A DNA stretch of 54,436 bases from Thainema sp. (GCA_052168235.1 JBQLZK010000051.1:211-54646), one strand, 5' to 3'. Counted from the stretch's first letter, positions 1 through 54,436 are shown. Notes: generated by a model not told the origin, from the letters alone. Translations and numbers: made by a program.

Positions 1-62
1 AGATGTGAGATGTGAGATGTGAGATGTGAGATGTGAGATGTGAGATGTGAGATGTGAGATGT
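1..62. repeat. Heptamer tandem repeat (AGATGTG)n, STRR-like, about 9 copies, runs off the window start
   Basis: Perfect AGATGTG units read directly from position 1 to 62. Confidence 0.95.
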
Positions 63-180
63 ACGATTGCGCCTTTAAAGCAGGCATGGCCAAACGAATA
101 TGAAAGATGACAATGAAATCAACCAAAACATATTGGAATCTGTTCGCTGAACAGAATAGCGGCGAGAGCTAAGCATCAAT

Positions 181-3100
181 CTAATCTATACCGATCGGTA
201 AATGAATGTAGAACTTAGTTCCCTGTCCCACTTCTGACTGTACAGCTAAAGCACCATTATGCTTTTGTTCAATGATTTGGTGGGCAATGGCCAATCCTAA
301 TCCGGTTCCTTTTCCTACACCTTTGGTTGTGAATGATGGATCGAAAATCCTGGTTCTAACTTCTTCCGTCATCCCTTTGCCATTGTCTTGAATGCAAATT
401 TCAATCTTGTTTTGATCGGTTAGAATTCTGGTTTGAATCGTAATGGTTTGGGGCACAGCACTTAGCTCAGAAAAAGAAAACTGAGCAGCCATTTCATCAA
501 ACATATCAATTGCATTAGCCAGAATGTTCATGAATACTTGATTGAGCTGCCCAGGAAAGCAGTGAACTGACGGTAACTCTCCATACTCTTTTTTGATTTC
601 AATCGCAGAGCGATGCTCGTTCGCCTTGAGACGGTATTTCAAAATCAGTAGTGTACTATCAAGTCCCTCGTGCAGATCAGCACCCACTTTATAATCGGTA
701 TCGGCGCGAGAAAAAGTGCGTAAGCTATTACTAATCGCCTTGATCCGATCCGTCGCCACCTGCATCGATCCTAGTAATTTAGGCAAATCCTCGTTTAAGA
801 ACTCTAGGTCAATATTGTTCGCATTTTCTTCAATTGCTTCGACAGGATTGGGATAATGCTGCTGATACAGATCCAGATGTTCCAGCAGATCTTGCACGTA
901 GTTTTTGGCATGATTAACGCTGCCGTTTAAGAAGCCAATCGGATTATTAATTTCATGGGCCACACCTGCCACTAGATTCCCCAATGCGGACATTTTTTCA
1001 CTTTGCACCATTTGCATTTGGGCAGCTTGTAAATCGACCATAGCTTGCTCCAAACTGCGATTTTTGTCTTGAATTGAAAACTCCATCTGCTTATTCTGGG
1101 TCATATCGCGAACCACGGTTAGTCCACAAAGCTGACCGTTATACCAAAACGGAACCGATTTAACTTCAATGTAAAAGATTGCTCCATCGCGATGCCGACA
1201 AATCGCTTCGCAAGTAAACTCCTGACCGGATTTTACGGCCTGCAGATAAGATTGAAATTTAGCATGACGGTCAGGTGGAATAAAGTTGAGCGGATCGAGC
1301 TGCAAAATCTCGTCATAGGAATAACCGTGCAGTTGATAGTAGGCTGGATTGGCGTCGATGACGCGGCCAGTTTCCAGATCAGTAATCAACATACCGTGGC
1401 TGGCAGCTTCAAAAATACTGCGTGATTGGGCTTCTTTATACTGAACGTCTTGCAGTGCGTGGTTGATCTGGTGATAGAGTCGGGCATTTTCCAGTGAAAT
1501 CGCCGCTTGGGTACAGAGCAGATTTAACAGCTCAACCCGATCAGTCGTGAAGGCACCAACGGCAACATGATTTTCTAAATAGAGAATGGCAATCAGTTTG
1601 CCCTGCCGCAGAATGGGAGTACACAACATGCTTTTGGGCTGCTGCTGCACAACATAGGTATCCACAGGCAGAGTGGGATGAGCCAGTGCATCGACGATTA
1701 CGACAGATTGCAAGCTATGTTTGACCGTGTTGATCAACGTCTGGGGAACCGCTTGACTGCTGGATAAGGCCTCAGGCTGCAACTGCACGGGCTGATCAAC
1801 CTGGGCAACCGCTTCTACAAACCACTCCTGTTCCCGTGGCATTAACAAGGCTCCTTTGTCGGCTCCGGCATTTTCCAGCACCGTATGCAGCAGGGTGGCA
1901 ACTAGCTGATCAAATTCAATTGCGCCGGAAAGCGTGTGAGATACCTTCAGCACGGTGGCCAGATCGAGAGCTTTGGAAACGCTGGCGTGGCCAGTGCCAG
2001 AGAAATTAGACGATTGAGTGGCGGAGGTTGAAAATGCGGCGATAGACTCTACAGAAAATACGGTTTCAGTAGTGGAGAGACTCGTCCGCTGCTGCAAAAT
2101 GGGCGCGAGCAGTTTGGGATAGCGCCATTCTAACTCTTGAACTTTGGCAGTTGCCCCCCACTGAGCGTAGCCATAATAGGCATGGGTCAGATACTCCTGA
2201 GCAATCTTTTCTTTGCCCCAGTCCAGGCAGAATCGAGCCGCCAATTCATTCGCTAAGGCTTCATCTTGACCAAAACCATTGGCTTTGGCGGTTGCGATCG
2301 CACAATCATAAGAGTCAATTGCTTCAGCCCGGTTGCCCAAAATTCGATAGCGTTCGGCGTCAACTAAATGGAACCTATGCAGAAAGTTTGCGGGGCTAGA
2401 CTCAGCCCAGGTTGCGAGTTTTTGCTGGCTGGCTTCAGCCTGGGTCAATAGTTGCTGCTGCTGGACTGGCTCATCGGCGGAGCAAGCAGCTAACCGAGCC
2501 AGCGCATCGTAATAGTGAAAAACGGGCACCGAGAACATGCCCGCTCCACCCTTTAGATATTGCACCCCCTGATCGGCACTGTCCAAAGCCGTCGGCAACC
2601 GATTAAACCAGTAGCTGAGCATGAGCTTATTCAAGAAAAACAGGTGAAGCGCTAGCTCGTCGTTACTGTTGCGGAGCGCAGGTAACAGTGTTGCTTCATC
2701 ACAAAACTCACCCACCAACTGCTCTGGCTGTTCGCGCACCTCCATCAGGTTTTCAATCGATTGGCCAATGATTTTAGACCAGTTAACAAAGCTGGGTACA
2801 GCGGCAAAATCAACCCCATACACGCTCACTTTGGCCCGCAAATTATCTAGAACATCAGCTCCACAGAGATAGGTATAGAGGAACTGAAACACCAGCGAAA
2901 TTGGCCCATGCACCAGGTCTCCGGTTTCCATGCCAGCCAGGTAGGAAGTCTGTAAAAGTGCGATCGCACGCTGCACCGGATCTTGATTCCACTGGATAAA
3001 CGCAGCCACCTTGAAGCCAGTCATGCTTTGAATCGGCTTGGCCTGTAGCCGATCCACCAGTTCTAGAGCCAACTGGCCAAACTGATAGCCGATTTCAGGT

Positions 3101-6039
3101 TGATTGAGTACCGTGCTGACAATAATGCCAAAGTCGGCGTAGCCCGGTGCAGACAGGAGCGCATTGCCATACCGCAGCGACAGATTCACTTCTTCACAGG
3201 CCAGCAGAGGAAACAGATTAGGAGCCGCCTGATGCACGGACGGAACCAGATGCGCCAGCATTTGCAGTGCCGCTAAGGCTTGAGCATCGGTCATGTTTGG
3301 CAAATCCAGCAAGTCTTCAATTTTGCGATCGCCCAGGGCAGCCAACGTTTTTTCCACCTGATGCTGAATCTCTACAGGATTGACCGATTCGGGAATCCAA
3401 ATGTCAAGCTGTTGCAGCACCTCGCGACCCAGCTCAACGGCTTGGAGCTGCTGCCCCTGCACTTGATACGCCTGTAGCCGCACCTCATAGACCTTCATTT
3501 TGTCCAGCAAACCGGTAGCCTGTTGCAGCACCGTCTGAATCCAGGTTTCCATCAATTCAAACTCGCCACTTAGACGAGCCGCTTCCGCCGCCTCTGTGTA
3601 CAGCGCCAACGTCAGCTCGTAGCGGCGCTCCCAGGCATCATCTGGTAAAAGGGAAATCCCGGTCGTGAAATAGCCAATTGTGGATCGGTAAGCCGTCGCC
3701 GCTTTAGCTTTGCGGCCTGCCCTTAAATTTAAGTGAGCTAGTTCCTGCCGATCCTGCGATCGCACAATCAGATAACAGCCCACGTTTAAGTGATTGACGA
3801 TTTCAAATAGCCGCTCGTCCTGCTCATGGGCTGAAGCATTGTGTAACAAGAGCTGCCCCATTTTCAGATGGGTGGCCTGCCGCTGGTCATCGGCAATCAG
3901 AGAATACGCTGCTTGCTGGATGCGGTCGTGCAGAAACCGATAGGTGGGATTGCCTCGCTTTTCCTCTAGACCGGACTGATTCTCGCCCTGAAAAAATCGA
4001 TAGACCTGGCTATTCGGCAAAATCAAGCCGTCCTGCAAAGCTGGCCACAACGCCGCTGCCGCATCGGCTGCAGACTGCTCGGATACAATCGCCAGGGTGT
4101 TGAGGTCGAACTGATTGCCCATACATGCCGCCAGTTGCAGCACCTGCTGAGTGTTTGGTGACAGCTTCTGCAACTGCTGCGCCATAAACTCCACCACATC
4201 ATCCGTGAGCGACAGCGTTGTGACCTGCGCAATGTCGCACTGCCAATAGCGGAGATTGTGATCAAAGTGAATATGCCCATCCTCATGCAGCGCTTTGAGA
4301 AATTGGGTGGTGAAAAACGGATTGCCCTGGGTTTTGCGATCGATGAGATCAGTCAGCGGTTGCGCCAGTTCGATGGCACAGTTCAGCGTATCGGCAACCA
4401 AATGATTCGTATCTTCAAACGTCAGGGGAGCCAGGGTAATCGTACGCACGGTAACCTGCGCCTGCTTCAGATCCGCCACCGTCATCATCAGCGGGTGGGC
4501 CGACGACACCTCATTATCGCGATAGGCCCCCAACATCAGCAGATAGCCATTGTCATCCAGCAGCAGTTTCATCAACTGTAGAGAGGCTAAATCCGCCCAC
4601 TGCAAATCATCCAAAAAGATCACCAGTGGATGATCTGCGGTTGTAAACACTTCAATAAAGTTTTGCAGCAGCAAGTTAAACCGATTTTGGGCTGCACTGC
4701 CGCTCAGCTCTGGCGCACTCGGCTGAGATCCAATAATCTGCTCCAGCTCTGGAATCACATCGATCAGCACCTGACCGTTTTCACCCAGAGCAGCCAGAAT
4801 GTTGGTTTTCCAGTATTGCAACTGTTCGTCGGACTCCGATAGCAACTGCTCGATCAAATCGCGCAGGGCTTGCACAAATGCCGATAAGGGAATGCTGCGA
4901 TTGAACTGATCGTATTTGCCTTTAATAAAATAGCCCCGCTGCCGCACAATTGGCTTGTGGACTTCATTCACCACAGCGGTTTTGCCAATTCCCGAAAAGC
5001 CCGCTACCAGCATCAGCTCAGTTGCACCCTCAGCCACTCGATCAAAGGCATCCAGCAAGGTTTGCACCTCCGATTGCCGCCCATACAGCTTTTCGGGAAT
5101 CAAAAAGCGATCGCTTAAATCTCGCTGGCCCAACTCAAACGGAGCAATCTCTCCAGCTTTCTGCCACTGCGCTAGGCACTGTGCCAAATCATGCTTCAAT
5201 CCAAGGGCACTTTGATAACGATCTTCCGCATTTTTAGCCATCAGCTTGGCAACGATGGCGGCCACCGCTGCTGGCACCTCTGGATTGACCTGCTCAACAG
5301 GTCGGGGCATTTTCGCAATGTGGCAGTGGATTAGCTCTAGCGAATCCTCCGACTGAAACGGCAACGTGCCAGTTAAAAGCTGATACAGCGTGACACCAAA
5401 GGCATAGAAATCAGCCCGATAATCAATGCCGCGATTCATCCGTCCGGTTTGTTCGGGCGCTAAATAAGCCAGCGTTCCTTCCAGCGTATTGGGGCTTTGA
5501 AGTCCTTGGGTTTCCCTGGGTAATAGCGACGCGATACTAAAGTCAATTAGCTTGATTTGCTTCGACTCTGGGTGAATCAAAATATTGGCAGGCTTAATAT
5601 CTTTATGCACTACCCGATGCTGAGATAAATCATGCAGAATATCGGCCAGCTGTAGCGCGATTGTCAGAATGTCCGTCAAATCTAACTGATGCCGCTGAGT
5701 ATATTGACTTAACGAAATGCCGCCACAGTCCTCCATCACCAGCGCATAGCCACTGCCCAAGGGTTCCAAGCTGTAGGGTTGAACTACACCAGGGACAGCC
5801 AGATTGTTTGTGAACTGACCCGTCAGCGCTTGTGCGATCGCATATTGATTGCGAAACTGCATTAGCTCGCCAAAACTGGGATATTCACGCTGTAGAACCT
5901 TAATCACCACTGGGCGCTGCGGAGCAGTCTGCATGGCTCGATAGACAGCGGTTCGAGAACCCAAATACAGTGGCTCGACAATGGTGTAACCTTCAATCTG
6001 AGGAAAGACAGGGGAAGCGTGTCTAGCTGGACTGATCAT
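181..6039 (-). CDS. Multidomain Ser/Thr kinase / AAA ATPase / GAF / PAS / sensor histidine kinase (HstK-like)
   Basis: Kinase motifs HKDIKPANIL, DFS and YLAPEQTGR; Walker A GFSGIGKT; Walker B IFLDDLQW; GAF (LYLEN); PAS; H-box AHEINNP; G-box GKGTGLGL. Confidence 0.95.
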   Translation of the reverse strand: MISPARHASPVFPQIEGYTIVEPLYLGSRTAVYRAMQTAPQRPVVIKVLQREYPSFGELMQFRNQYAIAQALTGQFTNNLAVPGVVQPYSLEPLGSGYALVMEDCGGISLSQYTQRHQLDLTDILTIALQLADILHDLSQHRVVHKDIKPANILIHPESKQIKLIDFSIASLLPRETQGLQSPNTLEGTLAYLAPEQTGRMNRGIDYRADFYAFGVTLYQLLTGTLPFQSEDSLELIHCHIAKMPRPVEQVNPEVPAAVAAIVAKLMAKNAEDRYQSALGLKHDLAQCLAQWQKAGEIAPFELGQRDLSDRFLIPEKLYGRQSEVQTLLDAFDRVAEGATELMLVAGFSGIGKTAVVNEVHKPIVRQRGYFIKGKYDQFNRSIPLSAFVQALRDLIEQLLSESDEQLQYWKTNILAALGENGQVLIDVIPELEQIIGSQPSAPELSGSAAQNRFNLLLQNFIEVFTTADHPLVIFLDDLQWADLASLQLMKLLLDDNGYLLMLGAYRDNEVSSAHPLMMTVADLKQAQVTVRTITLAPLTFEDTNHLVADTLNCAIELAQPLTDLIDRKTQGNPFFTTQFLKALHEDGHIHFDHNLRYWQCDIAQVTTLSLTDDVVEFMAQQLQKLSPNTQQVLQLAACMGNQFDLNTLAIVSEQSAADAAAALWPALQDGLILPNSQVYRFFQGENQSGLEEKRGNPTYRFLHDRIQQAAYSLIADDQRQATHLKMGQLLLHNASAHEQDERLFEIVNHLNVGCYLIVRSQDRQELAHLNLRAGRKAKAATAYRSTIGYFTTGISLLPDDAWERRYELTLALYTEAAEAARLSGEFELMETWIQTVLQQATGLLDKMKVYEVRLQAYQVQGQQLQAVELGREVLQQLDIWIPESVNPVEIQHQVEKTLAALGDRKIEDLLDLPNMTDAQALAALQMLAHLVPSVHQAAPNLFPLLACEEVNLSLRYGNALLSAPGYADFGIIVSTVLNQPEIGYQFGQLALELVDRLQAKPIQSMTGFKVAAFIQWNQDPVQRAIALLQTSYLAGMETGDLVHGPISLVFQFLYTYLCGADVLDNLRAKVSVYGVDFAAVPSFVNWSKIIGQSIENLMEVREQPEQLVGEFCDEATLLPALRNSNDELALHLFFLNKLMLSYWFNRLPTALDSADQGVQYLKGGAGMFSVPVFHYYDALARLAACSADEPVQQQQLLTQAEASQQKLATWAESSPANFLHRFHLVDAERYRILGNRAEAIDSYDCAIATAKANGFGQDEALANELAARFCLDWGKEKIAQEYLTHAYYGYAQWGATAKVQELEWRYPKLLAPILQQRTSLSTTETVFSVESIAAFSTSATQSSNFSGTGHASVSKALDLATVLKVSHTLSGAIEFDQLVATLLHTVLENAGADKGALLMPREQEWFVEAVAQVDQPVQLQPEALSSSQAVPQTLINTVKHSLQSVVIVDALAHPTLPVDTYVVQQQPKSMLCTPILRQGKLIAILYLENHVAVGAFTTDRVELLNLLCTQAAISLENARLYHQINHALQDVQYKEAQSRSIFEAASHGMLITDLETGRVIDANPAYYQLHGYSYDEILQLDPLNFIPPDRHAKFQSYLQAVKSGQEFTCEAICRHRDGAIFYIEVKSVPFWYNGQLCGLTVVRDMTQNKQMEFSIQDKNRSLEQAMVDLQAAQMQMVQSEKMSALGNLVAGVAHEINNPIGFLNGSVNHAKNYVQDLLEHLDLYQQHYPNPVEAIEENANNIDLEFLNEDLPKLLGSMQVATDRIKAISNSLRTFSRADTDYKVGADLHEGLDSTLLILKYRLKANEHRSAIEIKKEYGELPSVHCFPGQLNQVFMNILANAIDMFDEMAAQFSFSELSAVPQTITIQTRILTDQNKIEICIQDNGKGMTEEVRTRIFDPSFTTKGVGKGTGLGLAIAHQIIEQKHNGALAVQSEVGQGTKFYIHLPIGID

Positions 6040-6500
6040 AAGGTCTAGATGAATAGCGGCATGTTACTGCTTTAAAATTCCCAAAAAGGTAATTAATCTC
6101 AACAGGCTTTGTACGTAAATTAATGGGATAAGCTCACATCTTATCCCAAATATCAAAGCGGTTATTTTTTCGCATCATGACCCCAAAAATAACCGCTTTG
6201 GATTTTAGTTTTACAGGGTTAGGACTTACGCAGTTGGGCGATTTTTGGAGCGCAGAGCGCCCCAAAAATCGTCTAGAACCAGCATCTTTAAGTTGAAGGG
6301 TGTAAGTTCTAAGAGAATAGAAAGGTGTAAGAGAAGTGTAAGAGAAAAGAAAAAAGATCCGCGATCAAGCCCGTTGATCTGCGGATCAGTACTATCAACT
6401 GAAGATAGTTTGAGCAGTGCTGTAGGCGAAGGTCTAATCAATAAACAATCACTAAACAGTTATTGTGAGGCCTTCGTCAATCATTACTATAGATATTAAA

Positions 6501-6590
6501 TAGACTTTATTGGAAATAAAGTTTTTGGGGTTGGAAATTGTTTTGTAGCGCGGCGAAGCCGCGCTACAAAACAATTTCCGATAAAGTCTA
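6501..6590. repeat. Palindromic MITE/REP-like element with a GCGAAGC-centred hairpin
   Basis: Outer TAGACTTTAT / ATAAAGTCTA inverted ends; inner GGAAATTGTTTTGTAGCGCGGC-GAA-GCCGCGCTACAAAACAATTTCC. Confidence 0.8.
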
Positions 6591-6628
6591 ATGTCAATAT
6601 TTCGGTAAGGTGCTTACTGACAATACTC

Positions 6629-6734
6629 CTATAGCCTTTCCTGGGCTACTGGGGTACAAGTTATTTTGGGGCAGCCGTGCGGAGCGCGGCTGCCCCAAAA
6701 TAATTCCTCCTTTATTAGCGCAAGAATCGTTATA
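6629..6734. repeat. Dispersed ~105-bp palindromic element, family B, copy 1
   Basis: Flanks CTATAGCCTTTCCT..GCTACTG..GGTACAAGTT and CCTTTA.TAGCGCAAGAA are shared with 43498-43602; central hairpin at 6661-6703. Confidence 0.85.
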
Positions 6735-6838
6735 TGCCTCAAAGCTACTACTAGATCTGCTTGCAGAACTGGGCAGGACAACGGTTTGACAGTAGTGCAG
6801 GTAGTGGATGCGAAGCCAATTGGCTTTGAGACATTGAA

Positions 6839-6874
6839 ACTGTCATTGACAGTCAATATTGTCAGGGTTAAGAT
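6839..6874 (+). promoter_or_regulatory. Sigma70 promoter with overlapping inverted repeats (putative MerR-family operator); probably a leaderless transcript
   Basis: TTGACA (6846-6851), 17-bp spacer, TAAGAT (6869-6874), then ATG 6 nt later; ACTGTCA-T-TGACAGT (6839-6853) and TGACA-N8-TGTCA (6847-6864). Confidence 0.65.
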
Positions 6875-6880
6875 GAGACC

Positions 6881-7627
6881 ATGACAACTTTGCAGCAGAT
6901 TTCTCAGGCGAATTCCGAGTGGGACTTGGAGGCATTTGTTCAGGTAGCGAATGATCTCCTGCCTCAGTACCTGCCAGCGTCGGCAGATCCCCGTAGCCGT
7001 TCGTCGGAAGCGGTGAATCCCCGTCTGGTTCGGTACTACACAACTCAGGGTGTGCTCGATCGTCCGGCTCGCCAAGGGCGGGAAGCTCGGTATACCTATC
7101 GCCATCTGCTGCAACTGTTGGTGGTGCGTCGCCTACTGGTGGAAGGCTATAGCACGACTGCGATTCAGCCGATCACGATTGAAAAAAGCGATGTCGAACT
7201 GGAAGCGCTGCTCCAGGGTGGCATACAAATTACGGTAGAAGCAGCCAATCCGGCCCTCGCGTTTTTGCAGTCGGTCAAAGCGCGTAAGGCTCCGAGTAGT
7301 CCAGCTCCGCCGAGTCCAGATTCAGCCGATCAAACATCAAATCAGTTATTTAATCAACCCACCTCGTCTCGTTCTGCACCCGCACCGAGCAAGCGCTCCT
7401 TTTCGCCGGGGTCGCCTGCCTCGGAGTCGTTTGCAGAACGAGATAGCCAACCGAATCAACCTGAGCCAGTTTCTCGCTGGCGACGAATTGAAATTTTACC
7501 GGGATTGGAAGTACAGGTGCGGGACGACTTTGTGCCGCCCAGTACGCCCAAGGAGCATGAGAATCTGCTGCAATTGATTGCTCAACGGCTCAAACCCTTA
7601 TTCCAATCGAGGAGGTCTTCTCCATGA
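6881..7627 (+). CDS. MerR-family HTH regulator with a Pro/Ser-rich linker and a C-terminal WRRIEILPGLEV domain
   Basis: PRLVRYYTTQGVLDRP..GREARYTYRHLLQL MerR-type HTH; ATGA overlap with the next gene. Confidence 0.85.
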   Translation: MTTLQQISQANSEWDLEAFVQVANDLLPQYLPASADPRSRSSEAVNPRLVRYYTTQGVLDRPARQGREARYTYRHLLQLLVVRRLLVEGYSTTAIQPITIEKSDVELEALLQGGIQITVEAANPALAFLQSVKARKAPSSPAPPSPDSADQTSNQLFNQPTSSRSAPAPSKRSFSPGSPASESFAERDSQPNQPEPVSRWRRIEILPGLEVQVRDDFVPPSTPKEHENLLQLIAQRLKPLFQSRRSSP

Positions 7628-8916
7628 GTCAGCCTACCCTTTCGATTCTGCCGATGCACGGTGCGATCGCATCTGGTCGCTCTGTGACGCTTGATATCCT
7701 GGTCACGATTGAACCCCCTGTTATTGAACGAACATCTGATCGTCCACCCCTCAATCTGGGCTTTGTGCTTGACCGATCGGGTTCTATGGTCGGCAGCAAG
7801 ATTGACTATGCTCGCAAAGCCGTGGCCTATGCTGTAGAGCAGCTTTTGCCCAGCGACCGTCTGAGCCTGACGCTGTTTGATACGCACGTTCACACTGAAA
7901 TTCCTAGTACCCTAGCTACAGATAAGCATCGACTGCTCGATACGATTCAGCGGATTCGAACCGGTAGCTCCACCGCGCTTCATGCTGGCTGGGTGAACGG
8001 CGGCATGCAGGTCAGTCAGTACCTTAATCCAGAACATCTAAACCGGGTGATTTTGCTATCCGATGGTTTAGCGAATGTGGGGGAGACAAATCCAGATGCG
8101 ATCGCAAATGACGTACATGGTTTGATGCAGCGTGGCGTCACAACGACAGCCTTGGGGATTGGCGCTGACTACGATGAAAATTTGCTAGAAGCAATGGCCC
8201 GCAGTGGCGACGGCAATTTCTTTCATATCGATTCACCAGATCAGCTACCTGACATCTTTGAAACGGAGCTTCAGGGTTTAGTCGGCACGGTTGGTCAGTC
8301 TGTTACCTTATCGCTAATGCCGCTTGCTGGCGCGACCGTACAGGATGTATTGAACGATCTGGAAAAAACGCCGGACGGAGCATTGAAGCTACCCAATTTG
8401 ACCGTTGGTAACCCTCTCAAAGTCCTGCTGCGTCTACAGATTCCGGCTTTGGCTGAAGGAGCCAGTGTCTTGCAGGTGAAACTCGAATGGCAGGCTCCTG
8501 AGGCAGCAGAACGGCAGAGTCTAGAAGGCGAACTGCACCTGATGGTAGTCAGTCCAGAACGAATGAGTGACTTCCCTGCTAATCCAGACGTACAGGGTCA
8601 AGTTGCCCTGCTGATGGCGGCGCGTGCCCGTCAAGAAGCTGTACAGCGAGCTAATACGGGGGATTACATCGGTGCGGCCTCGGTATTGCGCCAATCTGCT
8701 CAACCCCTTTGTGCCGTTCCGGCTAGCGCCGATGGTGCGGCCAATTTTGCGGATGAAGCTGCCGCTCTCAATGAGTTAGCTGCCGACTTTGAAACAGGCC
8801 AGAGTATGCTGGCCAGTAAGCGAGCGCGATCGCAGGCGTATCACATGATGCGCAGCCGCAAGTCCAGCCACGGCCAAAAGCAACCGCCCAGTGGGTCTTC
8901 TGAGACGTCTCAGTAG
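7624..8916 (+). CDS. von Willebrand factor A (vWA) domain protein, YfbK/CLCA-like
   Basis: MIDAS DRSGSM, ILLSDGLAN, GIGADYDENLL. Confidence 0.9.
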   Translation: MSQPTLSILPMHGAIASGRSVTLDILVTIEPPVIERTSDRPPLNLGFVLDRSGSMVGSKIDYARKAVAYAVEQLLPSDRLSLTLFDTHVHTEIPSTLATDKHRLLDTIQRIRTGSSTALHAGWVNGGMQVSQYLNPEHLNRVILLSDGLANVGETNPDAIANDVHGLMQRGVTTTALGIGADYDENLLEAMARSGDGNFFHIDSPDQLPDIFETELQGLVGTVGQSVTLSLMPLAGATVQDVLNDLEKTPDGALKLPNLTVGNPLKVLLRLQIPALAEGASVLQVKLEWQAPEAAERQSLEGELHLMVVSPERMSDFPANPDVQGQVALLMAARARQEAVQRANTGDYIGAASVLRQSAQPLCAVPASADGAANFADEAAALNELAADFETGQSMLASKRARSQAYHMMRSRKSSHGQKQPPSGSSETSQ

Positions 8917-9099
8917 TGCACTTTCACCTCTTGCACAAACCCCAGAGATGTTAAGAGGTTACTGAACGCATCTTCCGCTCGACATTGCTCAATCCAAACA
9001 CTAATCTAGGATGTGGCAGTACCGCTGTTGCATCCTAGATTGGTGTCTCAACCAGTCAGCCAGCAATCTTCGTATGGTGATTCCAGTTAAGAGTGAGAA

Positions 9100-9146
9100 A
9101 ACGAAAGAGGAGAGTGCTTCATCCTGCGGCACTCTCCTCTTTCGTT
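9100..9146. other. Perfect 18-bp inverted repeat (terminator or palindromic element)
   Basis: AACGAAAGAGGAGAGTGC / GCACTCTCCTCTTTCGTT with an 11-nt loop. Confidence 0.6.
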
Positions 9147-9517
9147 CTGATCTAGAACCGCTATATAAGGGCTAATACCGCTTCTCTAGGTTGTAGCTAT
9201 CAACCCTCAACCCTCCGCACTAATTCCAAGCACCAATCCAAAAGTTAATCCTAAAAGATGATGACAATAAACTGGTGCGACTCAACAATATATAAAGCAT
9301 GAAATAGAACATGAATACCAAGCTCGTGCATAAGGTGTAACATCAAGCCTGGTTCAAACCTAAAAAAGCTAGTTTGTGTCCTATTGCAGCGGCAACTAAC
9401 CGCTTTAGGTTCCAGTTTTGCCCAAACACGTTCTAAATATACAGAACGACTTGGATGAACGTTTTAACCTAAATGGCACGCTCCAACACCGTTTAGTTCC
9501 CGTTGAGGGGATAGATT

Positions 9518-10633
9518 ATGGCAACCACGGACGAAGCGTTAACAATTGGCGTTGAGGAAGAGTATCAGATCATTGACCCCAAAACGCGCCAGCTAGCGGG
9601 TCGGGCGAAGCAGCTAATGGCCTCAGCCCAAGCAGTGGCGGGCGAAACAGAGGTACAGACGGAGGTCTATACCTCAATGATTGAAATTGCCACCCCTATC
9701 TGTGAAACCCTGGACGATGTGCGCCGACAGCTCATTCACGCGAGACGATCAATTATCCAAGCCGCCGCTCAGTCTGGCATGGCGATCGCAGCCGCTGGCA
9801 CCCATCCCTTTTCCGACTGGCGCGACCAGAAAGTGACGCCTAAAGCTCGCTATCGGGGGCTGGTTAACGACTATCAGCAGATCATGGAAGATCTGATTAT
9901 TTTTGGCTGCCATATTCATATTGGCATCCGCGATCGCGAATTGGCGGTTCAGGTGCTCAACCGCTCACGACCTTGGCTACCGTTGCTGCTGGCGCTCTCG
10001 GTTAACTCGCCGTTTTGGCTGGGACATCATACAGGTTACGCCAGCTATCGGACGGAATTGTGGAGCCGCTGGCCGTTTTCGGGGCCACCCGCTGCATTTA
10101 AGGATTACGACGAATACTGTGCGCTGACTCAATCGCTCTCCAATGTGGGCGCAATTCGCGATGCTACTAAAATCTACTGGGATATTCGCCTGTCGAATAG
10201 TTTGCCGACGATTGAGTTTCGGTTTGCGGATGTCTGTCTGACGATTGCCGAAGCGACGATGTTGGCGGGTTTGGTACGGGCGTTGGCGCGCATGTGCTAC
10301 AAAGACATCAAAGCCGGGATTCCAGCGCAAGCCGTGCGACCGGAACTGCTTCAGGCGGCCCGTTGGCGAGCGGCTCGCAGCGGTATGGGCAGCAATTTGG
10401 TGAATGTGGTGAATCAGCAGCTCGTACCTGCGAGAGATCTCGCGCATCATTTTCTGGGTTTGCTTCATCCGTTTTTGTTAGAGCTGGACGACTGGGAAAT
10501 GGTGACCGATCTCGTTGCCCAAACGATGCAAAATGGTACGGGGGCGGAGCGGCAGCGACAGGTTTATGAACGAACGCGCAGTTTTGAAGCGGTTGTTGAT
10601 TACGTGGTTGAACAGACGAAATTAGAGTTTTGA
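9518..10633 (+). CDS. ybdK: Carboxylate-amine ligase / glutamate-cysteine ligase 2 (YbdK/GCS2 family)
   Basis: TIGVEEEYQIID, EIATPIC, AAGTHPF, FGCHIHIG, NSPFW, YWDIR, TIEFR. Confidence 0.9.
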   Translation: MATTDEALTIGVEEEYQIIDPKTRQLAGRAKQLMASAQAVAGETEVQTEVYTSMIEIATPICETLDDVRRQLIHARRSIIQAAAQSGMAIAAAGTHPFSDWRDQKVTPKARYRGLVNDYQQIMEDLIIFGCHIHIGIRDRELAVQVLNRSRPWLPLLLALSVNSPFWLGHHTGYASYRTELWSRWPFSGPPAAFKDYDEYCALTQSLSNVGAIRDATKIYWDIRLSNSLPTIEFRFADVCLTIAEATMLAGLVRALARMCYKDIKAGIPAQAVRPELLQAARWRAARSGMGSNLVNVVNQQLVPARDLAHHFLGLLHPFLLELDDWEMVTDLVAQTMQNGTGAERQRQVYERTRSFEAVVDYVVEQTKLEF

Positions 10634-10702
10634 TCCGGATGTAAAAGCTCTGCAAGACATGATTTGTGATCGTTTACCTTACGGTAAACTCGGCCAGCCG
10701 AT

Positions 10703-10807
10703 CTTAGAATTGTGGATTAAATAGCCTGTAAACCGTTTCATCCGTAGGGACACGGCAACGCTGTGTCCTTGCCCAAAAATTTCACCTGATTAAATCCACG
10801 TTCCTTA
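10703..10807. repeat. ~105-bp element with a GTAG-type REP core (family D); inverted copy at 54283-54388
   Basis: Near-identical to the reverse complement of 54283-54388; core GTAGGGACACGGC..GCTGTGTCCTTGC. Confidence 0.85.
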
Positions 10808-10908
10808 TATGAAGTCCGGTTGAAAACCCAGAATTTATTTTTTGTGAAAGGCTTGCTCCGCAAGCCTTTCACAAAAAATAAGTTGGGTTCTTATACGCGG
10901 ACTTGATA
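10806..10908. repeat. ~100-bp palindromic element, family C, copy 1
   Basis: AAGTCCG...CGGACTT ends; central TTATTTTTTGTGAAAGGCTTGC-TCC-GCAAGCCTTTCACAAAAAATAA; homologous to 15018-15120 and 52105-52203. Confidence 0.9.
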
Positions 10909-10992
10909 TTAGATAAAGATTTTTGTCAGATCGGCCAGCTTGAGCAAACTCTCGCTTTAGGCTAAACACGAAAGAGTAGCCCATAGCATGCG

Positions 10993-11721
10993 TTGATGAC
11001 GATGACCCCAGAACAAGCCACAGAAATTCTGCGTCTACGAGATGCCAAAGCAACCCCTAAGCAAATTGCTCGCAAACTGGGGCTGAGGCCCGCAGAGGTG
11101 AAAACCTTCATTCAGCAACATGCGGAGGACGTGTATCTCCAAAAAGCTCAGGATGGAACCTTGGAGCCAGTTTACGAATGCTTGGTTAACCAAAGTGCAG
11201 CTCAGCGGCTTTTGGAAGGTGTAGATCTGGATGAGGAAGAAGGAGTCGGTGGTTTTTGCCAGTTGATTTTAGCTCGGCAAGAAAGCAACCGAATTATCTC
11301 GGCTGTATACCTAGTTGACTATTGGTGTTTGGGGGTGAAAGATGTCATCCCTGCCCAAAAAACGGGTAAGAGTGGATATGAACGGTTCAAACGGCTCTGC
11401 ACAGAACGGTTTGAGGAACCGTTTATCGACATTTCTCTCGAATAAGCCCAATCGATTGTTTATGGTGCGGTTGACTATGCTCGCAGCTTAGGGCTTGAAC
11501 CCGCTCGCGATTTTGATAAAAAGGCTCAAATGCATTTGGGGCCAAGACCTGAGCCGTTAATTCCCATAGAGTTTGGTAAAGATGGGAAACCGTTTTACTT
11601 CAGCGGGCCTTATGATAATGCCGAAAAAATCATCAAGACTTTAGAGACAAATGTCGGCATTGAAAACTTTGACTACATAGTGCCAATCGGTGACAGTGGC
11701 GATCTGGACTTCTTGGAGTGA
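10993..11721 (+). pseudogene. HTH-containing hypothetical protein interrupted by an in-frame TAA at 11443-11445
   Basis: ORFs 10993-11445 and 11530-11721 are in the same frame; reading continues as E*AQSIVYGAVDYARSLGLEP. Confidence 0.8.
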
Positions 11722-11751
11722 TGAGGCCTTCAACGCTGAAAAGGCTTTAGG

Positions 11752-11846
11752 AAAAGTGCGATCGCAGTTTTATACATACACTTTTGGGCTGGAAGTGCGA
11801 TCGCAGTTTTATGCATATACGACGGGTTTGAAAAAGTGCGATCGCG
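11752..11846. repeat. ~40-bp imperfect tandem repeat built on AAGTGCGATCGC
   Basis: HIP1 at 11758, 11797 and 11838; AAGTGCGATCGCAGTTTTAT repeated. Confidence 0.8.
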
Positions 11847-11929
11847 CTTTGTACCCTAATGCCATCAGTTATCAAGAGGTTGAGATTGTGGCATGGTGGT
11901 AGGTGTTGGATAAATCTGGTATAGAGGAT

Positions 11930-12133
11930 GTTATCCAGCATTAATCATCACATCTGATGGATAACACCCTGAAAACGGGGAGTTAGACAGCAAACTTTCT
12001 GTTTAATTCCTGAAAAAGTAGGTGTTATCCCGCAAACCTGACGTACAACTACGGTTATCCCGCAGATGTGACGTATAACTACGGAATGTGGGGGTGTTAT
12101 CCATCAGATCTGACGTTGAATATATAGTTGTAC
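11930..12133 (+). other. Putative integron attI-like site with direct repeats
   Basis: GTTATCC..CA(G/A)A..TGACGT motif at 12024, 12054 and 12096 plus an inverted copy around 11946-11969; ends in AT-rich GAATATATA then G/TTGTAC crossover core. Confidence 0.55.
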
Positions 12134-12207
12134 CGCTTGAGATGGAGGTTCCTGTTTGCTGGTTTTCTCCATCCTCTACCACTTCTACCCAAATTGTGAT
12201 ATTTTTT

Positions 12208-12331
12208 GGATTGTTGAAGGGGAGTAGCTTGGGCTATATCAGCCCGTTATCTGAATCAACATACTGGCGATGAGCCTGGTTCAGGTAGCAAATTAGCTTT
12301 CTAATTTGTCAGCGAGACCTTCACTGAGTCC
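12208..12331 (+). ncRNA. yybP-ykoY manganese riboswitch
   Basis: AAGGGGAGTAGC ... ATCAACATACTGG ... CCTGG ... GCGAGACCTT conserved blocks; P1 GTTGAAGG/CCTTCAC; lies upstream of a TMEM165/GDT1 gene. Confidence 0.85.
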
Positions 12332-12362
12332 ACGGAGAGAGTGGGCTTGGTGGGGTCTTTTT
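12315..12362 (+). terminator. Intrinsic terminator forming the riboswitch expression platform
   Basis: AGACCTTCACTGAGTCCAC pairs with GTGGGCTTGGTGGGGTCT followed by a T-run; overlaps the 3' strand of the aptamer, consistent with an ON switch. Confidence 0.7.
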
Positions 12363-12408
12363 AGATATCCGTCATGCCTGCTCAATCCACTATGAGCTGG
12401 AGTAGTGC

Positions 12409-13032
12409 ATGAACTTTCTGACAGGATTTACATCCGGGTTGTTACTGATTACGCTGTCGGAACTCGGCGACAAAACCTTTTTTATTGGCGCTATTTTAGC
12501 CATGCGCCATCCCCGGCGGTGGGTATTTCTGGGTGTAACAACGGCGTTAGCGGCCATGACCTTATTGTCGGTCTGGATTGGTCAACTGGCATCATTTTTT
12601 CCCAAACACTATGTTCAAGGCATTGCCGTAGCTCTGTTTATTGGCTTCGGGTTAAAACTGCTTTATGATGCCAGCCGCATGTCTGGCAAAGAGACTCTAG
12701 ATGGGGAACAGGCCGAAGCCCTGGAAGCGGTTGAGCAGCGAGAGCAGGGCATCGCCACTTGGTCGGCCAGAGCCGTGGTAATGGAAGCCTTTACCCTCAC
12801 TTTTATTGCCGAGTGGGGCGATCGCACCCAAATTGCCACCATTACCCTGGCCTCTTCTCACCATCTCTATGGCGTGCTGTTGGGAGCCATCCTGGGCCAT
12901 GCTATCTGTGCCGCCATTGCAGTATCCTGCGGCAAACTCATCGCTGGGCGCATTTCCGAGCGCCTGATGACAGCCCTGGGTGGTGCCTTGTTTATCGGTT
13001 TTGGCATCCTTGCTGCCATAGAAAGCGCTTAA
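12409..13032 (+). CDS. TMEM165/GDT1 (UPF0016) Mn2+/Ca2+ exporter
   Basis: Two ExGD(K/R)T motifs, SELGDKTF and AEWGDRTQ; multiple TM helices. Confidence 0.93.
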   Translation: MNFLTGFTSGLLLITLSELGDKTFFIGAILAMRHPRRWVFLGVTTALAAMTLLSVWIGQLASFFPKHYVQGIAVALFIGFGLKLLYDASRMSGKETLDGEQAEALEAVEQREQGIATWSARAVVMEAFTLTFIAEWGDRTQIATITLASSHHLYGVLLGAILGHAICAAIAVSCGKLIAGRISERLMTALGGALFIGFGILAAIESA

Positions 13033-13091
13033 TTATCACCTGTTATTGCTTGAGACGTTTGATTCAACCTTAGATCCAATTCACTAAAACG

Positions 13092-13811
13092 ATGATCAAG
13101 AAGATTTCCCCCTCCCGTCCCTATCAACCGTTCCTCCTACGGGTTTTGCATGGCCTGACGGGACTGTTCCTGATTGCCGCCATTTTGACGGCCTACTGGA
13201 CTTACGACACCTACGATGGGCGCTGGGGACGCATTCCCCTGCCCGCTTATCAGAACATTGAGGGGATCCACGGAACTTTTGGTTTATGGACTTTGTTGGT
13301 ATTCCCGGCCTTTGTGATCTATGCCTTTCACCGGGGACAGAAACGGCTGATGCAGTCTGATTCTCTGAGCAAGCTGACTCAGGTAGGCAAACCCATCTGG
13401 TGGTACACCTTGAATCGTGTGACCAACACCCTGGCCCTGCTGGCCTTAACCTTTGCCCTATTCAGCGGCAAGATGATGGACGAGACCTGGTTGCCCGAAG
13501 GAGAGTTAAATCATGGTTGGTACTACGCTCACCTGATTTCGTGGGTGGTGATGGTAGGTGCGATCGCGCTGCACCTGCTGATGAATGCGAAGGTTGGCGG
13601 ATCTCCATTGCTGCTGTCAATGTTGATCTGGCAGTTTCGTGACAAAGATAGCCCCACCCTCTGGCCAGCTCATGTCTCCCAGTGGTGGTCACAGGTTCAG
13701 CAAGAAGCTTGGACAAATTGGTTCCAACCAATGACGGCGATGATCGCCCTGGAAATTCTAATTCTGGTGAGTATCGTGGCTGGCTGGATTATTCCGCTGT
13801 TTAAGTACTAG
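13092..13811 (+). CDS. Cytochrome b/b6-like (b561 / Ni-hydrogenase cyt b family) membrane protein
   Basis: TM helices with conserved His (LRVLHG, GIHGTFG, YYAHL, IALHL). Confidence 0.75.
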   Translation: MIKKISPSRPYQPFLLRVLHGLTGLFLIAAILTAYWTYDTYDGRWGRIPLPAYQNIEGIHGTFGLWTLLVFPAFVIYAFHRGQKRLMQSDSLSKLTQVGKPIWWYTLNRVTNTLALLALTFALFSGKMMDETWLPEGELNHGWYYAHLISWVVMVGAIALHLLMNAKVGGSPLLLSMLIWQFRDKDSPTLWPAHVSQWWSQVQQEAWTNWFQPMTAMIALEILILVSIVAGWIIPLFKY

Positions 13812-13899
13812 CTTCAAGCGTCAAGGGAAAATTGGCAAAGACCGTTCATCATCGCTGCTTTCCCCTTGAATTGCTAGTGAAGCATCTTTACTTACAGCG

Positions 13900-13985
13900 G
13901 TACAACACTTCGTTGGTGCGGACGGCACAAAGGTTATCGGTGGATGTTCGAGGTTATCTGCCGCAGTACAACTTCACCGTTAGCC
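13900..13985 (+). other. Integron attC site (86 bp)
   Basis: R'' GTACAAC, 5 nt, L'' GTTGGTGC (extra G) ... CGGCA/TGCCG stem ... L' GTACAAC, 6 nt, R' GTTAGCC. Confidence 0.75.
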
Positions 13986-13987
13986 CG

Positions 13988-14052
13988 ATCGCACTTTTAC
14001 CTTATCTAGGAATCGCACTTTTACCTTATCCATACACTGCACTTACCTTATC
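13988..14052. repeat. ~24-bp tandem repeat ATCGCACTTTTACCTTATC (2 full copies plus 1 partial)
   Basis: Units at 13988, 14012 and about 14039. Confidence 0.8.
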
Positions 14053-14177
14053 TATCGGCTTACAGCACCCCAACTTTTGCCTAATCACGCAATGTACCTT
14101 TTCGGTTAACCGAATCTTTAGGTAGGGTTTTACCGCTTTACCTGATTTTGCGCTGAGTATAGGATTTGTTTAGTGAA

Positions 14178-14191
14178 CGAACGATCGTTCG
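14178..14191. promoter_or_regulatory. Putative TetR operator CGAACG-AT-CGTTCG (autoregulatory)
   Basis: Perfect palindrome just upstream of the likely tetR start; same GAACG-NN-CGTTC core at 15196-15207. Confidence 0.6.
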
Positions 14192-14195
14192 CAAT

Positions 14196-14882
14196 GTGCA
14201 ACTCAAGCAGTTGAGTGTTCCCGTGTCCGATATCTCCTCAGCGTCATCTAAAAAACGCGATCGCAGTCGAGCTGCCATTTTGGCAGCAGCGCTTGATTTG
14301 TTTACCGAGCGGGGTTACGACGGCACTTCGATTGATGACATTCGGAAAGCCGTTGGATTCCGCTCCAAGTCAAGCCTGTATGCTCACTTTGCCAGTAAAG
14401 AAGCGATCGCAGAAGCCTTGCAGACCCACATTTTTGAGCAGATGAATCTCATACTGCTGCAATCGGGTGCAACTGCCGGAGCTGATCCCCTAGATCGGTT
14501 AACGGCCAGTCTGCGGGCTGCGATTCGCTGGGCCTTGACCCATCCCAAAGAGCACACGTTTCGCTTTATTCGCAATCAGCAAGAACGCTTGCTCAGTGGG
14601 CGATTCGACTACATGCGTGATCCCAAGTCCGACATCTATGTCCATATGTTTAAGCTGATGGCTGAACTGCGCCAGCACTATCCCGTACGTGCGATCGCAG
14701 ATCAAGCATTAGTGAGTTTAGTCGCGGGTGTCGTCAGTCGGTCGGTGATTGACCAGGAAGCCTTTGGTGCAATTCCGCTGGAAGAGACAGTAGAGCAGGT
14801 GCTCACCGTTTGTCTTGCGATTGTGTTGGAGTCCGAAAACCTGCATTCCATTGAGCTATCCGAGGCATCGTCTGAGGCGTAA
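14196..14882 (+). CDS. TetR/AcrR-family transcriptional regulator
   Basis: ILAAALDLFTERGYDGTSIDDIRKAVGFRSKSSLYAHFASKE HTH; start uncertain (GTG at 14196 or 14223). Confidence 0.9.
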   Translation: MQLKQLSVPVSDISSASSKKRDRSRAAILAAALDLFTERGYDGTSIDDIRKAVGFRSKSSLYAHFASKEAIAEALQTHIFEQMNLILLQSGATAGADPLDRLTASLRAAIRWALTHPKEHTFRFIRNQQERLLSGRFDYMRDPKSDIYVHMFKLMAELRQHYPVRAIADQALVSLVAGVVSRSVIDQEAFGAIPLEETVEQVLTVCLAIVLESENLHSIELSEASSEA

Positions 14883-15017
14883 AGAGATTGCTGTTTTTTG
14901 TTTCCGTTAGCACGAGTACTCTCGAACGAGTTTGCGTCGTTTGATATATTTTGTGGTCAGAGCAAAAAAGAAGGTATAAATGATATTGGATTAAAGCTGG
15001 ATTTGAGCTGTTACTTG

Positions 15018-15120
15018 TATCAAGTCCGTGTATCAGAACCCCATTTTATTTTTTGTGAAAGGCTGGCTAAGCCAGCCTTTCACAAAAAATAAATAATTGT
15101 TTTTTAGCCGGACTTCCTTA
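15018..15120. repeat. ~100-bp palindromic element, family C, copy 2
   Basis: TATCAAGTCCG...CCGGACTT; TTTGTGAAAGGCTGGC-TAA-GCCAGCCTTTCACAAA. Confidence 0.9.
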
Positions 15121-15192
15121 TTAAATCGGGGTTGGTGAGTAGCATGACCTGCGTAAACCTTCCCCCAGTTGACGTTCTAACGTGTAGCTATT

Positions 15193-15210
15193 AAAGAACG
15201 TTCGTTCTTT
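15193..15210. promoter_or_regulatory. Putative TetR operator AAAGAACG-TT-CGTTCTTT upstream of the GH3 operon
   Basis: 8-bp inverted arms downstream of a TTGACG -35-like hexamer at 15169 and upstream of the GGAG RBS. Confidence 0.6.
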
Positions 15211-15226
15211 ATTGGGAGAAATACTC

Positions 15227-15981
15227 ATGACTCACCTCTTTTTGTCTGCCGTTACGATGGTCGCCACCTATCAGAAAGCGCGATTTATGCGGCAGCTTCG
15301 TAATGTGGAAGCCACTCAAACCCAGTTCCTCCAATCCATCCTCAAAGCCCATGAGCAGACAGTGTTAGGTCAAGAACTAGGACTGGCCGACATTCACACG
15401 ATTGATCAATTTCGCGATCGCATTCCTGTGCGGCCCTACAGCTTTTTTGACCCCTACATTGAGCGGATGGCGCAGGGTGAAACCAATGTGCTGACCGCAG
15501 AACCCGTGATTTACTTCAACACGATCAGCGGTTCCACCGGGAAGCGAAAGCTAATGAGTTTCATGTCATGCAGGTGATGCAGCGCCTCCAGCAGTGGTTT
15601 GGTGTTTCATTAACAAACTTTTGCGTTACCCTGTCGGAGGGAAACATTCCGGCGCATTACTGGGTCAACATTGAATTAGCCCCTGGTCATCAACTGCCGC
15701 TAGCGGCTGACTTCATCCGAAAATTCGATCTAGCCTTAACCGAGCTGCATTATAACTATGCCCGTAAGCAGAGCGATCGCCAAGTTCCGGCTCCCGGTTT
15801 ACGTATCCTAGCGCCCGGCAGCTTTGACCAAGTTCGTCAGCAGTTAATTGCGCGGGGAGCCGCAGAATTCCGGGTGAAATTTCCGCTGGTCAGCGAAGAT
15901 CGGCATCTGCTGGCGGGTTTGACCGTTGAGCAGGAAGTGAAGCCCGTTGTTATTGACTTAGCGCTGTCCTCTAATCGCTAA
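15227..15981 (+). pseudogene. GH3-family acyl-amido synthetase with a large internal deletion and frameshift
   Basis: N-terminal part (FRDRIPVRPY..PYIERMAQGE..ISGSTGKRK) joined out of frame to the C-terminal part (KANEFHVMQV..PAHYWVNIEL..VKFPLV); GH3 proteins are normally about twice this length. Confidence 0.75.
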
Positions 15982-15995
15982 CTGCTGAGGTACTT

Positions 15996-16697
15996 ATGGC
16001 TCGAATTCGTAAACGGCGATCGCGCCTGCTCAATCCCACGAATCTGATTGCCTTGGCAATCCTATCAGGCTGTCTGCTGGCGGGCGGTTGGCTGACCTAC
16101 CAGGCAGATCTATGGAGCGCTTCTCCGGATCAGTGGATGGAGCGCATCAGTCAGCTCGGCTGGCAGGGCGTGGTGTTCTTTATTCTCTTTCTCGCAACTG
16201 CGATTGTGATTGGGCCAATTCCCAGTACGCCGTTTACGATTGCGGCAGGTGCGGTTTGGGGGCCAATCCTGGCGGGGCTATATGGTATTATCGGCATTTT
16301 CATTGGCAGCCTGATTGCTTACTTTATTGGCCGCACGCTGGGTCGTTCAACGGTGAAGGCGCTGACGGGTAAGGTGGTGCATTTCTCGACGCATCGCGGC
16401 GAGTTCTACGTCGGCTGGGTGATTATGATGGCCCATATGATTCCGGTCATGCCCTATGAGCTGTTTAGCTACGGTGCTGGGATTTCGGGGCTGTCGCTGC
16501 CGATTTTTGCCAGCACCTGTCTGCTGGGGATTATTCCCTGTACGCTGCTGCTGACTCACTTGGGTTCGGTTTTGACGTTGAGCGTACCATTTGCGATCGC
16601 AGTGATCGGCTTAGCCGTGTTAGTGCTAGGTACGTTAGGCTGGGGCGTCAAACGCTACAACTGGTTTGGCCTCAAAGATGTGATTTCATTTCATTAG
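15996..16697 (+). CDS. TVP38/TMEM64 (DedA/VTT superfamily) membrane protein
   Basis: PIPSTPFTIAAGAVWG, AYFIGRTLG, IPVMPYELFSYGAG. Confidence 0.9.
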   Translation: MARIRKRRSRLLNPTNLIALAILSGCLLAGGWLTYQADLWSASPDQWMERISQLGWQGVVFFILFLATAIVIGPIPSTPFTIAAGAVWGPILAGLYGIIGIFIGSLIAYFIGRTLGRSTVKALTGKVVHFSTHRGEFYVGWVIMMAHMIPVMPYELFSYGAGISGLSLPIFASTCLLGIIPCTLLLTHLGSVLTLSVPFAIAVIGLAVLVLGTLGWGVKRYNWFGLKDVISFH

Positions 16698-16705
16698 GAT
16701 TTAAC

Positions 16706-19700
16706 ATGAGCGGTATTAGACACCAGCGCGGGCGATTTCCCTTCATGCGCCCGATGCTGCGTCGGTTAATGTTACCATCCGGTATTATCGTCAGCAGCAT
16801 CGGGCTACTCGGCAGTGTGGGATACCATCAGGGGCAGAGCTATGTGCGATCGCAGCTTGTTCCCCAGATTGCCGCCGATTTGAGCCAGAGCTTCAATCGT
16901 CCGGTGCAGCTTGGTGAGGTGGAGTATGTCTCGTTATCCGGTATACGGCTGGGGGCATCTGCGATTCCGGCCACAGCAACAGATGCCGATTGGGTAACAA
17001 TGGAAGCGGTTGATATTCGATTTGATCTGCTGACTAGTTTGCGAACAGGGCGAGTTGATCTCGATATAACGCTGGTGCGGCCACAGCTTTGGCTGGATCA
17101 GGATGCGGCAGGTGATTGGCTCGATACGGAGCTGGTTCTGCAAGAAGATGAGCGGATTACCGTGCGGCGAATTCGGATTGAGGACGGTGCGATCGCACTG
17201 GTTCCTGATCCGGTGTGGATGAACGGCACCGGGGTTTTACATCGTCGAGCAGTGGTTGAGCTACCGTCTCAGGTGGACTTTTCGGCAGTAACTGTTGACT
17301 TGAAGCTTGATCAAGACATGGAGCAGATCGCCGTCAAGGTACAGGCAGAATCAACCCTTGGTGGACGGTTTAAACTCAACGGGAACGCGAATTTGAGCGC
17401 TGGCACGGGCGAGCTGAAGTTGAATACAGTGGAATTATCAACAATTCCATTTGATTTAGCGCTACCTCCTGGAATTCGCTTTACTGATGGGCAGATTACG
17501 ACGCAGCTAACCGTGCAGCTTGATCCCGATCAGGCTCCTCTGGTCAATGGTACAGCAACATTAGAGAATGTCGCGGCCTGGGTTGAGGGGGAACCCAATC
17601 CCTTTACTGAAACTCGCGGCAGGTTGACAATTGACAACGACACGATTCAGCTCACGGACGGAGAAATCCGCTACGGCAAGATTCCGTTCTCCGTTCACGG
17701 CCAAATTCACTTGCAAGAGGGACTGGATCTTTACGCCCAGGTGCAATCGGTGAGCGTACCGGATTTCATGCAGACATTCAGCTTTGAACTGCCTGTTGCT
17801 GCCACAGGTGCGCTGAAAACCACCAATTTGCGCGTCACTGGGCCATTGGCCGCAGCGGTATTTTGGGGTACGGTTGCCGATGCTGAGCCGATTCAGATTG
17901 ACCGAGTTACCTTTGCCCGCGCCCAAACAGAGTTCAGCTTTGATACGGGGTCTGACCAGCTTAAGCTGCGCGAGACAACCTTTATTCCAGCCGTTGGGGG
18001 GCAACTGGTTGCCAATGCCGATATTCAACTTGATGATGGTGATAACGATCAGGTGGAGCTGACAGTACAGGCTCAGGATATAGCCGGATCTGCAATCGCA
18101 ACTCTCTACGATGTCAGTTTACCTACCGAAACGCTTGATCGGGTGCAGGCTACGGCTCAAGTTTCTATTGCTCAGCAAACGCCTGAAGTTATTGTAGATT
18201 GGGCGACTCAAGTAACGGGCTATGATGCTAAAGGTCAGTTTGCCGTCACCGATCAGGGCATGACGATGCCTCACGCCGTTGTCCACGTTGATGATGGGCA
18301 AGTTCAGGCTACAGGCGCACTTGTGGATAGCAGATGGCAAGCGGCAGTGTCGGCTACTAATCTAACATTATCTCGCTGGTTGGCAGATTTACCAGGCGTT
18401 TTAGAAGGTGATCTGGTACTTGCAGGTGACTTGACGACATTGGATTTAACTACTGTAACTGGTCAAGGTCAAGCGGTTATGCAGATTGCCGATAGTCAGC
18501 TAAAGGCTGATATTGCGATCGCACAGGGTAATTGGCAGTCTTTGATCCATAGTCAAAACCTATTGCTACAGCAGTTTACGCCCCAGTTAATGGGTCAAGT
18601 GAGCGGCGAGGTGATGCTGTCAGGGTCATTGACCCATTTTGATCCGCAGCAGATGCAGATTGCGGGACAAGTGGCTTTACCATCGGGGATTAACCAGTTT
18701 CGTCAACCGATTGCCGCCGCATTTGAATGGCAGGATAACCGTCTTGATTTACATCAGGCAACGGCTCCCGGCATGGCTGCTCAAGGCTGGGTGATAACTG
18801 GCTGGAGCGCAACTGGAATGCCCAATATCACTGAGTTCGATTTAGCATTGCAGGTGCAAGATTATGATTTAGCTATATTGCCGCTGGAGCTGCCAGAAGC
18901 CTTACAGCTTAAAGGTCAAACTAGTTTAGCTGGACGATTCATAGGTGATCTAGACAATCCCCAGCTCCAGGTACAGCTTCAGGTTCAAAACCTAGCATTT
19001 AATCAAATCGCCTTTGAACCGAGTCTTCTGGGCACTGTTCAGTTTTCGCCCCAAGGCTCAAGTTTGGATTTAGCTGGACAGCGAGATGCGATCGCACTTT
19101 CTCTGGATTCCACATTTCAGCCGCAGACCGCTCAAGTCGCTTGGAACGGGGCCACTGCTCACGGTGAGTTTCGCGACACTCAGTTAACGGCTAGCATCCG
19201 AGATTTACCCATTGAACAGCTACCGCTACCGCCAGCGCTACTTGCCGATAGCCCTATACAGTCCGTTGGCGGCCTTTTATCCGGTCAGTTCAATGCTGAA
19301 TTGGGTGATCGAATACCTGCGATCGCAGCAAATATTCAGATTGATCGCCCCAGTTTTGTGGCGAATGGTCAGCACTACGCCCGATCGGTTGACGACCAGC
19401 TCACGGCTCAGTTCCAGTACGCTGATGGTCGTATATCTCTTGTAGATAGCGACCTACGGCTGGGCAACAGCCGCTTAACGTTGCAGGGTGAAGCCTCAGT
19501 CAGTCAACTTACTCAAGCAACGGGTGAGCTGACGGTGCAGCAGGGGGATTTGCAGGATGTGCTGTGGCTGGCACAACGGGTGTTACCTCACGATGTACCA
19601 CTGACATCTATCAGCTCAACTTTAGCTGATGCCACCTCTAATGTGACCCTTTTAGAGTCTCTCCCGATTACTTCTCGTCTGGAGGATTGGAACGGATTGA

Positions 19701-20935
19701 TGGTGACTGATGGCGCGACAGAAACGGCATCAGCTCTGGCGGATCTACCGCTAAGAGGTGAGTTTACTGGCTCAGTTCAGCTTAACGCCGTCACTGGCAC
19801 GCCGATGCTGAATATTAGTCTTGACGGTATAGACTGGTACTGGAATGAAATTGGGATTCAGTCGGTGCAGCTCACGGAAGGGCAGTGGCACAAAGGTTCC
19901 TGGCACCTACCACACCTGGCGCTTGGTGGTGTCGTGCATGACCCCGTAAACGGCGAACCACAGATTTTTGATACTCAGTTAACGCTGGCACTGAATCAGC
20001 AGGGTTGGTCAGGACAGCTCCAGGCGGATCAGCTTCCTCTTGCTGCCATTGGCCAGATTCTGGATGTACCCGTCGATGTGGCGGGTGAGCTAACTGCGAT
20101 CGCAACCCTCAGCGGCACCGCCAGTCGGCCTCAGTTAACCGCAAATTTGGACGTTAGCAACTCCCGTATTCGCAATTTGGACATTCAGGACTTCAATCTG
20201 GATGTTCACTATCAAGATGAATACATCACCATCGGCAATCATCGCTTACACCTGCCAGATGCAGACCAAACACCAGGCCGAATTCCTTATACGATGCCAA
20301 TTTTGACAGCTTTATCGAATTTGACCAGTAGTTCAGCATTGGGGGGCAACGACTGGATGAGTTTTGATGATTTAGACGAGTCTTACCCGATGGGACAGAT
20401 GCAACCCAAACAGGATTCGTCGATCAGTTTGCTAACAGACGAAACAGATTTCATGCAGCGATCTGCGATCGCAAATCAGGTCATTTTTTCCTATGGCCCC
20501 TTCCGCCCATCATTTGCTGTTGCTGACCTGGCTCAGTTTGCCGAAACAGGTCGTGTTCCTGCCGCTTGGAGTCTTTATTTTAGCTTGGCTCAAGTCGATA
20601 GCCAGGTGCTGCAAACGGCATTAACTCAAACTGTGCCTGTAGACCTACAAACAGTTGATCACCTCTTAAACTCTTCACTGGGCAAGCAGTCCCTCGGCTT
20701 CATCGGTCAAGTTCTACACACACCGTCCCGACAGGCCAATGTAGAGGCAATCCGCTCAGCGCTCGTCTTTTCCGCTGCTGACGATGGCCAGGTTTCGCTC
20801 CTAGAATTCATCCAGAATTATCCCGCACAGCAGCTACACATCGACGGTGCAAGACTCGTACAACTGTTGCAACAGCTTGAAACAGACTCACAGTCCTCCA
20901 CCCCCGTCCCAAAGTTCGCTAAAATGCCTGAGTAA
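16706..20935 (+). CDS. AsmA/TamB-like beta-rich periplasmic protein with a C-terminal DUF1400-like domain
   Basis: N-terminal TM anchor then RPVQLGEVE..LVRPQLWLDQD (cyanobacterial TamB-like); C-terminus YGPF..DLAQFAETG..LLNSSLG..AIRSALV..SLLEFIQNYP resembles DUF1400. Confidence 0.7.
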   Translation: MSGIRHQRGRFPFMRPMLRRLMLPSGIIVSSIGLLGSVGYHQGQSYVRSQLVPQIAADLSQSFNRPVQLGEVEYVSLSGIRLGASAIPATATDADWVTMEAVDIRFDLLTSLRTGRVDLDITLVRPQLWLDQDAAGDWLDTELVLQEDERITVRRIRIEDGAIALVPDPVWMNGTGVLHRRAVVELPSQVDFSAVTVDLKLDQDMEQIAVKVQAESTLGGRFKLNGNANLSAGTGELKLNTVELSTIPFDLALPPGIRFTDGQITTQLTVQLDPDQAPLVNGTATLENVAAWVEGEPNPFTETRGRLTIDNDTIQLTDGEIRYGKIPFSVHGQIHLQEGLDLYAQVQSVSVPDFMQTFSFELPVAATGALKTTNLRVTGPLAAAVFWGTVADAEPIQIDRVTFARAQTEFSFDTGSDQLKLRETTFIPAVGGQLVANADIQLDDGDNDQVELTVQAQDIAGSAIATLYDVSLPTETLDRVQATAQVSIAQQTPEVIVDWATQVTGYDAKGQFAVTDQGMTMPHAVVHVDDGQVQATGALVDSRWQAAVSATNLTLSRWLADLPGVLEGDLVLAGDLTTLDLTTVTGQGQAVMQIADSQLKADIAIAQGNWQSLIHSQNLLLQQFTPQLMGQVSGEVMLSGSLTHFDPQQMQIAGQVALPSGINQFRQPIAAAFEWQDNRLDLHQATAPGMAAQGWVITGWSATGMPNITEFDLALQVQDYDLAILPLELPEALQLKGQTSLAGRFIGDLDNPQLQVQLQVQNLAFNQIAFEPSLLGTVQFSPQGSSLDLAGQRDAIALSLDSTFQPQTAQVAWNGATAHGEFRDTQLTASIRDLPIEQLPLPPALLADSPIQSVGGLLSGQFNAELGDRIPAIAANIQIDRPSFVANGQHYARSVDDQLTAQFQYADGRISLVDSDLRLGNSRLTLQGEASVSQLTQATGELTVQQGDLQDVLWLAQRVLPHDVPLTSISSTLADATSNVTLLESLPITSRLEDWNGLMVTDGATETASALADLPLRGEFTGSVQLNAVTGTPMLNISLDGIDWYWNEIGIQSVQLTEGQWHKGSWHLPHLALGGVVHDPVNGEPQIFDTQLTLALNQQGWSGQLQADQLPLAAIGQILDVPVDVAGELTAIATLSGTASRPQLTANLDVSNSRIRNLDIQDFNLDVHYQDEYITIGNHRLHLPDADQTPGRIPYTMPILTALSNLTSSSALGGNDWMSFDDLDESYPMGQMQPKQDSSISLLTDETDFMQRSAIANQVIFSYGPFRPSFAVADLAQFAETGRVPAAWSLYFSLAQVDSQVLQTALTQTVPVDLQTVDHLLNSSLGKQSLGFIGQVLHTPSRQANVEAIRSALVFSAADDGQVSLLEFIQNYPAQQLHIDGARLVQLLQQLETDSQSSTPVPKFAKMPE

Positions 20936-20956
20936 CAATCGTTTCCGTCCTCTTCC

Positions 20957-21778
20957 ATGACACACGCGGCACCAGAGCGCACATCTAACACCTTCAAGCG
21001 ACTACAGGCACAGCTCCGGGGGCTGGTCGGTAAGGCGATTGAAGACTATAACCTGATTGAAGACGGCGATAAGGTGATGGTGTGCCTATCTGGTGGCAAG
21101 GATTCTTACACCATGCTGGATCTGCTGCTCAGCCTCCAGCGCTGCGCCCCGGTGAACTTTGAGCTGCTGGCTGTCAATCTTGACCAAAAGCAGCCGGGGT
21201 TTCCAGAGCATGTGCTGCCGGACTATTTAGATGCGATCGCAGTTCCGTATCGGATTGTGGAACAGGACACGTACAGCGTGGTGCAGCGGGTGATTCCAGA
21301 AGGCAAAACGATGTGCAGTCTCTGTTCACGGCTGCGGCGGGGGGTGCTGTATCGAGTCGCGGAGGAGGAAGGTGCCACGAAAATTGCTCTGGGCCATCAC
21401 CGGGACGATATTGTGGAAACGTTCTTTCTGAATCTATTTCACGGTGGTCAACTGAAGGCAATGCCGCCCAAGTTATTAACGGACGATCAGCGCCATGTGG
21501 TGATTCGTCCGCTGGCTTACTGCACGGAGCGGGACATTCAGCGTTATGCCAATGCTCGGCAGTTTCCGATTATTCCCTGTAACCTTTGTGGCTCCCAAGA
21601 AAATTTGCAGCGGGTTCAGATTAAGCAAATGCTTCAACAGTGGGAACGCGAAGATCCCGGTCGCACAGCACGGTTGTTTCGCAGTTTGCAACATGTTGTC
21701 CCGTCGCATTTAGCGGACACGTCGTTACATGATTTTGCATCACTAAAGGGGCTTAGCACCGAGCAATTAGAATCATAA
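20957..21778 (+). CDS. ttcA: tRNA 2-thiocytidine(32) synthetase
   Basis: PP-loop [32 protein letters not shown]. Confidence 0.95.
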
Positions 21779-21780
21779 AA

Positions 21781-21852
21781 CTAGGTTGGGTTGAGCAACG
21801 CGATACCTAACATCAAATACGTATGATGTTTCGCAAGTTCAGCCCAACCTAC
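21781..21852. repeat. REP doublet (REPIN-like) between convergent genes
   Basis: TAGGTTGGGTTGAGC ... GTTCAGCCCAACCTAC inverted pair. Confidence 0.7.
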
Positions 21853-21957
21853 ATGATTACGATTCTAATTGCGGAATTTGCGAATTTTCGATGTCGTATT
21901 TAATTTTCAATTAAATGTCAAACTCGGGTCATGAGACTAAAAGAAAATAAGCAAAAT

Positions 21958-23286
21958 CTAGAAGATGTAAGCAGAATAGTTATTAGTGCTCACCTCAATT
22001 ACTGAGTCTTGAGAGGCTGAAAAAATACCATCTCCATTATCAATTGCAATGAAGAAGTGAGTACCCTGTCTGTCAACATCATGGAAAGGCGCAGCACCTT
22101 GGATTATAAATCTGTCCAATGGATCGCCAAACTCTAAATATAATTTGACATCCCTCTCTCTGAGGGTTGGTACTAAAATTGATTCGTCTCCATAAATGGA
22201 TGTAGATCGATCTAGCCACGGGGCATCAATGCTAATATCAATCCAACTAAAGCCTTGAATAATATCTGGATTTCTTAAAGAGGATTCATTGAATCTTTCA
22301 AGGACTATCGTATCACTACCATAGTATCCATAATCCACCATGAGTGTATCTGAGCCTGCACCACCCACTAATTGATCAGATCCAGATCCGCCATTTAAGA
22401 CATCTCGACCATCACCACCAAAGATAACGTCATTTCCACCTCGACCAGCAAGAAAGTCATTGCCACCAAGCCCTTCAATTCGATCTGATTCATAAGTGCC
22501 AGAGATATTATTAGCTCTTCGATCACCTTGTAATAGAGCGCCCAAGTTGACTGTGACTGTGGCAGGGTCACTGATACTTCCACCGCTGTCTGTCAGCGTA
22601 TAACTAAATGTTACTGATGTATTACTTAAACTAGGCTGTGGGGTAAATACAACATCTCCATTGCTATTCAGTTCGACCGTTGCGGTATCAGAATCGAATA
22701 CCTCATTAATTTGAATGTTGTAATAATCCTCAGGATCGTAGTCATTATTTAGTAATAGCCACTGAGAAATTGTAGTGGTTGTATTGGGAGCTGCCTCAAG
22801 CTCGTCTGGATTGGCTACGGGTAGAAAATTAGACGGATTGAGGTAGAAATTGATTGTGTAATTACCTGTTGCTTGATCGTTTGCAGTGTTACCACTACCC
22901 TCAAAGTTTGGATCGTAGTAAATGTTGCTTAGGTTACTCATGCCGACATAGTAAGCACCAGCAGATGAAACAGTATAGTCTAGACGAGAATCTAACCCAT
23001 TCCAGTCATCATTGCTCAATAGCTCATTACCGCTTGCGTCAAATAGTCGCAGATATGAGTCAAGTGAAGAGCCTAAAACTTGTGCATCTATATCTACAAC
23101 TAGTCGGTCTCCTGCTTGAAGATCTACTCTGAACATGTCAACATCCGAGTAATCGGTAATAAAAGGATCAGCATCATCGCCAATATATCCTTCCACGCTA
23201 AACGTTGCTGTACCTGTAAGGTCTATCAGTGTGGCATCAAGAATTGTGTCATTGGGTTCATTGATAGTAGCAACAGAAATACTCAT
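21958..23286 (-). CDS. Secreted Ca-binding protein: PPC/DVUA0089-like domain, cadherin-like domain and RTX nonapeptide repeats
   Basis: LDSYLRLFDASGNELLSNDD; PVANPD..LLNNDYDPED; GLGGND, GGDGRD and GGAGSD repeats; visibly AT-rich. Confidence 0.8.
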   Translation of the reverse strand: MSISVATINEPNDTILDATLIDLTGTATFSVEGYIGDDADPFITDYSDVDMFRVDLQAGDRLVVDIDAQVLGSSLDSYLRLFDASGNELLSNDDWNGLDSRLDYTVSSAGAYYVGMSNLSNIYYDPNFEGSGNTANDQATGNYTINFYLNPSNFLPVANPDELEAAPNTTTTISQWLLLNNDYDPEDYYNIQINEVFDSDTATVELNSNGDVVFTPQPSLSNTSVTFSYTLTDSGGSISDPATVTVNLGALLQGDRRANNISGTYESDRIEGLGGNDFLAGRGGNDVIFGGDGRDVLNGGSGSDQLVGGAGSDTLMVDYGYYGSDTIVLERFNESSLRNPDIIQGFSWIDISIDAPWLDRSTSIYGDESILVPTLRERDVKLYLEFGDPLDRFIIQGAAPFHDVDRQGTHFFIAIDNGDGIFSASQDSVIEVSTNNYSAYIF

Positions 23287-23786
23287 ATAACCCCCCTTAG
23301 GCTGAGCTAAAGCAGTAAATGAGAAAAATAGCTAACAGAAAAATCAGAATTTTATCAGATATCGATTAGTTAGAAATTAGGTAATTTATGAGTAAGCAAC
23401 TACCGCTGAGATTAGTTGCCAAGCCTGTCTCAGACTAATTTGTGTTTGAGAATATTAGAGGACAACTTGAGATGGAGACTTCTTCACAAGCTCTTAGTTC
23501 TGCTTTCGAGACTTGGAGACGAGCAGATCTCTCTCTACATAAACAGAGTTTCGGTAGACACTCAACCTTGTAGTGTTTCCTGATACGATGATTCACAACC
23601 ATAACAAAGCTAAACAGAAGGTGAATTTTAGCTTTGCTCTTCTGCAGTTAAATATTGTACCTAAACAAAATATATCGTCAGTATTTATACCTGTCTATTG
23701 GCTGGCAAATAATCTTGATAGACAACGGAATTGTTTCTAAAGTCTGCGTTAAAGTACTTACTCCCTAACAGACGTTTTTATTTAAT

Positions 23787-24392
23787 ATGGAGCCGCAAGA
23801 TACCGCTATTCGCTATGACCAAATCGCCCAGTGGTGGCAAACTCAGCATCGGGATTCTCAGTATGGCATTGCCCAGCTAGAGCGAGCGATTCAGTTTACC
23901 GTTCAGCAAGGATTTGCTCTCGATGTTGGCTGTGGCAGCAGCGGGCGATTTCTCAACGTTCTGAACCAGAATGGGTTTCAGGCCGAGGGACTCGATATTT
24001 CGGCGGCAATGGTTGATCTGGCTCAGCAGTTGCACCCTGATTGCATTTTTTATCAAGCCGATATCTGCTACTGGATGCCGCCCAAATCCTACAGCCTCAT
24101 CACTGCCTGGGATAGCACCTTTCACCTACCGCTGCACTGGCAAGCTCCGGTGATAAAAAAGCTGTGCAATGCATTAGAACCGAATGGAGTGCTGCTATTT
24201 ACCTGTGGTGGCGGACATACCAGTGCTGAAGTTGCTGGAGCCTTTCAGGGACAAAATTTTGAGTACAGCACCTTAGGTGTCGATGAGTTTCTGCAGATTC
24301 TGGCTGAGCAGCACTGCACCTGTCGTCATCTTGAGTATGATCAGTATCCTGAAAATCACGTGTATATCATCGCGCAGCGGATTCAAGTCTAG
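23787..24392 (+). CDS. Class I SAM-dependent methyltransferase
   Basis: ALDVGCGSSG, GLDIS, LEPNGVLLF. Confidence 0.9.
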   Translation: MEPQDTAIRYDQIAQWWQTQHRDSQYGIAQLERAIQFTVQQGFALDVGCGSSGRFLNVLNQNGFQAEGLDISAAMVDLAQQLHPDCIFYQADICYWMPPKSYSLITAWDSTFHLPLHWQAPVIKKLCNALEPNGVLLFTCGGGHTSAEVAGAFQGQNFEYSTLGVDEFLQILAEQHCTCRHLEYDQYPENHVYIIAQRIQV

Positions 24393-24459
24393 ACCTGTTG
24401 CTTCGCTTGGTGCGGTTATGTCCTATAGGTCAAAGCTTAAGTTTGTCGCAAGTGACACA

Positions 24460-25431
24460 TCAAATATTGATGACTACTTTTCCCCTCACCTGTCGTTGCT
24501 CAAGGTAGTGAATTGCTTCAGGAACTCCACTCAGCGGGTAGCAGCGATCGATATAGGGGACGATCTTACCCGTAGCTAGGAGATTGCTTAAAGTCATCAG
24601 GTCGTCTTGCTTGGGTTGTGAAATTAGCGGCTTTACAGTGCAACGGTTAAACCTGGAAATCCAAGGCCCCAAAAGCATCGCCTGAAAAAACTGGGCCGTG
24701 GAGCCACCAATTCCCACGTAAGTTCCTCCTGGAGCCAGGATAGGTAAATAGTCAAACACAGAACGATAGGCGGCAGCATCGAGAATTAAATCGTACTGTT
24801 GCCCTGATTGAGCGACATCTGTTTGAGTGTAGTCAATCACATGATCTGCTCCGAGCACCTGCATCATGTCTGCTTTTTGACCGCTGCAGACGGCAGTGAC
24901 TTCAGTACCAAAGTCCTTAGCGATCTGCACAGCAAACGAGCCGACACCGCCAGAAGCTCCGAGGATCAAAACCGATTGTCCAGCCTGAATCTGCCCCACA
25001 TCCCGTAGACCTTGCAGCGCAGCGAGTCCAGAAACTGGCACGGTGGCAGCTTCCTCATATGTAGAAGTAGCAGGCTTGAGCGCCAATGCTGATTCCGTTG
25101 CACAGATGTACTCGGTAAATGCGCCAAACCCACATTCAGACAAATCGCCAAATACTTCATCACCGGGCTTAAACTGCGAAACATCTTTGCCCACGGCTTC
25201 CACTTGGCCAGCCATTGCGGCACCTAGAATTTTAATTTGGGGCTTCAGCAGTCCGCCAAACATGAGCCGGATGAGGAACGGAGTGCCCCGCATCAAGTGC
25301 CAGACGCCAGCATCAACGGAAGCTGCATGAACTCGCACGAGTACGCCATTGTCTGGTATAGCGGGTTGATCCACCTCTTCTAATCGCAGTACATTCGCTG
25401 AACCGTACTCAGTTTGGACAATCGCCTTCAT
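24460..25431 (-). CDS. NAD(P)-dependent MDR-family oxidoreductase (quinone reductase-like)
   Basis: MKAIVQTEYGS, GASGGVGSFAVQIAK, GKVVI. Confidence 0.9.
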   Translation of the reverse strand: MKAIVQTEYGSANVLRLEEVDQPAIPDNGVLVRVHAASVDAGVWHLMRGTPFLIRLMFGGLLKPQIKILGAAMAGQVEAVGKDVSQFKPGDEVFGDLSECGFGAFTEYICATESALALKPATSTYEEAATVPVSGLAALQGLRDVGQIQAGQSVLILGASGGVGSFAVQIAKDFGTEVTAVCSGQKADMMQVLGADHVIDYTQTDVAQSGQQYDLILDAAAYRSVFDYLPILAPGGTYVGIGGSTAQFFQAMLLGPWISRFNRCTVKPLISQPKQDDLMTLSNLLATGKIVPYIDRCYPLSGVPEAIHYLEQRQVRGKVVINI

Positions 25432-25522
25432 GGGGTTCCTGCAAATTCATCTGGAACGAGGATAAATGAATTTGCGTTGATTGGGCTGTTCTCTAACGTT
25501 TATTTTGCGATCGCAGTTCCAA

Positions 25523-25644
25523 CTATCTGATAAAACGCTTCCACAGATCTAACACAACCAAGGGTAACCCCGTCATTTCTGCCAACCGTTTGCTGAGAGT
25601 AGATTTACCGCCCCCGCATTGCCAAACACCGCAACCTTTTTCAT
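25523..25644 (-). pseudogene. Frameshifted 5' remnant of an adenylate kinase-like / topology modulation (FlaR-like) P-loop protein
   Basis: ATG at 25644 gives MKKVAVFGNAG, then one G is missing before GGKSTLSKRLAEMTGLPLVVLDL; truncated. Confidence 0.65.
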
Positions 25645-25667
25645 CGGTCTGCCTCAGGGTAAACAAC

Positions 25668-26096
25668 CTATAGCCAGCGGCCACCTCGGAACCGCCAGCG
25701 GGGAAACCAAATCCGCATTGCCGCCTGGGATGCACAATATACCCCTAGCCACACGCAGCCATAGTGAATGGCAAACCACTGCAAATTGAACCCATTCGTT
25801 GCCACACCCGGTAGACCAACGCTGCGAATGAGGATAACAATCAGCACCGCCTCGGCAACTCCAGCAATAAACTGATAAATACCGGGCCAGTCGTGATCCC
25901 AGCGCAGCTTTTGCAAGAGCGTGTAGAGCCCGTCCCAAGCCAAACCAAACAACGCGACGTAAATCAAAATCCAAACATAAATCTGACTGGACTGTGGCCC
26001 AAGCCAGCCCAGGGCAAAGGGTAGAGTCACTAAGCTACCAACGGTAGCTAATAGCAATAAGCGGGTTTGCCAGCGTCCGAGTAAGGTTGGTGTCAT
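25668..26096 (-). CDS. Hypothetical membrane protein (third gene of the FHA operon)
   Basis: MTPTLLGRWQTR start overlaps the upstream stop (ATGA); about 4 TM segments; RWDHDWP and PRWRFRGG motifs. Confidence 0.75.
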   Translation of the reverse strand: MTPTLLGRWQTRLLLLATVGSLVTLPFALGWLGPQSSQIYVWILIYVALFGLAWDGLYTLLQKLRWDHDWPGIYQFIAGVAEAVLIVILIRSVGLPGVATNGFNLQWFAIHYGCVWLGVYCASQAAMRIWFPRWRFRGGRWL

Positions 26097-28327
26097 GGTG
26101 CCTGATTCCCCGCCCACTTGAGCCATTGGGTAAATGAACGCCAGCCATTCAGTCGCCGCAGTCCCGGAGCTGCGATCGCAACTAAGTCATCGACTGAACG
26201 CAGAGCTGCATACTGGAGTCCCAGAAAGCTATCTACGGCGGCATAGGGGCCACCTAGCGTAATCACGCCTGCCGCATACATCCGTCCGGCTGAGGGACTG
26301 CTGGCGGCATCGGGCGTTGAGCGCATATTAACCAGTTCGAACTCATTAGAAACGACAAATCGGCCATTATCCAGCAGTGGCAACTGATAGTGCTGCACCA
26401 AGTCCTCCAGCAGCGGGCTTTCGGTGACGGCAGCATCGAGTCCAGTGGCGTCAATAATAAAGTCAGCTGTACAAATCGCTACACCTTTTGGAACGCCTGC
26501 TTCTTGCTCACTGTATGTTACCTGTAACCGTTGATTGTCTTGTAATACCTGCTCAACGGTACCAAACCGAATGTGGTACCACTTGTTCCGCAATCCCTGC
26601 CGCACAATCCGCTGCCAGTCACGCCGATCGGCTGTGGTGGTGCCGCCCCAGGTTCGCAGCAGTTGCGATCGCAGTTTATAATCCGCCTGCTCTAGCGTAT
26701 CGCGCAGATCCCCACCCCAGCAGGCTTTTGGCCAATTAAACGGTTGAAACTCCCAGTGATGCTTAACTCGCCGCCGGGCTCTGCCGTAGCGATGGCCATC
26801 TTTCGGACTGATCTGCGATCGCATCAGGTGCAACACTTCCACTGGCTGACCACTGGTGCGCCGCACTTCGTCAATTCGCTGCAAAATCCGTGAGGCAACA
26901 ATGCCGCGACCTTGGAGCAGCACGGTACCACCCTGGGCAGTTAACTGCTCGTAAACATGGTCATGAGCTTCATAGGCATTGACCACTGACCGCAAATCCT
27001 GAGTGCGATCGCGATAATCCTGCAGATGCGGCAAAAAGCGAATCGCCGGATAGCCCGTGGCTAGATGTACATATTTTGCAACCAAGAACCGATAGTGACC
27101 CCGACCTTGAGAATATGCGATCGCAAATCGGCCATCGTCCGTTTTGCGAATGGCGCGAATGCTGCCGTAGCGATAGATTTCAGGCCAGCCAATTCGAGTA
27201 GCTTCTCGGTCGATGGAGGCGAACACGTTCCCTGAGCGAGGCGTGTAAGTTTCCGCCAGCGTCGGCTCTGCGAACACCTGCCACAGATAGCGCAGCGCTC
27301 GATCTAATCGACCTTTGCATCCCTCATGCCACGCTTCTCGCAGCGCATAGCTAGGCCAGCCCCAAACATTATCGGGGCAAGAGTCTGAGTTAGAGCGTAG
27401 TCGCTCATGCAGCGGGATTTGGGAGTTGAGGCAGAGCTGTTTGTACTTGCCGTAGGGCTGTTGCTGAGTACCAATGGCGACAATGTCGGCTGCCGGAACG
27501 CCAAAAATGCGTAGATAATCTATCCAGATATAGCTGCCCAATCCGGCTCCCAGTGCGGCGTAAGTGGCTTGATCGGTAGCAGGATCAAACCAGCCCGTTT
27601 GCTGCAAATCGGCCAGTGAAACATGTTCTGCATGGAGAAAGCGATCCGGCGGGAAGCCGCTGCCTGTGGAGGATCGGCTACCGATTTGGGGTAGGCCAGT
27701 GGTGAGATCGAAAGGAATAACGGTATCGCGAGGCGCCGGGGGTGAGGAGTGAGAAGTAGGGGGTGGGAGAGTAGGTGAGGAGTAAGGAGTGAGGCGAGAG
27801 GAGTGAGGAGTGAGGGGTAAGGAGTGAGTTTCGGGTAGGTAGGTGGCTTGTTCTGGGGTGGCGTGGTTGGCTAGATCGGCGGCATAGTTGGGAGGTTCGA
27901 CGGTGGGTATATCGGAAACTGGTGGCGGCGGTTGGGTTGGCGATTGGTCAGGCGTGGACTGGGGGAGTGGAGTTGGGTAGAGAGATACAATTTGGATTTG
28001 ATGATGGCCAATTTGGACGGTGCTGCCAGTCGTTAACTGAGCTTGGGGACATCGCTCGCCGTTGACCCAGAGACCATTGACACTATTCTGATCGGTGATC
28101 AGCCAGCTACCTTGTGCCCAGGTAATTAGGGCATGGTAGCGGGATACCTGCTCATCAGTGAGCACCATGCGCGAAACGGATTGCCCCTGAATCTCCGACG
28201 GCATGGCTTGAAAAACGCGACCAAAAGCGACAGGTGGGCGCAGCGTGGGCGTGTGAGACTGACGGGTAACGGGGTCGTACCAACTGAATTGAATATTCGG
28301 CTGAATTGAAAACTCATGCTCATTCAT
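26093..28327 (-). CDS. FHA domain fused to an FAD/NAD(P)-binding flavoprotein (class B monooxygenase-like) domain
   Basis: FHA GR..VSRYHA..DQNSVNG; Pro-rich linker; GAGLGS, ATGYP, GRGIVAS and DATG dinucleotide-binding motifs. Confidence 0.8.
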   Translation of the reverse strand: MNEHEFSIQPNIQFSWYDPVTRQSHTPTLRPPVAFGRVFQAMPSEIQGQSVSRMVLTDEQVSRYHALITWAQGSWLITDQNSVNGLWVNGERCPQAQLTTGSTVQIGHHQIQIVSLYPTPLPQSTPDQSPTQPPPPVSDIPTVEPPNYAADLANHATPEQATYLPETHSLPLTPHSSRLTPYSSPTLPPPTSHSSPPAPRDTVIPFDLTTGLPQIGSRSSTGSGFPPDRFLHAEHVSLADLQQTGWFDPATDQATYAALGAGLGSYIWIDYLRIFGVPAADIVAIGTQQQPYGKYKQLCLNSQIPLHERLRSNSDSCPDNVWGWPSYALREAWHEGCKGRLDRALRYLWQVFAEPTLAETYTPRSGNVFASIDREATRIGWPEIYRYGSIRAIRKTDDGRFAIAYSQGRGHYRFLVAKYVHLATGYPAIRFLPHLQDYRDRTQDLRSVVNAYEAHDHVYEQLTAQGGTVLLQGRGIVASRILQRIDEVRRTSGQPVEVLHLMRSQISPKDGHRYGRARRRVKHHWEFQPFNWPKACWGGDLRDTLEQADYKLRSQLLRTWGGTTTADRRDWQRIVRQGLRNKWYHIRFGTVEQVLQDNQRLQVTYSEQEAGVPKGVAICTADFIIDATGLDAAVTESPLLEDLVQHYQLPLLDNGRFVVSNEFELVNMRSTPDAASSPSAGRMYAAGVITLGGPYAAVDSFLGLQYAALRSVDDLVAIAAPGLRRLNGWRSFTQWLKWAGNQAP
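27744..27828. repeat. Degenerate heptamer (GAGTGAG/GAGTAAG) STRR-like repeat inside the FHA protein linker
   Basis: gaggagtgagaagtag...gaggagtaaggagtgag...gagtgaggagtgagggg; similar units at about 31880-31902. Confidence 0.6.
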
Positions 28328-28341
28328 AGAGCATCAACGAC

Positions 28342-28980
28342 CTACCGAGAACTTGCCATAACTAGAATACTCTCCGCATCCGCTAAAAAATGCCCGCAGC
28401 TAGGACATGCAGAATTTCTTAACCCCAGCGGATGAACGCTCTGGCATTTGGGACATTCTAAGCCGTAGCTAGATGATGAAGAGGAAGGAGAAGGTGCGTT
28501 CGACTTTGCCGCCTCGAAGAGAATCGCATCTTCTACTTTTGCTTCCCGACCAATGCTCAAAAACTGTGAAGGAGGTAGCCCTGTTGGCTCAAACCCGTTT
28601 GGTTGTTGACGAATCGGTTGACCTGATTGATGAACTGATCCAGCCGATCCAATCAGTTGAATGTGGGTCAGCTTTAGCTCTAGCTGCCCGAGCTGAATCA
28701 CGCTATCTAGGTTTAGGGCTGCCTCGCCTTCGATCAGCAGACCGCCATTGACCAACGGGGGATTTTTAGGCTGAAGATTGCGGATATAGAACCGCTGCCA
28801 GTTTGGTTTGAAGAAAATCTCAACGTGGGTTCTCGATACCGTTGGCTCCGACAGCACAAGATTGCAATACTGCGGATCGCGGCCAATGCGAATCACATCA
28901 GTAATCTGGTGTAGTTTGCAGCGGTAGGTTTCAGCCGATAGTCCTTGGACGTTGATTTGGGTCAGGGTCAGTTCATACAT
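28342..28980 (-). CDS. FHA domain protein with a C-terminal zinc ribbon
   Basis: IGRDP..PTVSRTHVEI FHA; CPKC...CPSC. Confidence 0.85.
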   Translation of the reverse strand: MYELTLTQINVQGLSAETYRCKLHQITDVIRIGRDPQYCNLVLSEPTVSRTHVEIFFKPNWQRFYIRNLQPKNPPLVNGGLLIEGEAALNLDSVIQLGQLELKLTHIQLIGSAGSVHQSGQPIRQQPNGFEPTGLPPSQFLSIGREAKVEDAILFEAAKSNAPSPSSSSSSYGLECPKCQSVHPLGLRNSACPSCGHFLADAESILVMASSR

Positions 28981-29068
28981 GGTGCAGGGCAGCCGTTTCG
29001 TCACATACTCAAAAATTCACGCTTATTCTGAGTATTCCCGGACGAGGGCTAAAATTCTTCTCCTTGCT

Positions 29069-29572
29069 TTACAAGGATTGGAGATCCTGGAGATCAAACT
29101 TAAATGAGTCTGTTGGCTGCTCAATCTCATCAGATGTCTGGTCTTCAAGTGTAAAATAGTAGTCGTTCACCCAGATTTGGTAAACCTGGCCTGTTTCAAT
29201 CGGCTGTTGCACCATGAACGGGACGGTAAATGGTTGATATTCTCCAACACAGTCTGAATGTGCTGGCAGGGTATGAAAGACGCGAATGCGAATTTCGGTG
29301 ACGTTTTCCGCTAGATTCTCTGCGCTTAGATTTTCTTCACTGGTTGGCGGTTGCTCAATCAGTTCAAGCGGCAGATCACACCCGTCGATGCGACTGCCCT
29401 CAATCCATAGCTGTAACTGCGTACCATTCTTACTAACCGAGACGAGGCGAATTGGTACATCTACCTGATTGCCAGTTTGAGTTTCGTTGGCCTGAGCCAC
29501 TGATGGAATGAAAAGGGAGAGAATACCAACGAGACAAAGCGTTTTCCAAGCAAAGCAACTAAACGTTAACAT
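29069..29572 (-). CDS. Hypothetical secreted protein
   Basis: Signal peptide (SVAQA); paired Cys; IWVN C-terminal strand. Confidence 0.65.
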   Translation of the reverse strand: MLTFSCFAWKTLCLVGILSLFIPSVAQANETQTGNQVDVPIRLVSVSKNGTQLQLWIEGSRIDGCDLPLELIEQPPTSEENLSAENLAENVTEIRIRVFHTLPAHSDCVGEYQPFTVPFMVQQPIETGQVYQIWVNDYYFTLEDQTSDEIEQPTDSFKFDLQDLQSL

Positions 29573-29711
29573 GTTGTCGATGAAATGTATTGAAGGTAAT
29601 TAGGTAGATGTAATACTAATCTAGATTGAAGATGAACAAAATAAATCCTTATCAAACAAGGACTTCTAACCACCTTGTTAAGGCAACCTCATAAAAAGTT
29701 GGTATCACAGC

Positions 29712-29906
29712 TTATATCAGTAGAGACACCACGACAATAGCAGCCAAAAGTGCAGTAAGCCAACCGATGGGGCCTAGAGTTGTTGATTCTGTAAGATCAA
29801 CCCTGTACTTGCAGTAAACGCATTCGAAGATCTCGCTGTCGTTATGAATACGTACAAATCCTGGCTTGCCACATTCGGGACATTCCAAAACAGTATCTCT
29901 GGACAT
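29712..29906 (-). CDS. Small zinc-ribbon membrane protein
   Basis: CPEC...CVYC followed by a C-terminal TM helix; AAGGGG RBS-like sequence before the ATG at 29906. Confidence 0.65.
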   Translation of the reverse strand: MSRDTVLECPECGKPGFVRIHNDSEIFECVYCKYRVDLTESTTLGPIGWLTALLAAIVVVSLLI

Positions 29907-30168
29907 GATTTCCCCCTTGGTAATCCACGGATTAGCCATAGAGCCAGTTCCGGAAGATATCTTCCTTCCCAGAGATTTAATTGTCATACTATTTCAAGCT
30001 CTATAGCCTTTGTATTCATTATCTCTCTAGTCTCAAAACTACGCGATAACAGATTGTGAATCTACTCATATTTTGTACATTGTAAATTAAGAACTTAAAA
30101 CGAGAATTTTGATTCAAAATGCGCACTGAATTACTGCATTAAACATCTTTCGATGTAGTGCAATTTTA

Positions 30169-31089
30169 TCAATAGGTAGATTTGAATTTGAGAGATGTGC
30201 TGGTGTAGATTAATAATGCACACCAAATCAGACCAAATGTAATCAGGTGAGTTTGAGTAAACGGTTCGTTGTATAAAAACACGCCTAGAAGTAGCTGAAG
30301 CGATGGCGCAAAATATTGCAGAAAGCCGAGGGTTGATAGCTGTAACCGCTTGGCGGCATTGTTGAACCACAGGAGCGGAAACGAGGTGGTAATACCTGCA
30401 CCGATAAACAGCAGCGTCAACGGCAGCGACAGGCCAAAATGCCCCACGCCTGTTATGGCCCAGTATGAAACAAATAGGAGCGCAATAGGAGTAATCAGCA
30501 GAGTTTCGACCGCTAGACCAACCAGTGGAGCAACGGGTACAAGTTTACGCAGAAGGCCATAAAACGCAAACGTGAATGCGAGTCCCAGCGCAATCCACGG
30601 TACGGCGTTGAACTGCCAAATGAAAAACGCTACCCCAACCGTCGCCAGTACTACCGCAATCTGCTGTCCGCGATGGAGACGCTCCTTGAGGAAAATAAAG
30701 CCCAGCAGGACGCTGACGAGGGGATTGATGAAATAGCCCAAGCTGGTTTCGACAACGCGATCGCTATTTACACCGTAGATATATAAACCCCAGTTCAGCG
30801 CTAGTAAACAAGCAGTTAGCAGGAGTCCTCCAATTCGCTGCGGAGATTGCCAAAGCTCCACTAGCTCTGCTTTACGTTGCTGGATGAGTAGCACCACGCC
30901 CAGAAAAGCAACCGACCAAATGATGCGGTGACAAAGCACTTCAACCGCAGGCACTTGGCCAAACAGCTTCCAGTAAATAGGTAAGAGGCCCCAAGCCGTA
31001 TAAGCCAGGACAGCATATAGAATCCCAGTCAGAGAGTTAGCTTTAGATGGAGACAAAAGAAAATTACCGTATATTTCTACTGATACCAA
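30169..31089 (-). CDS. rarD: EamA-family transporter RarD
   Basis: WGLLPIYWK, ETSLGYFINPL, LGFLQYFAPSLQ. Confidence 0.92.
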   Translation of the reverse strand: MVSVEIYGNFLLSPSKANSLTGILYAVLAYTAWGLLPIYWKLFGQVPAVEVLCHRIIWSVAFLGVVLLIQQRKAELVELWQSPQRIGGLLLTACLLALNWGLYIYGVNSDRVVETSLGYFINPLVSVLLGFIFLKERLHRGQQIAVVLATVGVAFFIWQFNAVPWIALGLAFTFAFYGLLRKLVPVAPLVGLAVETLLITPIALLFVSYWAITGVGHFGLSLPLTLLFIGAGITTSFPLLWFNNAAKRLQLSTLGFLQYFAPSLQLLLGVFLYNEPFTQTHLITFGLIWCALLIYTSTSLKFKSTY

Positions 31090-31331
31090 TCTACTAGTAA
31101 TCTTCCAGACAGGGCGTGTGAATCAAGTCCGTGTAGTTGAAAATATGTGGAAAGTTTTCTGCAATACACAAAGTTAATAAGGACAATATGAAGACTCCAC
31201 CGATCTAGCTAGTTCAAGCCCGTAGGTGGGCATGCTCTAGCTAACTGCACCATTTGGGGATGTTAAGGTGGACATTTACATCAGTAAATCATCGGGTGCT
31301 GTGATGATAAAGTTTGCGTGGGTGCTACTGC

Positions 31332-31859
31332 ATGGAATCGCAGGGAAAATTTGTTGTCATTGTCTTTCCTCATGGACTACAAGGTAAAATTTGGTCCACA
31401 ATTTTGCGATCGCAATCCCTTTCGGTCATCTGGGAATCACCAGATGTCTCACTGCCGCGTACGCTCAAAACGCTGCACGAGCAGAACAGTGTCCCCGACT
31501 TGCTGATTATTGATACCCGTCTCCGCCATCTCCAGCCGTTTCACATCTGCCGCTGGTGCCAAGCATACTGCCCTGAGGTAAATGTGCTGCTGGTCAACGG
31601 TGCACAGCCTCGCATTCTGGCAACCGAGCGACAGTGGGCTATTGCTCAGGGCGCGGCAGACTTGCTGCCTCGCATTTGCCAGGATGCATTGATCAGCAAC
31701 GCTGCCGCCAATCTACGCTGCGCGCTCGATCTGCTGAGTATCCAACCGTTTGAGCAACAGGAATTTATCAGCACGCTACTCAAAATGGGACTGAAATCTC
31801 AGTCCCACTCATTTAACCAGCGCAAAACGCATCTGCGATCGCAGTTAATTTCGCAATAG
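31332..31859 (+). CDS. Atypical receiver-like (CheY-fold) protein
   Basis: PDLLIIDTR, WAIAQGAADLLP; lacks the N-terminal acidic pair and the conserved Lys. Confidence 0.65.
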   Translation: MESQGKFVVIVFPHGLQGKIWSTILRSQSLSVIWESPDVSLPRTLKTLHEQNSVPDLLIIDTRLRHLQPFHICRWCQAYCPEVNVLLVNGAQPRILATERQWAIAQGAADLLPRICQDALISNAAANLRCALDLLSIQPFEQQEFISTLLKMGLKSQSHSFNQRKTHLRSQLISQ

Positions 31860-31942
31860 TTTTCAGGATTTGGAAACGTGAGGCAAGAGGAGTGAGGAGT
31901 AAGGTGTGTTCCTTCCTGCACTCAGTCCTCCGCACTCTACCA

Positions 31943-32875
31943 CTACGTTGTAGAACCAACTGACGCAGTTGCGATCGCGGGTTCAGTCTCTGCTGTGTTT
32001 GCCTCTGCTGGTTTTGCCTCGGTTTTTGCACTTGTTTGGCTTGATGTTTGGGTTGAATTGAGGGCTTGTCCATCAATGATTGGGGAGTGAGATGCTAAGT
32101 CATACTCATAATCATTGGGCAAAATGTGGACTTTCACATTGCACAGCGCCAAATCTTCGTCGCGCAGGATTTCTGAGAGGTTGCTATAGCTGAGTTCTGC
32201 CATATCGACCACCGTTACAGCCCCTTCACCCACAACTCTCAGCCGATCACCGTCCACCACAACTGCCGTATTTTCATCAATACCTAAACCCAGTGAAATC
32301 GACTGCTGCGCCATTGCGGCCATTAGCCGACCGATGCGGCCTCGCTGGGCAAAGTGCTGATCAATGGCTACTCCGGGCAAGAAGCCCATGCCTGGCCCCA
32401 TCATCACAATTTCGACTCTTGGATTGGTTTCAGAATCGCCTTCCACAATCATCATGTCCGGCATCATTGCAGCACCTGCACTAGTGCCACCAATCACCAA
32501 GCCTTCTGCATGGCGTTCGTGGAGCAGTCGGTCAATCTCCGTGTCTTTGAGAATTTCAGTAATTCGCGATTGGTCGCCGCCTGTAAAAAACACTCCGGTT
32601 GCTTGCCGAATGGCTTCCAGGGCGCGGGGCGCGTCGGCATCTTCTCGGTAGACGGTATCGATAATTTGAATCTCTTCTACGCCTAAGCGTTCAAAGGTAC
32701 GAATATAGTCATCACCGACTTCGCGCGTCAGTTCTGTTGCCACGGTCATGACTACAATCTTGGCATCCAGTCCGCCAGCACAGCGGAGAAATTCGCGTAA
32801 AACTTGACATTCGCCATCTCGATCCTCAGCTCCACCAATGATCACGAGCTGTCCCTGTTGACGAGTTGTAGCCAT
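31943..32875 (-). CDS. cphB: Cyanophycinase (peptidase S51)
   Basis: IIGGAED, FFTGGDQ, GGTSAGAA nucleophile motif, IDQHF..RGR, GIDENT. Confidence 0.92.
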   Translation of the reverse strand: MATTRQQGQLVIIGGAEDRDGECQVLREFLRCAGGLDAKIVVMTVATELTREVGDDYIRTFERLGVEEIQIIDTVYREDADAPRALEAIRQATGVFFTGGDQSRITEILKDTEIDRLLHERHAEGLVIGGTSAGAAMMPDMMIVEGDSETNPRVEIVMMGPGMGFLPGVAIDQHFAQRGRIGRLMAAMAQQSISLGLGIDENTAVVVDGDRLRVVGEGAVTVVDMAELSYSNLSEILRDEDLALCNVKVHILPNDYEYDLASHSPIIDGQALNSTQTSSQTSAKTEAKPAEANTAETEPAIATASVGSTT

Positions 32876-33371
32876 AGAGCCTCCAAAGCCCTTGAAGAAA
32901 GAAAAATAAGTAAAGTAAAAATCAGCAAACTGGCTGCTGATTCAAACTTAGTCATCTCGTACCTTGCACTAGTCTCAAAACTTGCCCGAAAAGGCAGGAA
33001 GGGTATTTTGTCGCCGCAACGCATTGGCAAAATACCCGCTTGGGTTTTGGTTGTAAGGTGCAAGAGCAAACATTCGTATTTTCACAGCATACGCTTAGGT
33101 GTTGTAAAACTGTCTCTGTCCACAGACAGAATGTATTACCTGTTACCGTTTCTGCCGTGCCGCTACAGGTTAACCGCCCAAAAAACAGGGTGCAAGTGCG
33201 ATCGCATTCGCCTCCTGTCTCTGTCTTGCAGGTGAGCCGAATATATCTCGGGGTAGAAGGAAAAAAATCCTGCTTCCTCATAAGATGCGAGTCAGCTTTG
33301 GACTCTGTGTGATGTCTAGAGCGATGTCTATGTACAGCAACTTTGTCTGATCTGATCACCGGGAGGTTTTT

Positions 33372-33713
33372 ATGCAGTATGTATTTTCAATCCTAAAGCG
33401 AATGGTAAGTCGCATCGCGCTTGTGCTGATGCTGGTGGGTGCGCTCGGCAGTTTGGCTGCACCCGCTTTAGCGGCGGATACGGATTACTATGGTACCTCA
33501 CGGACACCTGTTAATCAGTCGGTAGACAAGCAAGGTGTGGTATCAGACGAGGGGCAAAACCAACAGCTTAGACAGGCTCGCGATAAGTCTCAAGCTGCAG
33601 ATTACAAGCGAGAATCTTACGACGAAATGGCGGAAGAGGTGGCAAATCCTCGCGGCATTGAGAAGGAATACGAAGAGAATCTCAAAGTTTATCGACAGTC
33701 TCAAAAAGACTAG
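33372..33713 (+). CDS. Hypothetical secreted protein
   Basis: GGAGG RBS; signal peptide ending APALA; charged mature region. Confidence 0.7.
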   Translation: MQYVFSILKRMVSRIALVLMLVGALGSLAAPALAADTDYYGTSRTPVNQSVDKQGVVSDEGQNQQLRQARDKSQAADYKRESYDEMAEEVANPRGIEKEYEENLKVYRQSQKD

Positions 33714-33729
33714 TTTGATTTAGTAGGCT

Positions 33730-33840
33730 TTAGGCAACGTGCGATCGCAAGCGATTCCTGAGATGAGTCAATCCAATCGGATTGGCTCTTTTTGTAACTG
33801 CATAGGCTTGCCAAAAATCAGGAGTTGCGAAGGACTTCAT
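33730..33840 (-). pseudogene. Truncated RelE/ParE-like toxin remnant
   Basis: ATG at 33840 overlaps the antitoxin end and gives MKSFATPDFWQAYA, then loses toxin-like character and stops after 36 aa. Confidence 0.55.
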
Positions 33841-34039
33841 CTAGATCCCTCACTTGATTGGCTGAGATGTCGGCTTCTGCTTTAGCAATGAGCTGATCTA
33901 ATTTTCCAGATGCGGCATCAGCTTCGATTTGGTGATCCCACATTTCATCTAGATAGTCTTGCAGCCACGCGGAAAGCTGACGGGCATCTTCTTCGGGTAA
34001 TTGTTTAATTGCTGCTTCAATTTCAGGTAGTGTTGTCAT
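33818..34039 (-). CDS. Putative type II antitoxin (73 aa)
   Basis: MTTLPEIEAAIKQLP..WDHQIEADAASGKLDQL; acidic small protein of a type usually found upstream of ParE-like toxins. Confidence 0.7.
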   Translation of the reverse strand: MTTLPEIEAAIKQLPEEDARQLSAWLQDYLDEMWDHQIEADAASGKLDQLIAKAEADISANQVRDLDEVLRNS

Positions 34040-34165
34040 AAAAAATGTTGGAAATCTTGTCCTAATGCTAGCAGAGCGAGTTGTGTAGGGTTGCGATCGC
34101 GCTTTCCCCCTACATTTGGGTTGGCAGGTACAATTCAAAAATTCGATTTACGTACTTATCGATCT

Positions 34166-37129
34166 TTATTCCCACTGCTTTTGAAGATGGTATTCTACAG
34201 TTTCTAGTCCTATTTCTTCATCCCAACCATACCAATCTGCAATGGTGTCCGGTAGCCTTGCACAATCACGATTAGGATCAATATCTGTAATGTCTGATGG
34301 TAGAGCCACATTACAAAGATATGGACGATTCTCTCCAGCTAATTGAGATGATGAGAGATTTTGCGCTTTGCGTAAGTCTGTACTGAGTAAAATGGTGCCA
34401 TTAAAGTTGACTCCTTCAAGATCGGCACCACTAAGATCGGCACCACTAAGATCAGAGTTGCAAAAATCTGCACCATTGAGCTTGGCATTCTGGAAATTAG
34501 CCTCGTTAAGATGAGCATAACTAAAGTCAGTGTGTTGCGAGTTCGTGCTACTAAAATTAGCTTTTTGGAGAAAAGCACCACTAAAATTAGCTTCGTAAAG
34601 AAGTGAGCTGCTCAGATCAACATTCTTCAATCTTGCCTCACTCAGGCTAGCTCTTTTAAGATTTGCCTTAACTAAGCTCACATCATACAACTTTGCCCTG
34701 CGTAAATTTATATTTGTCAAATCTGAATTTTTTAGATCCGTTCCGCATAGGTTAGCATTATATAAATCTTGAGCAATCAAAGTGCAATTACTTAAATTCA
34801 GGTAGTCTAAAGATTGGATAATAATTGATACATCGTCCTGATTAATACGTTGGCCTTGTAAAACACGAATTAACCCGCCAAAAGACTGAGGCCAAGGCCA
34901 ATCAATATTAGATGGATGTTTAGTTACATGAGCACAAGCATGAAGAGCAGCAAACAATGCTTCTTCGGCATGACGTGATCGAATAGCTTCACTTCTAAAC
35001 GTGCCGCGTGGTGTTAGCTCTTCCATCGGCATCCAAGATCGAATCATGCGGTTTACTAAATGCACCAGTGTCTGTTGCCATTTAACTAGGGTTTCCGTTG
35101 TTTGTAATTTTGCTTCGTCTTTTAAGAAGTCAAATAAATAGGAACTCATACGAGTAGGACTAGCACAAACCTGCGCCCAATGAACTAGCGCTTGATGAGC
35201 ATCCCAACATTCATCAATATCGCTTTCGTTCATCTTGGAGTGAATACGGGCAATACATCGCACAATTCGTCGTGCCGTCAGATATTCGCCAAAGCTTTTG
35301 TGCGTGAACTCAAACGTTCGTTCTCCATCGCGTACACCGCCACTTTGCCGAAAGTAAAATGCTGCTAGCAGTCGCGTGACTCCTGTCTGTGCGCCTTCTT
35401 CAAAAACAGTAAGCAATCGCCGTAAGCCGCTGGTATCACAATGGTTTTCAATCTCTTTGACTGTTGTTGTGCGCCCATCACCATGCCAGGAGGCCAGTGC
35501 AATTTCTTCCAAAATCCGAATGAAATCGCTTTCCTTCATTCCCTGAATCGTGGCGTGAACGGTGACATTACGATTTCGTTCATAGCCTCGCTCATACACA
35601 GCTTTCAGTAAGCTAAAGTAAATTTCATTTAGATTCGTTTCCGCTGTAAACACCAGCTTCCCAGAGGTATAGCTAAGTGCTACTAAATAATTCAGCAATG
35701 GTTGCGATGTAATTTCTACCAGGTTGCCCCGATCCAATTCAGCAGGCAATCCCGTGTAACCCTGTCCACTTATTGACCCGTATAGCTGCCACCAATTCTG
35801 ACGGCGATCTTGTGCTAATCGTTGCTCATGATCCACATAGACATCATCACCATCTTTTTCCCGTTTTGCCTCTGGCATGAAATAGGGCAATAGATGCAGA
35901 ACTTGGCGCGGCTGACGAAACTCGCTGCTGTTATCTTGGACGACAATTTCACGCCCCGTAATCAGCACTTGCAGCACCAGTTCCCGCTGATTGTAGCGAT
36001 CGACATTTTTTTGAACTTCTCGAATGAATCCTTGCGCTACCTCCTTAGCAATTCGTCCCTGCATTGCCAACTCATCCAATCCATCAAAGATAATCAGCAG
36101 GCGGTTTGTGGCATTAAGCTGTTTAGGATTCAGTGGGCTAGTGTCTAGATAAGAATCGTAGTGAATAAAATTGGCAACAGCCGTTTCCAAATCTCCTGAT
36201 GGATCAAACTGATGCAGGGGAATAAACAAAACTGATCGACCGTGTTCTGCTTGGTGCGCCGCAAAAATCTTGGCAAATGAAGACTTCCCAGAGCCGGGGC
36301 CACCGCTGATAATGCGAATTGCGTCATTTCTAGCTGCTGTGCTTAGCCACTGGTTAAGGTCGTCCTCTAGGTCAATCACAACCCGCTCATGGCGTTTCCC
36401 CGATGAACTGTAGCTGACCAATTTTTCTTCCTGCTGTTGCCGATAGTAGGCCAATTGCGACACATAAATCTGACGCAAACCAAACGGTTCCAAGAACATT
36501 GGCTCATCGATTTGCTTTTGCAACCAGGCCCGGTAGAGTCGCCATTCCTGCTCTTGCCGAACGGCCTGTGTAAAAGGTGTCGCCAAGCTATCCACCAAAA
36601 TGGCGTATTCACTGGAGCGCGATCGCCATTCTTGTTCGAGGGCAAACACAAAATAGGATGGTAACCGTGCAGCAATGGCCTCAGCCTGCTGTGGGTTAGC
36701 TAAAAATGGCGCAAGAAACTGCGTCAGCGGCACCTGCAAATCAACCAAGATAGGCAAGCTTTTCGGCTGTTCAAAAAAGTGAGCGTCAATCGTCAGTTCT
36801 GATTCTTCAAGCGACAAATCTAAGTGATCGCAAAGTTGATCCAGATCCTCTGGTCGCTGCTCCATTAGGTCTTGGCTTTCGGCAATCAGGCTTTCCATTG
36901 CCTTTGCCAATGTGCGATAAATCAGCAGCCAAGCAATTTGACCTGGATCATTGCCGAGTCCCACTGCTACCGAAGCATCAATTAAATCTTTGCCCAGTCC
37001 AGCCCACTGTCCAGTCGCCGCATTAATACCGCCGCTGCCTAACGCTTTGAATAAGTCCTTAAAATTCGCCTTCAGTGGTCGATTCCAAACTTTAATCGGA
37101 TGCCGCAGAGATAAACCAGAGTGGGTCAT
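34166..37129 (-). CDS. NACHT-type STAND NTPase with an N-terminal helical domain and C-terminal pentapeptide repeats
   Basis: Walker A GGPGSGKS, Walker B IIFDGLDE, ITGRE, FEFTHKSFGEYL, A(D/N)LxxA repeats. Confidence 0.88.
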   Translation of the reverse strand: MTHSGLSLRHPIKVWNRPLKANFKDLFKALGSGGINAATGQWAGLGKDLIDASVAVGLGNDPGQIAWLLIYRTLAKAMESLIAESQDLMEQRPEDLDQLCDHLDLSLEESELTIDAHFFEQPKSLPILVDLQVPLTQFLAPFLANPQQAEAIAARLPSYFVFALEQEWRSRSSEYAILVDSLATPFTQAVRQEQEWRLYRAWLQKQIDEPMFLEPFGLRQIYVSQLAYYRQQQEEKLVSYSSSGKRHERVVIDLEDDLNQWLSTAARNDAIRIISGGPGSGKSSFAKIFAAHQAEHGRSVLFIPLHQFDPSGDLETAVANFIHYDSYLDTSPLNPKQLNATNRLLIIFDGLDELAMQGRIAKEVAQGFIREVQKNVDRYNQRELVLQVLITGREIVVQDNSSEFRQPRQVLHLLPYFMPEAKREKDGDDVYVDHEQRLAQDRRQNWWQLYGSISGQGYTGLPAELDRGNLVEITSQPLLNYLVALSYTSGKLVFTAETNLNEIYFSLLKAVYERGYERNRNVTVHATIQGMKESDFIRILEEIALASWHGDGRTTTVKEIENHCDTSGLRRLLTVFEEGAQTGVTRLLAAFYFRQSGGVRDGERTFEFTHKSFGEYLTARRIVRCIARIHSKMNESDIDECWDAHQALVHWAQVCASPTRMSSYLFDFLKDEAKLQTTETLVKWQQTLVHLVNRMIRSWMPMEELTPRGTFRSEAIRSRHAEEALFAALHACAHVTKHPSNIDWPWPQSFGGLIRVLQGQRINQDDVSIIIQSLDYLNLSNCTLIAQDLYNANLCGTDLKNSDLTNINLRRAKLYDVSLVKANLKRASLSEARLKNVDLSSSLLYEANFSGAFLQKANFSSTNSQHTDFSYAHLNEANFQNAKLNGADFCNSDLSGADLSGADLEGVNFNGTILLSTDLRKAQNLSSSQLAGENRPYLCNVALPSDITDIDPNRDCARLPDTIADWYGWDEEIGLETVEYHLQKQWE

Positions 37130-37249
37130 GACAGGGTGAGAAAAAACTAACCCCAAGATAGCCTGACTATTCTGACCCAACAACAAAAGTTATGTTTCAA
37201 GACAAGACTCAAAGCACAACGAGCAATGAGTAGTGCGAAAAATTATTCC

Positions 37250-40200
37250 TTAAAAGCTTGCAGAAGGAGCATCAGATTCTACCAAATCAGCAACATGCTG
37301 CAAGAGCGTATCGAGTGGATAGGGCTTATTCAAGAATACAGTTGCACCTGCGGTCAACGCTGGCTGATGGTTAATGGGCAATCCGCTCGCCGCAATGATC
37401 TTGACTTGGGGATTGAGTGCCTTTAGTTGTTTAATCAACTCAATCCCATCCATATTCGGCATCATCACATCCAAAATTACTAAGCTAATTTCAGCCTGAT
37501 GCTGCCGATAAATCTCAAGTGCCTGTAGCCCATCATCTGCTACTCGCGTTTTATAGCAATGATTGTCTAACAGAATTTGGATGCTGCTTTGTACCGCATG
37601 GTCATCATCCACAATTAGTATCTGCTCACCGTTGCCATCCAGGCGTTTCTTGAGCGAAGTAGCTGCCGATGGAGTATCTGCTGTTGTGGGTAAATAGACC
37701 TTGATTTGGGTACCTTGTCCAACTTGACTGAAGACCTGCAAAAAACCGCCGTAGTTTTTGACAATGCCCAGCACATTTGATAATCCCAAGCCCGTTCCTT
37801 TGCCCATTTCTTTGGTTGTAAAAAACGGATCAAAAATGCGATCGCACATCTCAGCCGGAATCCCAATTCCCGTATCGGCCACAGTGATAACTACATAGTT
37901 GCCAACCTTAGCATTCAAATTCAGCCGCGCCATTGCTTTATCTACAAACCCTTGCTCAATCGAAAGCGTCAGCGTTCCCCCATCTGGCATAGCATCCCGA
38001 GCATTAATGCACAGATTCATCAATACCTGATGCAGATGCGTGGGATCAACCCGAACTGCGATCGCAGATGAATTAGCTACCTCATCAGTCAAAAAATCAG
38101 GACAAATCATAATCGACTTGGGAAAACTTTGCTGAATCATCTGGGTCACCTCCTGCAAAAGGGCAACCACATCCACCGAAACTGGATTCCCATGCCGGCC
38201 ACCCACAAACGTCAGAATTTGTTGCACCATGTCAGCACCCCGCTGGGCACTATCTTCAATTAGCTTCAGATGCTCTTGGCCCTGTTGATTCAAACTCGCC
38301 TGAGTTAATCGCAAAATTTGCGCCATTGCCAATATAGGCGTTAAGACATTATTCAGATCATGGGCAATACCGCTTGCCAATTGCCCTAAACTCTCCAACC
38401 GCTGAGCCTGATAAAACTGGCTCTCCATCCGCTTCTTCTCGGTAATATCAGTCGAAATACCGCAAATCGCGTAGGGAGTTCCTGCTGCATTGCATAATGG
38501 AAACTTGACAGAAATATAGATATGCTGCTGTCCATCGGGATGGGCAACTACATCTTCAACCTGCTGCAGTTGCCCGGTTTCGAAGACGGTTTTATTGCTA
38601 GCGGCAAAGGTATCAGCAATGGGCTTGGGCCAAAACTCGTAAATACTCTTGCCCAACATCTCTTCTGAAGGAGTTGCGTTGATTTCTGCATACATTCGAT
38701 TAACCAACAGAAATCGATTTTCCAAATCGAGCAAATAGATAGCAGCCGGAGCATTATCAATAATCGTCTGGAGCCGCTGCTCGCTATCTCGCAGGGCCTG
38801 TTCTGCCTGCTTCCGTTCCGTAATATCGGCAAAGATACAGACATTGCCCGTGGTCTCGCCTGTTGCCGAATACAGAGAGGCCGAGCGGGCAACCACCCAG
38901 CGCGTTTGTCGTTGAGGAGTCAGCAAGCGAAATTCTAACTGACATTCCACTTGATACTGCAGATGCTGCTCCCACGCTTGAACGACCAACTGTCGGTCAT
39001 CTGGGTGAATGGCTTGTAGCCAACCATTACCTAGAGAATCGTCTAAACTTAAGCCTGACATTTGTTGCCAGCACGCATTGGCATAGAGGCAAATGCCGTC
39101 AGCATTCGTTTGCAAAATGCCAACGGGTGCAGCAGCGCTAAGCGTCCGAAATCGTTCTTCGCTCTCTTCCAACACCGCCTGCATCTGTTGACGGATGAGC
39201 AATTCCTGCCGCATCTGCTCATAGAGTTCAGACTGCCGAATAGCAATACCCACCTGAATAGCGAGGCGCTGAATTAACGAAATCTCGCTGGATTGCCACT
39301 GCCGAGGGGCAGCACAGCTATGCACAATCAGCAATCCCCACAGCGCCTCACCTTGCAAAATGGGCATTACTAAGTTGGCTTTGACCTGGAAGGATTTGAG
39401 GAGTTCAACATAGCAGGGTTCGAGTTCCTCACTGTCAATATCAGTGATGACCGAAATATGGCCCTGCCGATAGGGTTCGATGTAGCGCTCCTCAAAGCAG
39501 GGGTCATAGATTGTAGTAGACAAAATGGGTGTCCAGTCTGTCCCAACCGATTCCATAATCACATCACCCTGCCAACTGGGTCGGAAGCGAAAAATGACGA
39601 CTCGATCTGTGTTGAGCAGCGCTCTCACCCGTTCCACCGTACGAGATAGAACTTCGTTGAGATTGAACGATTGGCGAATTTCCTGTGCAATATCGGCCAA
39701 CAGGTATTCTTGTTGAATCTGCTGCTGAAGCGCGTGTTCAGCCCGTTTACGTTCTGTGATTTCTTCACAGACGGTATTAATGCCAATAATGCGATCGCCA
39801 TCTCTGATAGGTAAAAAGCTCTCCAGCCAAATGCGCTGTACACCGGGCTGCGCAGGGGTTTCCCCGGTGATTTCGACATTCAACAGCGGTTCACCCGTTT
39901 CCAAAACGGCACGCAGCAACTGTTCGGCCTGATCCGCTAGATGAGGCAGCACTTCCCGGACGGTGCGCCCGATATGCTCGTCTACAGAAATGCCATTCAT
40001 TTCTGCCAGTCGCTGATTGATTCGAACAAAGCGCAGGTCGGTATCGAGAAAGTTGAGACCAATAGGCGCAGACTGGTAAATCGTTTCGATTTCCACAAGC
40101 TGCCGCTGAATCTGGTCTCGACTGTCCTGCAAAGCGAGTTCGGCTTGTTTGCGATCGCTAATATCAACCGCAGTGCCCACAATCCGATAAATCTCATGCT

Positions 40201-41878
40201 GCTCATTACGCAGCGGCGACAGCGTGGTCAGTGTCCAGATTGTCTGTGCTTTAAACGCGATCTCCTCTTCATAGGTAATCGGTTCGCCGGACTGTAAACA
40301 GCGAACATAATTTTGACGCAGCAAAGCGCCTGCTTCTAGGCCAAAAACTGCTTCCGGCGTTTTACCTTGAATATCGTTCTGCGTGACGCCACTATACTTT
40401 TGGGAGGTAGGATTGAAACTCACATAGTGAAAGTCGTTGCTAGGCGTGACATCAATGACAAAAATGGCTTGCTCTGTCCACTCATAGATACTGGCCAGAA
40501 AAGCTTCCCGCTCCCGCAGTGCAAGTTCGGCCTGGTTACGATCGGCGCTAAGCCGTGCCCGTTCGCTAATATCTCGCAAAACTGAAAGGTGCCGCCCCGG
40601 AATAAAGTTAGTTACTGCCGTAAATTCAGTTTCCCGTTGTGTCCCATCTGGGCGATATAGCCGAAACTCTCCCCGCACATGCCCCTGGGCCAAAAACTGC
40701 TGCCACACTTGAGCGATATCAACGTTAGGATCAGCAAAATCAGCCACACTGGACTGGAGCAGTTGGTCTTTAGAAACCCCAAACAGTTCACAAGCTGCAG
40801 GATTTGCATCGATATAGTTACCGTCATCATCGGCAATTGCGATCGCATCTAAGGTATTCTCAAACAGTGCTCGCCACTGGTTTTGCTGCTGGAGGAGTAG
40901 CTGATTCGCCTGCAACAGATGATTCGCCTCCACATCCGTCTGTTCACCCCTCGTCTGTTCCCCAATCGTCTCTGCCGCTGTCCGCCTGCCTAATTCCCGG
41001 CGGGTATCCTCTAGCTGCTGCTGTTTTTGAGCAAGTGCCTGATAAGCCAGCTCCAATTCCTGATTTTTTTGATCCAGTTCTACCTGCATCGCCTGCAGTT
41101 GCTCCCAAGCCGCCTGTAGCTCTCTACTGGCTACCTCTGGCTTTGGGCTAGGAACGGTTATGGCTGATGCCCTATTACTCGCCGCAACCTGCGCCTGACC
41201 ATACGCTGGATTGAGCTGATATCCCATCCGAGGAACCGTTTTAATAAAATCGCTGGGAGCACCCGCCGCTTTCAGCTTTTTGCGCAACTCTTTAATATGA
41301 ACCCGGATCGTTGCCTCGCCTGGACATTCCAGCGAACTCCACACCTGATCCAAAATTTTGTTGGAACTCAAAGCCTTTTGGGGATTTCGTGACAACAGCT
41401 CTAGAATGCTGTATTCCCGAGGCGTGAGAGGCAGTAGCTGAGCGTCATACCTGGCGTGACAACAGCTCGGATCAACTTCTAGGCGTCCCCACGTCAATAT
41501 CGGTTGAGTTTCCAAATCCCCTCGCCGCAGTAGCGCTTGCATTCGCGCAATCAATTCCTCGGCATCAAACGGTTTATTAATATAGTCATCGGCCCCCGCA
41601 TTAAGTGCGATCGCTTTTTCATGCCCTCCTCCCCCCTGCCCAGTCAACAGTAGAATGGGCGTCTGTATACCTTTTGCACGCAACTGCTGACACAAGCTAA
41701 TCCCATCTAATCGAGGCAACTTGATATCCAACAGCATCAGGTCATAGCCAAACGACTCTGCCAGCTCTAAACCCGCTATACCATCGACCGCAACATCAAC
41801 TGCATAGTGATAGGTCGATAGCAAGTCTCGTATCGCTTGTGCAACAGCGGAGTCATCTTCTACGACCAAAATCTTCAT
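37250..41878 (-). CDS. Hybrid OmpR-type REC-wHTH / multi-PAS / GAF / histidine kinase / REC protein
   Basis: [12 protein letters not shown], wHTH TVPRMGY, several PAS/PAC, GAF, AHDLNN H-box, GKGTGLGL, C-terminal REC. Confidence 0.93.
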
Positions 41879-42214
41879 CAAAACTCCATCCGGCAGCACC
41901 TAAATCAACCACAACCATTCAGGTGTCCAGCATCTTACACCTGAACCAACTAAAATATTAAGAAAAAAGAAATACGACGTCGCCACATAATAGCAAAACT
42001 TCATACCTAGTCACGTATGCAAAACGTAAGGCTTCAAGCGCTTTAAAGGAGGCTTCATGTGGTGCCTAACCTTAGCTAAAGTATAGTTCTTTACAACTTC
42101 TTTACACCAGATCTATATAATTATTATACGTAAAAATCAATTTTAATTAGAACTTAACGTTTGACAAATTTAGTCAAGCCAACTTCATTTTAAGAAAACC
42201 TCTAATCTATTCCC

Positions 42215-42418
42215 ATGAATGCAGTTCCACTTAGCGTGTCGTGCTGTCAATGCTGCCGTTACTACCAGTGTAGAGGTAGGAGGGGAGGACAGTGCAGCCG
42301 ATTAAACGTTCTCGTCCACGGAACATGGAAAGCTTGTCCTTTGGCGGAATCCACTTTTGCTCTGGATGAACTAGATGATTTACCTCCTTGGGTCAATAAA
42401 CTAGTTAAACTAAAATAG
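42215..42418 (+). CDS. Small Cys-rich hypothetical protein
   Basis: CCQCCRYY..GRRGGQC..L..V..WKAC pattern. Confidence 0.6.
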   Translation: MNAVPLSVSCCQCCRYYQCRGRRGGQCSRLNVLVHGTWKACPLAESTFALDELDDLPPWVNKLVKLK

Positions 42419-42530
42419 GGTTCACTATCACACTAATGAACTAACACAATCTTCTCTTGTCCTTAGTGCAAAATGTGGGAACGAGAAAGCGGAATTCGGC
42501 ATCTGTCGGATTCCGCCTTTTATAGCAAGT

Positions 42531-42630
42531 TAACGTGTGGGTAGTTGTAGTTAGATAACAATTTTTTGTTGTATGGTCAGCGCCCACACAACAAAAAATC
42601 ATTACCTTTTGAGAACTACCAACGTGTGAA
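42531..42630. repeat. Degenerate ~100-bp palindromic element
   Basis: GGTAGTT/AACTACC outer and TTTTTTGTTGT/ACAACAAAAAA inner inverted arms. Confidence 0.5.
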
Positions 42631-42690
42631 TAGATTTCTATTGCATTAGGTTAAAGATGATATTGGCAAGCTCTAAAAGAACTTGAGGAA

Positions 42691-43212
42691 TTAATTCAAG
42701 TCATCTGGACAACCTGCTCCGGAAAACAAATTTTCCAGCTCTGCAAGAGGGAGTTGAGGCAGTAACTGAGTCACGCCTAAGATTTGAATCGGTAAGCCAT
42801 CAGATGCCGTGACCAACGGAGTTTCCTGAGAATAGAGCCAGTACCAGCTTCCATCAGCTTGCTTCATCCGGTAATTGATCGCCACAACCTCACCATATTT
42901 CAGGCTGGCGAAGCGCTGGTAGTATTCAGATACAGCTTCTAGTTCTTCTGGATGAATCAGCCGGGCTAGCCTCTCAGGCCCCATGACATGAATCGCCTTT
43001 GCGGTATATCCCAATATGGCAGCGACAGAACAACTAGAATAAATTGTGCGTTGATCGATCAAGTCGTAAACGTAGACACGCCCCAATATTTTGCTAGATT
43101 CATGTATCTGAAGTTGCCTTAAAGCCTCAATCAGGCGTTGAGGATATTGGGCAAAAGCATTTTCAGCATAGGTTTTCACATTTCTGCTCCTAAAAAACAC
43201 TCTATGAAACAA
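42691..43212 (-). CDS. Stand-alone PAS (PAS_3) domain protein
   Basis: VYVYDL..ILGYT..IHPEE..YRMKQADGSWYW; start codon uncertain. Confidence 0.75.
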   Translation of the reverse strand: MFHRVFFRSRNVKTYAENAFAQYPQRLIEALRQLQIHESSKILGRVYVYDLIDQRTIYSSCSVAAILGYTAKAIHVMGPERLARLIHPEELEAVSEYYQRFASLKYGEVVAINYRMKQADGSWYWLYSQETPLVTASDGLPIQILGVTQLLPQLPLAELENLFSGAGCPDDLN

Positions 43213-43497
43213 GTCAGTATCATTGATTTTTCTGTGGAGAAAAATCCTCCCTGTCCTCTTGACTAGACAAAGTATTAACAGAAGTGATGACTTCAGCCCG
43301 GAGAAAGTTAAGAGTCAAGGGAGGAATATCTAGTTGTGATGTAAAGGCTACATTGATCTATTGTCTGGAGCTATTGTAAGAAAGTTGTGAAGAATAAGAC
43401 CGCAGAAATATTTCTATATATTTATCAGTTTTAAAGCAGTGTTTACTACGGCATCAGCTTCTTATTAAGAGTTATCTTGAAAATTACTTAAAAAATG

Positions 43498-43602
43498 CTA
43501 TAGCCTTTCCTCGGCTACTGAGGTACAAGTTGTTTTTTGAAAGCCGTGCTTTGCGCGGCTTTCAAAAAACAATCTCCCTTTACTAGCGCAAGAAGCGCTA
43601 TA
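43498..43602. repeat. Dispersed ~105-bp palindromic element, family B, copy 2
   Basis: Same flanks as 6629-6734; hairpin TTGTTTTTTGAAAGCCGTGC-TTT-GCGCGGCTTTCAAAAAACAA. Confidence 0.85.
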
Positions 43603-43702
43603 AACAATGATTTTTTATTAATTGGATATTTCGGTAGCCCTCAAAAATCATTGTCTGAATACCACTACCAATATTTAATAGAAAATCATTCTTACTTCAG
43701 GT

Positions 43703-44710
43703 TTATTCTGAGGTTTGGTTCGTTTCATTCACAACCAAAACTGCTGAGCCATTGATTTTGCCACTCCGCAACGCATTCAACGCTTCATTGGCTTGTGCCA
43801 ATGTAAACGGTGTAACCTCTGTCTGAATTGGCACCCGGGGCGCAAGCTGCAAAAAATCTTCGCCATCCCGACGGGTCAGATTTGCTACCGATCTTACCTG
43901 CCGCTCGCCCCACAAAATCTCATAGGGAAAGCTCGGAATCTCGCTCATGTGGATACCTGCACAAACTACAACCCCACCTTTCACCAATACTCTGAGTGCC
44001 GTTGGCACCAGTGAACCGACAGGCGCAAAAATAATTGCTGCATCCAATAGCTCTGGTGGAGCTTGATCGGAACCACCCGCCCACACTGCGCCAAGCTGCC
44101 GCGCAAACTCTTGGCCTGCTGTATCGCCTGGACGAGTAAAGGCATAAATCTCGCGCCCCTGAAATCGAGCCAGCTGAATTAGAATATGCGCTGCTGCTCC
44201 AAAACCATAAAACCCGATCCGTTTTGCCTCACCCGTCATCCGATAGGCTCGATAGCCAATCAGTCCCGCACAAAGTAGTGGTGCAGCCTGTAAATCGGGA
44301 AATCCTTCTGGAATTGCAAAGCAGAAGCGCTCATCGGCCACTGTGTATTCGGCATAGCCTCCGTTGAGCGTATAGCCTGTGAACAGAGCATTATCACAGA
44401 GGTTTTCCTGATCGTGCTGGCAGTAGCGACAGTGCTGGCAGGTTTGCCCCAGCCACGGCACACCAACCCGCTGACCAGGTTGAAACTGCGTCACTTGATT
44501 GCCGACTTCCACCACCGTTCCAACAATTTGATGGCCCAAGATCAACGGTAGCTGAGGCTGGGTCAACTCACCATCCACAATATGTAAATCCGTTCGGCAA
44601 ATGCCGCAGGCTGCTACCCGCAGCAAAATTTGCTTGGGATTGGGAATTGGAGTCGGCACGTCCTCTAAATGCAATGGTTGACCCACAGTATCCAAAATCA
44701 TGGCACGCAT
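43703..44710 (-). CDS. Zinc-dependent alcohol dehydrogenase family protein
   Basis: CRTDLH, GHQIVG, CQHCRYC..C structural Zn site, GFGAAA. Confidence 0.92.
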   Translation of the reverse strand: MRAMILDTVGQPLHLEDVPTPIPNPKQILLRVAACGICRTDLHIVDGELTQPQLPLILGHQIVGTVVEVGNQVTQFQPGQRVGVPWLGQTCQHCRYCQHDQENLCDNALFTGYTLNGGYAEYTVADERFCFAIPEGFPDLQAAPLLCAGLIGYRAYRMTGEAKRIGFYGFGAAAHILIQLARFQGREIYAFTRPGDTAGQEFARQLGAVWAGGSDQAPPELLDAAIIFAPVGSLVPTALRVLVKGGVVVCAGIHMSEIPSFPYEILWGERQVRSVANLTRRDGEDFLQLAPRVPIQTEVTPFTLAQANEALNALRSGKINGSAVLVVNETNQTSE

Positions 44711-44753
44711 GGTTCGTACCTCGTTAGTTCAATGCTTTCTTTAACGATAGCGG

Positions 44754-44862
44754 CTAGTGCTTTGTCAAGTGTGTTTTGAGGGGTAGAAGAATTTTGAAAA
44801 TATTGCTCCGCAATATTTTCAAAATTCTTCTACCCCTCATCTTTACTTTGACAGACTACTAG
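44754..44862. repeat. MITE-like element flanked by CTAG with a 30-bp perfect central palindrome
   Basis: CTAGTGCTTTGTCAA ... TTGACAGACTACTAG; TGAGGGGTAGAAGAATTTTGAAAATATTGC-TCC-GCAATATTTTCAAAATTCTTCTACCCCTCA; a degenerate sibling end TTGACACAGCATTAG at 44974-44988. Confidence 0.8.
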
Positions 44863-45196
44863 AGGGGGATCAACGTTGTTTTGGTGATTTATTGGTGGGT
44901 TTTGATGGGTTTTGATGGGTTTTTGATGGTTGATATGTTTCACAAGCGCGATATATCAACCATCAAGACTGATTTGACACAGCATTAGTGGTTCGTCTAA
45001 TGTGCCTTAGGGCGGTTTTTTAAAGAACTTCCTTACATCATAAGCAAAACTCTTGTCAAGATCAGCATGGCTGAACCAGCGCTGATCTACAACTGATCTT
45101 TCGCCGCTCAGCCTGATTCAACATACTTGGGGGTAAGCAAATCCACTTCTTGGATTGATTCACTCACCATGTGTCACTTACTCAGGAGAACGAAGC

Positions 45197-46150
45197 ATGC
45201 CCCTAACTTCGTACTTACAAGCAGTTCAGCCCTACCAACTGGTTCAGCTTAACAGTCGCAACGTATCGTCTTATCAAGAACTTACTTATCCTCGCTATCG
45301 TCATCTACTGCTTAGTCTAGCTTTTGATTCATCAGTGGTCGCCATTGGTGCTGAGGTAGATGGTGTACCGACTGGACTAGCGCTTGCTCAATTGCAACAA
45401 GCAGCATCCGCTTCAACAGGTGGTCAAACTGGACAAATATTATCGTTGTTTGTTTTACCAAGTCAGCGACAGTCAAGTTTGGGTACGGCGTTGTTAGCTC
45501 GACTAGAAGATGAACTGAGACAGCGTGGCTGTACTGAAGCTGAGCTGATTTATACCACTAATGCCCATGCGATCGCACTTAAACGCATTCTTGACCGTCA
45601 GTTTTGGACACCGCTCCAAATCACTGGATTAGTTGGCTACGCCTCAACTGATCGAGTTAAGCAGGCCCAATCGTCTCATTTCATCCAGCAACTTAATCGG
45701 TTACTCGCTAAGTTGCCGCCGGATTACGAGATTTTTCCGTGGCAGACGCTGACTAGCCAAGAACGACAGCTAATTGAACAGCAAATGCAGAGTGATCAGC
45801 AAATGCAGCAGTCTAATCCATTTTTAGAAGAGAGTCAGATAGAACCGCTAAACAGCCTTGGCTTAAGGCATAGAGGCCGCGTAGTGGGCTGGCTGATTAC
45901 CCATCGCATTACTCCCAATACCATTGGCTATATCCAGATGTATATTGATCTGCGATCGCAACCTCTGAGTCACAGTCTGCTGCTGCTGGCTAAGGCGATC
46001 CAGCTACAGGTTGACCAAGCACCGGGCACTAGGGCGACCTTTCGGGTGGACATTGATAATACGCCCATGATTCGGTTTGTTCATCGTCGGCTGAAACCCT
46101 ATCTGGATGAAGTGCGCACCGCCTGGAAAGCGACCAAAATACTGGCATGA
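45197..46150 (+). CDS. Tandem GNAT-family N-acetyltransferase
   Basis: LSLFVLPSQRQSSLGTALL acetyl-CoA motif A; second module EPLNSLGLR..GWLITHR; AGGAG RBS. Confidence 0.85.
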   Translation: MPLTSYLQAVQPYQLVQLNSRNVSSYQELTYPRYRHLLLSLAFDSSVVAIGAEVDGVPTGLALAQLQQAASASTGGQTGQILSLFVLPSQRQSSLGTALLARLEDELRQRGCTEAELIYTTNAHAIALKRILDRQFWTPLQITGLVGYASTDRVKQAQSSHFIQQLNRLLAKLPPDYEIFPWQTLTSQERQLIEQQMQSDQQMQQSNPFLEESQIEPLNSLGLRHRGRVVGWLITHRITPNTIGYIQMYIDLRSQPLSHSLLLLAKAIQLQVDQAPGTRATFRVDIDNTPMIRFVHRRLKPYLDEVRTAWKATKILA

Positions 46151-46244
46151 ACGACATAACCAAAGTCTGACCTAATCAGGTACTGACCCAAATAACTCAT
46201 CAGGTTGTAACCGGACTCACTAACTGTATCAGCACGGGTTCATC

Positions 46245-47378
46245 ATGAAAAATCAGCTCTCTAACAAAATCGCTCGCAAGGCAACAGAAATAGGTCGCCT
46301 CTTTCGCTCACCGCTCTCGCTGCGAATTGTGTCGGGTATTTTCGTCAGTCTGGTCATCATTGAAGGAATTGTGCTGATTCCATCTCTGGAGCGGCGGCGG
46401 CAGGAAGTTCTCGACCAGATTGAAGAAGTATCTGAGGGCAAAGTTGACTGGATTTTAATGACCTATCCAGGTGCATCGGGTCAGGAGTTACTGGGTCATC
46501 TAAATGAACTCCGGGCTGACCCGATGCTGCAAATTATTCAAGGGGGCGCTGTGTATCGTCCCGATGGATCGCTGGAAGGCAGTTTTGGTGAGACTCCCGT
46601 CCTATCATTTACCGATGCCCGCCAGCAAGGGCAGCTTTACCAAACCGCTAGCCAAGGTAGCCGCTATGACGTGGCTTGGACAGCGTTGCAGTCAGACGGC
46701 AATGAGTATGTGATTGTCTTGCGTCACGATGCTGCCGGAACACAAGCCGCACTGAATGGCTATATCCTGCGCTTTATCGGCATTGTGCTGCTGATTTCGG
46801 CTTTTATTACGCTGGTGATGATGGTGCTGCTCAGTCGTCAGTTGATTACGCCCGTGCTGACCCTGCGCCGCGACCTGGCCAAGGCCGGACATGCGATCGC
46901 AACTGATCAACCCACTCCCCAATTTGATTCTTGCCAGTTCTATCGCCAGGACGAACTCGGAGAAGTGATTGCCACGTTCCGCCAGATGTATGAACAAATT
47001 AATCAAGCCGTTTGCGATCGCAAACAGGCTGAGGCGCAACTGCTGCAAAGCAATCTCGAAATGCAGCAGTATATCAAGCAGGTTGATCGGGTAACGGCAG
47101 CCGTGACGGCTGTGGGCAACGGTACGTTCAACCCCTCTAGCCTAGACGAGGTGGCTGCTCGCGATGATGAGCTAGGTGATTTGGCGCGCATGTTTCAGAT
47201 GATGGCTGTTTATGTGCAACAGCGAGAAGACCAGTTAAAGCAGCAGTTGAAAGAGCTGACCATTGAAATCGACCAAGCCAAGCGCCAGCAGCAGGTGGCG
47301 CAAATCACCAAGAGCGAATACTTCAAGGAACTGCAATCTGAACTAGATAACTATCAGCTAGATGAATTCTGGGGTTAG
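46245..47378 (+). CDS. Membrane sensor with two HAMP domains and a C-terminal coiled coil, no enzymatic output domain
   Basis: Two TM helices; RQDELGEV and RDDELGDLARMF HAMP motifs; IEIDQAKRQQQVAQIT tail. Confidence 0.8.
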   Translation: MKNQLSNKIARKATEIGRLFRSPLSLRIVSGIFVSLVIIEGIVLIPSLERRRQEVLDQIEEVSEGKVDWILMTYPGASGQELLGHLNELRADPMLQIIQGGAVYRPDGSLEGSFGETPVLSFTDARQQGQLYQTASQGSRYDVAWTALQSDGNEYVIVLRHDAAGTQAALNGYILRFIGIVLLISAFITLVMMVLLSRQLITPVLTLRRDLAKAGHAIATDQPTPQFDSCQFYRQDELGEVIATFRQMYEQINQAVCDRKQAEAQLLQSNLEMQQYIKQVDRVTAAVTAVGNGTFNPSSLDEVAARDDELGDLARMFQMMAVYVQQREDQLKQQLKELTIEIDQAKRQQQVAQITKSEYFKELQSELDNYQLDEFWG

Positions 47379-47460
47379 TAGCCGTTGTTGGTAGGCCGCT
47401 TAAAACTTTATCTGCTAAAAGATGGCGCGATCCATTGGTAATTATGCCATTCCGTTAACT

Positions 47461-47527
47461 GTAGGGGCAGGTTTAGCTGCCAACTGATTATTCTGAATCA
47501 AAACTGTTCAACAAAACCTGCCCTTAC
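47461..47527. repeat. GTAG-type REP doublet
   Basis: GTAGGGGCAGGTTT ... AAACCTGCCCTTAC. Confidence 0.7.
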
Positions 47528-47533
47528 AGGTGG

Positions 47534-47628
47534 TATGGCTGTAGTCGGCTTTGTTAGGACACAGGCATTTTTGTGGCGCGGCGAAGCCGCGCCACAAAAA
47601 TGCCTTAACCCATATGACTATGGCTATA
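47534..47628. repeat. Palindromic element with a GCGAAGC hairpin
   Basis: AGGCATTTTTGTGGCGCGGC-GAA-GCCGCGCCACAAAAATGCCT; outer TATGGCTGTAGTC/GACTATGGCTATA. Confidence 0.8.
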
Positions 47629-47645
47629 CTTAAGTTGAATCCCGT

Positions 47646-47990
47646 CTAGCTATCTGGCGCAAATACGTCGTGACTAACCTCTGGTGTATGTACTACCGTC
47701 ATTCCTTCTAGTAGCGCCGATACCCGATCCGGATCAGAGAAAATCAAATCTAGTAGCTCATACTCCGTGAGCTGCTGCCCGGACTGTTTACTGATCTTAT
47801 GGGCGTAGTAGCGCACCTGAGACATGACGCGCGGTTCCGACTGCCGCAGGTACATCGACAGGCAGGCCAGCGCTTGAGTTGAAGCGGGCCGCCCCAAAAA
47901 GAAGCTCAGTGCCGTCAGCAGCTTCTTTTCATACTCTGGCAGCAAATGCACCTGAATCGGCTGAATATCGGGTTGATTAGAATCTGTCAT
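47646..47990 (-). CDS. Hypothetical protein
   Basis: 114-aa ORF with an ATG start and natural-looking composition. Confidence 0.7.
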   Translation of the reverse strand: MTDSNQPDIQPIQVHLLPEYEKKLLTALSFFLGRPASTQALACLSMYLRQSEPRVMSQVRYYAHKISKQSGQQLTEYELLDLIFSDPDRVSALLEGMTVVHTPEVSHDVFAPDS

Positions 47991-48141
47991 GCGGTCTGTT
48001 TATTTAATACACGGTGTAAAGATCTCCTTGAACCCGTTCAATATCTGGTAGGGGCAAATGGCCATTTGCCCCTACGTAACCTTCAACTAAAGAAAATCTT
48101 GGGGGTTCAGAGGGAATCGATACATCTCGCATCTTACAGTG

Positions 48142-49053
48142 CTAGCTTTGCGATCGCACAGTTGCGACTAACTCATCTAGTGCCGCCTGCATCTGCCGCA
48201 CCACTTGCTGATAACAGTCGTCAACATAGCCATGATCGCTCAAGACTTTGCGGCCATAGCGTTCAAACCGAATTGGCGGACACACCTGAGTATAGACTTT
48301 ATGTGGCCAGGGTAGATTGGGCAGTGGGCCAATGGACAAGCCCCAGGGAAGCCCCAGATAGATTGGAAATACCTCTGGATCAACATCAAATAGCCACGGC
48401 ATACCCCACTCATGCAGTTGCCGAGCCTGAGCATAGCAGTCCTGCAGCACAAACAGGGTATCGTGTGCCCCCCAGGAAATGGTCGGTACAATCGGCACCC
48501 CTTCCCGCAGCGCCAGCTTAATAAACCCTTTGTGTTCTGCGAAGTAAATGCGATCGCGCATCTTGTGGGGTCGAAACGTATCCTGTGCTCCACCGGGATA
48601 TACCAGCACGCTGGCTCCTCGGCGCAACGCTGCGATCGCCATTTTGGGATGCGCCCGAATCGCACCCATCTTGGCCGCGATCTGCGCCAACTGAGGAAAC
48701 ACCTCCCACACCGTGGGATGCATCAGTCCATAAACCGGATGATCATAGCCAAAGCGGCAATACCAGTCATAAATCAGCATGTGCATGTCGGGAGCCGCTA
48801 GCCCACCGTTATGGGAACCGACAAACAAAGCGGGTTCCTCTGGTACATGCTGCCATCCGTCTGTTTCCACGCAGAAGTAATGATGATAAGCCCACTCATA
48901 GAAGGGCATGAGTGCTTGGATAGTGGCGGGATCGCGTTCATCAAGCGACCACCCCTGATAGGGCTGACCCGTAGCAGCAGATTCGATCGACGATACTGAA
49001 TTAGAGTTCGGCATTTGGTTTGTGGGAAGATCTGAGAGAGGAGAGACGGGCAC
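48142..49053 (-). CDS. Lysophospholipid acyltransferase (PlsC/DGAT2-like) family protein
   Basis: FVGSHNGG..PD, VYPGG, GFIKLALR..PIVP; the start may be ATG at 49014. Confidence 0.88.
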   Translation of the reverse strand: MPVSPLSDLPTNQMPNSNSVSSIESAATGQPYQGWSLDERDPATIQALMPFYEWAYHHYFCVETDGWQHVPEEPALFVGSHNGGLAAPDMHMLIYDWYCRFGYDHPVYGLMHPTVWEVFPQLAQIAAKMGAIRAHPKMAIAALRRGASVLVYPGGAQDTFRPHKMRDRIYFAEHKGFIKLALREGVPIVPTISWGAHDTLFVLQDCYAQARQLHEWGMPWLFDVDPEVFPIYLGLPWGLSIGPLPNLPWPHKVYTQVCPPIRFERYGRKVLSDHGYVDDCYQQVVRQMQAALDELVATVRSQS

Positions 49054-49187
49054 TGCCTGCCTCTCCTCTCCCAGCCATTAGGATTAATATATGGCGATCA
49101 CCATAGCAGAATCGGGCAGTCGATTAACAGACTACACCCGATTTTGCGATCAACTATTCAAATTTTAATAGTCAACTTTTAATAGCA

Positions 49188-49216
49188 GTAGAGACACAGC
49201 AATGCCGTGTCTCTAC
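49188..49216. repeat. GTAG-type REP palindrome (same core as family D)
   Basis: GTAGAGACACAGCAATGCCGTGTCTCTAC. Confidence 0.75.
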
Positions 49217-49268
49217 TGACCGTTTATTCATGAATTTCGCGGCCTCAGAATACCTCATTCAGAAGATC

Positions 49269-49487
49269 TTACAAATAAGGTGCTTCTGCTTCCGCTTGAC
49301 ACCAGCGACCATCTCGACCTTCGACGTAGTGATCTCGAACGGTCATCCAAGCCACTTCATAGGCAACATCATCGCTCATACCATCAGCAGCCGCACTGTT
49401 AAATGCTGCAATAAAAATGCTTTGTGCTGTGGCGGGGAGCTTGTCACGCACCTCTCGGGGAAGACGTCCTATCCTTGAGCAACCCAT
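49269..49487 (-). CDS. chaB: ChaB family protein
   Basis: LPREVRDKLPATAQSIFIAAFNSA..AYEVAW..V. Confidence 0.8.
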   Translation of the reverse strand: MGCSRIGRLPREVRDKLPATAQSIFIAAFNSAAADGMSDDVAYEVAWMTVRDHYVEGRDGRWCQAEAEAPYL

Positions 49488-49791
49488 AAATCTTAAGAAA
49501 CTCTAAAGAACCTATCTCCACCAAAACATATTTTCTGGGATTCAACAATCTGTTGTAGGGAATAAGAGACAGAAGTCAAACTAACTTAAAGGTGCATCCA
49601 ACAAGGCTTGTAAATTTACGTAAAGTTATACAACTTTTTACGGGCTTGGCTAACGAAAATTAGACCTTAAACTCTGGTATCTAATCGGCATTTACCATCT
49701 GATCCTAGCGTGTCGATCCGGTTCTGCCGATGCTCCTAACGACCTAGATCTAGATAGATGTTGATCAATAGCGGGCCATAGCCCAACGTAA

Positions 49792-49980
49792 CTATTTGTC
49801 AAGGTCAGCACCATAGGCTTGAGCAAAATCATGACTCATATTAATCAGTTTCTCCGCTGTCCAGCTATCCCGGCGCTGAGCTTCGTTGCGATCGCAGTTA
49901 AAGCCGTAGCCTGCTGCTAAACGCTCGCCTAGTCCTAGTAGCCGTCGAGTGGTCCAAGTATCTTTTTTGCGAGTATTCAT
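49792..49980 (-). CDS. Small 62-aa protein with two internal R-x-D-T/S-W-T repeats (paralog 1)
   Basis: AAAGGAG RBS before the ATG at 49980; paralogous to 50089-50256. Confidence 0.75.
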   Translation of the reverse strand: MNTRKKDTWTTRRLLGLGERLAAGYGFNCDRNEAQRRDSWTAEKLINMSHDFAQAYGADLDK

Positions 49981-50088
49981 GATGATCTCCTTTCGGTTTG
50001 ATTTACTTTGATTGGGTTTATTTATGTTTCGATTGATTGACGTAGTAAAAGTTAGGTCGAACAACCATTTACATCCGACTAAAGCGGA

Positions 50089-50256
50089 TTAGAACTGAGC
50101 AAATCCGTTGCTCATGTTAATTAATGCTTCCGCTGTCCAGGTATCTTGCCGCCACACCGTTTGCCGTTCGATGGCTGTGCTGTATCCTGCGGCTAGATCA
50201 TTGCTGAGATTGATGAAACGCTGTGTCGTCCAGGTGTTCTGCTTGCGAGTATTCAT
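50089..50256 (-). CDS. Small 55-aa protein with two internal repeats (paralog 2), not in the ORF track
   Basis: Manual translation MNTRKQNTWTTQRFINLSNDLAAGYSTAIERQTVWRQDTWTAEALINMSNGFAQF*; GGAGG RBS. Confidence 0.75.
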   Translation of the reverse strand: MNTRKQNTWTTQRFINLSNDLAAGYSTAIERQTVWRQDTWTAEALINMSNGFAQF

Positions 50257-50333
50257 GATGCCCTCCGATAGGTTGCTTGCTTTGCTAACAACTTAATCCT
50301 AAGAAACCGTAGCGAAATATACAAAAAATTACA

Positions 50334-50373
50334 CTCATAGATATATGAGCAACTTCGATAGATAAAGTTTATC
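50334..50373. promoter_or_regulatory. Two adjacent dyads in a divergent promoter region
   Basis: CTCATA-GATA-TATGAG (50334-50349) and GATA-N9-TATC containing T-N11-A (50357-50373), LysR-box-like. Confidence 0.35.
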
Positions 50374-50500
50374 CGCTCAATTCTCTACATGTAGCGTTAG
50401 TAAGTGGTGGTGTAACGCTAGAAACTCGACGACGCACGATGGCAGTGCTAACGTCGGAATGTTTTCGATTTGCTTTTTCGATTTAGTGGGGGGAAAACCC

Positions 50501-51457
50501 ATGACTACCGAAAAGTTACAAACTGAGCAGGACACAGCTAACTTGCCGAATATGACGGCTCAGCAGGTTGAGCTGTATGAGCGGATTCAGGCGTTTACCT
50601 TAGAGCAGCCTGACGCTCAGTTGCCGTTCAGCCAGCGGCTAGCCCGCGACAACGGCTGGTCGCTAGAGTATGCTCAGCAGGTGATCGAAGAGTACAAAAA
50701 GTTTACGTTTTTGGCCGTAGCCGCCGATCATCCGGTCACACCTTCCGATCAGGTAGACCAAGCGTGGCATTTGCACTTGAGCTACACACGATCGTACTGG
50801 GAAGAGTTTTGCCCCCAGGTTTTGCAAACTCCGCTGCATCATGGCCCCACGCTGGGCGGACAGGCCGAGAATGAAAAGTTTGACGACTGGTATCGTCAGA
50901 CTCTCACTAGTTACGCAGCGTTCTTTAACCAAGCTCCTCCGTCCGACATTTGGCCCGCACCCGAAGTTCGATTCGGACGCGATTTGCATTTCGTTCGCGT
51001 TAATACTCAACAGAACTGGGTTATTGCAAAGTTTCTAACCCAACAGAAAGCCATGATCGGAATGGCAGTTCTTACGGTAATCTCGCTGGGATACGTTTTT
51101 ACAGGAGCGCTACTCGTATTTCGAGCTAAGTACATCCATTTCACGACTGCCACTCCATACAGGGAATCTGTACCACGTGACTTCAATTCTGGCCTACTTG
51201 CATGTGTTCTAGGTATTGCTCTCTATGGAGGAATATATTTTCTCAAGCAAGTTTTAGATTTTATCGAAAAACCATCACGTCCTACAGTTCTAGGTAGTGT
51301 GGACAGCAACTACGGTGGTGGTTATGGCAGTAGTTTGGACTGGGGCAACTTTGGTGGTGATGCAGGAGGAGGTGATTGCGGTGGTGATGGAGATGGCTGC
51401 GGCGGCTGTGGCTGTGGCTGTGGCGGCTGTGGAGGTGGCTGCGGTGGAGGTGATTAA
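50501..51457 (+). CDS. Glycine-rich-domain (GRDP/DUF1399-like) membrane protein with a Gly/Cys-rich C-terminal tail
   Basis: RLARDNGWS..EEYKKF..PSDQVDQAWHLHL..LHHGP; 2 TM helices; GGCGCGCGGCGGGCGGG tail as in TIGR04222-type proteins. Confidence 0.8.
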   Translation: MTTEKLQTEQDTANLPNMTAQQVELYERIQAFTLEQPDAQLPFSQRLARDNGWSLEYAQQVIEEYKKFTFLAVAADHPVTPSDQVDQAWHLHLSYTRSYWEEFCPQVLQTPLHHGPTLGGQAENEKFDDWYRQTLTSYAAFFNQAPPSDIWPAPEVRFGRDLHFVRVNTQQNWVIAKFLTQQKAMIGMAVLTVISLGYVFTGALLVFRAKYIHFTTATPYRESVPRDFNSGLLACVLGIALYGGIYFLKQVLDFIEKPSRPTVLGSVDSNYGGGYGSSLDWGNFGGDAGGGDCGGDGDGCGGCGCGCGGCGGGCGGGD

Positions 51458-51491
51458 GCCTTGAATGGCTATTAAGTAAGTTCGATATTGG

Positions 51492-51557
51492 GTAGAGGCG
51501 GGTTTTGCCGTCAAATCTACGACACGGTGTAGATTGATCTACTAAACCCGCCTCTAC
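51492..51557. repeat. GTAG-type REP doublet between convergent genes
   Basis: GTAGAGGCGGGTTT ... AAACCCGCCTCTAC. Confidence 0.75.
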
Positions 51558-51583
51558 AGTTTGCCGATTTATTGTCCACGCTC

Positions 51584-52063
51584 CTAAGTGGGGTCAACAA
51601 TGGTAATCGTTCCCACCATGCCAGCTTCAGAGTGACCCGGAATCGAGCAGTGCAACTCGTAGGTACCGGGTTTCTGCGGCACAAATACCCACTCGGCTTC
51701 TGCTCCCGGTCTTAGCTCCAGTTCGTGAATCGCACCTTTGACTTCAACATTGCCCGCATCAACCTTTTGGCTCCAAATCACATCCGCGAAATCCTTAGCC
51801 GTAAAGTAGTGCTTCTGATTGCTGGGGTTGCCCAGCACCAGCTTGTAGCGCTTACCCGCCGTGAACTCTAGCTGATTTGGCTCAAACTTCAGCTCACCCG
51901 CTGCATTGCCCAAATGGACATACATCGTTTCTGGCGTTTGTTGGGACGGGGCCGAAACTGCGATCGCACTTTCCCCACTTGCAAACACCCCAATCCCAAC
52001 CAGCAGCACCAGAACAGCTGACACCATCATCCGCTTCATAGATAAAAGTTGTTGCATCATCAT
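51584..52063 (-). CDS. Secreted cupredoxin (plastocyanin/azurin-like)
   Basis: Signal peptide; KHYF and CSIPGHSEAGM type-1 Cu ligands. Confidence 0.9.
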   Translation of the reverse strand: MMMQQLLSMKRMMVSAVLVLLVGIGVFASGESAIAVSAPSQQTPETMYVHLGNAAGELKFEPNQLEFTAGKRYKLVLGNPSNQKHYFTAKDFADVIWSQKVDAGNVEVKGAIHELELRPGAEAEWVFVPQKPGTYELHCSIPGHSEAGMVGTITIVDPT

Positions 52064-52104
52064 GAATAACCCTATTGATCACATCATCGATTACACCCAA
52101 GTTT

Positions 52105-52203
52105 TATACCAAGGTATAAGAACCCAATTTATTTTTTGTGAAACGTTTGCTCCGCAAACGTTTCACAAAAAATAAATTATGGGTTTTCAACCCAACTTGA
52201 TAT
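52105..52203. repeat. ~100-bp palindromic element, family C, copy 3
   Basis: TATAAGAACCC..TTTGTGAAACGTTTGC-TCC-GCAAACGTTTCACAAA..GGGTTTTCAACC..ACTTGATA. Confidence 0.9.
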
Positions 52204-52205
52204 CA

Positions 52206-53165
52206 CTATTCCTGCATCAACTGCTCTAGGCGATTCAGCAGCGTTTCCAGTTCCTTCACTTTGCTCGATTGCCAGTTTTTCTGGCGTTTAGCCTGTTTGG
52301 ACACCGCCGTCAGCCGCTCGACGAGCTTCTGTTCGCACGATTTCCGCTGATTAGGAGCAGGCTGATTAATTTCTCTGACGCGAGCTTTAATTTCCCGCAC
52401 CGAAAGCTGCTGATGTAGTACGTCTTGTAGTAAGTGACCGCGAGCGGCTTCTGATTGAACTTTGGCAATTTCCAGCGCTTTGGTGTAATCCAGCTTGCCT
52501 GCCAGGTGAGCCTGCCGCACTTCCTGCGGTAGATTGAGCAGCCGCAAATGCTTAGTGCGAAAGGTTTCTAGGTCAACGTTAAAGTGATTGAGCAGCGAGA
52601 TAATGGACTGCAATTCGGGGCTGGGGGAATCGTTTCCCCCAACTTTTTCACGATGGCGAGGATGGCCTTCTGACTGGATAAGTGCGATCGCATCTGGCCG
52701 AGCAATGCCAAACTTTAGCTCAATTAAATCCAGAATCCCCTCGGTTTCTTCCAGCTTGCTGAGGTCTTCCCGCAGCAGGTTTTCCACTAGGGCAAATTCT
52801 AGCGCCTGCTCGTCGTTGTAATCGTCAACGATGCAGGCCACCTGTTCCAATCCCGCTTCCTGAGCCGCCCGATAGCGACGCTCTCCGGCCACCACCTCAT
52901 ACTTGCCGTTGCCCAGCGGACGAACGTTAATCGCGCCTTTGAACCCCTGCTGCTGAAACGAATTTGCGAGGGCTGTAATCTTAGCGGGATCAAAGTAGCG
53001 GCGCGGCTGGCTGCTAGCGGCCTGAATTTGGTCAAGCGCAATCCACACCGCTGCGGCATCCGGTGCGGGATCATCGGCTACATCGGCGCGAGGAGACGAC
53101 ATAATGCCGCTGAGGACACTGGCTCCCGCTAATCCGAATTGTTTGGGCAGTTTCTTCGAGGTCAT
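52206..53165 (-). CDS. parB: ParB/Spo0J partition protein
   Basis: QPRRYF, VAGERRYRAA, ALVENLLREDL. Confidence 0.92.
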   Translation of the reverse strand: MTSKKLPKQFGLAGASVLSGIMSSPRADVADDPAPDAAAVWIALDQIQAASSQPRRYFDPAKITALANSFQQQGFKGAINVRPLGNGKYEVVAGERRYRAAQEAGLEQVACIVDDYNDEQALEFALVENLLREDLSKLEETEGILDLIELKFGIARPDAIALIQSEGHPRHREKVGGNDSPSPELQSIISLLNHFNVDLETFRTKHLRLLNLPQEVRQAHLAGKLDYTKALEIAKVQSEAARGHLLQDVLHQQLSVREIKARVREINQPAPNQRKSCEQKLVERLTAVSKQAKRQKNWQSSKVKELETLLNRLEQLMQE

Positions 53166-53944
53166 GGTAGTTTTGCGATCGCGTTCGTAATCGTCTCCAA
53201 AATTTGGTTGGCGTCATTACGGGGAGAAAAAAGCGCCAGTGGCTGGTGCATCGCTGCTGCATTCGCGAAATCTGTGCGGCGCGGAATCGGTGGAAACACA
53301 ACGGTTTGCTTAAAGTACTCGTGAGATTTGAGCTGCTCAAACACCGTTTCAATGGTGTCGAGGGCAATGCGTCCCTGAGACGTGCGTTCATCATACATGG
53401 TGGGAATCGCGCCCGCGATCCGCAGGCTGGGATTCGCCTCACGCACCACTTCATAAGTGGTTTGAATCAGGTTGATCGTCGCCTCCACCGACTTGTATTC
53501 CGTTTGAATCGGGATCAGCAGATAGTTCGACGCCACTAAGCACATCACCGACAGCAAACCCAGACTGGGCGGGCAGTCCAGCAGAACGTAATCGTAATCA
53601 GATTCCACCTCTTTCAGTCGATCCCGCAGCCGATACTCCCGCCGCAGTTGGTGAAAGAGCTGCATTTCCGCCTGACTGAGATAGATATTAGCCGGAACGA
53701 TATCACAGTCATGAACTCCCGCCTGAATCGGTAATGGATCTTTATTTAATAAGCTGTTTTGCACAGTCTGCTGCAGTTCAAATGGGTTCAGTCCCATAAA
53801 CGTCGTCAGAGAAGCCTGGGGATCCATGTCTACCAGCAGCACCCGCTGTTTACGTTTAGCCAGGTGATAGGCCAGGTTCATGGTCAGCGTGGTCTTTCCC
53901 ACTCCCCCAGACTGATTGAATAACGCAAGGATTTGAGCGGTCAT
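53162..53944 (-). CDS. parA: ParA/Soj partition ATPase
   Basis: NQSGGVGKTT, DMDPQASL, DCPPSLG; ATGA overlap with parB. Confidence 0.93.
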   Translation of the reverse strand: MTAQILALFNQSGGVGKTTLTMNLAYHLAKRKQRVLLVDMDPQASLTTFMGLNPFELQQTVQNSLLNKDPLPIQAGVHDCDIVPANIYLSQAEMQLFHQLRREYRLRDRLKEVESDYDYVLLDCPPSLGLLSVMCLVASNYLLIPIQTEYKSVEATINLIQTTYEVVREANPSLRIAGAIPTMYDERTSQGRIALDTIETVFEQLKSHEYFKQTVVFPPIPRRTDFANAAAMHQPLALFSPRNDANQILETITNAIAKLP

Positions 53945-54282
53945 TAGGTCTCCTTTGGATTCCTGTTTGATGGCGATTGGGCTGAGCTTTCGATTGATCC
54001 GCGAGTCAAAACCAGATATCGTATCCGTTCTCGCTAGCTTTGATCAAACAGGTCAATTAAATCAATCATGAACATTAGGTCAGGGCAAACAACCGTTACC
54101 CATAGGACTCAATTGCTGTAATGCTTGGCGCTTCAATTACGGCGATAGCGGCAATTTTCGATTGTATTGTATTGAATATTGGGTCGCTCTGAACAACAAA
54201 TTTAGCGACTTGACCAAACTTGTTTGGGAATGGTTGAGAAAAATTGTAGTACGGGATTGGATGTTAGGTAAGTGCTGAGTGC

Positions 54283-54388
54283 TAAGGAGCGTGGATTAAA
54301 TAAGGTGAAATATTTGGGGTAGAGACACGGCATTGCCGTGTCCCTACGGATGGAACGATTTACAGGCTATTTAATTCGCAGTCCTAAG
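54283..54388. repeat. ~105-bp element with a GTAG REP core (family D), inverted copy of 10703-10807
   Basis: TAAGGAGCGTGGATTAAAT...GTAGAGACACGGCATTGCCGTGTCCCTAC...TTTACAGGCTATTTAAT. Confidence 0.85.
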
Positions 54389-54436
54389 AACCTATCCGAA
54401 AACCGATGTTGTTCGGGAGATGAGTGCTTAAGGTGA

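Follow-up and report, generated by a model that had tools for sequence, protein, structure and literature searches.

A predicted manganese-responsive operon carried as a cassette in a probable integron remnant of Thainema sp.

In the usual description, an integron cassette is a single gene without a promoter, expressed through a promoter of the integron platform and according to its position in the array. How, then, does a pair of genes with its own predicted metal-sensing leader come to lie between what look like integron recombination boundaries in a cyanobacterial genome? The question was raised by an earlier note on a stretch of DNA from Thainema sp. (GCA_052168235.1, JBQLZK010000051.1:211-54646). 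The whole of this stretch, 54,436 nt, is called the window here. It belongs to contig C51 of a 7.54-Mb assembly in 205 contigs with a completeness of 99.99%. Positions are those of the window; 13896-13906 corresponds to C51:14106-14116, and 12127-12137 to C51:12337-12347. The segment 11865-13985 is, very probably, the remnant of a cyanobacterial-type chromosomal integron, made up of a scar of the integrase gene intI, an attI site and one cassette closed by an attC site.

The attC site and the ends of the cassette

The attC site occupies 13900-13985 on the plus strand and is matched by two covariance models, R1 and R2. On inspection of the sequence, the R'' box GTACAAC (13900-13906) is followed by the 5-nt spacer ACTTC and the L'' box GTTGGTGC (13912-13919), and the L' box GTACAAC (13966-13972) by the 6-nt spacer TTCACC and the R' box GTTAGCC (13979-13985), all on the plus strand. 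R'' deviates at one position from the inverse core RYYYAAC, and R' at one position from the core GTTRRRY; among 26 aligned sites of the attC family, AAC and GTT hardly vary or do not vary at all. The crossover falls between G13979 and T13980, with 13980-13985 forming part of the downstream segment. The models are home-built, and one conserved attC class dominates them. The site scores 89.7 bits with R1. It had been expected that an attC covariance model would pick out the site within the window, and our leave-out model R2, built without the Thainema site, does so at 83.7 bits (E 1.5e-21), as the sole match in the window at E ≤ 1. No Rfam family covers either the attC or the attI of the window.

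A search of the genome for sibling sites, also proposed earlier, gave 16 matches with the covariance model, 11 of which lie outside the model-building set; all 16 have the ends xxTAAC...GTTRxx. Dozens of copies at 80-90% identity are present in relatives, and the family is conserved across cyanobacteria. In G040:C66, G009:C842, G005:C1 and G030:C7, the family is represented within 10 kb of a full intI and on the strand opposite to it. In the 26-site alignment, 87.4% of cells pair and 12 of the 21 pairs show compensatory change, a result equalled by none of 500 shuffles. For the L-stem, the corresponding values are 94% of cells and 9 of 14 pairs, with alignment positions 18 and 24 unpaired. The Thainema copy has two substitutions in L' and retains 17 of the 21 model pairs. 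The canonical hairpin comes out at +2.0 kcal/mol for this copy, whereas sibling sites range from -8.2 to -13.1; neither strand of the Thainema copy has it as the minimum-energy fold (z -0.10 and +1.28), and sibling sites do adopt the canonical bulged hairpin (z -2.8 to -3.8). The attC of the cassette copy in locus L009 is better preserved. The description of this site as a textbook attC therefore holds for the position of the boxes and for the family, which conforms, but not fully for the Thainema copy itself, which has two stem mutations and no longer folds canonically. The mismatch between R'' and its own R' was confirmed, 3 of the 7 R-box pairs being non-canonical in the model alignment.

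The partner of R'' lies at the other end of the cassette. The sequence AGCGGTACAAC (13896-13906) is an exact 11/11 reverse complement of the left-end core GTTGTACCGCT (12127-12137, plus strand), and the 11-bp complement reported 1.85 kb upstream does mark the true left end. Counting both strands of the 7.54-Mb genome, this 11-mer is found 8 times where about 3.6 would be expected by chance, so that the word by itself is weak evidence. It is the position of the word that is non-random, because the attI family stops and similarity to foreign cassette copies starts there. Complementarity between the first bases of a cassette and its R'' is also found elsewhere: 10/11 in the neighbouring cassette of locus L009, and 8/9 in the cassettes on C59 and C41. 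The cassette spans 12128-13979 (1852 bp, plus strand), from the TT of the left crossover to the G of R'.

These ends recur in other hosts. Other cyanobacterial genomes, and one metagenome contig, have the 1.85-kb unit at 86-94% identity; similarity begins at 12125-12127 and stops at 13979-13985, and the break is always at G/TT. The copies are L009 and L067 (94% each), L091 (93%, attC truncated), L142 and L144 (86-90%; identical to each other over the compared stretch) and record 9 of metagenome contig X2, whose match starts at 12127. At least five different left neighbours and at least four different right neighbours were counted. On the left, the unit abuts attI in Thainema, one type of attC in L009 and L067 (which have the upstream cassette in common and count as one left context), another attC in L142/L144, a sequence ending in ATAATCACTAG in L091 and yet another attC in X2. 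The right junctions across copies read TTAGCCCGATCGC, TTAGCCTTCTGG, TTGGGCTGCTTC and TTAGCCAGTAAT. Identical G/TT boundaries in other genomes bear out the idea that this is the footprint of an integrated cassette split at G/TT. Judged from these junctions, an integron integrase would have inserted the cassette at this point by attI x attC recombination.

The cassette is 94% identical across genera and families; flanking genes show 81-86% identity in the same-genus genome G001 and are at 74% or undetectable in G008. Several of the records are metagenome bins, and mis-binning may inflate this taxonomic spread. Metagenome run X1 matches at 100% within the cassette as well as in its flanks; it may come from the source sample itself and does not count as independent. 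Because near-identical copies stand in other arrays of other cyanobacteria, the cassette is, as judged by sequence comparison, a horizontally moving unit. G001 has no synteny with the locus: a GCS2 gene (86%) and one piece of the flank (81%) are both on other contigs, and downstream of the cassette nothing is common to G001 except a repeat. The suggested comparison with a related strain accordingly yielded no empty-site allele, no orthologous site being readable in G001. Nor was an excised circle observed: a joint from 12129 to 13904 in metagenome run X6 was considered as an excision product and rejected, since the record consists of an attI end, other sequence and then an attC. A search of a plasmid collection recovered attC-like sites and remote homologues of the genes, but no copy of the cassette.

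The platform and its decay

The left neighbour of the Thainema cassette is the attI site (11895-12127, plus strand), which carries GTTATCC-type repeats and ends in ...CAGATCTGACGTTGAATATATAG, with the crossover after G12127. A repeat search resolved three direct 30-nt units (12024-12053, 12054-12083 and 12096-12125) and an inverted pair (11925-11940 / 11955-11970). The terminal motif was found in 15 of 18 related loci examined; in 12 of these 15, conservation ends at ...AG/TT and is followed by unrelated sequence starting with TTRRRY. Members of this attI family lie 100-200 bp from intI, in divergent orientation, in G020:C164, G004:C39, G009:C696 and G012:C14.

At the equivalent place in the window there is a frame of nine codons, MPQSQPLDN and a stop codon (11865-11894, minus strand), which is too short for statistics and is taken as a putative intI scar. 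It would consist of the first intI codons joined to the last four codons and the stop, implying an internal deletion of nearly the whole gene. The full-length IntI of seven relatives all begin with M..(Q)P(R)P(K)(K)LLDQVRD and end with ...RGVRSPLDx before the stop. In G020:C164 and G004:C39, the ATG of a full intI has the same distance and context (CAT GG.GGTAG.TG.TGGATAA) as that of the scar, and a longer intI remnant is found in an equivalent context in G001:C25. The 3' flank of the deleted gene, past the former stop codon, can be recognized at 11836-11864 (minus strand) by its match to contig C41: the segment 11836-11879 matches C41:2011-2053 at 86%, and there it lies downstream of the ...RGVRSPLDN and stop codon of a truncated intI.

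An intact intI is absent from the Thainema genome: none of 16 candidates scored with TIGR02249 exceeded the cut-off, and the best, on C41, reached 69.6 bits against a cut-off of 265 and covers positions 1-62 only. Among 41 related genomes, 23 have an intI over the cut-off of this model; the same-genus genome has a fragment only. The statement that the window has no intI is hence right for the gene, but the window does keep a nine-codon scar of it. Likewise, the locus is integrase-less in that no intI gene exists in the window or the genome; the scar and the attI indicate, however, that the integrase was deleted from a platform now in decay. Such decay is documented in this genome at two or more loci, where internal intI deletion appears to have left an orphan attI; orphan attI loci lie on C41, C51, C56 and C59. 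Loss of intI with only occasional recognizable pseudogenes is described in the available text of two studies (PMC4889954, PMC8352920).

The cassette might still move in this host, with an IntI encoded in an unassembled part of the genome or supplied in trans by incoming DNA. Contig ends, of an assembly in 205 pieces, coincide with several of the attC and attI sites. It has also been proposed that cassettes of CALIN can be used by incoming integrons, and that divergent attC sites are tolerated by integron integrases (both in the available text of PMC4889954). Nevertheless, continued mobility is unlikely: at a completeness of 99.99% only a single N-terminal TIGR02249 fragment of 62 positions was found, the same-genus genome is likewise reduced to an intI fragment, and stem pairs are lost in the Thainema attC. 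Since the genome encodes no IntI and the attC stem of this copy is damaged, the module is probably stranded and no longer mobile in the Thainema host. The earlier picture of a self-regulated mobile Mn-detoxification module is upheld by the copies in differing contexts, but applies less well to the Thainema copy.

Promoter, riboswitch and genes

In the cargo, a probable promoter is predicted to precede a yybP-ykoY Mn2+ riboswitch, after which come two genes, one for a GDT1/UPF0016 Mn2+ exporter and one for a cytochrome b561-like protein. The promoter is a candidate, named from a conserved -10-like element only: the TG-extended -10 region ATTGTGATATTTT (12193-12205, plus strand), which is retained in L009, L069 and L091, while a TAnnnT element is kept at this position in 5 of 7 aligned homologous leaders. 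A simple sigma-70 scan gave no two-hexamer promoter at the site.

The putative riboswitch lies at 12207-12365 (plus strand). Its cores GGGGAGUAG, CAACAUAC and GAGACCUUCA, which we take to be the class-defining motifs of the yybP-ykoY riboswitch, are invariant in 7 homologues. The Rfam model RF00080 covers 12207-12383 at 31.1 bits (E 4.3e-6), which is under the gathering score of 45; at the gathering score, Rfam gives no match anywhere in the window. The homologous loci behave similarly, with RF00080 matches of 28-37 bits in 6 of 11. In an alignment of 7 homologous leaders, 44 pairs are predicted and 5 of these show compensatory change. A terminator-like hairpin at 12319-12355, with a T run behind it, shares sequence with the 3' strand of helix P1.1. 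The assignment is thus supported by the core motifs, the five covarying pairs and the competing terminator. Of the claim of a yybP-ykoY riboswitch with its terminator, the motifs, covariation and terminator stand, but the model score is sub-threshold. By the established mechanism of the family, binding of Mn2+ would stabilize P1.1 and block the overlapping terminator, making the element an ON switch.

The first gene (12409-13032, plus strand) encodes a GDT1/UPF0016 (TMEM165-type) cation exporter of 207 aa, as had been proposed. It matches PF01169 in two stretches at 156 bits (E 3.1e-46; cut-off 27), and its two repeats carry ELGDKT and EWGDRT, in line with E-x-G-D-[KR]-[TS], presumably the signature of the GDT1 family. 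The protein is 97% identical to the L009 copy and 62% identical to the second copy of the genome on C5. The second gene (13092-13811, plus strand) encodes a membrane protein of 239 aa of the cytochrome b561-like / DUF4405 type. It scores 41.5 bits with PF01292 (cut-off 30.1), which agrees with the earlier label of a cytochrome-b-like protein, and 23 bits with PF14358, under the cut-off of that model. The protein contains histidines, and the L009 copy is 94% identical. A search of NCBIfam gave no family for it; plasmid-borne homologues in RefSeq are named 'cytochrome b/b6 domain-containing protein'. The gene would be co-transcribed with GDT1.

As a complete operon that brings along its own regulatory elements, the cargo should be expressed independently of the integron promoter Pc and of its position in the array. 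In the Thainema genome, the module may act as an extra Mn-inducible exporter beside the GDT1 genes already present on C5 and C3. The cassette would in this way carry an entire sensor-effector circuit of probable promoter, riboswitch, exporter and accessory gene, and it is present in several cyanobacterial lineages and in environmental metagenomes. Integrons can, on this evidence, move self-regulated homeostasis modules between hosts, beyond bare coding sequences.

Origin of the cargo and likeness to known systems

The same order of riboswitch, GDT1 and cytochrome-like gene occurs without any attC in L010, L012, L016, L092 and L118, at 73-78% DNA identity. On this comparison the cargo appears to derive from an operon that is non-cassette in other cyanobacteria; a closer donor operon than those sampled could emerge with wider sampling. 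Relative to the operon, the cassette would have gained 61 nt of unrelated sequence at the 5' side (12128-12188) and an attC fused about 85 nt past the stop codon, and the segment held in the cassette comprises the -10 region, the riboswitch leader, the two genes and the 3' UTR. A two-gene cassette could instead have arisen by fusion of two single-gene cassettes, one with riboswitch and GDT1 and one with the cytochrome-like gene, after which the internal attC was lost. Fused cassettes are a known phenomenon (available text of PMC8876359). Each gene is also found alone: GDT1 in L069 (92.6% aa identity) and L071 (86.7%), and the cytochrome-like gene in L011 (93.7%), L070 (88.7%, with a decayed attC) and L013 (86.6%). 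Moreover, only 17 of 80 loci encoding a relative of the cytochrome-like protein have a GDT1 match within 2.5 kb. Even so, fusion is quite improbable in view of the five adjacent gene pairs that lack any attC, and a model search run with filters off found no attC remnant in the 59-nt intergenic spacer. L069 and L011, the single-gene loci nearest to the cassette, retain the common intergenic spacer to its ends, and hence look like secondary losses from the two-gene form.

The birth of integron cassettes is an unsolved problem, for which reverse transcription of mRNA is one proposed route. Derivation from a non-cassette operon bears on it: it is possible, though somewhat doubtful, that the cassette and the non-cassette operons form a before-and-after pair for cassette birth, and that integrons spread ligand-sensing RNA regulators together with their effectors as plug-and-play units. 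If so, the non-cassette ancestor operon is still extant and would be useful for the study of cassette genesis. The retention of a promoter-bearing operon segment would favour capture at the DNA level over the mRNA route.

It is scarcely credible that the attC-like element and the repeat block are ordinary dispersed repeats (MITE/REP) or Tn7-like ends around a resident Mn operon: the genome is rich in repeats (HIP1 x17958; a 105-nt palindromic repeat in dozens of copies), the 86-nt element is unusually conserved (80-90% across families, loop included) and its TGTAC...GTACA termini with multiple sub-terminal repeats resemble transposon ends, but the repeats are all outside the 11-bp inverted pair and none inside, the left block abuts intI in four genomes, the element shows covariation, the extra base in L'' and the box order R''/L''/L'/R', the conservation of each copy begins at ..TAAC and ends at GTTAG, elements form same-strand arrays at intervals of 0.8-1.9 kb, junction comparisons break at G/TT, and neither target-site duplications nor a transposase co-occurring without an intI remnant were seen. 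The ends of a Tn7-like/CAST transposon had been tried as a candidate and were rejected, as the repeats outside the inverted pair prove to be attI beside intI in relatives.

As an integron remnant, the locus has clear counterparts. Cyanobacteria are among integron hosts, and a phylum-specific cyanobacterial attC model has been published, according to the available text of PMC4889954 and PMC8352920. With the chromosomal integrons and CALIN treated there (Cury et al., 2016, PMC4889954; Ghaly et al., 2021, PMC8352920), the locus shares the order attI-cassette-attC, the G/TT crossover, the R''/L''/L'/R' boxes and the extra base in L''. It differs from CALIN and single attC sites in keeping attI beside a nine-codon intI scar. 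By the IntegronFinder procedure of 2016, as given in the available text (PMC4889954), one attC without an integrase would be discarded as a single site.

The self-contained cargo resembles cmlA, toxin-antitoxin and fused cassettes in its Pc-independent expression and in holding more than one gene per cassette (available text of PMC8876359). The control, however, is of another kind: a predicted ion-sensing riboswitch with a terminator in Thainema, translation attenuation in cmlA and protein autoregulation in toxin-antitoxin cassettes. Unlike the genes of fused cassettes, the Thainema pair appears to be an ancestral operon. In the literature searched, the only riboswitch discussed for integron cassettes is the disputed aminoglycoside/attI1 element (available text of PMC8876359 and PMC9410878). 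This proposed 'aminoglycoside riboswitch', described from class 1 integrons, corresponds to the attI1 leader; both the available text of PMC9410878 and Roth and Breaker (2013), as cited in PMC8876359, reject the view that it is a riboswitch. In contrast, the Thainema element belongs by its motifs to the established class RF00080, at a sub-threshold score, and is inside the cassette. The literature searched has no validated riboswitch class described from a cassette; within that literature, the Thainema element ranks as the first from an established class to be found in such a setting.

Manganese exporters controlled by yybP-ykoY riboswitches, including those of the UPF0016/GDT1 family, are known, for example Mnx/SynPAM71 of Synechocystis and MneA of Vibrio. 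The Thainema unit resembles them in having an RF00080-type leader before a GDT1-family gene and a terminator that competes with P1.1. It differs from them in being packaged as a cassette, in being paired with a cytochrome b561-like gene and in constituting a second or third GDT1 locus of its genome.

The manganese cassette and its contexts

The stretch at 12128-13979, which lies between an attI site and an attC site, is a mobile cassette, and the locus can with little doubt be taken as an integron cassette sitting at an attI whose integrase gene, intI, has been deleted. The 11-mer GTTGTACCGCT at 12127-12137 has its exact complement at 13896-13906, as the earlier note had claimed, and the other sequence features listed there read the same on re-inspection. 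By our own arithmetic, this 11-mer occurs eight times in the host genome against about 3.6 expected. Thus, its evidential weight comes from its position, not from rarity.

Reading these two ends as cassette boundaries is borne out by the same unit in other genomes (a slash marks the break). In the related genome G008 (locus L009), the match to the window is 94% identical and covers 12127-13985. Here, the Mn cassette is preceded by a different cassette, whose attC ends in ...CCCGAAACG/TTGTACC and whose own R'' complements its own start at 10 of 11 bases, and downstream the sequence parts from that of the window past ..CACCG/TTAGCC. In a second genome, G408 (locus L067), the upstream cassette is common with L009 and the downstream sequence differs (/TTGGGCTGC). 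Genome contigs were also scanned with the cytochrome-like protein of the cassette as query, giving 80 loci. In locus L091, the unit (93%) follows ...ATAATCACTAG/ and its attC is truncated past L''; in two mutually identical loci (L142, L144), the unit (86-90%) has a different attC site on each side (56.7 and 63.7 bits). Loci L089 and L090 were excluded from the context count, as their junctions duplicate those of L067 and L009. Among metagenomes, a match in run X2 (record 9) begins at 12127 and is preceded by one more, different attC-like end. The greater part of the cassette is present, with about 90-97% identity, in runs from three further studies, and run X1, possibly the source sample itself, matches at 100% through both junctions. 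The cassette is thus found in at least five left and at least four right contexts, and the break is always at G/TT. Its identity is 94% between genera, whereas the flanks reach 81-86% in a genome of the same genus and show no match or 74% in G008. This difference argues for a recent horizontal transfer of the cassette. The contig of L091 (326 kb) is labelled as a Sphingobacterium metagenome bin, yet it carries this cyanobacterial cassette, and the label may reflect mis-binning.

Recombination sites and the lost integrase

The right-hand element, 13900-13985, is an attC belonging to a family conserved in cyanobacteria. In the host genome, BLAST found two siblings, on contigs C4 (89% identity) and C1 (84%), with the canonical R'' sequences GCCTAAC and ACCTAAC and the R' sequences GTTAGTC and GTTAGCT, respectively. 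A DNA search of 40 relatives added dozens of copies at 80-90% identity from many families. Across 23 copies and three divergent sites, conservation spans from ..TAAC of R'' to GTTAG of R', and four outer bases are variable. The structure tested on these 26 sites pairs R'' with R' and L'' with L' and leaves two bases of the L'' strand unpaired. Under it, 87.4% of alignment cells pair, with changes on both sides at 12 of the 21 pairs; none of 500 shuffles reached these values, and slid registers paired only 29-50%. A covariance model trained on the 26 sites detected 16 sites in the host genome at E<=1, all with the expected ends and diverse stems. Eleven of them were outside the training set, one being identical to the site on contig C41. 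A second model, from which the site of the window and its L009 orthologue were left out, matches 13900-13985 with 83.7 bits (E 1.5e-21); at E<=1, it has no other match in the 54-kb window. Both searches agree with the attC call of the earlier note. Its description as a textbook site holds for the family, which is conserved and covaries, but not fully for the copy in the window. This copy has two L' substitutions relative to the L009 and L067 copies of the cassette (..CCGCACAAC to ..CAGTACAAC), retains 17 of the 21 pairs, and has a canonical-structure energy of +2.0 kcal/mol, against -8.2, -10.4 and -13.1 kcal/mol for siblings. As single-stranded DNA, the siblings form the canonical bulged hairpin (z -2.8 to -3.8), unlike the window attC, from whose own predicted single-stranded fold it is absent. 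The cassette is probably immobile in its present host.

The loop of this attC class (alignment columns 33-62) is conserved nearly as strongly as the stem across cyanobacterial families. Within this loop are two direct GGTTATC heptads similar to the GTTATCC repeats of attI; they may be additional integrase contacts. Unannotated plasmid sites 82-90% identical to the window attC are present in Kovacikia minuta CCNUW1 and in Synechocystis sp. PCC 7338, PCC 7339 and PCC 6714.

The left-hand repeat block, 11895-12127, is an attI site, because of its placement near intI and because conservation stops at ...AG/TT. It has siblings in the host genome (C59, and partial copies on C110 and C66) and in relatives. 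Blocks of this type lie 100-200 bp from intI or intI fragments, in divergent orientation, in related genomes (G020:C164, G004:C39, G009:C696 and G012:C14). The terminal motif CAGATCTGACGTTGAATATATAG was found at 15 of the 18 loci examined. At 12 of these 15, conservation stops precisely at ...AG/TT and is followed by unrelated sequences opening with TTAGCY, TTATGC, TTGTRC and similar; of the other three, one stops with a one-base shift and two do not stop there. By analogy with attI1, the GTTATCC-type repeats are probably integrase binding sites. The GTTATCC...GACGTAYAAC unit is tandemly duplicated (30 bp) at 12024-12083, and sibling attI sites (C59, G001:C46 and others) have a single unit.

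The earlier note had called the locus integrase-less. Indeed, no match to the integron integrase profile TIGR02249 exceeds the cut-off (265 bits) in the host genome, which is 99.99% complete, while 23 of 41 related genomes have one; but the locus retains, besides attI, a nine-codon scar of intI. Directly left of the attI block, at 11865-11894, the minus strand reads ATG CCA CAA TCT CAA CCT CTT GAT AAC TGA (MPQSQPLDN*), and seven full-length cyanobacterial IntI proteins start with M..QPRPKKLLDQ.. and all end in ..RGVRSPLDx*. On C41 of the host, 62 N-terminal IntI positions (TIGR02249 69.6 bits; PF13495) are fused to ..RGVRSPLDN*, and the 3' flank of this remnant is the same as window 11836-11879. 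A longer remnant on G001:C25 also shares its context with the scar. The scar is too short to be tested statistically, but from its match to the IntI termini and from these remnants in shared context, we infer that intI was removed through internal deletion.

The captured operon and its leader

Both genes named in the earlier note are present: a GDT1/UPF0016 protein with two repeats at 12409-13032 (PF01169, 156 bits), the claimed TMEM165/GDT1 exporter, and a prokaryotic cytochrome b561-like protein at 13092-13811 (PF01292, 41.5 bits; cut-off 30.1). This cargo was captured as an operon. Leader, GDT1 and cytochrome genes are found in the same arrangement at five loci without any attC: in L010, L012 and L016, a model search with filters off gave no score above 10 bits, and in L092 and L118 a search with default filters gave no match at E<=0.01. 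These loci are 73-78% identical to the cassette in DNA, with similarity from about 12189 to 13816-13839. Alternatively, two cassettes might have fused, and loci with a single gene do occur (L069, L011). However, these retain the shared intergenic spacer as far as the breakpoint and so appear to be secondary losses from the two-gene form, which speaks against a fusion. Two other GDT1 loci are present in the host genome. One (C5:101222-102106) is full-length, 62% identical to that of the cassette and followed by RNase III; its leader DNA is 74% similar to the cassette leader, and RF00080, the Rfam yybP-ykoY Mn2+ riboswitch model, did not reach E 0.01 on it. The other (C3:45481-46132) is a split pair of half-size genes.

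The claimed yybP-ykoY riboswitch stands as a conserved leader with a sub-threshold match. Nothing in the window reaches an Rfam gathering score, but under relaxed thresholds RF00080 matches 12207-12383 with 31.1 bits (gathering score 45; E 4.3e-6), as the only such match in 11600-14300. It scores 28-37 bits in six of 11 homologous loci scanned, so the low score is a property of the cyanobacterial variant, not of this copy. An alignment of seven loci shows invariant core motifs, one helix of variable length and five pairs with compensatory change. The claimed terminator corresponds to a hairpin of 15 pairs at 12319-12355 with a T run behind it; no other strong terminator-like site precedes the genes. 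The 5' arm of this hairpin includes CCUUCA, which is the 3' strand of the closing helix with UGAAGG at 12217-12222, an arrangement expected of an ON switch. In the yybP-ykoY class, Mn2+ binding prevents terminator formation. Likewise, bound Mn2+ would here stabilise the aptamer, the terminator would not form, and the exporter would be transcribed. Judged from sequence, the leader is very likely a working Mn riboswitch. Five of the seven leaders keep a TAnnnT element some 12 nt before the aptamer, and ATTGTGATATTTT is retained in L009, L069 and L091, which suggests a promoter inside the cassette; a two-hexamer scan found no promoter for the cassette leader.

Known integrons and neighbouring elements

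We place the locus under the ordinary, already known integron mechanism, with an unusual, self-regulated cargo; what is uncommon is this cargo together with clean comparative evidence. Cyanobacterial integrons, attC clusters that lack an integrase, and intI pseudogenes, which are rare, are covered in PMC4889954. Also in print are a cyanobacterial attC covariance model (PMC8352920) and a review of cassette-borne promoters, toxin-antitoxin cassettes and fused cassettes (PMC8876359). In the literature found, the only riboswitch linked to integron cassettes is the aminoglycoside element, now regarded as the attI1 leader, and no relevant report on yybP-ykoY together with an integron was found, as judged by title or abstract. 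The attC-like motifs from RNA-motif searches (PMC5737381) are a different case.

Other integron remnants are scattered over the host genome. Contig C4 carries a Rieske/TetR cassette, of which both the attC and the genes were confirmed. The decayed platform on C41 (L007, 1957-2681), with its internally deleted intI, has an attI of another type, with three GCCTAAT...GTTAGGC units and the end ..CTCTAATAAATAG/TT, then a short gene-less cassette and an attC identical to that at C80:24056-24141. A third attI-like end (C56:51047-51256, ..CACTCTAATTAATAG/) is joined to sequence opening with the first 12 bases of the Mn cassette (TTGTACCGCTTA..) and then divergent; the contig ends about 160 nt later. 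On C59 (L002, 6207-8448), an orphan attI of the window's type is followed by a short gene-less cassette with a strong hairpin, an attC, an ORF of 180 aa that matches no Pfam family and, in convergent orientation, a C-5 cytosine methyltransferase gene; the last two may form a restriction-modification cassette. On C1 (L006, 5687-6930), a PIN-domain gene lies between attC sites at 273178 and 274147, and a MazF/PemK-like gene comes after it. Such toxin-antitoxin-type cassettes are typical of chromosomal integrons.

A palindromic MITE-like repeat of about 105 nt is present at 10799-10912 and about 15012-15117, with dozens of copies (78-92% identity, both strands) in the same-genus genome G001; the mir-1253 Rfam match in L021 is spurious and comes from the same kind of element. 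On either side of the integron remnant lie short direct repeats that contain HIP1, the two sets being inverted relative to each other. At 11754-11861, AAGTGCGATCGCAGTTTTATRCATAYAC is present three times at a spacing of 39-41 nt; at 13988-14054, there are two 24-nt copies of ATCGCACTTTTACCTTATC.., and the core TTACCTTATC is seen a third time. The C4 attC is likewise followed by CGATCGCACTTTT.
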